In this document: one piece after another, positions 1 to 64,000 of the stretch
How the letters are laid out: the number at the start of each line of letters is the position of its first letter
Numbering within the stretch: position 1 is the stretch's first letter
Source: Octopus vulgaris
Taxonomy: Eukaryota
Reading direction: 5' to 3'
Length of the DNA stretch: 64,000 nucleotides
NCBI GenBank assembly: GCA_951406725.2
Contig: OX597838.1
Coordinates: 3,968,001 to 4,032,000, forward strand
The notes under the pieces: generated by a model
What the model saw: only the letters and a program-made list of their open reading frames with translations
What the model was told of the DNA's origin: nothing
Database searches by the model: none
Program-made: the position numbers and the translations under genes

Positions 1-181
1 AACCCGTATAATTTAATGCTTTAGTTCCTAATATCTAAATGTGATCAAAAACTCTCAAAAATGAGAAATGAAAAACACGAAACGATTCCTTGAAAAAAAA
101 AAAAAAAAAGCTTGCTCCTAGGAACTTCATGCACAGAACCACCATTGCAAGCGAACTTTGGAATATGTTTTAAATCACTCA

Positions 182-247
<66 letters not shown>

Positions 248-447
248 CACGACCGCAAGCACGCGTATGTACAGTCAAAGGTTATCTCTAAAATTAGGAA
301 TGGTGTATTTTTCTATTCGTCTCTATTTTATATCTAATTTTCGAAAAACAGAATTTTATGTGGTTCCCTTCGTCATCTTCCCCCACCCTCACTCTTTGTA
401 TCTAGCTCTCTTTCTCTCCGTATGTTATTGAATTTTACAATTTCCAT

Positions 448-598
448 AGGTGCAGGTGTATTAGGTGGCAAGAAGTCTCCTTCCCAACCACATGGTTCTG
501 GGTTCAGTCCCACCACATGGTATCTTGGCCAAGTGTCTTCTACTATAGCTTTGTGTGTGGATTTGGTAGACGGAAACTGAAAGAAACCCGCCGTATAT
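448..598 (+). mobile_element. SINE family A, degenerate 5' half
   Basis: Matches the head of the full copies (CCAACCACATGGTTC..GGTTCAGTCCCA..CTTGGCCAAGTGTCTTCTACTATAGC..GGATTTGGTAGACGGAAACTGAAAGAA) and then runs into (TA)n. Confidence 0.8.
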
Positions 599-735
599 AA
601 ATGTAATGCATATATATATGTATATATATATACACACACACACATATACATATATATATATATTTATATATCATAATGTGTGTGTGTATATATATATATA
701 TGTATATTTAATGTGAGTATGTATTTTATATAATG

Positions 736-788
<53 letters not shown>

Positions 789-790
<2 letters not shown>

Positions 791-972
791 GAAATGGTAA
801 GACAACAAAAGAATGAAAGAGACCTCGATGTTATGTAAATAGAGGAATTTATCTGTAAATATAAAAATGTGACAATTATTCGGTAGCCAAGATAAAACTC
901 CGAGTTTCTGCCCCGACATCCGAAACTCGGAGTTTTATCATGGCTACCGAATAATTGTCACATATTATATTT
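789..972. mobile_element. Penelope-like terminal-repeat fragment with fold-back inversion
   Basis: 789-908 is near-identical to 47630-47750. Arms 867-908 and 922-963 form an inverted repeat with one mismatch. The fragment is embedded in (TA)n. Confidence 0.6.
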
Positions 973-991
973 AGATATATATATATGTATA

Positions 992-1050
<59 letters not shown>

Positions 1051-1252
1051 TACAAAATTAGAGAATGGAGAAACATACTTAAATCAGTAAAACATCAACT
1101 ATCCGATGATACTCAATCCATACTTTAATACACCATTACATATGAGTAAAGGCAATATATAAAATGAAAAGAGATATACAGTAATAGTAAAAGTAAAAAG
1201 ATAAAGAGATATAAGTAAAAGATTTCAAATATAATATGCAAATAAATCAAAA

Positions 1253-1360
1253 CTGACAGCTGTTTCGGCAGTGAGGACAGTCATACCTCATTTAACCTAT
1301 AAGCCATAAAGGCAGGTATAAATGAGGCATTAACAAGGATGCCCCACGGCCTCTTCAGAG
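1253..1360 (-). ncRNA. Hammerhead ribozyme motif, minimal type I with long stem II
   Basis: Minus strand reads CU-CUGAAGA-GGCCGUGGGG...CCUCACUGCC-GAAA-CAGCU-GUC-AG. Stem III ACAGCUGU is palindromic; stem I is only 2 bp. Confidence 0.65.
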
Positions 1361-1486
1361 AATTAAATTAAATTTGTTATAATAGTGAAAAATATTATAT
1401 ATTTTGTTGGGTACCTATCTAGCAGTATATTGGATATATATTATCCCATGGTGGGTTGAATTTTCAACCCCTATCTCATTTTATAA

Positions 1487-1546
<60 letters not shown>

Positions 1547-1828
1547 ACAATATTCTTCCCAGTGAAAAGGACGCCAGGGGGCCGCAGGGGCGGGGCGTAT
1601 TTTAAATAGATTAGTCCTGACTGAGGAGACCTTTGACCAAAGGCGTTCCAGATGTGACCACCCCGTGCCAGTTTTATATCTAGGACAACGTGGTGCAATA
1701 TTATTTCATTCTTTTATAGTTTGAAAGTGTTAACTGCTTTGTCAAGGTGAAATGTCAGCGAGGGAGACAACATATGGTTTATTAACTTGTGATGTGAAAG
1801 AAAGAATTTTCAACAAAAATAATAGCAC

Positions 1829-1829
<1 letters not shown>

Positions 1830-1894
<65 letters not shown>

Positions 1895-1900
1895 CAATAA

Positions 1901-1989
<89 letters not shown>

Positions 1990-1996
1990 ACAATAA

Positions 1997-2045
<49 letters not shown>

Positions 2046-2075
2046 CATTATTATTATTATTGATATAAATATTAT
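1830..2075. repeat. (AAT)n followed by (TTA)n microsatellite
   Basis: Directly visible; orientation switches at AACAATAATTGTT. Confidence 0.95.
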
Positions 2076-2134
2076 TATTATTATGTTTTCTTTGTTTGCC
2101 ACCAGGGCGACGTATGAGGTGGTAGAATAATAAA

Positions 2135-2206
<72 letters not shown>

Positions 2207-2276
2207 TATTTTTTCATTTGCCACCAGGGTGAAGGGAAACATACAAAGATAGACAGACAGACAGACATAGATACAC

Positions 2277-2375
<99 letters not shown>

Positions 2376-2424
2376 AAAAAATCATACACATGCACAGACA
2401 AACAGACAGACAGATAAGCAGAGA

Positions 2425-2758
2425 TTCATGCTGCGACATCGTCTGCGAGCCAGACAGACAAACAGACAACAGATAATGGCAGACAGGCAGACAGGCAGAT
2501 AGCCAGACATTAAACAAGACACGATGACATCCGGCCCGACAGCCCGACAGCCCGACAGCCAGACAGCCGGATGGCCAGACAGACAGTCAAACGGCCAGAC
2601 AGTCGATCAGTCAGACATACAAGATGATGGACCACTAATTAAAATGTAACAATTAACTGCTGCCAATCTGGTTAACAGTTATTCTTTATTCTGTCGGATT
2701 GAGTTCTCTATTGAAACGTCTAAATGCCAACTTCTGTAGATCTTCAGACAATTGTACA
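2425..2758. repeat. Left arm of a ~320-bp inverted duplication
   Basis: Reverse complement of 4188-4495, e.g. GAAACGTCTAAATGCCAACTTCTGTAGATCTTCAGACAATTGTACA. Confidence 0.9.
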
Positions 2759-2903
2759 AAAATATGGTTAAAAATATTGCAAAGACTAGGTCTATATAAA
2801 CAATGCAATCGAAGATAAAGGAATATAGGTAAAGGAAATATATACATATTTCAGGAACAATTGCTCCTTCATCATGTCCATTAACCAGCCGGTGGCAGTG
2901 TTA

Positions 2904-2955
<52 letters not shown>

Positions 2956-3202
2956 CAGTAGTAGGAGGAGGAGGTGGTGGTGGTGATGACAAAAAAACAA
3001 CGATTTGTTTAATTGGATCACAAGGGCCCCTAATCTTAGACGTTGGAGACGACAGACAAAACGCGAAGCAAAAAGGGAAATGACGGTGAAATTGTGTCGA
3101 GATTTCCATGGAGCGAGAAAAACAAGGGCGAGTGGGAGGACGGAGATCAAATAAACAATAGAGACACGTTTATAAATTGGCAGCAGCAGCAGCAGCAGTA
3201 GC

Positions 3203-3254
<52 letters not shown>

Positions 3255-3579
3255 ACAATACTAATAATAATCTCCTATACGTCCTTCTCTTATAATAATA
3301 ATAATGATGATGATGATGATGATAGGGAACAAACAAAATATGAAAGGGAACAGATCCCCTGCCGATTCTGTTTGGTCCCCGATTCTGTCCCTTAAAGCAT
3401 TCTCTCCCAAGACCCGCCCAGCAAAATCAAAAAGAACTATGTGGAGGGATCAATGATCAAATATTGGTTAACAGGGGTGGGCGAAAATGGAGAAGAACTG
3501 TCAAATCAAAGACGATTTATTATTTTTTTTCTTGACAAGCAATATACATGACATATATAGAATATATTTATGTGCACAC

Positions 3580-3658
<79 letters not shown>

Positions 3659-3906
3659 TATACATATATATACATACACATAAATATATATACACATATA
3701 CAAATACACACACACATACATACATACATATATATATATATATATGTATGTATGTATGTATATATATATATATATATAATACATATGCATATATATAATG
3801 CACACACAAATACATATATATATACACACACACAAACACACACATATATATATGTACATGTCTGTCTGTGTATATGTGTGTATAGAATATTATGCATCAT
3901 ATATAC

Positions 3907-3961
<55 letters not shown>

Positions 3962-4187
3962 GTCTTATATGTATATATTTATTTTTGTATGTCAGCATTT
4001 CTATATATATATATATGTATACACACACACACACACACACATACATATATTATACAAGTGTAGAGTGGGGGAGAGGAAAACACCAATAATAACAGAAATA
4101 TTTTTTTATTATTTTATTATTTATTTTTGGGTCTTTTTTATTCAAGAGTATTTTCATGTTTTCACGGTTTTTTGTTTGTTTTTTTAA

Positions 4188-4495
4188 TGTACAATTGTCT
4201 GAAGATCTACAGAAGTTGGCATTTAGACGTTTCAATAGAGAACTCAATCAGAGAGAATAAAGAATAACTGTTAACCAGATTGGCAGCAGTTAATTGTTAC
4301 ATTATAATTAGTGGTCCATCATCTTGTATGTCTGACTGATCGACTGTCTGGCTGTTTGACTGTCTGCCTGGCCATCCGGCTGTCTGGCTGTCGGGCCGGA
4401 TGTCAGCCTGTCTTGTGTGATGTCTGGCTATCTGCCTGTCTGCCATTATGTGTCGTCTGCCTTGTTTGCTTCGCAGACGATATCGCTGCGTGACT
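4188..4495. repeat. Right arm of a ~320-bp inverted duplication
   Basis: TGTACAATTGTCTGAAGATCTACAGAAGTTGGCATTTAGACGTTTC... is the reverse complement of the left arm. Confidence 0.9.
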
Positions 4496-4604
4496 GTCTG
4501 TCTGTCTGTCTCACTGATCGTTTGAACGTGTATGCTTGTTCGAGCGTGCCTGCTTGCGTTCGTGCCTGCTTGCGTTCGTGCGTGCATGTGTGTGCGCGTT
4601 TGTT

Positions 4605-5101
<497 letters not shown>

Positions 5102-5305
5102 GTCTGTGTTTGCCTTTCAAGTGCTGTGTTTTTACTGAGATCCCCCTTTTAGTAGAAGGAATAGCTATATCTCTTTGACTGCTATTTCTAAATTCGGTGT
5201 GTTGGTGAGGCAATTCGTTGCTAAACCCTTAATTACTTAGTATTACTTATATACACATATATATATACACACACACAGACACACACACATATATATAAGT
5301 ATATA

Positions 5306-5356
<51 letters not shown>

Positions 5357-5428
5357 GTATATATATGTATATATATATGTATATATATGTAATATATATA
5401 TATATATATGTGTATATATATATCTAAA

Positions 5429-5485
<57 letters not shown>

Positions 5486-5492
<7 letters not shown>

Positions 5493-5558
5493 TGGCCCAA
5501 TGGATAAGGCACTGGCTTCCTAAGCCGGGGTTTGCGGGTTCCAGTCTCGTCGCAGGTA
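5486..5558 (+). pseudogene. tRNA-Arg(CCT)-like pseudogene
   Basis: TGGCCCAATGGATAAGG (D arm), CTGGCTTCCTAAGCCGG (anticodon CCT at 5519-5521) and GCGGGTTCCAGTCTCGT (mutated T arm). The 5' acceptor strand is replaced by (CA)n. Confidence 0.75.
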
Positions 5559-5572
5559 TATGAAATATTTTT

Positions 5573-5992
5573 AGGCGTAGGAGTGGCTGTGTGGTAAGTA
5601 GCTTGCTTACCAACCACATGGTTCCGGGTTCAGTCCCACTGCGTGGCAGCTTGGCCAAGTGTCTTCTACTATAGCCTCGGGCCGATCAAGGCCTTGTGAG
5701 TGGATTTGGTAGACGGAAACTGAAAGAAGCCCGTCGCATATATGTATATATGTATGTATGTATGTATGTGTGTGTATATGTTTGTGTGTCTGTGTCTTTG
5801 TCCCCCAACATCGCTTGATAACCGATGGTGGTGTGTTTACGTCCCCGTAACTTAGGGGTTCGGCAAAAGAGACCGATAGTATAAGTACTAGGCTTACAAA
5901 GAATAAGTCCTGGGGTCGATTTGCTCGACTAAAGGCGGCGCTCTAGCATGGCCACAGTCAAATGACTGAAACAAGTAAAAGAGTAAAAGAGT
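5573..5992 (+). mobile_element. SINE family A, full length with internal microsatellite
   Basis: tRNA-like head (TGGCTGTGTGG..GGTTCAGTCCC), internal (TA)/(TG) tract and (GTAAAAGA)n tail; many copies in the window. Confidence 0.9.
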
Positions 5993-7124
5993 ATATGTGT
6001 GTCTGTATGTGTGTGAGTGTGTGTTCGTACGTGTGTGTGCTCCAGCGAGCATGTGCGCGCACGAGCCTGTCTCGCCCTCTGTATTTAACTAAAAAGGAGT
6101 TGCTAGATGGGTTTCCAAGTTAATGGAGATAATACTTGGAACAAGAGCGACAGGAAAAGTCATAACTGAAAATGTAATTTGGAGTAGGAAAAGATAACAA
6201 TCGTTAATCCGGCTGCTGTTATCCCTTATCCGACATCAAAATTATAGCCTTATTTCTGTTGAACCGAGCACCTAATTATTCCCATGGTGGATTTCGTTGG
6301 AGAGGAATAAAGATGTCGCCGAACGCTGAGGGGCGCTGTCTCTTTTTAGTTGTAATTTATGATGACATTCTCGTTTTGAAATCTCTTGTGGGATTGTTTA
6401 TGTGTGTGGTGTGTGTATGTGGTGTGTGTGTGTATGTTTGAGTTGTGTATGTGTGTGTGAGCATGTTTACATATGCATATATAACTATACATATATATAT
6501 ATTTATATATATGTACACAAACACATATATACACACACAAATACACACACACATACAAATATATATATATACAGATTCATACACACATACTTATATATAC
6601 ATAAATATTTATACACACATACATATACATACACACATACACACGCGCACACAGACAGCGAGATCCATACGCATATGCATTCCTACGTATCTATAGGTTA
6701 ACCATACACCAGGAGCGATGCTCGTGATTACTCAAGGTCCCCAGAGACTAATGATAAAGATATGTTCCTTGTCGTTGTTATTATTGTTTTTATTAGTTGG
6801 TTGCTATTATAGTTGTAATTGCCATTGTTTTCAAACCCTTGTTAACCCTAATCGAACAGACGATCAAAAGCGTTCCAGTGGTGACCATCACAGTTTATAA
6901 ACCGGGGAATCGGAATCTGCGGTGTTCGTCTGTCATGGTTGATCCTGTATCTACACCCGGAACCGAGGGCAATATTTTATTGTTTTATGGAAATCTACCA
7001 GTTTCTCAGCCACGGGTACAACTCTGTCCCCATTGCCGTACCGATGACATTCGTCCAGGAGTATAGCAAAGGCTCAAACAACTTCGTAAGCAGTGTTGTC
7101 TGCAGCAAATGCAGAACATACAGA

Positions 7125-7330
7125 GCCGGATCAAATACCAGAAGGCAGTTTCTGCTAAACGAATCGGGCGATATGTTGTGTCCTTGAGCAGAATTATTTC
7201 ATTTCGCGTTGCTTCAGTCCACTCAGCTGTAAATGGTCAGCTTTGCGACGGACTGGTGTGATCTCTGTCAGTTTATATTGCCATACGAACCGGGTAACCG
7301 GTTCTATGAGTCCTAGGGCTCGGCAGAGTC
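7125..7330 (+). mobile_element. SINE family C, degenerate
   Basis: TGTGTCCTTGAGCA..TTCAGTCCACTCAGCTGTAAATG..GCGACGGACTGG. Confidence 0.6.
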
Positions 7331-7896
7331 CATGAGACTTAATTTCCTCTTTACTTTTATGAAACATCGCTTCTTGTTTTGTAAAGTCTGTCTTAATTCT
7401 TTGAACTCCATTTTATAAAATAACAACTTTCTCTTTCACCTCCCCATCCTCCTCCTTCCCCTCCCCCATTTCTCCTCTTTTTTCCTTTTCCTCTTCTTTC
7501 TCCTCCTCTTCGAATTCTTCTTCCTCCTCCTCCTCCTCTAATTTTCATCCCATCTTCTTCCTGTTCTCTTTCTTCCTTCTACTTCATTCTTCGTTCTTAA
7601 AATTTATTCACGTTCTCTCTTACTTCTTTTCTTTCCTCCGGCTTCAATCTTCTTTCAAAACGTTCTCAATATTCTTTCCCTCTTCTTCTTCGTTATCTTC
7701 TTTCCTCCTCCTCCTCCTTCGTCTCCACCTACTCCTACCCCTCCCCTTCTTCTTCCCTCCCTTCTTTCTTTTCTTTCCATTTAACTCTTCTTAAAATCAT
7801 TTTTTGCAAGTAGAGTGTTTCTCTTGCTTTATCTAAAAACTTACCCAATTTTCGTTCGAAGCCCACCAAGTATCCTTTCTCAAAAAAAAACTGAAC

Positions 7897-7965
<69 letters not shown>

Positions 7966-8276
7966 GCAGCCATACTAAGCGCTATTGCTTTTTTGGTTTC
8001 TAGTGTGTATTCCTGGTTTTTATCTGCTTCTATGTAGGTACTGGTTTTTTTTGGGTTTTTTTTTTGTTCTTTTTCTCTCTTTTACTTGTAATTTTCTTCT
8101 ATAAAAAATGCGTTTTGTACTCTCGAAGCACCCGTTTCTTTCCACGTTTCACAGAAGACATATATCTCCCGCCATTAATTCAACGCCAACTTGATCCTAA
8201 GTGCACCTACAATGTTATTAGTTCATAAATTCTCTTTAACGTCCATCTTTCCGCCAGGATCTCTCTCTGTCCTATT

Positions 8277-8308
<32 letters not shown>

Positions 8309-8359
8309 TGCACTCTCTCTCTCTCTCTCTTTATCTCTGTCTATCTATCTATCTATCTG

Positions 8360-8597
8360 TTTCTTATTTCTTTACTGCCCACAAGGGGCTAAACACAGAG
8401 GGGACGAACAAGGACAGACAAATGGATTAAGTCGATTACATCGACCCCAGTGCGTAACTGGTACTTATTTAATCGACCCCGAAAGGATGAAAGGCAAAAT
8501 CGACCTCAGCGGAATTTGAACTCAGAACGTAACGGCAGACGAAATACCGTTAAGCATTTCGCCTGGCGTGCTAACGCTTCTGCCACCACGCCGCCTT
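8360..8597 (-). mobile_element. SINE family B (central GCCTTTCATCCTTTCGGGGTCGAT..AAGTACCAG block, possibly a Meta-domain SINE)
   Basis: Reverse complement of the copy at 23200-23430; its 3' tail matches the Tx1-like LINE 3' end. Confidence 0.85.
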
Positions 8598-8626
8598 ATC
8601 TGTCTATCTGTCTGTCTGTCTGTCCG

Positions 8627-8657
<31 letters not shown>

Positions 8658-9545
8658 GTCTGCCTATTTATCTATCCATACACACACACACATACATATC
8701 TGTAACTGCCTATCTATCTTTCTGTCTGTCTGTCTCTTTCCTGCTCTCTCTCTCTCTCGCTCTTTCTCTCTCTCTCTCTCTCTCTTTCTATCTATCTATC
8801 TATCTATCTACCTGTTTATATCTATCTGTTTGTGTCTTTGTTTGTCTGTATCCCACCACAATTATTTCTAATTTGCATTTTCACGCTCCATTTATGAAAA
8901 ATGCTAAAATTAACTGAACCATTGTCCTTCTTTCTTTAGCTGAATATTAATTCTAGTAAGTTCTTTTATTACTCCCTGAATTATACACATCGTTGCTTTT
9001 TCGTGTGAATGGTGTCCCTAACCTACCTAACGTTAGGGACTGTGGTTGCTCCCTAACAAAATATATTTAATCTGCTCCCTAACCTCCCGTCACCAATACA
9101 GTATTAACGCATGCAATAGGGGTAAAGATAGAACGGCGTTGACAGAGTAAAAGTTTGTCTCGAGTCACGGGGAATCTTCTGTATATTGAGCAGAGCTACA
9201 GTGTCCAGTATAGCCCCTTGTGGGCTTCTGTTGGTCACTGTCGACCAATCATCTACTCGTGCATTGTGCAACCCTGCACAAAATTTTTTGAAGGAAGACT
9301 TGTATTTTCCCGTGCATGCAGTTCTCCCCCTCTCGACGCCTCTGATGTTTATCCAACGAAAAAGCCATCCATTTGGACCGATACAACCTGCCACCAGGAT
9401 CATTGAACGCGTTATCAGAACTCGAAGAGCTGAAGCAGATGATGGCAGTTCTTCATATCCGAAGATCATGGGGCAGAAAGGGAGCGCCTGCATTCAGAGA
9501 TGAGGCTTCGAGAGCCAGTACCATCTAGTTCCATCCAGTACCTGT

Positions 9546-9685
<140 letters not shown>

Positions 9686-10074
9686 GTCACTGCGGGACTG
9701 TCTGCGCTTAGTAGTTTTAAAGAGAGAGCCAGTTCATACAATCACATCTCACGCTTTAGACTTAGAGATCTGATTACAGTGGCTCAGCGGGCTAAGACGG
9801 CTGTGGTGACCGGCAAGCTGTAAGTGTTCCACTGGAGTGACCTTCTTCTAGAGCTCCACCTATCCTGGATATGCCGGAAGGGTCTCAAAAGGGGCACTGG
9901 ACAGTCTGAGGGAATCCATTCTTTGATATGCTGTTGAGGTTAACTCCCCTTAGATTTTTCTCTTCTCGCCGCACTCACAAAGCAGTGAGTGTTTGTGCTT
10001 GTGTCAAGAGATACAAGAACAGAATTGAATAGTTCAAACAAACAAAAAAAAAAAAGCTGCTCAAAACAGACCAA

Positions 10075-10695
10075 AGTAGATTCTACTAAATGGAGACGTT
10101 ACAATGAACGTACGCATACCAAGGAAGAGACAAAGGAATTCTGGAGAAACATTTGGAGCCACGAAGTGAAACATAATGGCGATGTTTAAAAAAATATGTG
10201 CAAATAACGTAGACTTAACAAAGATCACAGGAGAAAAGCTAATAAATGACTTGAAAGGAAAACCAAAGTGGAAATCTCCTGAAACAGATTTAGCCCAGGG
10301 ATTTTGGCTGAAACATTTCACTGCGCTTCATGATAGAATGAGAACACAACTAAATAGTTGTTTTGGAACAGGAGATATTCCTGAAAGGATTACGAAAGGC
10401 AGGACGGTTCTAATATAGAAAGATCAAAAGAAAAGAAATAGTGCAAGTAACTACCGACCAATAACTTGCCTTCCACCGATGTGGAGGTTACTAACAAGGT
10501 GTTATTGCAAAGGATATAAATGTGTATCTTCAGGAGAGTGTTCTGCTACCAGAAGAACAGAAAGGATGTAGAAAAAGTTCCAAAGAGACAAACGACTTAT
10601 CGAATATATGTCAGCAAGTTCTCCGAGGGGCCAACAGTAGGAAGAAAATCCTAGCAACAGCCTGGATCAATTACCAAAAGGCATATGACAGTGTG
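10075..10695 (+). mobile_element. R4/Dong-type non-LTR retrotransposon RT fragment, disrupted
   Basis: Translations include FWRNIW, WKSP..GFWLK, GRTVLI*K, NYRPITCLP, EEQKGCR and AWINYQKAYDSV (early RT motifs), with stops and frameshifts. Confidence 0.85.
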
Positions 10696-10860
10696 GCACA
10701 AGGCCACAATTTTGGGAGTGGAGGTAAGTCTATTACATCGACTCCAGTTTTCAACTGTTATTTATTTTATCGACCCCAAAAGGACGAAAAGCAAAATCGA
10801 CCTCAGAACGTAAAGACGGACGAAATACCTTAAGCATTTTGTTCGTCGATTCAGCCATCT
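10696..10860 (-). mobile_element. SINE family B, degenerate; truncates the RT fragment
   Basis: TTATCGACCCCAAAAGGACGAAAAGCAAAATCGACCTCAGAACGTAAAGACGGACGAAATACC. Confidence 0.75.
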
Positions 10861-11292
10861 TAACCAAAATTCTTTGTATTGCTAATCAGTTCTTTATTGG
10901 CCGAAGGGAGATGGACAGTGTGTATGTCAGATATTACACAGACAAATTATATAAACGGAGTCTGGGTGGAGACTACATAAATCGCAGGGAGACGGATATT
11001 AATATGATTTATTGATATTTCGGTATCACCGACATGTACATCCTGTCGTTCAATGCGCATGTCAAGTAATTTCCTCTCTCACTTCCGCTTGCGTGACAAG
11101 GAAAGAAAATGGACACAGATCCCACCCATATATGTGACAGAGAAACAATAGGTGGCGCTGTTAGGAGACAAGGAGAGGAAGAATAAAACGATAATTCTGC
11201 GTAATTCGTAGCTGTGTGTGTGCGTGTGCATGTGTGCGTGTGCATGAATGTATATGTGTGTGTGTATATGTATACGTATATATGTATGTATT

Positions 11293-11337
<45 letters not shown>

Positions 11338-12010
11338 CGCTTCAAGACTAAACGTGTATACGTCTGCGTGTGTCTGTAGTGGATTGTATATACAGAGACA
11401 GAGCCAAATTCACAGACATATACAGCTTTTAATCTTTTTTCTTTATCTTTGCACCTGCTTCAGTCGCTGGGCTGCGGCCATGCTGGAGCACCGCCATGAG
11501 TGTGTATTTGTATTTTATGGTTATTCCTGATCATGTATACTGACGCATCGGCGAGGTGTTCATAAATTTTCTTTACAACTCCCACAATTTGTTTGTATCT
11601 TTTGCAGTTGAAATCCGTCATTCAACATCTTTGCAACCGATGGAGCCGACTTGGAAGTGGCCTGAAGTTTATTATAAGACTTTAGTTGTTTGCCCATATT
11701 TTCCAATAAATTTTGCCGAGTTGCTCTTATTTCTCGCTTTTTACCGAATTTTTCAAATTGTAAAGGTAATTGTGTGTGTGTGTATGTAAATATACAAATA
11801 TACATGCATACATATTTATGTATAACTTTATGTATGTATGTATATGTGTATATGTGTGTGTGCATGTGTGTGTGTGTGTGTTTGTGTTTGTATGTATATA
11901 ACTGCATATAAATATGTATGTTTGTATGTACGAATATATATATATATATATAATACAAAAACAAAGCGCACTCTATATATTTGTGTGTGTGTGTGTGTGC
12001 GTGTGTGTGT

Positions 12011-12073
<63 letters not shown>

Positions 12074-12169
12074 TATCTGCATGCCTGTACACACGCATAC
12101 GTTCAAGAATGAAAAGCTGTTATGCACGCATGATTACTCGCTGCAAGTAAAACAGCTCTCCATCCCCAC

Positions 12170-12218
<49 letters not shown>

Positions 12219-12357
12219 CACACACACACACACACACACGTGTAAAATATACACAGCGAATTTTCTCCCAAGTGAGATGGCAGACATTACGTAAAGGGGT
12301 TTTTGTCATTGGTGACAAATGGTAACAGATTGTTGCGTTTACGAAACAATCTGCATC

Positions 12358-12389
<32 letters not shown>

Positions 12390-12499
12390 CATCATCATCT
12401 TCTTCTTTATCATCATTACCAACATCATCATTATCACTGTCATCATCGTCATCATTGGTGTCGTTGTCGTCGTCCTATTCCCATGTCTTTAGCATATGG

Positions 12500-13065
12500 T
12501 TTCTTCACCCCTATTGTTGAACTGCCTGAGAAAGCTGTTGAAAATTGGCGGGCAAGACAAGGTCCCAGACACGAAGGTCCTCTCCTGAGCTGATCTGCCA
12601 AGCATTTACTCATTGCTGAGGAGAGCACAGGTCAGCTGGGCAGGCCCTTTGCTCGAATGCCTGACACACGACTCCCCACGAGACTGTTTTACAGCGAACT
12701 GGCAAAGGGCAAGTGCACACAAGGCGGAGAGAAAAAGCACTTCAAGAAAACACTCAGAGGTCACTGAAGTACTTTACGATCAACCCCGACACTTGGGAAA
12801 TACAAGCACAGGGCCGCCCTGCCTGGCGAAGCTGCACTAACAGAGCTACCACCTCCTACGAACAGAACAGGATTCTATGAGGACAAAGTAAGCGTGAACT
12901 GAGCAAGTCCATAACTAACTCCTTGCCTTTGGTCCAAGCTGACCACCACTGTGGCAGAACTTTCCGAGCATGCATCGGATTAATCGGCCACTGCTGGACA
13001 CACTGTGGCCCATCTTATTCTCCCATGAGATGTCCCTGGTCATCGTCGACAACGACGGACGAACA
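12500..13065 (+). mobile_element. RTE/BovB-type LINE 3' fragment
   Basis: Stitched frames give CLRKLLKI..QDKVPDT..LPSI..LLRRAQ.SWAG..RMPDTRLP.RLFYSELAKG and a C-terminal CGRTF..IGLIGH zinc-finger-like motif. Confidence 0.85.
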
Positions 13066-13239
13066 TTGTTATTGTTATTATTATGTTGTTTACTTTCAAT
13101 CTGTAAGTTTGTTGCAATCCCTTACCGAGACAAACCCAGCGCCCTTGGCCAAGTAAAGGTTAAGAGATATTAGAATGTGACTGAAAGCCTAGGGAGAGTA
13201 AGTGGCAAGGGCAGTAGCGAAATGTTATAGTATTGCTGT

Positions 13240-13810
13240 TGCTGTTGTTATATGTTTGACTTTTGCTTTTAATATGTACAAGTTGGCTCCAAGTCTCACC
13301 CAGAGACCTCAAGAGACAAGTTAGGTGTTATGCTTAGGGTGCCATATATTTGGTTTTGTACGTAGTGTTGTTCTAGAGAATGTTTAAGAAACCATAAGAA
13401 AATTATGAGTTTGTTTTAAAATTTGAGATTACATAGACAGTATTTTACGTAGGATATGGGCAGTTCGCATGAGCACTATCTTTTGAATTTCTGCCATTGT
13501 GGGGTTTCTGGTATATGAGCTAGGTAGCCATCAACCCCTTTTGCTATCATTCCTAGTGCACCTATGACAACAGGTATTGTTTTAGTCTTCAGGTTCCACA
13601 TTTTGCTAATTTCTATTTCAAGATCTTTATACTTACTCAGTTTTTTGGTAGGTCTTGACAGATAAGTTTATATCGATTGGGACAGTCGTATCAATGAGGA
13701 GGCATGATTTTCGTCTGAAGTCTTTCAATATGATGTCTGGCCTATTTGCATCTATCTTTCTGTCAGTTTGAATGGTGAAGTTCCAGAGGAGTGAGATGTA
13801 ACCATTTTCA
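13240..13810 (-). mobile_element. R4/Dong-type LINE 3' end (RLE endonuclease plus 3' UTR)
   Basis: Minus strand reads LLWNFTIQTDRKIDANRPDIILKD..LLID..VP..KYKDLEIEISKMWNLKTKTIPVVIGALG..IQKIVL..TAHILRKILS. Confidence 0.9.
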
Positions 13811-13964
13811 TTGTTATTGAAGGCAGCGAGATGGTAGAATCGTTAGCACGCCGGGCAAAATGCTTAGCACCATATCTTTAAGAGCATTTATGACGAAACA
13901 AGTGTAGGGATCGTGAAAAACTATTCTCGAATCTCATTTTGTGCAATACATATTATGGTTTTCA

Positions 13965-14440
<476 letters not shown>

Positions 14441-15092
14441 AGCTCTATACACTGGTTATGTCACATACATTCTTTAAATGAACTTACGGGCTGTCATTAT
14501 CGCCACATTCGCTTTCTATCGAATTTACTTTCATTTTTTTAGCACAATTTACTTCCACTTTTCTACAGTATGTTAACTAAATGACGTGAAAGTTATCACT
14601 AGATGGCGCTTAGTACATGTCACTTCGCCTTCTCCCCCCCACACACACACACATATACACCTTCCCTCCCCCTACAAAAAGAAGGTGAAGTGGACTCACC
14701 CATTTCCTTTGTCAATAAAATTTTTTTCATGTCACCCTGCCATTTGTTCTAATATGAACTCCTTTCTTGTAAATTCTTGTTGTTGTTGCAGTTGTTCTCA
14801 GTCTTTGCTAATATACTTCTCTGATCCTCTCTCTCTCTCTCTCTCTCTCCCTTTCCTTTCTCTTTCTCTTTCTTTCTCCCTCTCGTTTTCTTTTCTTGCC
14901 TCCCTCTCCAACCACCGACAACCTCATATTAGTTTCATATTACATGTTCAACAGTTCGTCCCGTGAAATACCAGGCTCAGTGTTTTTTCCTTCCCATGTC
15001 CTGTTTCGTAACGACCGAATGATTATATAAAGTACACACATACATACATTACATACATACATATGCATATATATTTGTATTATGTATATATG

Positions 15093-15139
<47 letters not shown>

Positions 15140-15155
15140 GATACATACGTAATTA

Positions 15156-15188
<33 letters not shown>

Positions 15189-15332
15189 GATTGTACATAC
15201 ATATATATCTAAAATAATTTTATAAAAAACATTTCATTTTTTATAAAATGTTTTTTATAAAATTATTTTAACATTTTCTACCTTGACTTTTTTTTCCATA
15301 TATATCAACTCGTGTGTTCCTTTTCAACCTTC

Positions 15333-15371
<39 letters not shown>

Positions 15372-15795
15372 GCGCGCGACACACCTTTTCTTTCGTTCAC
15401 ACAAAAACCCCTTTTTCTCTGCTGCTCGTCCCCTTCTGTCTTCTCTATATTTCTCAAGACATTAACCTTCACTAATAAAAAAAAAAAAACCTGTGACTCG
15501 ACTGAATTCCGGTCGCAGCACGTGATTGATAAAGTTATGACACCATCGACATTACACCACCCAAAAGTAATTGTACGTGTTAAGAAGTGCAAGTGCGCGA
15601 GTATATGCTTATGCATACATATATATGTTTATATATGTAGACCTAATAACTGTTTATAAAAACATATAAAGTATCCATCCCTTGTTATTCCAAATTACGG
15701 AATCTCTTGGCAAACAGCTGCAGGCAAATAACGACAGGCATTATGACAGAACGAAGAGAAACAGAGTTTTTGGAGCGAGGTACTTTTCGAAAAGT

Positions 15796-15897
15796 CACCT
15801 GACGAGACACATCTACACTGAATGATGCACCATAACCAGTTGTATAGTGTCTCACCCACAAGGGATCGATGCAAGATGGGTCGAAACGATCGTAGTG
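15796..15897 (+). ncRNA. Hammerhead ribozyme motif with canonical core and long stem II
   Basis: CAC-CUGACGA-GACACAUCU...AGAUGGGUC-GAAA-CGAUCG-UA-GUG. Stem III ACGAUCGU is palindromic and the cleavage triplet is GUA. Confidence 0.75.
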
Positions 15898-16009
15898 TTT
15901 GATAAAGAATCTCGTGAATTCCATTTTATCTTTCTCTCATTTGTTTTAGATATATATATCATATTAAATATGTATATTAGGTATAAAGAGTAAGAACGTC
16001 ATGTGTCCT

Positions 16010-16188
<179 letters not shown>

Positions 16189-16199
16189 GTATGTATGTA

Positions 16200-16400
16200 T
16201 AGTTGAAATTTACAGAAAAACACATGAAGACAGGTGTATGAACAGCAAGCAGGTGTATTAGTTTGACGCTCGGGAAAGGTGAGAAAGTCTTTTACGTTTC
16301 GAACCTATGCTCTTCAAAACAAAGGAATAAGAGAAAATAAACAGGGAGAGAATAAAAAAACTTGTGGATTTAGCGATCAAGCATGGCGACTGGTTGGGGA
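16200..16400 (-). mobile_element. Penelope-like terminal fragment with a decayed hammerhead
   Basis: Minus strand reads TGAAGAGCATAGGTTCGAAACGTAAAAGAC..GAGCGTCAAACTAATAC, related to the copies at 29.4, 30.9 and 46.3 kb. The CUGA core is lost. Confidence 0.55.
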
Positions 16401-16744
16401 AAAAAAGGTTTGACAGGAGAGGCAGAAAGAAGGGGAGATAATGAAGTATTGGTGATTCCAAACCGAATGTGAGTGTACGTGTGTGGATAGGAGCTAGTGA
16501 CTGGCGTGTGTGGTTATGTGCGTATATAAGCGTGTGCATCTGTAATGTGTGGGTGTGTGGATGATGGTGTGTGGTGTGGGTGCTGGGAGGTGGAAGGTGG
16601 TCAGTGCTAGTGAGTGTGGAGTGGCGAAGGGTGATGGGATGTGGTGTGGTGGTGTGATGGTGTGTGGTGCGGTATAAATACATACGCACCTACACACACA
16701 CACACACACATACACACACACAAAAACAGACATTTTCTTTTTTT

Positions 16745-16960
16745 TTTGCTCTTTATACTTGTTTCGGTCATTTGATTGAGGCCATGCTGGAGCACCGTCT
16801 TTGAAGGGTTTTAGTCGAACAAATCGACCTCATGACTTATTTTTTAAGCCTAGTACTTATTCTATCAATTCTTTTGCTAAACCGTTACATTACGGGGACG
16901 TAAACATACCAACACCGGTTGTCAATCGGTGATGGAGGAACAAACACAGACACAACGGCA
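16745..16960 (-). mobile_element. SINE family A, 3' half
   Basis: GGCCATGCTGGAGCACCG..AGCCTAGTACTTATTCTATC..TACGGGGACGTAAAC. Confidence 0.8.
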
Positions 16961-17220
16961 CACACATAGATATATACATACATACACACACGCACACACA
17001 CATATATATATATATATATAGCAAAACAGATATGCACACATACATTAAAACAGATATATACCATCATAAGTCACATATACATACACACACATACCAGAAC
17101 GCACATATATGTACTCACATATATCTGAACATACATATACATACACATCAGTGCAGTAAATAGATACATACATACACACACACATACATACATACATACA
17201 TACATACATACATACATACA

Positions 17221-17252
<32 letters not shown>

Positions 17253-17789
17253 CATATACACATATATATGCATATCTACAATCCCCTGTTTGCCTACTTT
17301 CCAATCTAATGGGGACAGGCGGTTTTCAAGTGGGGTTTTCTTTTTTGTATCGACTCTTAACACATAACCACTCCTGACCAGCTGACACAGAAAAACATTT
17401 TTTTTTGTTTTGTTTTGCAGCGGGTGACGAAGGGTGATAGTGGCGGCGGTGGCGGTGATGATGGTGGTGGTGGCGGTGATGATGGTGGTGGTGGCGGTGG
17501 TATATTTTTTTGTGGGTAGGGGTATGAGGGGAAAGTGCAGCAGCGAGAGTGAGAAACAAGGTTCGTTCTGGCTAAGCTGCTTCGCGTTCCTCGTGATTGC
17601 ATGTCGTGTGATGCTCGCAATGCGATGGCGTTATGTCATCTCAATAGAACAAATGCTACATCCCTCTCCCACACTATCTGGTAGTTAGGTTAGCTGATGT
17701 CACCTTAACTTATAAACAGCTGCAAAAGAATCTTCAGCGACGAATATTAACGAGGCTTATCCTACAAAAATATAATGGTATTACTGCTG

Positions 17790-17826
17790 CTATTATTATT
17801 ATCATCATCATCACCACCATCATCAC

Positions 17827-17865
<39 letters not shown>

Positions 17866-18011
17866 TATCATCGTCATCATCGTTGTTGTTGTCGTCACCG
17901 TCATCGGCGTCATCGTCTTCGTTATTTTATTATTACTATTATTATTACTGTTCTTATTATTTTCAGTGCTGTTGTTATATTTTCTTATTATTATTATAAC
18001 CATCATCATCG

Positions 18012-18045
<34 letters not shown>

Positions 18046-18057
18046 TACTACTACTAC

Positions 18058-18129
<72 letters not shown>

Positions 18130-18141
18130 TATCATTACTAC

Positions 18142-18192
<51 letters not shown>

Positions 18193-18200
18193 TACTATTA

Positions 18201-18243
<43 letters not shown>

Positions 18244-18270
18244 TATTATTATTATTATTACTACTACTAC

Positions 18271-18320
<50 letters not shown>

Positions 18321-18338
18321 TTATTATTACTACTATTA

Positions 18339-18378
<40 letters not shown>

Positions 18379-18448
18379 TATTATTATTATTATTACTACT
18401 ACTACTACAACTACTACTACTACTACTACTATTATTATTATTATTATT

Positions 18449-18502
<54 letters not shown>

Positions 18503-18560
18503 GTTGTCGTCGTCATCATCACTATTACTACTACTCCTACTATTGTCATTATTGTTGTTG
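17790..18560. repeat. Compound (ATT)/(ATC)/(ACT)n microsatellite
   Basis: Directly visible; source of the poly-I/L/N ORFs. Confidence 0.95.
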
Positions 18561-19544
18561 TCGTTATTCATATTTCGTGTCGAGGGCAATCACATTTTTC
18601 GCATTATTCCTCCTACCCTGTCACCAATATGGAGCTTGAGAATGTGGGATTGTTGTTTGTGAAACGAGCGGAAGAAAAAAACAAAAAAAAGAACAGAATC
18701 TTATAAAACTGAGAATGGTGACAAAAGAGTTAAGAAGTGAAACTTTGCACTGAGTCCCGTGACTTTGTATTACGTTCCCAAGTAACAAGATACAGAGATT
18801 CCAATAAACATACGCATGCGCACAAATGCACACGATTCGACCAGTTCTCGGCCTTTCCTGACCAGACCGTGAAAGAATTAAGAAAGAAAATTCTTCAAAT
18901 CGGTTGATGTCCAAGTGCAAAATCTCGATAAACTGACCTCAGTCATTTAACCGCGGCCACGCTGGAGCACCGCCTTTAGTCGAGCAAATCTACTCCAGGA
19001 CTTATTCTCTGTAAGCCTAGTACTTATTCTATCGGTCGATGGGGGGTAGTGGCGGTGGTGGTAGTGATGGTGATGGTGGCGATGGTGGTGGTGGTGGTTG
19101 TGGTGGCGATGGTGGTGGTGGTGATGGTGGTGGTGGCGATGGTGGTGGTGGTGGTGGTGGTGGTGGTGGTGGTGGTGGTGGTGATGGTGGTGGTGGTGGT
19201 GGCGGCAGCGGCGGCGGAGCGGTGGTGGTGGTGGTGGTGGTCGTTGTCGTTATGACGGTGTTTGTTTAAGCCTTTTGCTTCACTCACTCGGATCGACCAG
19301 GCCCCGCACCAACTACGTTCTAGGCATGCCTATCCCGTTTTCCTTAGTATATATGATACGACTTCATCTGTTCAATATGTCGTTGCCTCTTTTTTTTTTT
19401 TAAATAAAGTTGGGTGTGATTTGAGGGAGATTTGATTGTCGTTTCTGTAAATTCAAGCAGCTGAACAATGCTTTCTTTCCTTCTTTGGCACATTTAAACG
19501 CAATTGTCAAAACACGAATAACTTTTTAAAAAGATTCCTCTCGA

Positions 19545-20130
19545 AGGAACAAGCCCCGGGAACAGACTCTCCCTAAAGAACAGACTTTCAGGAAACAACG
19601 CTCATAATGGAATAGACTCTGTGTAAGGAATACTCTCAAGAACTGATTCTCTCTATGGAACAGACGCTTAGAAACTGACTCACTGGAACAAGTTCTCTCT
19701 CTAAAGTACAGACTACCAGGTGCAGATTCGCTCTAAAAACAGACTCTCAGGAACAGACCCGCGGAAACTGACTCTCAGGAACAAGTTCTCTCTAAGGAAC
19801 AGACATTCGGGAACTGAGTCTCAGGAACAGATTCTCATGGACAGACTCTCAGAAACTGACTCTCAGGAACAAGTTGTCTTTCTTGAACAGACTCTCAAGA
19901 ACAAACACAGAAACTGACTCCCAGAAACAAGTTCTCTTTAAAGAACAGGCCCTCGGGAACTGACTCTCTGAAACTGTCTCTCGACTTTCAGGATCAAGCT
20001 CTGTTAAAGAACTGACTCTCAAGGACAGACTCCCTCGAAAGAGCAGGCTTTCTCCAAAAAAAAAAAAACAGGGTCTATCTAAAACAAAAAGAAAACACTT
20101 TCTAAAGAATACACTCTAACGACGTAACAT
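19545..20130. repeat. Degenerate minisatellite of ~14-16-bp GGAACAGACTCTCA / GAAACTGACTCTCA units
   Basis: Many imperfect copies of AAC(A/T)GACTCT(C) in tandem. Confidence 0.8.
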
Positions 20131-20309
20131 ACACTGGACTCCCTACGAAGCAGACGCTATCTAAAGACAAGTTGTCAATCCCAGTTCGAATTTCGGTGAT
20201 GATAGTTTTATCTTAAGATAACAAAATTACCAAAAAATACAAGAAAGCATGAATTTCACATTTATGTTCACAAGGTAATTCTGCACGACTTTATCTTAAG
20301 TTTTTCATG

Positions 20310-20401
<92 letters not shown>

Positions 20402-20655
20402 TAACAAGCGAAACGACAGAAGCTCCGTGCTGAGTAGAAACGTCAACCATTTGTGGATACATATATATATATATATATTTTGTTGTTTTTTTCTTTCATT
20501 TTTTTTATTATTTCTGTGGTTGGAGAAGACGTGTTTTATAATAATCAGGGCTTAAAAAGAACCGGATCTTGTTGATGTTAGGATAAACTAGATTACACAT
20601 CCATGCACGCAAACGCACTCACACACGAAAACACATCTATCTCTTGCTCCCTGAT

Positions 20656-20691
<36 letters not shown>

Positions 20692-20847
20692 CACGCAAAT
20701 ACATACACACACACACACCCATACTCACACACACATCAAACATGCACATGCGGACATATACACACAGATGATACGATACAGATGTATTTGGATTTAATTT
20801 TAAGGACTTTTCCACATCTCTTTCCCTCTCTCTCTCTCTCTCTCTCA

Positions 20848-20898
<51 letters not shown>

Positions 20899-21001
20899 TG
20901 TGTGTGTGTGTTTATATACATACACATATATATATGGATAGATAGAGAGATACATATATATATATATATATATATAGATATATATACACACACACACACA
21001 T

Positions 21002-21043
<42 letters not shown>

Positions 21044-21435
21044 GTATACATATACATATATATATATATATATAGTGTGTGTGTGTGTGTGTATAGTTGA
21101 TGGCATGATAAAGAAGTTTACACATTCGAAGACATGATACGATACAGATGTATTAAATTTAGTTTAAGGGTCTTTCCACACTTCCTCACCACACCCTCTC
21201 TCTCTTTCTCCCTCTCTCGCTTTCTCCCTCACTGTCTCCTGCATAACACCACACACAGACACGCACTTATACCCACATACCTTCATAACAGCCTTCAGAC
21301 TTTCCGCCTTATATTGTATCCCAGACACCATACAATGCACAGCTCCTGTGAAACTCTGCACTTCGTGGCACCACTGCAAGGGTAAAAGACAGCACCAACA
21401 TTTTCGTTGGGCGCGAATAGATACAGATATGTTAT

Positions 21436-21850
21436 GAGTGGCTGTGTGGTACGTAGCTTGCTTACCAGCCACATGGTTCCGGGTTCAGTCCCATTGCGTT
21501 GCACCTTGGTCAAGTGTCTTCTACTATAGCCTTGGGCTGACCAAAGCCTTATGAGTGGATTTGGTAGACGTAAATTGAAAGAAGCCCGTCGTATATATGT
21601 ATATGTATGTATATGTGTGTGTGTTTGTGTGTCTTTGTTTGACACCTAGCATTGCTTGACAACCGATGCTGGTGTGCTTACGTACCCCGTAACTTAGCGG
21701 TTCGGCAAAAAGAGACCGATAGAATAAGCACTAGCCTTACAAAGAATAAGTCCCGGGGTCGATTTGCTCGACTAAAGGCGGTGCTCCAGGATGGCCGCAG
21801 TCAAATGACTGAAACTAGTAAAAGAGTAAATAGAGTAGAGTAAAAGAGTA
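21436..21850 (+). mobile_element. SINE family A
   Basis: Full-length match to the other copies. Confidence 0.9.
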
Positions 21851-21852
21851 TA

Positions 21853-21993
21853 ATCTTTTCTACTAAAGGCCCAAGGCCCGAAATTTTGGGGGAGGGTGCC
21901 AGTCGATTATATCGACCCCAGTGCGTAACTGGTACTTATTTAATCGACCCCGAAAGGATGAAAGGCAAAGTCAACCTCGGCAGAATTTGAACT
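21853..21993 (-). mobile_element. SINE family B, 3' part
   Basis: ATCGACCCCAGTGCGTAACTGGTACTTATTTAATCGACCCCGAAAGGATGAAAGGC. Confidence 0.85.
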
Positions 21994-22582
21994 ATGAAAA
22001 AAGAAAAAAGTAAGAATACAAGATCCATTTCCGAATATGGTACAAGAGATACAAAACATATGGGATGGCCATTGTTAGAATGCTTTTGATCTTAAGTTAC
22101 TTCCGTTATGTGTAACCTGGGACAGAATATTAACAACAGCAGCAGTAATACAAAGAAAAAAAATGGTTAAAATTCTTGAAACTTTGGAAGCATCAGGCAA
22201 AAAAATCGAAAGCGAAACCATCCAACACAGATTCTGCGTTTTCAATCTTTTAGAGAAAAGAACGAAAATATGTGGGGGTTTTGTGGTTGTTTTTTTTTTT
22301 TTTGGCGTTTCTTTTTTATCTGCCAAACTTTAATATGAAACTCTATATTGTTCTTCAACTCAAAATTCCAATGCTGGAATTTTGCTTCTTTTAGTAAAAA
22401 AAGAAAGAAAGAAGCTTACACCTTTGTCTTTTAACTATAAAAGAAAGAAAAAAAACAGAAACATATACACACACGCGTGCACGTACATAGGTTTGTCTAT
22501 GTATTTATATTGAGTGTAATATATATTTGATACATACATACATATATACATATATACATATATACATATGCATTTCTATATA

Positions 22583-22675
<93 letters not shown>

Positions 22676-22826
22676 ACAATGTATATCTTCTTGAAAAGCT
22701 GAGTAACTTCTATGTTGGAGTAAGAACAGCATGTTCTTTGTCAATCTCCTTAACTTCTTGGAAATTTTAGGTATAATTACACTAATGCGTCCATCTGTTC
22801 TAATTTAATTAAATTCTACGTCTTTG

Positions 22827-22913
22827 TGCAGCTGAAGATTGCTCTGCATTTTAAATTGATGTAATGATTGCATTGTTTAATTAAATGGAGTTGCATGAAA
22901 CGATCGTACTGCA
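22827..22913 (+). ncRNA. Hammerhead ribozyme motif with long stem II
   Basis: UGCAG-CUGAAGA-[imperfect stem II]-GAAA-CGAUCG-UA-CUGCA. Stem I is a perfect 5 bp and stem III is palindromic. Confidence 0.7.
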
Positions 22914-23199
22914 TTACCTCTGCATATCCTTGTTGCTTATTTTGATTGTATGGATAATACCGTACTTTGAAATTGTATGGATAATACCGTACTAAATTCT
23001 GGTGCCTCAACTTAAGTACCAAATTCATCTGAATCTAAATTTTTGCTGAACTCGTATATATATAAAAATAAAGAATGTAAATTGGCGACAATATACCCAT
23101 CGCACCGTGTGTGTATGTGTGTATCTGTGTCTGTGTTTGTATGTATATGCATATACAGCTATATGTGTAATGCATTTAAGTGAACTACTAATTCATTCA

Positions 23200-23430
23200 C
23201 GAGACGAGCTGGTAGAGTCGGTAGGACGCCGAGCGAATTGCTTAGCGGTATTTCGTCTGCCGCTACGTTCCGAGTTCAAATTCCGCCGAGGTCGACTTTG
23301 CCTTTCATCCTTTCGGGGTCGATTAAGTAAGTACCAGTTACGCACTGGTCGATGTAATCGACTTAATCCCTTTCTCTGTTCTTGTTTGTCCCCTCTATGT
23401 TTAACCCCCTGTGGGCAATAAAGAAATAAA
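23200..23430 (+). mobile_element. SINE family B, full length
   Basis: CGAGCTGGTAGAGTCGGTAG head, GAGTTCAAATTCC B-box-like motif, central block, and a tail ending GGCAATAAAGAAATAA. Confidence 0.9.
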
Positions 23431-23466
23431 TATTAAGCCTAAATTCACTATTTTCGTTTTTTCCAG

Positions 23467-23621
23467 GTCAGGTGTTGTGGTGTTTCTTAACAAGCGAGAG
23501 GAAGAACCGAGCGGAACTTTCTCGAAGACTTTCTGAATATAGAATACATACTACTTGGTTAATTTACGAAGGGACATAAGAGGCACAACACCAACAGAAC
23601 TCAAACTAACAGATCTTTCAG
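23467..23621 (+). other. Candidate non-coding (UTR or lncRNA) exon
   Basis: Polypyrimidine acceptor TTTTCGTTTTTTCCAG|G and donor CAG|GTAAAT; stops occur in all three frames. Confidence 0.3.
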
Positions 23622-24106
23622 GTAAATATTTCTGTATTTATTTATTTATTTTAGTTTTAATCCTGGAACACAATTTACTAAAAAAAAAAAAAATGGCCGC
23701 AATTTATTTTGCGTTTGTCTCTTGATTTTTTGTCTTTTTGTTTTATTTTTGCGGTGTATGTGTACAAGTCAAATCCCAGACACTCAAGAATTCTTCGTTG
23801 CTATTATGTAGACTCACTGGAATGGGAGCCAGTGAGGGAACCTCCACATGGCAGCTCAACGTGCTAACTATAACATTTGTATCTTCCCTCAAATCACACA
23901 CACACACACACACACACACAGTACAACACTTGGCTAATAATCTAAAGTCTCAAAAGCAAGTATATACTAACCACCAGCTAATACAGCATAAACACATATT
24001 ATCCACCAACTTAGACGAAATCAGCCTCCAATAACTAAGTCTGAGAACAAGCATAAATGTTTAGGACAATCTTATGAAAATGCTTTGGACAGACAAATGC
24101 TTAAAG

Positions 24107-24490
24107 CAGACGTTCTCAACCCTTCTCTCTCAATGAAACCCTTCGATTATTATTCTATTCAGGGGAAACCCCTGAGCCATTTGATGTTTAATAACTACAT
24201 TATTTACATTTGACGGATATTTGTCCTCATTTTGTTTGTTGTTAACACAATGGTTTGGCCGATATACTCTCCAGCCTTCATCAGGTGTCTTGGGGAAATT
24301 TCGAACCTGGGTTCTCATTCCTAAGGTATTTTTCCAGCTGTTTTTTGCAATACATACCAATACATGCATCTAAAGCAAAATCTTTTCAGGGGCCCTTAAA
24401 ACATTATTGTGGATCCTCAATTTACTATTTTGTTCCATGCCCCCACTCCAAAGAAAACTATCATATATGGACCCCGTTTGAGAACCATTG
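24107..24490. mobile_element. hAT/Charlie-like MITE remnant
   Basis: Ends CAGACGTTCTCAAC and GTTTGAGAACCATTG are imperfect inverted repeats of the CAGTGGTTCTCAA type; no TSD is recognisable. Confidence 0.55.
24190..24330 (-). mobile_element. Penelope-like fragment with a damaged hammerhead, nested in the MITE
   Basis: Minus strand reads ACAC-CUGAUGA-A-GGCUG..CGGCC-AAACCAUU-GUGU; the GAAA is mutated. Confidence 0.55.
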
Positions 24491-24709
24491 GAAACGATTG
24501 TAACGTGTACTCAAAGTCGATACCGACGGAGATCCATTTTCGTTTTGTTGTTGTCAGTTTTTATTTTTTCCTTCTTATATTTATTTCTTTTCTTATGGGA
24601 ACAGAGAACGTGTATGAGCAGTTTTTGCTTTGTGTACAACTTTCAGTCGCTTTAATCAAACAATGAAGATGACCAAGGAATGCTTCTTTTTGTGTCCACG
24701 AACAAAAAG

Positions 24710-24826
<117 letters not shown>

Positions 24827-24934
24827 TGTATGTATGAATGTATGTATATATGTATATTAATGCATGCATATACATATATATATATACATGCATATATATG
24901 TATATACGTATATATGTGTGTGTATATGTATATG

Positions 24935-24980
<46 letters not shown>

Positions 24981-25014
24981 ATTATATATATATTTAGAGA
25001 GAGAGAGAGAAAGG

Positions 25015-25048
<34 letters not shown>

Positions 25049-25065
25049 CATTCACATAGAGTAAA

Positions 25066-25097
<32 letters not shown>

Positions 25098-25099
25098 GA

Positions 25100-25133
<34 letters not shown>

Positions 25134-26064
25134 GGTGGTGGTGGTGGTGGCGGTGGTGGTGTTGACGATGATGACGATGATAACGATGACGACGACAATG
25201 GCGATAATGGTGATATAAATAATGGTAAATTGATGAACCAGCATCATCCTGCTTTCTTCATCATCTTCCAAGTAAAATCAATGTCCCTTATTCCACCTTT
25301 ATTCTCCCACTTCTCCTCATGTCTTTTATAGTTTTTTGGTCTTACTCATGTTATTGTTTTCCTTGTTGTTGTTGTCGTCAGCGATGGTGGTGGTGGTGGT
25401 GGTGTCTTTTGGCGGGAATTTTTCTCTGTTTTCCTTTTGTTTTTCTTTTTTGTTTTTGTTAGTTTTTGTTTTTGTTTTCTAATGTCTGCTGAATCGAACC
25501 TCGAAACACTCATACCTCCCTCTCCCCTACATACTTCGCAACCCCCTCTCTCTCTATCTATCTCTCCCTTTCTCTCTCTTTCTCCCCCCCCCCCACGCAC
25601 CTTTCACTAATTGGTCTACTCTTCCTGCTACTCCTTCTAAAGAAACTTCTTTTTCTTGCTACTCATGTTTCTGATTCCAGTATTCCTTATGTTGTTCTCT
25701 GCCTCTCCACCTGCCCACCCACCCTCTCCACCTCTCTTTCTTTCTCTTTCTCTTTCCATCACCTCTTTCTCTCTTTCTCTCCATCGTTATTTCTCTCTTT
25801 CTCTCTCACGCTCTATTTGTTTCCACCCCCTCTCTCTCTCTCATTTCTCTTTCTCTCCTTTCTCTCTCTCTCCTCTCTCCTTTCTCTCCTTTCTCTTCTC
25901 TCCTTTCTCCTTTCTCTCTCTCTCTTTCTCCCTCTTTCTGCTCCCACTCCCTCTCTCTAATATCTCATGTAACTTCTCCCTTATTTTTCAAAGCATCCAC
26001 AACTTCACACACACACGCGCACACAGGCACGAATGCACACATATATATACACACGAGTGTTTGC

Positions 26065-26103
<39 letters not shown>

Positions 26104-26228
26104 GGTGCGTGAGAGTGCATATGCCTCCATGTATAATTCATGGTTTATTGTTTATTTTGTCTTACATAAACATAAAAGTACTCAATCCAGTCATACACGC
26201 ATATATATGTGTATATATGCAGATATAC

Positions 26229-26271
<43 letters not shown>

Positions 26272-26416
26272 GTTATATACATATGTACATATGCATGTAT
26301 TTATGTATATATATGCATATGTACATATATATATATGAGTGTGTGGGGGTGTATATATGTGCACATTTGCATATATATAAATAAATGCATGCATATGTAT
26401 TTATGTATATATATGC

Positions 26417-26456
<40 letters not shown>

Positions 26457-27230
26457 ACATATGCATATATACATATATATATACATAAATACATACATAC
26501 ATTTATATATATGTGCGTATACCTATAAAATATATATGTATGTATATTTATATATATTTATACACACACACATATTAATGTATATGCATACGCGCACATA
26601 TGTATGTATATGTGTGTATATATATATATATACATACACATATATTTATGTATACACGCAAGTGCACATTTATACGTATATATATACACACACACTTACA
26701 CACACACACATACATACGTATTTACATGGAGACATGCACACTTACAAGAATTCACGCACACATACATACCTCTCTCTACTCTCCGATTCCACACTCTCCA
26801 CTCTCACTCTCCACTCTCACTCTCCACTCTCTCACTCTCCAATCTCCACCTTCCACTCCACTCACCGTCGCCATACCAATCCATAACCCTAAAATAAAAA
26901 AAGGCAAAAACTCGTCTCTGCTTTACTGCGAGGACAGTCCACCATTCTTCCAACACTTTTTCTAGAACGTTCTCTTAGTTCCTCTCCCCTTCCTCCTACT
27001 TCCATGCTCTACGACATCCCTCGGTCTCAGATCCTCCCCCCTCTCTCTCCCTCTCTCTCTCCCTCTCTCTCTCTCCCTCTCTCCATCCCTACTGTGTCTT
27101 TTAGTCTGCAATTAAAAAACATGCAGCATTGCATTAATGGACACATTACAAACCCGCCATTGCAATAACTTTCGTTCCTGCCATTCTACGACCTAATTCT
27201 TCGTTTCCCTCATTGTCTACCGATATATAT

Positions 27231-27402
<172 letters not shown>

Positions 27403-27539
27403 GTGTATGTATACATATATATATATATGTGTGTGTGTGTGGATAGATACGTGGAAAGGTAGATTGATAGATAGATAGAAAGAAAGAAAGAAAGAAAGAA
27501 AGACGACAGACAGACAGACAGACAAACAGGCAGACAAAC

Positions 27540-27624
<85 letters not shown>

Positions 27625-28251
27625 CAGACAGACAGATATCTGTCTATATATTTGTGTATCTTTTTATCTCTCTGTTTCTCTTTGGGTATTTAACTTCCTA
27701 CATTCGTACCTATTAACCTATCAAACCCACCCTGCCTGCATTTATATCTATTCGTTAATCTGTCTATCTGTCTCTCTTCTTACCTGTCCAATTACGTACC
27801 TATCTTTCAGTCTGTTTCCCTGCCTCCCTATTAGCCTGTCTGTCTATCTATCTACTTATCTATCCGTCTATCTCTCTGTCTGTCTGTCTGCCTTCTTAAT
27901 TTATTCAAAAATCCCTAAGCTGGTTGTTTCATTAGTATGCGAGTTGGCTTATTGCCTAACTGGCTTGCCAGCTGTTTTGTTGGCCGGCCGGCCGGCTGGC
28001 TGGCTGAATGGATGGATAGATGGATGTCTGCATAGACCATTGGCTGCATGGATGAATGTATGTTTGAGCAGATGTTTGTTGTCTCCTGCCTAACTGTTCT
28101 TGAAAATCATGTCCGCATTGATAACGGACTGATCACTTCTGTTCGATTAGGTTCGGTTCCGTTCGGCACTTTGAAACACTATCCCTGCTGTGTGAAAGAG
28201 CAAGGAAGCAATAAGTCTCCTACCCCACCTCTCTCTAATCCTGGATATAGG

Positions 28252-28850
<599 letters not shown>

Positions 28851-29102
28851 CTCTGTTATCTCGGCCATTATGAGGGTATCAATTGTTTTAATCTTATCTT
28901 CCTGGTGTAAACTTCGTGTTTGTAGAAGGGAATTTTCCGTTTCTAGCCGGCAAGGGTCTAGGTTTGCACGTATTGTTGTTTCTTCTAGTGTTTCACCCTT
29001 TATTTCTTTGATGAGGAATTTTCTAGGGAGTATTGGGCTCTTCTTGTCCCGCCAGTTTTGGTATATTTTGGCTATGTTCTTACAGCGTATGCTCCCCCCC
29101 CC

Positions 29103-29133
<31 letters not shown>

Positions 29134-29401
29134 TATAAATTTAATAATATATAAATATATGCATATATACATACATATATGTACATACCTACATATATAT
29201 GTATATATATATATATATATACATGCATATATGGGAAGAGGACATAAAAAAATGTTGAACACAATGAGAAATGAAAACATTAAAAAAAACATAAAAAACG
29301 AACTTTTTTCGAACAACGAAAAAAAACAAACAGAGAAATGAGACATGCAACATAAAGAATATTCCCCTTCATCAGTTGTCCCTGTTTCATATATATATAA
29401 A

Positions 29402-29580
29402 GTTAATCCAAACAAGAAAGCACAAAAAAACACAACAACGCGAGGACGTGGAACAAATATAGTATTATTGGACGCTCAGGAAGGAAGGGAAGAAGGAGGG
29501 TTTAACGTTTCGAGCGGAACTCTTCGTCAGAAACATAGGAGAAGGAAAGATCCAGAGAAGGGAAGACAGAGGAAAAAAAA
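29402..29580 (-). mobile_element. Penelope-like terminal fragment with a minimal hammerhead at 29500-29534
   Basis: GUUU-CUGACGA-A-GAGuuccgCUC-GAA-ACGU-U-AAAC; inserted in (TA)n. Confidence 0.75.
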
Positions 29581-29601
29581 ACATATATATATATATATAT
29601 A

Positions 29602-30062
29602 TAGGCGCAGGAGTGGCTGTGTGGCGAGCAGCTTGTTTACCAATCACATGATCCTGTGTTCAGTCCCACTGCGTGGCACCTTGCACAGATGTCTTCTATT
29701 GCCTCGGGCTGACCAAAGCCTTGTGAGTGGATTTGGTAGACGGAAACTGAAAGAAGCCCGTCGTATATATATATATATATATATATATATAATGTATGTA
29801 TGTATGTATGTATGTATGTATGTATGTATGTATGTATGTGTGTGTGCGCGTGTTTGTGTGTCTGTGTTTGTCCCCCCACCAACATCGCTTGACAACCGAT
29901 CCTGGTGTGTTTACGTCCCCGTAACTTAGCGGTTCGGCAAAAGAGACTGATAGAATAAGTACTAGGCTTACAAAGAGTAAGTCTTGGGGTCGATTTGTTC
30001 GACTAAAGGCGGTGCTCCAGCATCGCCGCAATCAAATGACTGAAACAAGCAAAGAATAAAGA
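29602..30062 (+). mobile_element. SINE family A
   Basis: Full-length match to the other copies. Confidence 0.9.
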
Positions 30063-30077
30063 TATATATATATATAC

Positions 30078-30132
<55 letters not shown>

Positions 30133-30899
30133 TATATACATAGAGAGAGACAAGACACACAGAGAGACAAATAGATAGGTAGAGAGATAGAGTGAGAAAG
30201 AAAGAGGAAAGAGAGAGAGAGAGATGGAGAGAGACTGGTGTTTTCTCTTAGGATCAAAATTCCTAACATAACGTTTTAAAATAACAACCCTGTCACTCCT
30301 CAGCGATGTAATTGTTTCAATTCCAACTTGAAGATATCATATCAAGTCACGTGCCGAGCCAAGTACAGCTCAGAGTTTAAAATAGACGAAACGCAAATAA
30401 CATTGTTTTTTGGCGATAAATTTAGGCTCTATTGTATTAATCATTCTTTTATCTTTTTTACTTTTTTTTTTTTCTTGGTGGTTTAGTCAGAAGCTGAAGG
30501 ACACCTTTTGCCAATAAACCGTTCTGTGATAGGTAGAAGGAAATAGGAACCAGATCAGTGACTAACCTGAAAGCTAGCAAAATATCAAAACCCGTTAACG
30601 ACACACAAGATGTGCAGAAATCGTTGTAATTTGTAGTTTTTGTTCTTGCTGCAGTTATCTTTTACTTGATTCAGACATTAGACTGCGGCCATTCTGGGGC
30701 ACTGATTTCAAGTCGAATGAATCGACCCCCCCCCCCCCTGCATTTTTCTTTTCTTCTTTTTTTCTGGTGTGTTATTCTCGGAGAATTTATGGTGGTAATA
30801 GTGCCTTTTGACGTCTATATTTCAGTGCGGGGCGAGTTGCAAGCCAAGCCCTTATTATAATTATGTATATAATTATAAAATATTTATATGTATATAGTG

Positions 30900-31100
30900 A
30901 CCTCGTGTGTACCGTTGGCGATTTTTTTTCCTCTGTCTTCCCTTCTCTGGATCTTTCCTTCTCCTATGTTTCCGACGAAGAGCTCCGCTCGAAACGTTAA
31001 ACCCTCCTTCTTCCCTTCTTTCCTGAGCGTCCAATAATACTTTATTTGCTCCACGTCCTCGCGTTGTTGTGTTTTTTTTGTGCTTTTTGTTTGGATTAAC
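30900..31100 (+). mobile_element. Penelope-like terminal fragment with a minimal hammerhead at 30968-31002
   Basis: GUUU-CCGACGA-A-GAGCuccGCUC-GAA-ACGU-U-AAAC; inverted copy of 29402-29580. Confidence 0.75.
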
Positions 31101-31123
31101 TTATATATATATATATTATCTTG

Positions 31124-31208
<85 letters not shown>

Positions 31209-32045
31209 ACGCACTAGAAATATATGTGTGTAAATATGTTTATCTCCGTATTTATTCTGCTAAATTATCTCGCTCATACATTCATCCATCCATCTATATT
31301 TATTATTTCAAAAATCCATACGAGGAATATATCCGACATTTATTTTTTATCGTACATTTTTATTTTGTATATTATATTCTGTGTGATTCTTTGTCTGTTT
31401 GGATTCTTAATTAGCATAAAGGTTCGAAATTGGAACCGAACAAAGAAATTAAACCAATAAATAAATAGATAAATAAAAACAGAAATGGTAAATTTAACAA
31501 TGGAAACTTCTTCTTTCTCTGCAATCTAAAAGACCGTCTAAAGTTCGGTAGAGTATATGTCGGAGGTGGGTGGCACTGGTGCCGGCGAGTGTCGGGGGGA
31601 GGTTGGCTCGCTCGTCTTTAATTGGTCTCTTCTCATTTTACAGAATGATTATAAAAGATAGATGATAGCCAAAATCTAAAGAACGGATCGGGGTCGGGTC
31701 GGGTGGGGGGAGAGGAGTGGAGGGTTGATGTCGAGCGGTGGTGGTGGTGGTGGTGGTGGTAGATGGTTGAGAACCCGGAAGAAGAGATTTCTGTGTTCAA
31801 AGATTAGTGAGGAATCGGGATTGAGTTTGGGATTGGATGAGGTGAGGGTGGGGGGAGCTAAATTACGAGGTGGGGCGGGGTGGGAGAGTGGGGGATTGTT
31901 AGAGAGACAGGTGGTGGGGTGAGCTGCTGGGTGCGATTTGGTGGTGGTGGTAGTGGTGGTGGTGGTGGTGGTAGTGCTGGTGGAGTGGTACTTTAAGAAA
32001 TATGAAATGAAACCCTCAAAAAGAGAATTATTATTCTTATTATTA

Positions 32046-32190
<145 letters not shown>

Positions 32191-32246
32191 CATTATTATT
32201 ATTATTATTATTATCATTATTATTATCATTATTATTATTATTATTA

Positions 32247-32316
<70 letters not shown>

Positions 32317-32554
32317 TCTTATTATTATCATTATTATTACTACTACTACTACTACTATTATTATTATTATCGTTATTATTATGGAAGACGACGGAGGTGA
32401 GGTAGAAGAATGGATAAAGAAACAAGAGACATTTGAAACAGGTCGAAGAAGGTAAAAAGTTTATTAAATAAAGAAAGAGAGAAAAACTGCTTAGTAAAAT
32501 AATTAGATGAGGAGAAAATTAAATAGATTGAAAAGAAAACATAAGGCTAGATAT

Positions 32555-32755
<201 letters not shown>

Positions 32756-33049
32756 TGGATGGATGGATGGATGGATATAAATATATGCGTGTATGTGTAT
32801 GTGTGTGTATGTTTATATATATATATGTATATGTATATGCATATGTATACACGCACACACACACACACACATATATATATATAATAATATTATGGAGTAT
32901 AACTCCAAACTTATAGGGAAAAATTCAATTTAGTATTAATCAAATTTCACAGTATTAAAAAATATACTTTATTTTTTATTTATGATTTGGTTTATGTCTA
33001 TCATTGTTTGAATTGCATAATGGTGGTTTTTTAAATCTAATTTATATTT

Positions 33050-33148
<99 letters not shown>

Positions 33149-33275
33149 TCTCTGTTCTTCTGTCACTGTGTATCTATTTATCTTTCTGCCTTTCTATCAA
33201 TTTATCTCTCAGGCGCGCACGCACATGTAATATACATACAATATCTGTATGTATTTATTAATTAATCTCTCTATT

Positions 33276-33317
<42 letters not shown>

Positions 33318-33339
33318 GACCACCACCACCTGCTTCACT

Positions 33340-33395
<56 letters not shown>

Positions 33396-33511
33396 ACCAC
33401 ACACACATATACAGTTTCTATATCGCTCGTTTCTCTTTTCTTGTCCGTCTATACTCACGGCTCATATGAAGACGCACTAACAAACTACGTTGTCATGACA
33501 ACGGCTCATTC

Positions 33512-33561
<50 letters not shown>

Positions 33562-33806
33562 AAAAACGAACATTGTGGAGGGGGGGATGAGAAGAGAGAG
33601 TAGTTTCTGTACGTTTGCTTAGGGGCTGTTTTGATTTTGTTTTTTTTTTGTCTTTTGAAGGTTCGTAATACGTAAAACAAAAAAAAAGACAAACAAACAT
33701 ACAACAAAAGACGAACAAACAACCCAATAAATAAATAAATAAAGCGGGGAGAGGTAGGGAGAATAAATGTGGAGTAGGGTGGGGTGTAGAATTAGAAGTA
33801 TAGAAA

Positions 33807-33839
<33 letters not shown>

Positions 33840-33933
33840 CCGTCAAGATGGCTGCTTATGGAGAAGAGTGAAGGACGTTTGTCAATGTACATCAGAGGTG
33901 TTGTTTGATGAAGCAAAAGGCACATACTCAAGG

Positions 33934-33972
<39 letters not shown>

Positions 33973-34002
33973 TATACATACCAAAACACACATATATATG
34001 TG

Positions 34003-34047
<45 letters not shown>

Positions 34048-34107
34048 TACCGCAGTGAATATAATGACGAAGTATATATATATATATTTATTTATTTATA
34101 TATACAC

Positions 34108-34172
<65 letters not shown>

Positions 34173-34414
34173 CATATACACATAAGTGTGTGTGTGTGTG
34201 TTTTATTATACATTACATATTTCCCCACTTGAGTGTTGCCTTCTCTTTGATGGCTTCCTATAATTAAACTCCTCCATTAACACGAGAACAGGCTGCGAAT
34301 TGGCAGAATGCTTAATATGAAGGTCAGAATCCTGAGTATAAAACAACGACGAAAAAAAAATGGACGCCACGAAAACCGCTGTCTTTTTTTTTGTGTGTGT
34401 GAATAAGAATAGTC

Positions 34415-34625
34415 TACTGATATTGATTTCAAATTTTGGCACAAGGCCAGCAATTTTGGACGGGGTTGCGGTGGTGGGGGTGATTAAATCGAATACATCG
34501 TCCCCAGCGCTCAGCTGATCCTTATTTTTATCGACACTGAAAGGATGAAAGGCAAAGTCGACCCCGGTAACATTTGAACTTAGAATGTAAAGTCAGAAGA
34601 AAGAAGCTTGATACTTGACAAGTCC
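34415..34625 (-). mobile_element. SINE family B, degenerate
   Basis: TATCGACACTGAAAGGATGAAAGGCAAAGTCGACCCCGG..TTTGAACTTAGAATGTAAAG. Confidence 0.75.
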
Positions 34626-34629
34626 TTTA

Positions 34630-35015
34630 ACCCCTCGTGGGTCGTTGGGGCGCTGCAGCCATGTAGTGTATCTGGGGCGAGAAAGCTTGACGGAGCCCAT
34701 TCCTCTCCAGGCCAAACTCATTTCTACGGCTGAGTGGACTGGAACAATGTGAAGTGAAATGCTTCTGTTCAAGAACACAACACAACGGATTGCCCGATCC
34801 AAGAATCGAAACCACAATCTCACGGTCGTGAATCCAACACCCCAACCACCAAGCAACGCGCCTCCACTAGTCGTACTCATTTTCTACGGCTGAGTGGACT
34901 GGAGCAACGTGGAGCAACGTGGAGCAACGTGAAGTGCTTCTGCTCAAGAACACAACGGATCGCCCGGTCCAGGTATGAAAACCAGAACCCAACACCCTAA
35001 CCACCAAGCCACGCG
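34630..35015 (-). mobile_element. SINE family C plus partial tandem duplicate
   Basis: ACTCATTTCTACGGCTGAGTGGACTGGA..TCAAGAACACAAC occurs twice. Confidence 0.75.
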
Positions 35016-35169
35016 CCGCCGTGGTAATGATTCTACCAGCTGGTAACCTTGTGGTTTACGGATATTTTTTTTAATCGTTATTTGCACGGTGTACAACGGA
35101 ATCGGAAACGACGATGATTTGCATTTTGTTTCTCTAAGAAAGTCCCAAACAAGGCGAGGAATCACTTGG

Positions 35170-35539
35170 TGAAAAGAGACTTTGAAGAAAGAGAAATTAA
35201 GCTGAAGGAATTCAGGTCAAAAGACGAAGGAAAACAACGAGATGGGAAAAAAGAGTTCCAAAGTCTGGCAGTTCGACGAAAAATCTACGACCGTCAGGTG
35301 AGATGACGTAATGTGATAAGGAATGATGGGAGAAGCTTCATCAGAGCACTTCTTGTGGCAATAACGATAGAAAAGACCAAAGCTGGTGACGTCACGTCAA
35401 TGTGACAAGGGTTACAGAGAGGGGCCAATCAAATTAGAGACTCACTTCTGGACCCGGTCGAAGAGATCCAAACGACAAGATGGTGCACCAGCCCAAATAA
35501 GACAACAGTTTTCCATACAAGAATGGATTGTGGGCTTCT
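35170..35539 (-). mobile_element. CR1/L2/Jockey-group LINE RT C-terminal remnant
   Basis: Minus strand reads CMENCCLIWAGAPSCRLDLFDRVQK..PLSH*RDV..LFYRYCHKKCSDE..RTARLWNS. Confidence 0.75.
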
Positions 35540-35551
35540 AAAGATACATGA

Positions 35552-35854
35552 GTGGAGGCACATGGCCTAGAGGTTAGAGCAGCGGACTCGCGGTCGAGGG
35601 ATCGCGGGTTCGAATCTCAGACCGGGGGATGTGTGTGTTTATGAGCGAAACACCTAAGCTCCACGCGGCTCCGGCAGAATGTAATGGCGAAACTTCTGCT
35701 GACTCTTTCGCCACAACTTTCTCTCAATCTCTCCTCCTGCATCTTGCAGCTCACCTGCGATGGATCGGCGTCCCGTCCAGGTGGGGAACCTATACGCCAA
35801 GGAAACCGGGAAACCGGCCCCAACGAGTCAGGGATGGCTTGAGAAGGAACAAAC
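35552..35854 (+). mobile_element. tRNA-derived SINE (family C-related) with a 12-bp TSD
   Basis: A box TGGCCTAGAGG and B box GGTTCGAATCT; TSD AAAGATACATGA at 35540-35551 and 35855-35866. Confidence 0.9.
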
Positions 35855-36646
35855 AAAGATACATGATGTCCATGTCCCGTCTTACGGCCTTTACAGTGTT
35901 CGCAGAACTACAAGCAGCGATCATGGCGTCAGTATTTTGATAGACGGTGCGAATCATCATGATACAGGTAACACGTCTCTAGTATCCACATGGCTTCCCG
36001 TCTTCAATGCCAACCAGTTTTTTTTTCTAAACTATAAATTTAATCTTCATGCTCTCCAACGCCGTTGACTGTTCACACATTACATCAAGCTGTTCCTGGA
36101 AAAAAAGGAAACATAAAAATCGTCAAATATAACCCAAACACCCTATATGTAATTTGTCCTGAATATATTATCTCCTATGCGCTCGGTGTCTCTGTATGCA
36201 TGTGTACACATGTCTATGTGTTCGCATGTGGGTAATGTCCTAGATAAAAATATTCCATACGCTGTCTCGTATGCATCTGTCTGTGTATGTCTGTGCAAGC
36301 ATCCTTATGTCATTGTGTGCAAAGAATGTCCTACATACGCTACGAAACTATAACTATTTCTCAGATACCCACTTTGTATTATTGTTTCTTCTGTGCCAAA
36401 TGCTGTGATATCAAAACCATTGTTTAACAGATAACTTTACCAAAATCTGTTATGCGATCGCCATTTTTTTTTTATTTCTTTTTTTTTTTCTTCGTTTTTC
36501 TTCTTTGCTTTTCTTGTCGTCTTCGCTCTTGCTTTTTTATTTATTTATTTATTTATTCTGTGACTTGGGGAGTCCTCGTCTTAGTGAATGCCAACAACCA
36601 AAGAAATACATATTTGCATACATACATGCATACATACTATATATAT

Positions 36647-36756
<110 letters not shown>

Positions 36757-36782
36757 TATATATATATACATATATTTATATA

Positions 36783-36887
<105 letters not shown>

Positions 36888-37044
36888 ATGTATATATATA
36901 TGCATGCATATATATATATATATATATGTATGTATAAGCACATATATATACATATGTATATGTATATGTATGTATATATATATAAAATTATGTATGCGTA
37001 TATATGTGTGTGTGTGTGCGTGTGCATATGTATATACGTATATG

Positions 37045-37081
<37 letters not shown>

Positions 37082-37894
37082 ATTTATATGCATGTATATA
37101 TATATATATATATATATACATGTGTGTGTGTTATATTTTTGTGTAGGCGTGCATGTGTATGTGTGTATGCATATGTGTCTGTGTGTGTGTGTGTGCGTGC
37201 GTGCGGGTATCTGTTTCTTTTATTTTAACAAATATATCTGAAATTACAAAATAATAGCAGCGAACGACTGGCAGCACATCTTTATCAAAACAAATTTCTA
37301 GCTTAAATCAACTTTTAAATATCGATGTTATTTTAAAACAAACAATTCTTTGTGGGGTTTTTCAGAGTTTCCTTTTTTTTTGGGTTTTTTTTTCTTATCT
37401 GAAATAAACAAACATCAGATCTGCGAATGAGTAAGAAAAAATGGTTTGAAGGCTTCCGTGGGTGGGCAAGTGGAGTAACAGAACTAGAGGCACCTGAAAC
37501 AATATTTTCGAGTTTTTGGAAAAGAAACTACAGAACGTTCGTTCTGTTGGTGAGAAACCAGGGAAAACGTAAAACCCCCAGTGGCGCCATCTTAGTTAGT
37601 CTTGATTCGGTGGAGTTTCTGCAGTGTTTTGTTCTGTAATGTGAAAAATGGCTTTGTGTGTGTGTTGGTGTGTGTTGGTATGTGTGTGTGTGTGTGAGAG
37701 AGAAAGAGAGAGAAAGAGAGAGAGAGGGAGAGAAAGGGGGAGAGAGAGAACGCATACATATGTAAAAGAAATAATGGAAGGAAGAAAGAATGAGAGAATG
37801 AAAGTAAAACAGAAGAAAGAAAGAAAGAAAGAAAGAAATGTGTTACGGTATTGAATTATTTGTTTCAGGATCTATAAAATAAAGTATCAGTCAA

Positions 37895-37955
<61 letters not shown>

Positions 37956-38021
37956 CAGTTGGAGCCCCAGCATGATCGCAGCTTTGAGGCAGAAAGCAAA
38001 TTAAATACTTTAAGATGTATA

Positions 38022-38066
<45 letters not shown>

Positions 38067-38189
38067 ATACACGCACATACATAGATGTAGGAAATCAATA
38101 ATAGACAAAATTAAATAGACGTTCACAGTTAGTACTATTATTAGAATGACACCCAAAAATAAAAGGGCAAGAAGTTATATGAAGTGAAA

Positions 38190-38224
38190 GTATAACGTTT
38201 CGGACATAGTTCTTCATCGGATAC
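38190..38224 (-). ncRNA. Minimal hammerhead motif, CCGAUGA core variant
   Basis: GUAU-CCGAUGA-A-GAACuauGUCC-GAA-ACGU-U-AUAC with a perfect 4-bp stem I. Confidence 0.6.
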
Positions 38225-38321
38225 ACCAAGAAAAGACCAAGGAAGAGGAGAAAGACGGGAGGAGAGTTGAGAGACACAGAGACACAGAAAGGGAGAGAGA
38301 GAGAGAGAGAGAGAGAAAGCG

Positions 38322-38364
<43 letters not shown>

Positions 38365-38459
38365 GAAGAGAGAGCGAGATAAAAATGTAGTGGATAACTC
38401 TTGAAGAAAGAATGGAGGTCAAGCATGATAGATAGAGAGAGAGAGAGAAAAAGAGAGAG

Positions 38460-38525
<66 letters not shown>

Positions 38526-38595
38526 GTAGGTAGGTAGGTAGGTAGGTAGGTAGGTAGGTAGGTAGGTAGGTAGGTAGGTAGGTAGGTTGGTAGGT

Positions 38596-38626
<31 letters not shown>

Positions 38627-38789
38627 CAAGCAGGCAGGCAAGATAAGATATAAGATAAGATAAGATAAGATAAGATAGACAGACAGACAAAGCAGATATG
38701 TAAAAGTAAAATAACTTCAGTATAGACAACACAGAGTTGCAGATTTCGACGAGGACGTCCTGCAAATCCTGGTGAGACAAAATTTCATC

Positions 38790-39282
38790 GTAACTGTTGA
38801 GGGATTAGCAGAGAAGATTGGATTTGGTCATCCAACCATTCATCAACACCTGCGCTAGAAGAAAAACGACCATCTTCGGTTTCATGACGAAAGATGTTTT
38901 TCCATCAGGAGAATGCTCGGCCACATACAGCGAGGATGACATTCCAAAGGCCTGGAGAAGTTTGACTGGGAAACGATGCCCCACCCACCATATTTGCAGG
39001 ACATTGCCCCATCTGATTATCATTTATTCCGCAGTCTTCAAAATCATTTGGATGGGAAAATATGAATTCTGTAGACGAGGTCAGAACAGTAGTGGAGGAG
39101 TATTTTTCGTCACGGACAAGTGAATCTTGGAAGAAGGGGCTTTGCAAGGCTACCCAGATGGAAGAGCATTGTAGAAAATGAAGGAGAGTATATTTTAGAT
39201 TAAAAAAAAGAACTTTGTTTATCTTAATTTTGAGAAATAAAAGTATTTTTTTTTAAATGCATTACTTATGGGATGACCCAAT
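38790..39282 (+). mobile_element. Mariner transposase C-terminal remnant with right TIR
   Basis: FHQENARPHTA..WETMPHPPYLQDIAPSDYHLFRSLQNHL..IVENEGEYILD*; terminal AAATGCATTACTTATGGGATGACCCAAT. Confidence 0.9.
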
Positions 39283-39372
39283 GTATGTTATATCACACAA
39301 TACTTCAGCAAAACTGCATCTTAAACTTTATAGATGTATGTATTTATCCATGTCAGTGTGTGCGTGTGTGAA

Positions 39373-39422
<50 letters not shown>

Positions 39423-39460
39423 GATAGGTTCACACAATATTTCATTATATAATATATATA

Positions 39461-39493
<33 letters not shown>

Positions 39494-39517
39494 CTTTAAT
39501 TTTATGTGTGCGTATAA

Positions 39518-39559
<42 letters not shown>

Positions 39560-39647
39560 AGAGTAAACACATAAATGTGAAACAAGGTGGAAAAAAGAGT
39601 ACTCAAATACCAGTGGTAGAGTAATATGCTTTATTTTAAAGAATAAA

Positions 39648-39685
<38 letters not shown>

Positions 39686-40762
39686 TAAATGATATATTGC
39701 AATGAGTTCGCGTAAAATATATCGACTGGAATGAAAGTTGCTGACTCGTCATCTCTTTGTTGTGAATATTTCCTCTGTGTTATTATACACATGTCACTTA
39801 GCGGCGAAAGGAATCAGGGAGAAAAAAATTATGGAGGACGAAGAACAAACTGACAACGATGATGTCTACGACGACAGCAACCGAGGTAGACAACAGAAGA
39901 TGATGACAGCAAAACAAAAAAAGAAGAAATATGATAAAAAAGAAAACACGACGGAAGAAGACGAAAGAAGACGTCAGAAGATGGCGGAGAAAAGATGACG
40001 TCGCAGGTGGAGGAGTAAATGTCGGAAGAATATAGAAAAGAATTATGAGAAGGATATAGAAGACGTCGGAAGAGTGTAGAGGTAGGGAAGGGAGGGGGGG
40101 GCGAAAGGAGGAGAAAAAGGAAAAGGCGGGAAAATGAGTCGTCTGCTTTAGTGATAAATTAAAAACAACAAATTTTAGCAAAGCAAAAAAAATGTCGTTC
40201 GAAAGAAAGTTGTTAAACAAAACTGAATAAAATCGCTTGGGCTGTGCGATGGCGGTGTAGGTAGGTTGATGAATTGAGAATGTGGGTAAACGTGTTCAGA
40301 TGGATGCGTGGATAAGCTATTTGGATGAGTAGATGTGAATGGAAGGTTTGTGTGGATATGTAATGGACGGGTTTGGGGATGTGTGGACGTGAAAGGAAAA
40401 TATGAACTTCGTTGCCACAATTTCGTTACTCTACTTCTGGCTAATGATAAAAGGTTCGGCAATAAGTAATGATAGCACGGTATGCTGCTGCTACTACTAC
40501 TACTGCTACTACGACTACTGCTGCTGCTTGGATGAGACAGGTTGTGTATATTGTTAGGCGTGTGTTCTATTGTGTATATTATATGAAAGTTGTGTGACAG
40601 TATGTATATCGTGTATATTTTGAGACAATGCATGTGTGACAGTGTATGTGTGTCTACAACCCTCCTCATCACAAACATACATATATGTTGTGTATACTGT
40701 GTGTGTCGTGTATATTGTATGACAATGAGGTTGTAGTGCGTAACAGTATTTACATGTTTTGT

Positions 40763-40858
<96 letters not shown>

Positions 40859-41012
40859 TGATGGATGGATGGATGGATGGATGGATGGATGGATGGATAG
40901 ATAGATAGATAGGTAGGTAGGTAGGTAGATAGATAGATAGACAGACAGACAGATGATGGATGGATGGATGGATGGATAGATAGATAGATAGATAGATAGG
41001 TAGGTAGGTAGG

Positions 41013-41081
<69 letters not shown>

Positions 41082-41131
41082 GGATAGAAATAGATAGATA
41101 GAGAGATAGATGGATGGATGGATGGATGGAT

Positions 41132-41230
<99 letters not shown>

Positions 41231-41394
41231 GTTGGCTCCGTACATCTGAGGATGTGGACGTATTTTGCACGTACGAAACTTTAAATCTATGCTGCTGAGT
41301 CAAATTATTAAATACTTGAAACAACAACGAAATGTGTTGAACACCTTCGTTCGTTCAGCCACTCTTGTGTGTGTGTGTGTATGTGTGTGAGTGT

Positions 41395-41433
<39 letters not shown>

Positions 41434-42036
41434 TATTTGCACAGCTGTCTTTGTAAGTATCTAAGGATAACTATTTATAAATACGTATTACATGTATAAC
41501 TATTTGTATGTGTGTGTGTGTGTGTTTCTATGTATGTGTGTCTGTGTGTATTTTGTGTCTGTGTATGTGTATATTATTAATTATCGTGTAAAAGCGAGGA
41601 CAGACAGAGATAGAAATAGAGGGGTCAGAAAATAAGAACGATATATATATTGTATAAAAGCATTAGTGTGTCACGCGCCTGTGTGTGTATGTGTGTTCTT
41701 GAGAGACCGAGAATTGCGGAATAAGTTTTCGTTACGTAACTATAAAAGAACTAGAATAATAGAATAATAGAACCAGAGATAAAAGATGAATTTGAGATGA
41801 GTAGCAGGAAAAGGCAAGAAGAGTAGGAAGAAGGAGGATGGGATAGGAAGAGAGAGAGTAGAAGGGGGAGGGAATGGAGTGATGAAGTGGGAGGGTGTTA
41901 ATATTGTAAATTGTGTTAAGGGCCTGAAGGCTTTTGATGGGGGCCAGCGATAGATTTAGATTGGTGTAGTTGGCGTGGGGAAGAGGTGCATGCTTTGAGT
42001 ATGTGTGTGTATGCGTGTGTGTCTGTGTGTATATAT

Positions 42037-42128
<92 letters not shown>

Positions 42129-42344
42129 GCTGGCAGGTAGGCGCTCAGACGGACAGATATACTGTCTGACACAGACAGAGAGATGGACAGATGGACAGCC
42201 AGTCAGATGGACGGACAGACAGGCAGTCAGACAGACAGATAGATGAATGGATGATTGCATATATAAGGATGGATGGAAGGATGGGTCGATGGATGGATGA
42301 ACGGACGAACAGATTGACAGGTAGATAGCTATCCAGATATAGAT

Positions 42345-43290
42345 ATGTTTCTTTATTGGCCACACAGGGCTGAACACAAAGGGGACAAAATACAAAGTAG
42401 AGCTTTTCTTTTTGGGAGGAAAAAAAGGGGGTAGCATTTCGATCAAAAGGTGTCGTGGAGAGCAAAAATGGGCTGATCAATAGGGATCGTGCATCACAGA
42501 AATTTCATAATGTAAAATGGGGGAGCAGATTAGGTTTATCCGTGGAAAGAAAAGCCTACGTAAAAGACCACGGTAACCTCGAGCAATAATGTCATGCAAA
42601 AAAACACATTCCAGTAAGTGATTCTCTTTTTCCCTTTCTTTTTCTGGTTCATAGGATTATGCTCAAGATGGCTCCGTCATTCATACGTGCCATCCTTGCA
42701 ACATTCACCCATCTTTCTTTAAAACATTCGCTAGACAAGACTTCCCTCTCTACTCTCACCTCACTGTCCTCTTCTAGTGATACTTGAAGAAGTTGATGAG
42801 AGATTCAGCAGAAAGGAAAGTGTTTGTCTCTTGACCTTTCAGACGCGTTCACCATAAACATTCTTTCGCCATAGCCACAAGTACGATGAAAATGGCTCTT
42901 TCTTCCCGTTTCAAGGAAGGAGGTGCGACGATATTCACGACAGACTTGGCTGATAAGCTGACTCGTCACCACACGCGATAGCAGTCGTTCGACATAGGCC
43001 CACAGGTCGGAAATGGCTGAGACACTGTACGAGTGCGTGTAAAACGGTTATGTCGCTCTGACCGCATCTCGGGCAGGTCGGCCCCGTGTTTCTCGAGCCA
43101 TGCCTGTAGAGCTTATCCCGAACGGGTCGCGCTTCTCGATAGCACTGCCAGGCCAGTGATCTCTGGAAGTTGTCCACAGATCCCGGTCCGAAAGTCATCT
43201 TGAGCAGGCGGGTCAGGTATTCCTCGTCGATGCCCAGGTTCGCCCCGAACTTCGTCGTCGTACCCGCCCTCCACTAATCCTCTATAGAAT
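42345..43290 (-). mobile_element. Tx1/L1-type LINE ORF2 C-terminus and 3' UTR
   Basis: LAWQCYREARPVRDKL..TCPRCGQSDITVLHALVQC (CCHC, zf-RVT-like) followed by AKECLWWTR..F..RW; 3' AATAAAG is followed by TATC-like repeats. Confidence 0.85.
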
Positions 43291-43300
43291 GCTGCTGCTG

Positions 43301-43345
<45 letters not shown>

Positions 43346-44202
43346 TACTACTACAAAAACAATAAAACGACATCGGAAATTACGTCAAGAACAACACGTT
43401 ATGATATTGATGATGATGATAATACGAAGAATGATGACGATCATGATCATGATGACGAAGATGACGACGACGACGACGATAGTGATCCGTCATGTGACCG
43501 TCAGGGTAGAAGGGACAGCCGCACAGGATTGCCTGCCCCGGCGAGGTGTCTTTCAGCATCATTTTTTAGGTTTATTATTACATAAGATAGGCGTATGACC
43601 TCATATTTCATGAGAGGGAGGGACGGAGGAAGAGGGTGAAGAGGAGGAGGTGTGTTTCAGCACGGTGGTAGTTTTGGGTTGATGACGATGTTACTGGTGG
43701 TGGTGGCAGTGATGTTGATGGTAGCGGTGGCGGCGGAGTGGCAGCGGCGTTGTTGTTATTGTTGTTGTAGTTGGTGGTGGTGGTGGTGGTGGTGGTGGTG
43801 GTTGTGGTGGTGGTGGTGGTGGTGGTGGTGGTGGTGGTGGCAGTGGTTGTGGCAGCGGAGGCGGTGATGGTGTATTTAAAGGTGATATCCTTGTTTTAAA
43901 TTTAAAAAAAAACAGAAATAATAATTTTGAGAAAGAAAAAAAACGAAACAAAGTCGAACCAAATAAACAAAACAAGCATTTATAATCGTCATCATAAAAA
44001 AAGGGGGCGGGCAGCAGGGTAAATGAAAGAGAGAGAAAAAAACACAAGGAAAAGAAGAAACAAAAGGGAGAAAGAATAGGGCTCAGGAAACTTCTAAAGG
44101 GAATAAATGATCAGAGTTGATGAGTTGTTTTGGATAGGTCTATACATTTAGAACAAGAATTTGACTTTGTACACGCACATACGCACCTCTGTGTGTGCGT
44201 GT

Positions 44203-44235
<33 letters not shown>

Positions 44236-44246
44236 TGTGTGTCTAC

Positions 44247-44338
44247 CAATGTAAGAGTATTGACATCCTTAGTTACGTTTAGTTGACGACTATAATTCTC
44301 CTTTACGGTTTAACATTGTAACTGGCTGTTTATATTAA
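44247..44338. repeat. Left 92-bp direct repeat flanking the hammerhead array
   Basis: Ungapped match to 45825-45916; my hand count gives 75/92 identical. Confidence 0.85.
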
Positions 44339-44408
44339 CCTTTGTATACGCATTAGCAATCTGCTAAATCATTCATAAATTTTTATGGCAAAAACATATA
44401 TTCTGTTT

Positions 44409-45742
44409 GGTGAGGCAGCCCGGAATCTGCCGAACGAGCTGGCCTTACTGACGATGGCTACGGAAATAGCTGAAACTGACCGGCCAGTCTTAGGAATTCT
44501 CGGTTCGGTGTTCTCTGGTAGGTGAGGTAGCCCGGAATCTGCTGAATGAGCTGGCCTTACCGACGATGGCTACGGAAATAGCTGAAACTGACCGGCCAGT
44601 CTAAGGAATTCTCGGTTCGGTGTTCTCTGGTAGGTGAGGTAGCCCGGAATCTGCTGAATGAGCTGGCCTTACCGACGATGGCTACGGAAATAGCTGAAAC
44701 TGACCGGCCAGTCGAAGGAATTCTCGGTTCGGTGTTCTCTGGTAGGTGAGGTAGCCCGGAATCTGCTGAATGAGCTGGCCTTACCGACGATGGCTACGGA
44801 AATAGCTGAAACTGACCGGCCAGTCGAAGGAATTCTCGGTTCGGTGTTCTCTGGTAGGTGAGGTAGCCCGGAATCTGCTGAATGAGCTGGCCTTACCGAC
44901 GATGGCTACGGAAATAGCTGAAACTGACCGGCCAGTCTAAGGAATTCTCGGTTCGGTGTTCTCTGGTAGGTGAGGTAGCCCGGAATCTGCTGAATGAGCT
45001 GGCCTTACTGACGATAGCTACGGAAATAGCTGAAACTGACCGGCCAGTCGAAGGAATTCTCGTTTCGATGTTCTCTGATAGGTGAGGTAGCCCGGAATCT
45101 GCCGAACGAACTGGCCTTACTGAGGATACCTACGGAAATAGCTGAAACTGACCGGCCAGTCTTAGGAATTCTCGGTTCGGTGTTCTCTGATAGGTGAGGT
45201 AACCCGGAATCTGCTGAACGAGCTGGCCTTACCGACGATGGCTACGGAAATAGCTGAAACTGACCGGCCAGTCGAAGGAATTCTCGGTTCGGTGTTCTCT
45301 GGTAGGTGAGGTAGCCCGGAATCTGCTGAATGAGCTGGCCTTACCGACGATGGCTACGGAAATAGCTGAAACTGACCGGCCAGTCTAAGGAATTCTCGGT
45401 TCGGTGTTCTCTGGTAGGTGAGGTAGCCCGGAATCTGCTGAATGAGCTGGCCTTACTGACGATAGCTACGGAAATAGCTGAAACTGACCGGCCAGTCAAA
45501 AGAATTCTCGTTTCGATGTTCTCTGATAGGTGAGGTAGCCCGGAATCTGCCGAACGAACTGGCCTTACTGAGGATACCTACGGAAATAGCTGAAACTGAC
45601 CGGCCAGTCTTAGGAATTCTCGGTTCGGTGTTCTCTGATAGGTGAGGTAACCCGGAATCTGCTGAACGAGCTGGCCTTACCGACGATGGCTACGGAAATA
45701 GCTGAAACTGACCGGCCAGTCGAAGGAATTCTCGGTTCGGTG
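44409..45742 (+). ncRNA. Tandem array of 12 x 112-bp units, each with a type I hammerhead ribozyme fold (retrozyme-like)
   Basis: Unit: CCUUA-C(U/C)GA(C/G)GA-U-(G/A)GCUA cggaaa UAGCU-GAA-ACUG accggc CAGU-C-(U/G)AAGG. Units start every 112 bp from 44409 and the last is truncated to 102 bp; no ORF. Confidence 0.85.
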
Positions 45743-45824
45743 CTCATGACGATTGCAGCCCCAATCAGAAATACATGCTATGTGCTTTATAACAGCATTG
45801 GTGCATTTCAGCTCTTATTTCAGG

Positions 45825-45916
45825 CAATGTAGATGAATTGACACCCTTTGTCACATTTAGTTGACAACTAAAATTCTCCTTTACAGATGAACATTGTTAC
45901 TAGCTCTTTTTATTAA
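45825..45916. repeat. Right 92-bp direct repeat flanking the hammerhead array
   Basis: CAATGTA..TTGACA.CCTT..TTTAGTTGAC.ACTA.AATTCTCCTTTAC..AACATTGT..TATTAA is shared with 44247-44338. Confidence 0.85.
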
Positions 45917-45932
45917 TACACACACACACACA

Positions 45933-46004
<72 letters not shown>

Positions 46005-46150
46005 TTGGCTCATTACAACCTTAATTTCAGTTTCGAGGGTCGAGCGACACGCCCAGCTCATTAGAATCTTTAAATAATGCGATGAGTCAAACATTTAAAT
46101 ACATGTAGCTGCAAACAAAAGTGCTAGATACCACTTTGTTTGTTCAATCA

Positions 46151-46225
<75 letters not shown>

Positions 46226-46331
46226 GTATTTATGCAGGTGTGTCTGTGCGTGTGTGTGCGCGCGTGTATATTTTTTACAGTCGACCTCTTTTCCATTTTC
46301 ACTCTCCTCGTACACCTTTCTTCGGTGATTT

Positions 46332-46367
46332 TCTTCTGATGAATGACCAGCGTCCGAAACGTTAAGA
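46332..46367 (+). ncRNA. Minimal hammerhead motif in a Penelope-like fragment (~46280-46450)
   Basis: UCUU-CUGAUGA-A-uGACcagcGUCc-GAA-ACGU-U-AAGA with a perfect 4-bp stem I. Confidence 0.7.
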
Positions 46368-46642
46368 CTCTTTTCCATTCTTTAAAGCGTTAAACTAATA
46401 CAATATTTGTTCAAACTTGTCCTTATGTTGTCTTCTATCATTATTTTCATTATATGTATGTGTGTGTGTTCGTATATATATATGTATATATATATATATA
46501 CACAAATAAAATGCAAAGAGAGTCCTATCAGCATTTGAACGAATTAAACGAACTCGCAGCATAAAGAACTGTAACTACAAGCATTTTCTCAAGCCATCTA
46601 ATTTTCCACTTCACGCCATCCGACAACAACAACAACAACAAC

Positions 46643-46687
<45 letters not shown>

Positions 46688-46694
46688 AATGATA

Positions 46695-46744
<50 letters not shown>

Positions 46745-46764
46745 AATAATGATAATAATGATAA

Positions 46765-46895
46765 GCCTTTCTACTATTGGCACAAGACCTGGAATTTGGG
46801 GGAAGGGTAAGTCGATTGCAACGACCCCACTACTTAACTAGTACTTCATCTATCGACCCCGAAAGGATGAAAGGCAGAATCAACCTCAGTGGAAT
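46765..46895 (-). mobile_element. SINE family B, 3' part
   Basis: TATCGACCCCGAAAGGATGAAAGGCAGAATCAACCTCAG. Confidence 0.75.
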
Positions 46896-47011
46896 AGTAA
46901 TAATAATAATAATTATAATAGTAATAATAATAATAACAACAACAACGATAATAATAATAATAATTTGAAGAAGTAAATAAAAAGTCAACAAACACATTAG
47001 ATAAAATATCA

Positions 47012-47076
<65 letters not shown>

Positions 47077-47495
47077 ATGAGATTGTCTGTCTGTATATGT
47101 GTGTGAGTGTTTGTGTTTGTAATAAAAGTACAGACTTTTCCTTTCCGTTTGGTCGGTCATGCAGACGATTCAACAATCTGTTAACCAGTTTTGTGTTCGT
47201 ATTTAACGGCTCCATTGTAGAACGCGTCGTCTTTGCGTTCGCCTTGATATTTGCGTGCGTGCTCGTGAATGTTTGTATATATGTGTGTGTGCGTGTAAGT
47301 GTATGCGCTTGTGTGCGTGCGTATGTGTGTGATTTGCGTTAAGGTGACGCTCTCCTGAAGAGAGTGTTTCGAATCAAAATATTTCGGTGGTTTTACGCAG
47401 TGATTCGGTTCTGGTTTCTCTTTAAACAAACGGACTGTGTGGGAGAACCATTTTCAAACAGCGTTCTCAAGTGATAAACACAGGGTATGTGCCTG

Positions 47496-47537
<42 letters not shown>

Positions 47538-47629
47538 TGTGAGTATATGTACCTACCTATCTACATACATACATACATACATACATACATACATACATAC
47601 ATACATACACATATATATATATATATATT

Positions 47630-47790
47630 GATAGAAATGGTAAGACAACAAAAGAATGAAAGAGACCTCGATATTATGTAAATAGAGGAATTTATCTGTA
47701 AATATAATATGTGACAATTATTCGGTTGCCATAATAAAACTCCAGGTTTCTGATGTCGGGACGGAAACCTGCTCTTCAGTTATCGAGGCA
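47630..47790 (-). mobile_element. Penelope-like fragment with a hammerhead-like motif at 47734-47783
   Basis: Minus strand reads AUAA-CUGAAGA-...-GAAACCUGGAGU-U-UUAU, same family as 789-972. Stem II is poorly formed. Confidence 0.55.
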
Positions 47791-47804
47791 ATCAATCAAT
47801 CAAT

Positions 47805-47940
<136 letters not shown>

Positions 47941-47994
47941 AATATATATATAGAAGAGAGAAAAAATGTGTGTAGTGGCTACCGATCTATATGA

Positions 47995-48052
<58 letters not shown>

Positions 48053-48059
48053 TTATATA

Positions 48060-48390
48060 TATATTTGTTAGTCCTGGTGTTTTTGTTATGTATTTGTCTG
48101 AATATTTTTTCATCATACCTAATGCACCTACTATGATAGGAATTGTTTCTGTTTTTAGGCTCCACATTTGAGTTCACCTCTATTTCCAGGTCTTTGCATT
48201 TCGAAAGTTTCTCCCTTTCTTTTAGAGAAACGATATTGTCATCTGTTATTATTGATACATCGATTAAGGCTATATTGTCGTGACATCTCTTATATTCCTT
48301 CTGGGCTAATGGTGTACATTGGCTGGTAATATGTCATACAGTTTCACCGTTTGGTCTACAGATTCTGCACTGATCACTTTCTGCTGTGTT
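48060..48390 (-). mobile_element. R4/Dong-type RLE fragment
   Basis: [37 protein letters not shown]; borders a (TAA)n tract. Confidence 0.8.
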
Positions 48391-48393
48391 GTC

Positions 48394-48473
<80 letters not shown>

Positions 48474-48498
48474 CATCATCATCATCATTATCATCATC

Positions 48499-48530
<32 letters not shown>

Positions 48531-48532
48531 TA

Positions 48533-48800
48533 TGTTCTGAGTTCAAATTCCACCGAGGTCGACTTTGAGGACGAAAGGCAAAGTTCACCTCGGAACGTAC
48601 AAATTGACGAAATGCAGCTAAGCCTGGTGGTATTTCATCCGTCTTTACGTTCTGAGTTCAAATTTCTCCAAGGTCGACTTTACCTTCCATCTTTTCGGGG
48701 TCGATAGAATAAGTACCAGTCGAGAACTGGGTGGGAGGGTCGATGTAATCGACTAGTCCCCTTCCCTCTAAGTTGCTGGCCTTCTGCCAAAATTTCAAAC
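48533..48800 (+). mobile_element. SINE family B, rearranged or duplicated head
   Basis: TTCTGAGTTCAAATT..AGGTCGACTTT occurs twice, then CCTTCCATCTTTTCGGGGTCGATAGAATAAGTACCAG. Confidence 0.75.
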
Positions 48801-48846
48801 CAATCATTATTATCATTTGTCATCATGACGATGATGATGACGATGC

Positions 48847-48878
<32 letters not shown>

Positions 48879-48987
48879 ATGATGGCGACGACGATGATGA
48901 TAATATATTATTTTATTCTCCTTACCAGCCACTTTTGCCAATCGATTTCATAGAGGAGCTGAGATCCTAGCTATCATCATTTAATGG

Positions 48988-49055
<68 letters not shown>

Positions 49056-49549
49056 CATATATATAATTAATTACACACATACATACATATATGTACATAT
49101 TTTATACTTGTATATACATATGTGTGTGTGTGTGAATGATAATCGCTAGCGTTTGATCCCTCGTAATATATTCCATTTATATATTATCTCTTTTCTTTTT
49201 ATGTTTGTGTGGATTATTTACCTAAGCTTATGCGTACACGACCCGCGCAGCCCAGCCCCAGTCCACTGAAGACCACCTCAGCTGCCCCTCCGCAGCGGCT
49301 CTCTTCGATCAATCTCCTTATCTTTGTCACATCTCTTCAATTCCTGTCGTCCCCCTTTCTACATACATTTTTGTCATAAACGCCATACTTTCGTCTTTAA
49401 TAACACGCTTTCATCTCAAAAACACAGCAATTTGCACTATGAACGTTCGAGGAAGGCAGGCAGGGAATTCTGGGATATTTACTTACAATTTCCCGCTAAT
49501 TTATTGGCTACAGGAATCCTCCCCTCTTGCCCTGTGTGTTATTTAGTTA

Positions 49550-49712
49550 GTCATTGGTAGACAACCTAATGCACCAATGATGATCGCTACACACGAGAGT
49601 TCATAGTCAGAGTACAAGAGCTGTAAATTCCGAATTAATTCACCATAAATGTTCCCTTTTTCCTGGACATTCATTTTCGCTGAGCAGCCGACCTCTACAA
49701 CAGTGCATGACT
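49550..49712 (-). mobile_element. RLE-type LINE remnant (second subfamily)
   Basis: Minus strand reads SCTVVEVGCSAKMNVQEKGNIYGELIRNLQLLYSDYELSCVAIIIGALG, similar to 57210-57545. Confidence 0.65.
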
Positions 49713-50077
49713 GTATGTATGCATGTATGTTTGTATGTATAAGAGGTATTATTTGACAAGGACATCCTCCTTTTCTTCTGTCAGTCTCAGAGATTCTGCA
49801 AAATAAAAATAATCTGAAATTTGGTGTGTTAGCCTCGTAAGAATTTGAACTTAGAACGTGAAGACTGAAAAAAATGCACTTAGCCTTTTGCCCGACGTGC
49901 TAACGATTTTGCCAGCTCGCCGCCTTGCAGAAAAACAAATTAAATATATAAATGAATGAATAGATAAATAAATAAAAACAATGAAAGACAGGACAGAAAA
50001 TTAAGGGTGCTGGGCACTCTTCTTCTACCCTTTACTAAACAGTAATAAAACAAAAACTTAGATATTATAGTATTAAA

Positions 50078-50153
<76 letters not shown>

Positions 50154-50836
50154 GTGGTGGTGGTGGTGGTGAGGAGGAGGAGGAGAGGAGGGGGAGGAGG
50201 ATAATGAAAGATTAATAAAAATGAAATGAAAATAAAAAATGATTAAACGAAGCAATTTGAAAGATCTGGAAATTCAGAGAAAGTTCTTTGATATTCGTCT
50301 GTACTAACAATATTTTGTGTTTTTGTTGTTGTTATTGTTATTGTTGCTGTTGTTGTTGTTCTTGTTGTTTGTTCTGTTCAATCCCAGGTCAGACCTATCA
50401 AAGCAGACCTTACTAAACGACATTCAAACCGTGATTATTACTCTGCCATATTTGCTCCATCTTTTCTTCTTTCTTTCTTCCTTTCTTTTTTTGTTGTTAT
50501 TGTTGTTGTTGTTGTTGTTGTTGTTTTTCCTCCATTTTTTAGTCGTTTCAACCCGTAAGTGAATCGAGAAATTACATCAGCCGGTTAAGTCCTTCCTGTT
50601 TTCAAGACGGTTAAAGCATGATTTGAGAGAGAGAGATTTGGTTGTCACTGCTTAGCAGGGCGAGCGAACACATGGAGACATCCTCGTTAGTTCAAGTTAT
50701 TGCCCGGTGGTTATACTAGTAGTGGTGGAGGTGGTGGTGGTGGTTGTGGTGGAGGTGGTGGTGGTGGTGGAGGTAGGGGTGGATATACGCAGAGAGTTTG
50801 TCTGCAGACGACACAGCAATTAAATGAAAGTCAGCT

Positions 50837-50880
50837 CCAATGAACCGACCGGTTTTATTGGACAGAAATCCGTGACGTCA
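50837..50880. promoter_or_regulatory. Candidate promoter or enhancer motif cluster (two CCAAT boxes plus CRE)
   Basis: CCAAT at 50837-50841, ATTGG at 50857-50861 and the palindrome TGACGTCA at 50873-50880, in non-repeat DNA. Confidence 0.35.
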
Positions 50881-51101
50881 GGAACCCTGTCAGCCGTCTC
50901 CCGCTTTTTCCCTGTCTATTTCTTTCCCCGCTTTTTCCCTGTCTATTTCTTTCCCCGATCTCACTCTCTCCCCCTTTTCTTTCTCTCCCTCCTCCCTCTC
51001 TCTCTCTCCCTCTCTCTCTCTCTCGCTCTCCCTCTATCTCTATCGCCCTCTCTTTCTCTCTCTCTCTCTCTCGCTCTCTCTCTCCCTCTATCTCTATCGC
51101 C

Positions 51102-51205
<104 letters not shown>

Positions 51206-51362
51206 CTCGTTCTCCCTCTATCTATCTATCTATCTATCTCTGTTTTCCGAAAGTTCCATTTCGCTTTCTGTCACACTCTTAGCCTTTCACACCCTCTTTC
51301 TCTCATTTACTCACTCTGTCTTCGATCTCTTCTCTCTATATATATATCTCTTTTTATTCCCC

Positions 51363-51407
<45 letters not shown>

Positions 51408-52019
51408 CATCTCTCCCACTTAATTCTGCCTCAACCAAATTCTCTCCTATCTTACCACTTCTATATCCTCTCTCTCTCTTTCTCACACACTTTGTCTCTT
51501 TCTATCTATGTTCATTCCTCTTCTTCCCATCATCACACCTTACCATTTTCTCTTCCCGCCAACCAATATTTAATCTCATTTTTCAATAACGTTTCGTGTA
51601 GTTGTGGGGGTGCACGCGCGCGTGTGTGTGTGTGTATGTATGTGTAAAGAGAGAGAGAGATTACATTTGTGTGTGTTTGTGTGTGTTTATGTGAACGTGT
51701 GCGCATGTTTACGTGTGTGTTTGTGAGTTTATCCTTCCTGGTAATTTTAATAATTCAATTCAATTGTGTTTTTAATTCTAAAATTTAAATTTAAATTTGA
51801 GATTGAATCTAGGACAGACTGAATGAAAGGCACATGTTTACCACCGCCAGCGCCACCATCACCTCCAACACATAAATACAACAGCATCAACAACAAAATG
51901 TGTTGGTACAATTACAACAACAACAAATGAACAGAACAACAATATGTATTCGTGTGTAAGGTAAACTTATAAGCGTGCGATTTTGCCTTTATATTTTTGA
52001 TAAACGCATATTCGCTTTT

Positions 52020-52236
52020 CCTCTTTTACTTGTTTCACTCATTTGACTGCGGCCATGCTGGAGCACCACCTTTAGTCGAACAAATCGACCCCAGGACTTA
52101 TTCTTTGTAAGCCTAGTACTTATTCTATCGATCTCTTTTGCCGAACTGCTAAGTTACGGGGGCGTAAGGATACCAGCATCGGTTGTCAATCGATGTTGGA
52201 GGGACAAAAACAGACACACAAACATATACACACACA

Positions 52237-52305
<69 letters not shown>

Positions 52306-52472
52306 TTACGACGGGCTTCTTTCAGTTTCCGTCTACCAAATCCACTCACAAGGCTTTGGTCGGCCCGAGGCTATAGTAGAAGACACTTGCCCAAGGTGCC
52401 ACGCAGTGGGACTGAACCCGGAACCATGTCGTTGGTAAACAAGCTACTTACCACACAGCCACTCCTGCGCCT
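52020..52472 (-). mobile_element. SINE family A, full length
   Basis: Reverse complement of the full-length consensus. Confidence 0.9.
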
Positions 52473-52534
52473 ATTCTAAACTTACTTTGAAAAAAGGTGA
52501 GACGCCATGGTTAAAAAATAGGTTCTTCTATACA

Positions 52535-52746
52535 CAGGGTCGCCCAAAAATAGGTTTACAGTTATCACGTCGGTGCTTTAAATTTCTTTTAAAACATTTT
52601 ATTACATTTAACTTTCTATCTTACAATTAACTAAATTAGCATAGAATAATAGTTTCATATTATTTTATAATTAAGATCTAAACTGTTAAGATATGAATGC
52701 AAAAGAGATTGTTGAATAACTGTGAACCTACTTTTGGGCCAGCCTG
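52535..52746. mobile_element. Tc1/mariner-type MITE
   Basis: ~30-bp TIRs CAGGGTCGCCCAAAAATAGGTTTACAGTTAT and ATAACTGTGAACCTACTTTTGGGCCAGCCTG, with TA on the right flank and an AT-rich interior. Confidence 0.8.
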
Positions 52747-53519
52747 TATATTGCCAAAACAAAGAAGTCGATGTGAATAGTTTTACTATTTCTTGATGCC
52801 TCATCAGAGATCGATTGCTGCTTCTTATCCACAGAGAGTTTTCTGTTATTCGCTTTCTCTCATTCTTTCTCCATATCCGTATCTTTCATTCTGGAAGAAA
52901 TCGACTGTGGCTAAATCTAGAGAACGATAAGTCTCACTAAAAGAACGGTAAGTCGACTTATACACGAAGACGACTTTGGAAGATCAAAAATTCCATGTGA
53001 AACGCAGCAGGATTTGGGAAGATAGTGACGATGTTTGAGTGTTTACACTGCATTTCTAGGCTATACTCTACGTCGACTTGTATGCTGAAAAATGCAAAAT
53101 GAAAGCTTTCAGAAAACGTCTCTTCAAGTTTGCTCGAGAGAATGAGTAACATATTTTCTGACATTTAAGTCGAATATTTCTAAAGAAAACTTACAACCAG
53201 GAAAGGCAAGCCAACTTCATCACTAAGGCGACTTTCTGGGATCAAAAGTTCTATTTGAAGTACAGCAGGATATGGAAAGATAGAGACAATGTTTCAATGT
53301 TTGCACTACATAATATCTCGACTTATATGTCAAAAATACGAGTGTTGAGACTCATTTCTACTGGAGTACCAGACAGACTTGGGTAACTTGAGTAGAGGTC
53401 GGTATAACCTGATCACTGGTCAAGATGTGTCGGTGTCGGGCTGGGTGCCATGAACGTCCAATACATACGAGCGGATACTGAAGAATTCTTGGCTTTAAGG
53501 GTATCGCGAAAGGCCTGGC

Positions 53520-53681
53520 TGGAGGCCTTCCAAATTCTTTTACAAGTTCAGAAAAACTGAAGCACTGCTGCAATGAGTGTGTGAATCTGAGAGGGGAAAA
53601 TGTTGAATAAAATCATAATTAACTGATCCGCCAGTATTTTCTTTTGCCCTAAAACGAGGAACTTTTCAGCACCCACCTCGT
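53520..53681 (+). mobile_element. Mariner 3' end remnant
   Basis: EKLKHCCNECVNLRGENVE* resembles a transposase C-terminus and is followed by TIR-like GAACTTTTCAGCACCCACCTCGTA. Confidence 0.6.
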
Positions 53682-54202
53682 AAAGAAAGATGGTTGTTGG
53701 AAGGAAGACGCCCTCAACTTAGGCACTCCTCTGGGATTGATCAAATTCTGGTTAACAGACGCTCCCCCACCCACCCACCCACAGGGGCAAGCGGGCTTGA
53801 AGGCAGGTTGACAGATAGACAGACGGGCGGATACTCATGTAGTTTCGAGCTGCTGTGAAAACTACCATGTGAGTTCATTTACAGAGTACGCGTTTTCACA
53901 AATGCACGCATATACGCATGCGCCTGCACACGCGCCTGCGCATACATAAACTAATTTTCTTGCTTCTCCAATTCTTTCTTTTTTACCTTTTTCTTTTCTG
54001 TTCGAGTTCAACTTAACATATACAAGTACGCAACATACACACATACATGTCTATATATATATATATACACACACAAACTCATGCACATACACACACTGTT
54101 CCTCAATATGTACATTTCTACTCCTTACATCCTCCCCACCTACCCTTTCACCTATCCATCTATCATTCCACCTGTGTATATCTGTCTGTCTGTTTATCTA
54201 TA

Positions 54203-54234
<32 letters not shown>

Positions 54235-54271
54235 CATCTATCCATCTATCTATCTATCTATATATCTATCC

Positions 54272-54327
<56 letters not shown>

Positions 54328-54500
54328 GTCTGTCTGTCTGTCTGTCTGTCTACCTATTTATCTATTTGTCTGTCTGTCTGTCTGTGTATCTATCTACTTT
54401 CACTTTCTCTTTTTCAATCCCACTGGATTTGGTTTTTACACGCCCGACATCACACAAACACACATGTGCCCAAAACTTCCTCTAGTAATGTGATAATGTC

Positions 54501-54545
<45 letters not shown>

Positions 54546-55003
54546 ATCGTCTGCTAATCCACCCTTCCTCTCTTTCCCCCTCTATCGTCTGCTTCTCTCT
54601 GCTCCTCACTCTTCCCCCACCTTAGCCTCCCTCACATATATCGTCTGGTCGCACCTCCCCTTCTCTCTCCCATCAAAGTTTTTCTCTATCTTCACCTGCT
54701 CTCCCGCTATATAAACTCGCCACCTCTCCACCCGCCACTCTTCCTCTCTTGCTCTCCATCACCTATATCGTCTGGTCGCTTCTCCCCCTCTCTCTCTCCC
54801 TCTCCCTCTCTTCTTCTGCAAGTAACGTCTGATTAACCCTCCCTCGTTCTTTTACACTTTCTCTTACTCTCTCGCTCTCTCAACATGCATCATCTCGTTT
54901 GCTCCCTCCCTCTACACACACACTCTCTCTTTCTCACACCCTCTCTCTCTTTCTCACACCCTCTCTCCCACACTCTCTTTCTCCAATACATTCTCTCCGC
55001 ACT

Positions 55004-55051
<48 letters not shown>

Positions 55052-55410
55052 ACACACACACATACACATACACCTATACACACGCGCGTGCGCACGCTCT
55101 CTCCATTCTGTTACGCGTTTATCTTTACACATTCCCTTTCTACGTGTTCTGAACTCTGCGCGCGTGCATCTATGCGTATGTCTGTGTGTGAGTGTGTACA
55201 TGTATGTGTATGAGTATGTGTATACACGCGTGTGCGTATGTGTGTCTGTTCGTGTGTGTGTGTCTGTGCGTGTATGTGTGTCTGTGTCTCTGTGTGTGTA
55301 CTGTCCTGTTATATTTATTGTTCTTATTCAATGGTTTCACCTCTTCTCACGTTTACTTAACAACATCCCCCCCCCCCCCCCACCATCTCACACAGCTTAT
55401 TTATTGCTGC

Positions 55411-55450
<40 letters not shown>

Positions 55451-55785
55451 GCATGCACACGCATACGCGAGCGTATACGCGCGCACGCAAACACAATCGC
55501 CCATATGCATACGGCACATAGATACAATACTCAAACTCACACTTATACATACACACACACACAAACGCGTGTGTGCATTTCCCTCTTCACTCAGAAACAC
55601 ATATGCGTGCGTGTGTATGTGTACATATATATATGTGTGTGCATGTGTATGTGTGTGTGTGTGTGTGTCTATTAAGATATAGATTGAGAGAGGAGGGGGC
55701 AAAGACAGGCGGACAGACACACAGATGAGAGACGGACAGATTGGCAGACAGACAGACAGATAGAGAGAGAGACAGACAGACAGAC

Positions 55786-55910
<125 letters not shown>

Positions 55911-56737
55911 CAGACCAATAGGCATAAAGAGAGAGGCAAACAGACAGACTGACTGACAGACAGATAAGCTGACAGATAGATAAACAGATAGATAGATTGA
56001 TTGATACAAAGAGATCATTATTTTCAATTATCCCCTTGAATACATCTCCCTCGGTACTTCCCGAATTTAACATCGTCACCACCAGCGAAGCTAATTACAC
56101 CACCACTACCAGCACCACCACCAGAACATTCGCTCTTAACTTTCATGGCTGTGATGTCGTCATATATACCAGCTTCGTATCTATCTATCTACCTATTTAT
56201 CTATCATCTTTCATTTGTTTCTCAATATATCTCCTTGTATAGACACATGTTTGTGTGTTTCTATTGCATTGAAAGCACGAGTATGTTCTAATTTCATCTT
56301 TTGGGTGTGTATGTGTGTGTGTGTGTGCTTATCACACCCTTAGAGATAGTTTGGAACAATAAAATTCCCAAATTCATATTTATCATCCAAATTTCCAGTC
56401 TATCTCAGCCTTATCTTCGGGATGTGGAGTGGTTTGGGCTTCTAAAAAACAAAAATCGACTCTCTTTGAATGCAAAAACATGCAAGTCTGTCTGTGTCGG
56501 TGTCTGTGTATGTATATTATTTAGTTTCATGTCTAGATTCCTTGCCAATGGAGAAAGAGTCGTTTTCTAACATAGATCCAAAGCTCCTTCATTGGAATTC
56601 CAACATCAACGGAGTGGTTATGCATGGTTGTGTTCCTGTGGGCAAGCATTTGAAGGCAGCCAGTGCATGTGCAGATCTGGATATTCGGTTTTATGTGTGT
56701 GTATTCTTATACATATTGTTGCATGTCTAGACATGTG

Positions 56738-56798
<61 letters not shown>

Positions 56799-56844
56799 TT
56801 ATTTATATATATATATGTGTGTGTGTGTTCCTTATATATTATTA

Positions 56845-56902
<58 letters not shown>

Positions 56903-56905
<3 letters not shown>

Positions 56906-57200
56906 GCTTGGCTTAGTGGTACGGGTGTTGCACGCACGATTGCTAGACCGTGGGTTCGATTCCCAGACCGGGTGTTGCGTTGTGTTCTTGAGCAAAGCAC
57001 TTCATTTCACGTTGCTCACCATTCATTTCGACATCTGACATGTGACACTCCGTTGCACCTGTACAGGTAATATCAATCTGATGGAGGGAGTGAGCTTATG
57101 TCTACACAAACATTTGATCACTATAAACAAACCATTTGTATTGTTGTTCGCTACGAAACTGCCAAGTCCTCATACGTCGTCTAACGACGGTTGAGTCCAC
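56903..57200 (+). mobile_element. SINE family C
   Basis: A box TGGCTTAGTGG, B box GGTTCGATTCC, and TGTGTTCTTGAGCAAAGCACTT. Confidence 0.85.
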
Positions 57201-57209
57201 GATACTTAT

Positions 57210-57545
57210 ATGCTAAACTTTTGGCAAGTTCTGCATATTTTGATTGTTCTATTAATGGGTGAAATCCTCTGCAACCATTTTCTAAATACCTTTCTCTTTT
57301 CTGGTTTTGAGAACGCTAATTTCTCATGATTGTAGTAGCTTGTTGCATATCTCAGTCCCCCCAGTAATTACGGGTATAAATCTGAACTTGTAAACCGAGT
57401 AGAGTAGCTGCAGTTTTCTCAATAGTTCAGCATTGGTGTTAACTTTTTCGCTAATCTTCAGCTTCGTTGAAATCCGCTGAGTAACTGAAATTTACTATTG
57501 TTCATAATCTCTCTCTTGTCTGATCCCAATTCGCAATATCTGGCT
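57210..57545 (-). mobile_element. RLE-type LINE C-terminal remnant
   Basis: PDIANWD..LKISEK..AELLRKLQLLYSVYKFRFIPVITGGL..IKICRT. Confidence 0.7.
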
Positions 57546-57596
57546 TTTTTTTTGTTTGCTTTGTATATATGCATGAATGTATGTATTAGTGTGTAC

Positions 57597-58345
<749 letters not shown>

Positions 58346-58809
58346 ACACATAATGATTAATGACTTATGCAATTTTCTTATCCTCTCTCTCATCTCAATA
58401 TAAAACTAATCTTGTTTACACTAAATCCCTCTTCTCATAATCCCTCGAAAACTCCTTACTCTTCGTCCCCTCTTCCTCCCACTTGCTCTCCTCCTTCTGC
58501 TCCCGGATTTCATTTCTTTTTTTTTACCTGTTTTTCTATATTTTTATTTTTGTTTAAGTGGTTGTTGTTGTTGTTGTTGCAGATGTTTCTGTTGTGATTG
58601 TTGTTGTTTGTTGCTGTTGTTGTTTTCTTTATTCGTCTTCCATGTTTCAAACTCGCGAAAAATCCTGGGCCCTACTTCCCCCCACCCTCGCCTCCTCCAC
58701 CACCACCACCACCACCACCACCACCACCACTACGACAAACAATCGCCAGAATTACTACCACCACAACCATAACCAACACAGCCACCACCACCACCTTCAC
58801 CACCACCAT

Positions 58810-58851
<42 letters not shown>

Positions 58852-59430
58852 TTATGACTACTCTTGCTGCTGCTGCTGCTGCTGCTGCCATGCTCATCCC
58901 TACCACTACTACCACCACCAGCACCATCATCAACACCAACACCACCACCAGCACCACCCCCACCGACACCAACACCACCATTTCCACCTCCTCGAATTTA
59001 ACATCCCCACCACTACCAGCACCATCCATCACCACCGACACCTCCACCACCACCAACATCAACATCATCATCACCACCACCACAACGGCCACCATCATCA
59101 TCATCATTACCACCGCCTTCCCCCTCCATTTGGATTTACTAACATCGTCACCGCCACCACCATCACCATTACTATCACCACCGCCATCATTCCATCTGGT
59201 TTCTTTACCATTGACATCCTCCTCCTCCTCCTCCTCCTCCTCCTCACTACTATTACTACTGATTTTCCCCACATCACCATCACCACCACCACCACCACCA
59301 CTCATCTCCTCCTCCTCCCCTTTTGCCACTCCCCCTCTCAACCATCAATAATCTCTTACTCCCTCATTAAGTGTGGCCTGTCATACAGAAACGAAATGGA
59401 CAGAGTAAGAGAGAGAGACAGGGAGAGAGT

Positions 59431-59461
<31 letters not shown>

Positions 59462-59930
59462 GGGCGAAAATAAGGTTAGGGGCCGCTTATAACGGTAAAA
59501 ACCACGCGAATATAATATAATGCCGGTGCACGGGAGCAATCCTCAGTAACAGGGTTTTTATGGTCACCGTTTGGGCTGTACACATACACGTACATACATT
59601 CACACACACTGCCATAGACACACACACGCACACGCACACACGCACACGCACACACATTCTGACAGATACACTCACGCATACACACACACACACACACACA
59701 CACACCATACATATGGACATACGAATTCATATACATATTTAGACGTACGTACATGCATACATACATACATACAAACATGTATTTAAAAACAAATACACGC
59801 ACACGTACATATATGTACACACAAAAACATTTATATGTACATAAACACACACACACACACACATACAACATACGTGCACAAATGCATACAAACATAACAT
59901 ACAAACACACACACACACACACACATACAC

Positions 59931-59973
<43 letters not shown>

Positions 59974-60021
59974 TAATTAAAATTATATAATTATATATAT
60001 ATATATATACCCTTAATTATG

Positions 60022-60063
<42 letters not shown>

Positions 60064-60067
<4 letters not shown>

Positions 60068-60440
60068 CGTAGGAGTGGCTGTGTGGTAAGTAGCTTGCTA
60101 ACGAACCACATGGTTCCGGGTTCAGTCCCACTGCGTGGCACCTTGGGCAAGTGTCTTCTACTATAGCCTCGAGCCGACCAAAGCCTTGTGAGTGGATTTG
60201 GTAGACGGAAACTGAAAGAAGCCCGTCGTATATATATACATATACGTACATACATACATACATACATACATACATACATACATGTATGTCTATGTATTTG
60301 TGTTTGTACCCTCACGTCCCCGTAAAATAGCGGTTCGGCAAAAGAGACCGATAGGCTTACAAAGAATAAGTCCTGGGGTCGATTTACTCGACTAAAGGCG
60401 GTGCTCCAGCATGGCTGAAACAAGTAAAAGAATAAAAGAA
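60064..60440 (+). mobile_element. SINE family A with small internal deletions
   Basis: Matches the consensus of the other copies. Confidence 0.9.
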
Positions 60441-61862
60441 CATATAGTATATGTGATAATTAAATTATACATTATGCGTTTTTATTGTTTTGCTACGTAT
60501 GTGATCCCCGGTCCATGACAAAAATTGTCTCACACGAAACCGATGAGCGCTGCATAAAATGTTTGGGACCGCTGTCTTCCACGACAACACATGCCGGAAA
60601 ATTGAAAATCATATAGAAACAAAAAAAGGCAGTAACAATACTCTTATATTGTCTGAAACAGTCTATATAAAGGAAAAAATTAACCAAACAACAACAACAG
60701 CAACAATAGGGAAACCATTAAATAAGCCACAAGGATTTTTACTAATCTAGTTAAGTTAACTGCGATTTAAACGAACTTAATACGATTAGTTTAGATTGAA
60801 ATATAAAAACAAAGAAATAAGCGTTGATTTGTTATTTATTTTTTGTTGTTTTTCCTTTGTCTTTTGGGGATTTTCTTCTTGGTTTCGGAGAAAGGGTGTT
60901 ATTAATTCTGTTGTCATCGTTGTTGTTGTAATCGACGAATTTGTTTTTGCGTAGACAGATGCGACAAACTGACAGAAAGCAGCGACAAAAGAAAGCCTAC
61001 CTACCTACCTACATACACACCCGTACTCTGTGACCATCCACCCATCTCTCACGCACTATGAAATGCTAAACTAGATGCAAAGCAAAAAGGAATAAAAAAA
61101 CAAAGGCTTTAATCAGCATACATTTCTGCCAAAGTCCACCACCTCAAATCCGGCACCACCAACACTATCTCATACTCATCCCGCTTTCCTCCTCTCCCAT
61201 CCCAAAAGGTAACATGTTTATTTAATTATTCATTTTTAATTTATTTATGTCAATACCGCAAGCTAAGATCAAAGACGCCTTCATTAAATTAATACACAAA
61301 GATTTTATTTTCGCTTCAAATTACGTAGAATCGTCGATTTTTAAGGCTAAAAAATTATAAATTCGAAAGAATTCGTGAAGAGAAAAGGAAGAGGTGGTGG
61401 CAAAGACCTCCTCTCCGAAACGTCAAAGTACTTCACTCTTTACTGTGTCAATTTCTTTTAAATTTTTTTCGATTTTTAAAAATATTGGTGCTTCTAATTT
61501 TTTTTTTCGAGAGAGAAAAATGAGGAAGAAGGGCAGATAATGGAATAAATTGTACCTTAGTGTATTACTGTTGTCAAGATAGACATGGTCCAGTGCTTAA
61601 GAAGGTTACTTCGCAATCATGAGGCTCTGGGTTCGATTGCACTGCGGGTCGTCATGAAGAAGTGCCTTATACTAACACGCACAAATATATATATAATTTA
61701 AAATTAATCAAAGGACATACTAAATATGTCTACCTGCTTGAAATAACAGTCAAAGCTCTTATTAAATCGCCAAAAATAGACTGATGAAAACTACAGAAAT
61801 CAAACGTAGGCAAAATCAGGTTAAGACAATCTACTAACATACATTTAAGTATCTGGACTCAC

Positions 61863-61941
61863 GTGGACCGGTTTCTGCACTGGCAAAATAAGCCTTAGCT
61901 TCTTCAGCACGCGTTGCCATGATTAGAGATTCCCAACCCAT
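61863..61941 (-). CDS. Candidate first coding exon of an unidentified leftward gene (MGWESLIMATRAEEAKAYFASAETGP, phase 1)
   Basis: In-frame ATGs at 61941 and 61920 (ATCATGG), donor CAC|GTGAGT at 61863/61862, and CpG-rich unique DNA. No downstream exon was identified. Confidence 0.3.
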
Positions 61942-62091
61942 CGCTTCGAAGTCTGTGCTGCAAATGATTCGTTTCGCGCCGAAATCACAGCAGCCGCCAG
62001 TGTAAAATAGTCTCGATTATATTTACGAGAAAAATAATTCACCAAAAATTAATTAACGAAGGTGTCATTTAGAATTAATGACACCATCGTA

Positions 62092-62149
<58 letters not shown>

Positions 62150-62154
<5 letters not shown>

Positions 62155-62680
62155 GATGGACTCTCACGTCGATTTCGACGTATGAGGCTCCGACAACGCA
62201 CTCTTTCTTTGTCAGTCATAATGCTTATGTCGAATGTGACATTTAAGTCCCGCCAACGATTTGCAAAGAAGGCCACAGATGTTGCAAGTATGAGGATTAC
62301 AGGTCATTGCTGGTAGTATATGTGCACCCGCTTTTCTCCTTTGCCTTGCACCCCCGAAACCATGCAGCAAAGTTTTTAATACCATTTTCAAACAACGATC
62401 TCCATTTTGCTCGTTCCAAGGATGTTCGCCTAAAGGTGTTGTGAGCTATCTCCATCTCTAAGCGCTTACACTTCAGCTTGTCCTTATAGCTGAGCCATGG
62501 TCGACCGATATACCTGTGCCCACTCTCAAGTTAGTTGAAGACGAGGACTTTGAGTATACTTTCGTCACTCATTCTGACGACATGGCCAGCCAAGCGCAAT
62601 TATGATTGTATAAGGAAGCTCTCCATTCCACCAATCTTACACTTGCTAAACAAGATGGCATTAAAAACTTTGTCTACACA
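62150..62680 (-). mobile_element. RTE/BovB-type LINE 3' remnant
   Basis: MESFLIQS*LRLAGHVVRMSDESILK..GHRYIGRPWLSYKDKLK..ERAKWRS. Confidence 0.8.
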
Positions 62681-62708
62681 CACACCACTCATACACACAC
62701 ACACAGAC

Positions 62709-62787
<79 letters not shown>

Positions 62788-62800
62788 CATATTTATATAG

Positions 62801-63150
62801 GAGGAGGAGGAGACCCCCTTCGGTCACGACACTGACCATGGGATTGCACCTAGAAAGTTACCCTCCGAGGCACAAATCAGGGCAAGGTTGTTTATGGAAG
62901 ACCAGCAGTCGCCCACGCATACCAGCCTCCCCTCACCACACCACTGATGTTATCCAAGAGAAAGGCAAAGGGGCCGATACAGCTTTGGCACCAGTGATGT
63001 CGCAACTCATTTCTACAGCTGAGTTAACTGGGGCAACGTGAAATAAGTGTCTTGCTCAAGAACACAACACGCAGCCCGGTCCGGGAATCGAACTCACAAC
63101 CTCACGATCGGAAAAATCGACGCTCTAACCACTGAGCCATGCGCCTTCAC
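62801..63150 (-). mobile_element. SINE family C, full length with (CCT)n tail
   Basis: Minus-strand A box TGGCTCAGTGG, B box AGTTCGATTCC, then TGTGTTCTTGAGCAAGACACTT and CTCAGCTGTAGAAATGAG. Confidence 0.85.
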
Positions 63151-63596
63151 TATATATAATATAACTATATATATATAGTTATATTATTTACATACTTCCA
63201 AGTTTAAGTTGGGGCATTCGTCGTGTATGAATAGAAAACTGAAGAAACTGGAGCCAGGAAACATGTGATTGCGAAGGAAATGTCTTATATAAGTCTGTTT
63301 TTAAAAAGTCGAAATTGAAGTCGCTCTTCTTCTTCTCTTTCACGTCGCTTCTTTCTCTCTTCTCTTTTCTCCTTTTCCTTCTACTTCTCCCGCATTTTCC
63401 TTTTGGTCTTCTTCTTCTTCTTCTTCTTCTTCTTCTTCTTCTTCTTCTTCTTCTTCTTCTTCTTCTTCTTCTTCTTCTTCTTCTATTCCTGCTTCTTTAT
63501 TCATTCTTCTACCTCACCTCCTTCATCTTCCATTTTCCATCATCATCATCTTTTTCTTCTTTTCCTCATCGGGTTTTCTGTCTCTTCTTCTTCTTC

Positions 63597-63664
<68 letters not shown>

Positions 63665-63921
63665 GCTTTCTTCTGCCTTTTCTTCTTCTTCCCTTATTCT
63701 TCACATAAAGATAAACTCCAACCTGATTGGATTCTCCAGCTTCTTTCCAGAAACACTTCACCTGTGTTTGTGTGTGCGCGCGCGCGTGAGTGAGTTAGTG
63801 AGTTCGTGTGTGTGGTCTGCACATGTATATATTTGTATGTGTGTGAGTGTTCGTTTGTTTTAACGTTCTTATTCATCTTTCTCATTGGAAATCTCCCCCA
63901 CTTCTCTCTCCATCTCTCTCT

Positions 63922-63985
<64 letters not shown>

Positions 63986-64000
63986 CACACACATACACAC

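Follow-up and report, generated by a model that had tools for sequence, protein, structure and literature searches.

The window, a stretch of 64,000 nucleotides of one Octopus vulgaris contig, contains a tandem array of hammerhead ribozyme motifs that lies within a single copy of a dispersed repeat. The initial annotation reported twelve 112-nt units at 44409..45742. All twelve are present, at a spacing of exactly 112 nt in 12/12 cases, and the repeated units extend over 44402-45745 rather than the interval first given. Mapping of the window by blastn against a natural copy of the dispersed family (L015:1423-1775), which served as the reference monomer, gives the order 251-350, 5-179, 67-179 ten times, and 67-351 in reference coordinates, and the 112-nt unit corresponds to positions ~67-179 of a ~351-nt monomer. 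The features of the element and its immediate borders are as follows.

~44200-44241: (TG)n run adjoining the 5' end of the element, from the sequence
44242..45917, + strand: one copy of the ~351-nt family (~1.27 monomers) with 11 extra copies of the inner 112 nt, from blastn against the natural monomer
44242..44340, + strand: tail of the monomer before, lacking its 5' part (partial tandem, reference 251-350), and at the same time the 5' member of a pair of ~92-bp terminal direct repeats
44341..44401, + strand: AT-rich start of the monomer, native, upstream of unit 1 and aligned with dispersed copies
44402..45745, + strand: twelve units of 112 nt, each a hammerhead with its extended stem I, from unit layout and blastn mapping, with a junction found only in the array
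44443..44494, + strand: type I hammerhead of unit 1, with a CUGA core, a stem I that has a U.U mismatch and a predicted cut after 44489; found again at each 112-nt step, with helices supported by covariation in the family
44555..44606, + strand: hammerhead of unit 2, with a U4C core, a perfect stem I and a predicted cut after 44601, from the sequence; identical in units 5 and 9
44857..45742, + strand: 448-bp higher-order duplication, units 5-8 and 9-12, with 2 differences in 438 compared bases
45746..45917, + strand: native 3' part of the monomer, up to the family's fixed 3' end, which lies ~196 nt past the last predicted cut site
45918..45999, no strand: (CA)n microsatellite adjoining the 3' end of the element, from the sequence

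The array and its flanks at 44242-44401 and 45746-45917 form one element, and these flanks match those of dispersed copies. The second copy of the terminal direct repeat (45825-45916) is 81.5% identical to the 5' copy over 92 bp, and in the reference copy the distance from the cut site to the family 3' end is 198 nt. As first described, the array is richer in GC than its surroundings (53% vs 43% and 36% in the 1-kb flanks) and the unit has no ORF: no open frame is found when the 112 nt are read as a ring, and a coding role of the array was rejected on this ground. Successive units meet at 44513|44514 and every 112 nt thereafter, a duplication junction that is distinct from the cut site and has ~1 nt of microhomology, and the extent of the unit coincides almost exactly with the hammerhead and its extended stem I. 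When the array is compared with itself, a shift of 448 gives 97.2% identity and other shifts give 94-95%; units 2, 5 and 9 are identical to one another, as are units 3 and 4, and units 7 and 11. An assembly artefact was considered and rejected, with the 112 junction present in 4/4 sequencing runs examined and several unit variants present in one of them (X1).

In the genome searched (2.8 Gb, 227 contigs), the 112 junction was found only in the array. As an exact pattern it gave 9 matches, all in the array, and as a DNA query it gave 11 matches, again all in the array (1 of 1 candidate scored). A DNA search with one unit returned 52 matches, 12 of them in the array, and the matches elsewhere end by query position 104 of 112 (best 40 of 147 candidates scored); a further genome DNA search scored the best 40 of 111. 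Only top candidates are scored in these searches, and a second junction that has diverged could escape them. A junction of the 112 type is likewise present at 0/54 dispersed loci of the family. The proposal that the 112-nt unit is itself a mobile element is therefore not sustained, and the dispersed family is that of the ~351-nt monomer.

No host gene was recognised in the window and its 3' neighbour, where 0/240 open frames (148 + 92) passed the Pfam cut-off, in a scan that left out 6 near-duplicate array frames, 31 frames of L141 and 3/27 frames of L142, and that misses short exons. Elsewhere in the window, 5486-5558 (+) has a weak Rfam tRNA match (31 bits vs a cut-off of 29) and is probably the head of a tRNA-derived SINE, and 42938-43273 (-), 1 kb from the element, has a weak zf-RVT match (E 0.001, below the cut-off) and is possibly a LINE remnant.

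The ~351-nt family and its candidate helper

The parent family is a non-coding monomer of ~351 nt found, among the matches listed, at 54 other non-redundant loci on many contigs (73 loci before repeats of the same place were dropped). Monomer mapping gives variable 5' ends and a fixed 3' end; the terminal 3' end is present at 33/54 loci, and at 28 of these 33 a microsatellite comes next. Head-to-tail monomer junctions occur at 23/54 loci, as partial tandems only, and adjacent inverted segments are found at 15/54. Dispersed copies carry 1-1.5 units, read through the cut site, and have no attached ORF. Their mean divergence over the unit is 21%, and the parent family is old. A pattern of 17 family positions gave 25 exact matches in the genome vs 1 in the control, and we estimate the copy number of the family at around the low hundreds.

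Taken together, the fixed 3' end, the variable 5' ends, the partial tandems, the inversions and the microsatellite targets are marks of Penelope-type insertion. Partial tandems, inverted 5'-truncated copies and a microsatellite bias are described for Penelope-like elements (PLEs) in PMC8557442, and for a purified PLE enzyme, PMC11167929 reports a start of reverse transcription inside its RNA and action on both target strands. Copies that pass the cut site and are longer than one unit would fit a circular or multimeric template, as proposed in PMC4209133. From these insertion marks, the suggestion made at the outset of spread by a helper reverse transcriptase can be carried over to the parent family, as something that we infer. 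A sister subfamily, ~70% identical (L159-L188; e.g. C3:161909790 and C15:59597130), has the same insertion marks, with CUUAA/UUAAG in stem I, GGCAA/UUGCC in stem II and a shorter palindromic helix III.

The genome also has a young family whose 781-aa ORFs combine RT and GIY-YIG with a cysteine-rich linker and whose ~385-bp terminal repeats end in (TA)n. From its cysteine-rich linker, the 781-aa ORF family is called Neptune-type (following PMC8557442). The terminal repeats of this Neptune-type family hold a minimal hammerhead-like motif with the covariant U3-A8 core UUGAUAA (L103:5058-5110 and the corresponding place in other GIY-YIG loci, L079-L114; 29/42 loci among L073-L114), a 5-bp helix II, a palindromic ACAUGU helix III and a weak stem I; a U3-A8 hammerhead variant is known from Schistosoma PLEs, as described in PMC4209133. 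Upstream of the 781-aa ORF, L103:1-1744 contains another long stretch that looks coding and has a ~138-bp repeat within it, which suggests that the L103 Neptune element may be two-ORF or frameshifted. In addition, C3-G8 minimal hammerhead motifs lie near divergent PLE fragments at L140:1951 and L190:3902.

No likeness at the DNA level between the retrozyme family and PLEs was found in 42 PLE loci (the young Neptune family included) or in 4 further regions. The idea of a PLE attached to the family was also tried and set aside: tblastn placed the 781-aa protein near 5 loci (L024, L143, L146, L165 and L182), at four of them 0.2-4 kb away, and these were taken as separate insertions. At L189:2173-3930 (C3, about 85463170-85464930), a copy of the sister subfamily stands head-to-head with a 5'-truncated Neptune-type element, with a gap within about 25 nt. 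The truncated element is 52-59% identical to the 781-aa ORF, and its 3' region has a U3-A8 motif with an ACCGGU helix III. We regard this locus as a candidate chimeric insertion, in which a single nick may have served for the copying of both parts; only this one example was found, and the two may be neighbours by chance.

The hammerhead motif and its probable decay in the array

Every unit has the layout claimed for it, namely CCUUA, C(U/C)GANGA, an extra U, stem II with a CGGAAA loop, GAA, ACUG..CAGU and GUC, and the predicted cut sites would fall, as first placed, after 44489, 44601 and then every 112 nt up to 45721. The 3' strand of stem I had been given as UAAGG or a variant, which holds in its general form, and the perfect UAAGG is confined to 3/12 units (2, 5 and 9). 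A check proposed with the initial annotation, a search with Rfam Hammerhead_1 (RF00163), left the array unmatched both at the gathering score and at E<=10. The six matches to this model in the genome are all at other loci (L153-L158) and represent other hammerhead families, three of them with a long insert in helix II. Rfam matches to SNORD65 and mir-297, with E about 1-4, were dismissed as chance. The extra U after A9, together with the 5-bp helices, likely explains why the Rfam model misses the array.

Several comparisons bear on whether the motif is genuine. A relaxed type I descriptor was passed by 13/20,000 dinucleotide shuffles of the unit, and a pattern blind to stem II gave 40 matches in the genome vs 0 in the reversed control and exposed the sister subfamily. 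Helix pairing was scored in an alignment of 45 sequences, made up of 4 array units, 26 of the 38 available main-family copies and 15 sister copies chosen by a core-fixing pattern, with indel copies, duplicates, two damaged sister copies and one chance match left out; 89.3% of its 810 cells are paired, vs 24-43% in slid controls. Compensatory swaps between the subfamilies are found in stem I (C-G/U-A and U-A/A-U) and in stem II (U-A/A-U), each of them a single event, and doubly changed pairs are in no excess (6 vs 6.4 in shuffles). N7 is the sole freely varying column of the core. The core CUGANGA ... GAAA ... UH is the family majority and is kept in 14/30 dispersed copies and in 5/12 array units. 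Core divergence among dispersed copies is 7% vs 11% outside the unit, a difference not counted as selection because these copies were retrieved by likeness. Helix III is palindromic in both subfamilies, which also share a conserved internal loop in stem I and the CGGAAA loop. At the level of sequence, these are genuine type I hammerhead motifs, with three helices around a core and open at stem I. In a nearest-neighbour model without a calibrating active control, the hammerhead fold is less stable than the best fold by 7-21 kcal/mol in array units and by 5-20 kcal/mol in dispersed copies; folding probabilities were given no weight in judging activity.

None of the 12 array units carries the whole predicted ribozyme of the family. 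The canonical CUGA core is kept in 5/12 units (1, 6, 7, 10 and 11), each with a mismatch in stem I, and the other seven (2-5, 8, 9 and 12) have the U4C core change, including all three units with a perfect stem I. Consecutive CUGA cores occur in units 6-7 and 10-11, again with helix mismatches in each unit. The U4C change is found in 0/30 dispersed copies; according to PMC3088659, it strongly lowers hammerhead activity, yet is tolerated in a viroid. Two further changes are common to all 12 units, U at 11.1 and C at a stem III position; dispersed copies have C in 25/30 and U in 27/30, respectively, and the shared stem III change is a mismatch. Half of the inferred changes (8/16) fall within the 52 hammerhead nt of the 112, which gives p=0.71 for depletion, at a power that is low with 16 changes. 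Because every unit departs from the family ribozyme, the cut every 112 nt that had been predicted is unlikely.

Alternative structures and signals can also be read in the units. The U4C change (units 2-5, 8, 9 and 12) converts a G.U to a G-C pair in an alternative 5' hairpin, GGUGAGG/CCUUACC, and in the predicted best fold this hairpin sequesters the stem I strand. Each unit from 44410-44521 on has GTGAGG ... CTGAC ... TTCTCTG(G/A)TAG, a set that resembles a donor, a branch point and an acceptor. A + strand transcript of the array could be spliced in 112-nt steps, and the set may equally be chance, because any tandem repeat with AG|GT yields one.

If the + strand is transcribed, cutting would be weak and uneven, and would be expected chiefly after 44601, 44937 and 45385, where neighbouring units may form double hammerheads. 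In the uncalibrated folding model, the double-hammerhead fold beats two single folds by 1-9 kcal/mol in 11/11 adjacent pairs, although the best fold is more stable than it by 10-32 kcal/mol. Units 1, 6 and 10, whose cores are intact, could in this way act on units 2, 5 and 9, whose substrate strands are intact, and cuts at these three sites are predicted to give 336- and 448-nt fragments.

Six of the 19 listed sequencing runs contain part of the array region, none of them listed as RNA on record, and in the 4 runs examined (X3 and X4 left out) the 112 junction occurs in contigs of three guessed-RNA runs from three studies (X1, X2 and X5) and of one large run under another organism label, in which U4 is intact in all listed depth. 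X2 has a single 142-nt contig (112 + 30), a closed 112-nt loop, and such contigs show neither strand, ends nor circularity. No cover of the 3' flank was found past 45739 in X1, X2 and X5; the hint is weak at best, as the unit can outnumber the flank by up to 12x and the comparison was made without a silent-stretch control. The array may be expressed, and the presence of its junction in these runs, one of them under a second organism label, shows that it is real and probably old.

Origin of the array

Minisatellites can arise from part of a transposable element, and the array is likely a decaying minisatellite, an offshoot of a known kind of mobile element. We put the probability at about three in four that the array is the inner 112 nt of one dispersed ~351-nt copy, present twelve times, with insertion likely by a PLE enzyme, followed likely by DNA duplication and unequal exchange. 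The steps could run as follows. Multimeric transcripts of the parent would self-cleave at GUC, a host ligase would circularise the monomers, and a Neptune-type RT/GIY-YIG protein would nick a TA/CA microsatellite and copy the circle from an internal start. After insertion, the inner 112 nt would have been duplicated as DNA and multiplied by unequal exchange. The 112-nt unit would not be mobilised in its own right, because it lacks the 3' part where copying would start.

Turnover of the array at the DNA level is indicated by units 5-8 and 9-12, which are a 448-bp duplicate. The units differ from one another by a mean of 5% and a maximum of 10%, less than the 18.5% (92 bp) between the terminal repeats, which under the model were identical at insertion, and amplification after insertion is therefore favoured. 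The deepest unit split, at 10%, is about half of the divergence of the 92-bp terminal repeats, and the first unit duplication possibly dates to the time of insertion. Support for monophyly of the array is weak (72/78).

In an alternative with an earlier origin, the 112 junction would have been born at the RNA or cDNA stage, through a template jump across the base of the long stem I or through copying of a deleted mini-circle, so that a few units were inserted and DNA turnover came later. This would suit the oldest units being 10% apart, the near-exact fit of the unit to the hammerhead with its extended stem I, the ~1 nt of junction microhomology, and the frequency of rearranged insertions in the family (15/54 loci inverted). 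We consider it unlikely, however, as template switching would have to happen twice, to enter and to leave the short template, with the native flanks kept in register; such an internal repeat is seen at 0/54 other loci, and two changes common to all units are rare in dispersed copies. Considerably less probable is the original proposal, in which the 112-nt unit would be a miniature retrozyme in its own right, able to circularise and dispersed by a helper RT. Tandem type I hammerheads in each unit, the junction in X1 and X5 and the closed 142-nt contig in X2 fit with it, and short retrozyme units are known in vertebrates from a 2026 preprint (10.64898/2026.07.22.740005). A closed contig is, however, equally expected from a tandem DNA array or from a read-through transcript, the array is a single locus, and its units have neither the family's fixed 3' end nor, in any case, the full family ribozyme. 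As for the unusually small size claimed for the repeat, the 112 nt stand, but the consensus lengths of 51-972 bp reported in the same preprint offer a precedent.

We hold it just as improbable that the host has retained the array for the small circular RNAs it would yield or for the cutting of RNA. The junction is common to the second organism label and is present in guessed-RNA contigs, and each of the three intact substrate strands adjoins a unit with an intact core. Two of these three complementing pairs, however, go back to one duplicated event, the ribozyme is not depleted of changes, U4C has spread to 7/12 units, and no host gene is found among the 240 Pfam-scanned open frames. The post-insertion DNA duplication that we prefer also leaves room for a more speculative outcome, which we think doubtful: through the internal duplication, a retrozyme copy that was dead may have become a ribozyme minisatellite that is transcribed and whose incomplete units complement their neighbours, releasing circles of 336, 448 and some of 112 nt. 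If true, few natural hammerhead circles in animals would be smaller than those of the array.

Relation to known hammerhead repeats

The parent family carries more weight than the array, which alone would be a curiosity. The insertion marks, a start ~198 nt past the cut site, the junction with a Neptune-type element and an intact ORF in the candidate helper together make the link between retrozymes and PLEs testable in vitro. The array, for its part, shows one route to short hammerhead tandem repeats, and pipelines that call any hammerhead tandem repeat an active retrozyme will count dead minisatellites.

No description of the family had been known to the initial annotation, and we found none in the hammerhead, retrozyme, satellite and octopus/cephalopod literature; Repbase, Dfam and some supplements, which may list the family, lie outside the scope of that search. 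Hammerhead matches have already been recorded in a squid genome (PMC6962438), and the word 'ribozyme' is absent from the main text of an octopus repeat annotation (PMC13282606). The parent appears to be a new family of a known kind, the animal non-LTR retrozymes, and has given rise to a hammerhead minisatellite at one locus. The kinship with metazoan non-LTR retrozymes first suggested is borne out for the ~351-nt family, which is non-coding, has a type I hammerhead and occurs in head-to-tail copies. Animal non-LTR retrozymes as described by Cervera & de la Pena (2020, PMC7229834) are likewise non-coding with a type I hammerhead per unit, and their reported range of 150-450 bp includes the 351-nt monomer. 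Both also co-occur with PLEs, and that Penelope-like elements mobilise animal retrozymes has the standing of a proposal in the literature (PMC7229834; 10.64898/2026.07.22.740005). Local amplification of retrozymes by unequal crossover is put forward in the preprint of Li, Clavereau & Pollet (2026; 10.64898/2026.07.22.740005). In contrast to such retrozymes, the parent here consists of old, dispersed copies of 1-1.5 units and not of long arrays, and the long array is made of an inner fragment, with 53% GC and at one locus, and its cleavage and circles are putative.

The hammerhead repeats of Schistosoma are named Sm-alpha. Together with newt satellite 2 and the axolotl 330/350-bp repeats (PMC7229834), they resemble the array in being tandem type I hammerheads able to work as dimers. 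Those repeats are whole monomers in high copy number, with cleavage and circles demonstrated, whereas the array has 12 degenerate units of a fragment.

The minimal hammerheads in the pseudo-LTRs of PLEs (Cervera & de la Pena 2014, PMC4209133) share with the family an unpaired nucleotide between A9 and G10.1, a G10.1-C11.1 pair, a palindromic helix III for a double hammerhead, and insertions with partial tandems and inversions. Unlike the pseudo-LTR motifs described there, the family has a stable helix III (4-5 bp), an extended stem I and no attached RT-endonuclease ORF; with its stable helix III and extended stem I, the family motif could therefore fold as a monomer. The Neptune-type elements of this genome differ from the family in carrying another minimal motif, that with the U3-A8 core. 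Minisatellites derived from transposable elements, which are discussed in 10.64898/2026.07.22.740005, match the array in its single locus, variant units and higher-order duplication, and the array stands apart from them in that the amplified piece is a complete ribozyme module.

Follow-up and report, generated by a model that had tools for sequence, protein, structure and literature searches.

Can a row of ribozymes, each of them apparently damaged, still cut itself because every unit borrows from its neighbour the part that it lacks? A tandem array of hammerhead motifs in the genome of Octopus vulgaris raises this question. The original prediction was that the array is a 448-bp higher-order repeat, with catalytic cores and cleavage sites divided between adjacent units, and that it could release a 448-nt product. 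We consider it probable that it is something humbler: a minisatellite in decay, lodged in a retrozyme-like insertion of some age and enlarged once, recently, by a duplication of 448 bp, and not a functional higher-order repeat. The array lies in a stretch of 64,000 nt (assembly GCA_951406725.2, contig OX597838.1, positions 3,968,001–4,032,000, forward strand), referred to here as the window, and all coordinates below are window positions. The sequence is animal-like, and microsatellites are very abundant in it; a diverged tandem array at 19632–19897, of period 14/46, differs from the microsatellites that neighbour it.

The array and the element that contains it

The 12 units are spaced exactly 112 bp apart, and an outward walk at lag 112 places the edges of the array at 44402 and 45745, exactly 12 × 112 bp. 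Any two units differ, on average, by 5.4% (mean identity 94.6%, range 90–100%). The core letters are CUGA in units 1, 6, 7, 10 and 11, and CCGA (the change U4C) in the remaining seven of the 12. The letters 3' of the cleavage triplet GUC vary more: UAAGG in units 2, 5 and 9; UUAGG in units 1, 7 and 11; GAAGG in units 3, 4, 6, 8 and 12; and AAAAG in unit 10. The CUGA and UAAGG units had been predicted one by one, and on recount the list was correct. The units are mosaics. Among units 1–8, all four combinations of letters occur at seven pairs of variable sites; five of these pairs include a CpG, and repeated mutation could account for them. CpG deamination at neither site explains the pairs 44456 × 44490 and 44456 × 44491, and these combinations suggest, therefore, that sequence has been exchanged between units.

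Units 5–8 recur as units 9–12, just as predicted. At lag 448 the match spans 44772–45297, with three differences in 526 bp (45050/45498, 45053/45501 and 45295/45743), so that the blocks differ by 0.6%, compared with the unit mean of 5.4%. When the order of the units was randomized, a four-unit block as alike as this one turned up in 1674 of 200,000 trials (p 0.008). The predicted cut sites of units 5 and 9, after 44937 and 45385, are likewise where they were said to be, 448 apart. In higher-order satellite repeats, alpha satellite for example, a multi-unit block is repeated at an identity above that among the monomers. The octopus block has this much in common with them, that its copies are more alike than its monomers are, but many-fold reiteration is missing: the block occurs only twice, and a single duplication event suffices to explain it.

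The element around the array is older. The 92-bp direct repeats at its ends, 1578 bp apart, differ at 17 positions (18.5%) without gaps, and from their separation we infer a parent period of 1578 − 11 × 112 = 346 bp, a value that comes from this one locus with its 1.27 units. A unit of 346 bp is of typical animal retrozyme size. Divergence at the locus forms a nested time series (18.5% for the terminal repeats, 0–10% for the units and 0.6% for the 448-bp blocks), and the three levels fit insertion, then local expansion, then recent duplication. Could the 92-bp repeats be a target-site duplication instead? This was ruled out, because the sequence from 44300 onward is multi-copy in two sets of DNA contigs (X2 and X11, below) and accompanies the hammerhead in other copies. 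The borders of the element, where microsatellites of opposite orientation are found, (TG)n on the left (44167–44242) and (CA)n on the right (45917–45980), show no evident target-site duplication. No reading frame of at least 120 aa overlaps 44247–45916, and a bacterial promoter scan, uninformative for an animal, found nothing.

Features of the locus, in window coordinates, with the basis for each
Feature	Position	Strand	Basis
Old member of a dispersed, retrozyme-like repeat family with a hammerhead, ~1.27 parent units	44247–45916	+	Terminal repeats; copies elsewhere
92-bp terminal direct repeat, first copy (parent unit start)	44247–44338	+	81.5% identity to 45825–45916
Parent sequence upstream of the amplified segment	44339–44401	+	Single contigs elsewhere span it and the hammerhead (X11 and X2)
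Tandem array, 12 × 112 bp	44402–45745	+	One type I hammerhead motif per unit; 90–100% unit identity
Unit 1 hammerhead	44429–44509	+	Constrained folds; descriptor match
Core 1/site 2, predicted pairing (cut after 44601)	44443–44606	+	2.2 kcal/mol in the pair, 2.7 in units 1–4
448-bp (four-unit) duplication, two copies, recent	44772–45745	+	3 differences/526 bp at lag 448; breakpoints not exactly placeable
Core 6/site 5, predicted contiguous cross-unit hammerhead (cut after 44937)	44933–45038	+	4.1 kcal/mol, cheapest of 11 constructs
Core 10/site 9, predicted hammerhead, duplicate of core 6/site 5 (cut after 45385)	45381–45486	+	4.1 kcal/mol
Parent unit, remaining part 3' of the hammerhead	45746–45824	+	Right-flank consensus of family contigs
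92-bp repeat, second copy (start of next, truncated parent unit)	45825–45916	+	Pair comparison with 44247–44338

The hammerhead motif and the division of its parts

Constrained folds make a type I hammerhead available to each unit. Stem I has five inner base pairs and, past an internal loop, some ten pairs more; the core has one additional U, ahead of a 5-bp stem II with a 6-nt loop 2; and stem III is 4 bp with a 6-nt loop (hairpin −2.0 kcal/mol). The core CUGANGA…GAAA…UH, the three stems, and the open ends of stem I place it among the type I hammerheads, and other hammerheads, too, leave a base unpaired between positions 9 and 10.1 (PMC4209133). In unit 1 an internal loop interrupts the extended stem I, the core reads CUGACGA with the extra U, and a 5-bp stem II, GAAA and a 4-bp stem III with its 6-nt loop complete the motif; its GUC site lies at 44489, after which the cut would fall, and the second pair of its stem I is a U-U mismatch. 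A descriptor of the full type I hammerhead matched 11 of the 12 units, had no matches in 40 shuffles, and found nothing outside the array on either strand of the 64-kb window. Rfam gave no hammerhead match at gathering score in the window and none to E 10 in 44300–45900; its SNORD65 matches (17–18 bits, against a threshold of 41) were dismissed as chance. Elsewhere, at 5486–5558 (+), a tRNA-like match of 31 bits is barely over the Rfam threshold; the acceptor stem is unpaired, and it is probably a tRNA-derived repeat.

In the type I phase, no unit of the 12 combines the canonical core with a fully paired inner stem I. The pair 10.1–11.1 is G-U in eight units and A-U in four, and in none is it G10.1–C11.1. 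The A-U that replaces G-U in units 6 and 10 looks compensatory, yet it is a single event common to units 7 and 11. The 14-mer of stem III is one base short of a palindrome, as predicted, in all 12 units. What might such changes cost? U4C 'considerably decreases activity in vitro' but leaves viroid infectivity possible (PMC3088659); since activity is lowered rather than abolished, units 2, 5 and 9 may retain slow self-cleavage. Rate is most sensitive to mismatches in stems I and III at their innermost pairs (PMC8495972), and the GAAGG, AAAAG and UUAGG units are marked down for this reason.

Underlying the original prediction was the claim that no unit has both the CUGA core and UAAGG, the perfect partner in stem I. 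Counted in the type I phase this is true (0 of 12), but it is within chance: for five CUGA and three UAAGG, the probability of no overlap is 0.16 with 12 units, and 0.36 with the eight independent units that are left once the duplication is removed. A UAAGG unit directly before a CUGA unit, similarly, is found in 64% of the random orders of units 1–8. The claim is also phase-dependent. If monomers are taken from cut to cut, the UAAGG strand and the CUGA core are both present in two of the 11 (44938–45049 and 45386–45497), and so the split depends on where the units are delimited. It is best read as chance decay.

A dispersed family

Four of 24 runs (X2, X5, X6 and X11) were aligned, at 80% likeness, to the interval 44300–44520 only. 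Family contigs at least 80% alike number 178 in X2 and 224 in X11, both DNA runs, and those under 90% alike number 136 and 164. Single contigs join the left flank to the hammerhead (for example, X11 records 2–3 and X2 records 9–10), and others, 15 in X2 and 18 in X11, leave the unit at 44513 and continue into the right flank, where their consensus agrees with 45746–45775 at 20 of 30 bases. Because left flank, hammerhead and right flank occur together elsewhere, they make up a single dispersed family, and the 112-bp tandem arose by amplification inside the element. The 112-bp junction is present in two of the 224 X11 contigs and in none of the 178 from X2 (2/402 in all); these contigs lose collapsed repeats, those of X2 are without the array's own CCGA units, and other 112-bp arrays may be missed. 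The longest contig record covers about 1.5 units. As far as contigs show, then, the 112-bp tandem would seem to belong to this locus alone. X2 coverage is absent at 44516–44520; given that the contigs were filtered and that the data comprise about 80% of the run, this is not evidence of absence. In X11, which carries a different organism label, the locus is present with seven differences in 221 bp; thus the array is not brand new, and it predates the split if the two labels stand for different species. Exact pattern scans of metagenome and viral contigs gave no matches.

The family differs from the array at two informative places (depths are summed across contigs and do not represent copy numbers). 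At 44471, position 11.1, the majority letter is C (28 and 37 contigs; depth 1762/2465 in X2 and 1856/3220 in X11), which gives the family majority the canonical G10.1–C11.1 pair; all 12 units have U. At 44484 it is T (34 and 50 contigs; 2723/2845 and 2642/3050), with which the 14 nt of the family's stem III form a perfect palindrome; C stands here in every one of the 12 units. Since every unit departs from the majority at both places, the array stems from one copy that was already without both features. C at 44449, the U4C change, has a depth of 0/2661 in X2 and 0/3246 in X11, and so CCGA is derived. The family letters were read up to 44484, and the letters just 3' of the cut site lie outside that range.

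Some further variation within the family deserves mention. An A-to-G variant in stem III, at 44479 in unit 1 numbering, occurs in 16 contigs in each DNA run and preserves the pairing, its G facing the U that most copies have at 44484 in a G-U pair. Downstream of the ribozyme (45746–45762), the family consensus opens with a 5-bp G+C hairpin, the 5' arm of which is damaged at the locus. Four contig joints link the left flank, 44341–44387, to the hammerhead, 44458–44481, two on opposite strands and two by skipping 80–93 bases, and hence rearranged family copies exist elsewhere. Many family contigs (13–15 in X2, 11–14 in X11) diverge from the window at 44401–44405, and the amplified segment therefore starts where subfamilies differ.

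The remaining two runs are RNA by guess only. In X5 there is one contig of 142 nt and depth 5.45, which amounts to one 112-nt cycle with a CCGA core; in X6 there are two short contigs, of depth 2.4 and 3. With the X5 contig, a CCGA unit joined head to tail is confirmed from a second data set. A circle and a tandem array would give identical cyclic contigs, and so it is no proof of transcription.

By its anatomy the family is likely to belong to the animal non-LTR retrozymes, whose units are 350–390 bp in Mytilus galloprovincialis and 330/350 bp in axolotl (Cervera and de la Pena 2020, PMC7229834), and 150–450 bp in animals generally (PMC7229834). Like these it is dispersed and multi-copy (the 178 and 224 contigs), non-coding (no frame of at least 120 aa), and equipped with a type I hammerhead, with an inferred unit of a few hundred bases in a partial tandem layout; minimal Penelope-type hammerheads, moreover, are found in the same genome. 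Unlike them, the locus has only 1.27 parent units, and its tandem part is an internal sub-repeat of 112 bp, below the 150–450 bp range; among the family contigs over 44300–44520, neither full tandems of the parent unit nor RNA circles were seen. Nor do the predicted circles show the stable, high self-pairing of retrozyme RNAs: against 60 shuffles each, the joined parent (z −0.23) and the best 112-nt circle (z +0.84) pair no better than random, values that describe the local, decayed copy only. A 2026 preprint (10.64898/2026.07.22.740005) links retrozymes to Penelope-like elements, gives units of 51–972 bp, discusses a model in which arrays of retrozyme units become satellites by unequal crossover, and reports cleavage by one of nine genomic dimers tested. 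We found no description in the literature of this family or of a hammerhead higher-order repeat, with the proviso that supplements of earlier surveys may list the family; the sections consulted of PMC2808323 and PMC8557442 hold nothing on it.

Predicted folds and the origin of the array

How well might the units fold, singly or together? We express the cost of a hammerhead as the ensemble energy with that hammerhead enforced, relative to the free ensemble, in a nearest-neighbour model. The model is without tertiary contacts, magnesium or an active-ribozyme control, and only the ranking of the costs deserves weight. Seven unit types were folded singly, along with nine of the 11 adjacent pairs, four windows of four units and 11 contiguous constructs. 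Left unconstrained, the full hammerhead is the best structure of none of the 12 single units, and to enforce it costs 5.8–17.9 kcal/mol among the seven types. The double hammerhead is better than two single folds by 8.6–10.9 kcal/mol in all nine pairs, and so partner exchange is general to the repeat and not special to units 5–6, which have the cheapest double fold of the nine. Cross-unit folding is thus favoured in the model, and in the family majority stem III is a true palindrome.

In the four-unit windows, the cheapest intact folds are core 1 with site 2 (2.7 kcal/mol), core 6 with site 5 (3.6–3.9) and core 10 with site 9 (4.4), compared with 7.1–24.4 for own-unit folds; cores 7 and 11 have a C-C mismatch in stem II and cost at least 14.8 with any site. 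The predicted action of cores 6 and 10 on sites 5 and 9 survives to the extent that both are among the three cheapest intact folds, but in a growing transcript these two sites are reached at similar cost by rival U4C cores, those of units 4 and 8 (5.8 against 6.4, and 4.9 against 4.2). The 448-nt product of an organized split is not supported: core 1 with site 2, a pairing absent from the original prediction, is as good or better, and adds a 336-nt piece (44602–44937). Competent cross-unit folds account for some 0.1–1% of the model ensemble. That neighbouring units should cut sites 2, 5 and 9 is, in the model, physically plausible. Putting in the family majority letters lowers the cost of the single fold from 5.8 to 1.4 kcal/mol in unit 2 and from 8.0 to 3.1 in unit 3, and raises it in unit 6, from 6.6 to 7.6. 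The stem III duplex is worth −25.9 kcal/mol when palindromic and −15.7 as it stands in the array.

Dimeric folding through a palindromic stem III is known for motifs in which that stem is very short (PMC4209133, PMC6765202 and PMC6155905). In the double hammerheads of newt and axolotl, ASBVd and Penelope-like elements (PMC7229834, PMC4209133 and PMC6765202), a palindromic stem III/loop III lets two tandem copies exchange strands, and each core cuts the site of the other copy. The octopus units, whose stem III is one base off a palindrome and perfect with the family majority letter, would be open to the same exchange, and their dimer is stabler than two monomers in the secondary-structure model. 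Those motifs, however, have a stem III of 0–2 bp and need dimers, whereas here stem III is 4 bp with a 6-nt loop (5 bp with a 4-nt loop, given the family majority letter), so a monomer fold is possible, and the partners are non-identical, damaged copies. Closer in some respects is pDo500, a satellite of Dolichopoda cave crickets in which hammerhead stems vary among copies and for which single and double forms have been proposed (PMC2837043). Its double form unites two different repeats, so that changes in one copy could be compensated in the other; the idea of compensation between copies, as such, was therefore already voiced by the pDo500 authors. Both are tandem satellites with stem-variant hammerheads. 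The cricket satellite has units of about 500 bp, occurs in many species and bears signs of constraint, whereas ours is one locus of 12 units with mostly damaging changes; and the double form of pDo500 exchanges stems I and II, rather than stem III.

The history that we favour, that of a decaying minisatellite, would run as follows. It would begin with the insertion, in the distant past, of a partial tandem from a dispersed, non-coding family (non-LTR retrozyme-like, ~346 bp) that carries a type I hammerhead. The 112-bp segment with the ribozyme was then, it seems, amplified in place to 12 units at the level of DNA, by unequal crossover or slippage, from a founder that already lacked the G10.1–C11.1 pair and the stem III palindrome. 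Later mutations would have arisen in separate unit lineages, U4C in one and stem I mismatches in others, and been shuffled among units, the final large event being the duplication of four units. If the array is transcribed, the near-palindromic stem III would permit partners to be swapped as in the known double hammerheads, and the likeliest residual cuts, at sites 2, 5 and 9 by the folding model, would probably be slow and incomplete. We infer the order of events, and likewise the folding preference. Counting against decay are the two originally predicted pairings in the folding top three, the 112-nt cycle in X5, and the majority letters that fail to help unit 6.

Suppose, instead, that transcripts of the array are cut by neighbouring CUGA cores, chiefly at sites 2, 5 and 9, into RNAs of 336 and 448 nt, and that the four-unit block has been kept because an RNA of retrozyme size is thereby restored. 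The three cheapest intact folds are the very ones that this would call for, double folds beat single ones in every pair folded, 336 and 448 nt are near the 150–450 bp quoted for animal retrozymes (PMC7229834), and dimeric cleavage is established for axolotl retrozymes. We nevertheless think this functional complementation very improbable: the core/site split is within chance, the block exists in two copies only, competent folds are a small part of the ensemble and have U4C cores as rivals for the same sites, and the array is without the family palindrome, with the weaker stem III duplex that results.

The 112-bp unit might, alternatively, be a minimal retrozyme in its own right, a 112-nt circle whose rolling-circle reverse transcription gave a concatemer that was then inserted, and whose units cut as monomers. 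There is a whole hammerhead in the unit, with a 4-bp stem III able to close on itself; the X5 contig is one 112-nt cycle; and retrozyme consensus lengths are reported to go from 51 bp upward (10.64898/2026.07.22.740005). But the array sits in register within the parent, with parent sequence on either side; its units differ by up to 10%, through shared mosaic variants and not scattered copying errors; the junction is rare in DNA contigs; and a cyclic contig is equally expected from a tandem array. An origin of this sort is unlikely. So, in our estimation, is the possibility that the array is real but that the 448-bp duplication, or the order of the units, is an artefact of assembly. Blocks that differ at just three of 526 bases, and contig records that cover at most about 1.5 units, are what would arouse such suspicion; the difference at 45498, however, is G-to-A at a CpG, as would be expected of a true later mutation, and the head-to-tail junction is found in X5 and X11 as well.

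To specialists, neither dimeric hammerheads nor decayed copies will, by themselves, be a surprise. As a decaying minisatellite, the locus nonetheless shows, in three layers that can be dated, how the part of a mobile element that holds the ribozyme becomes a minisatellite within it, and it contributes a family of hammerhead repeats whose palindromic stem III is unusually long. It offers, too, a natural test bed for complementation between non-identical tandem hammerheads, with most core/site combinations present within 1.3 kb. The most daring reading, drawn from the folding model and to our minds a long shot, would have damaged ribozymes complementing each other naturally by strand exchange through stem III, giving RNAs of 336 and 448 nt, with the 448-bp block a retrozyme unit in the making. 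Were complementation true, these two lengths would fall in the size class of the parent retrozyme; and if complementation determined how long the RNA product is, this would provide a route by which the unit length of retrozymes could change.

Four minimal hammerheads of the Penelope type also occur in the window, at 29500–29534 (−), 30968–31002 (+), 38190–38224 (−) and 46332–46367 (+), as opposed to none in 30 shuffles. They have a 4-bp stem I, an extra A after the core and a palindromic stem III of two pairs, they are unrelated to the hammerheads of the array, and two of the four have a CCGA (U4C) core. The first two are near-identical inverted copies about 1.4 kb apart; the last lies some 420 bp downstream of the element.
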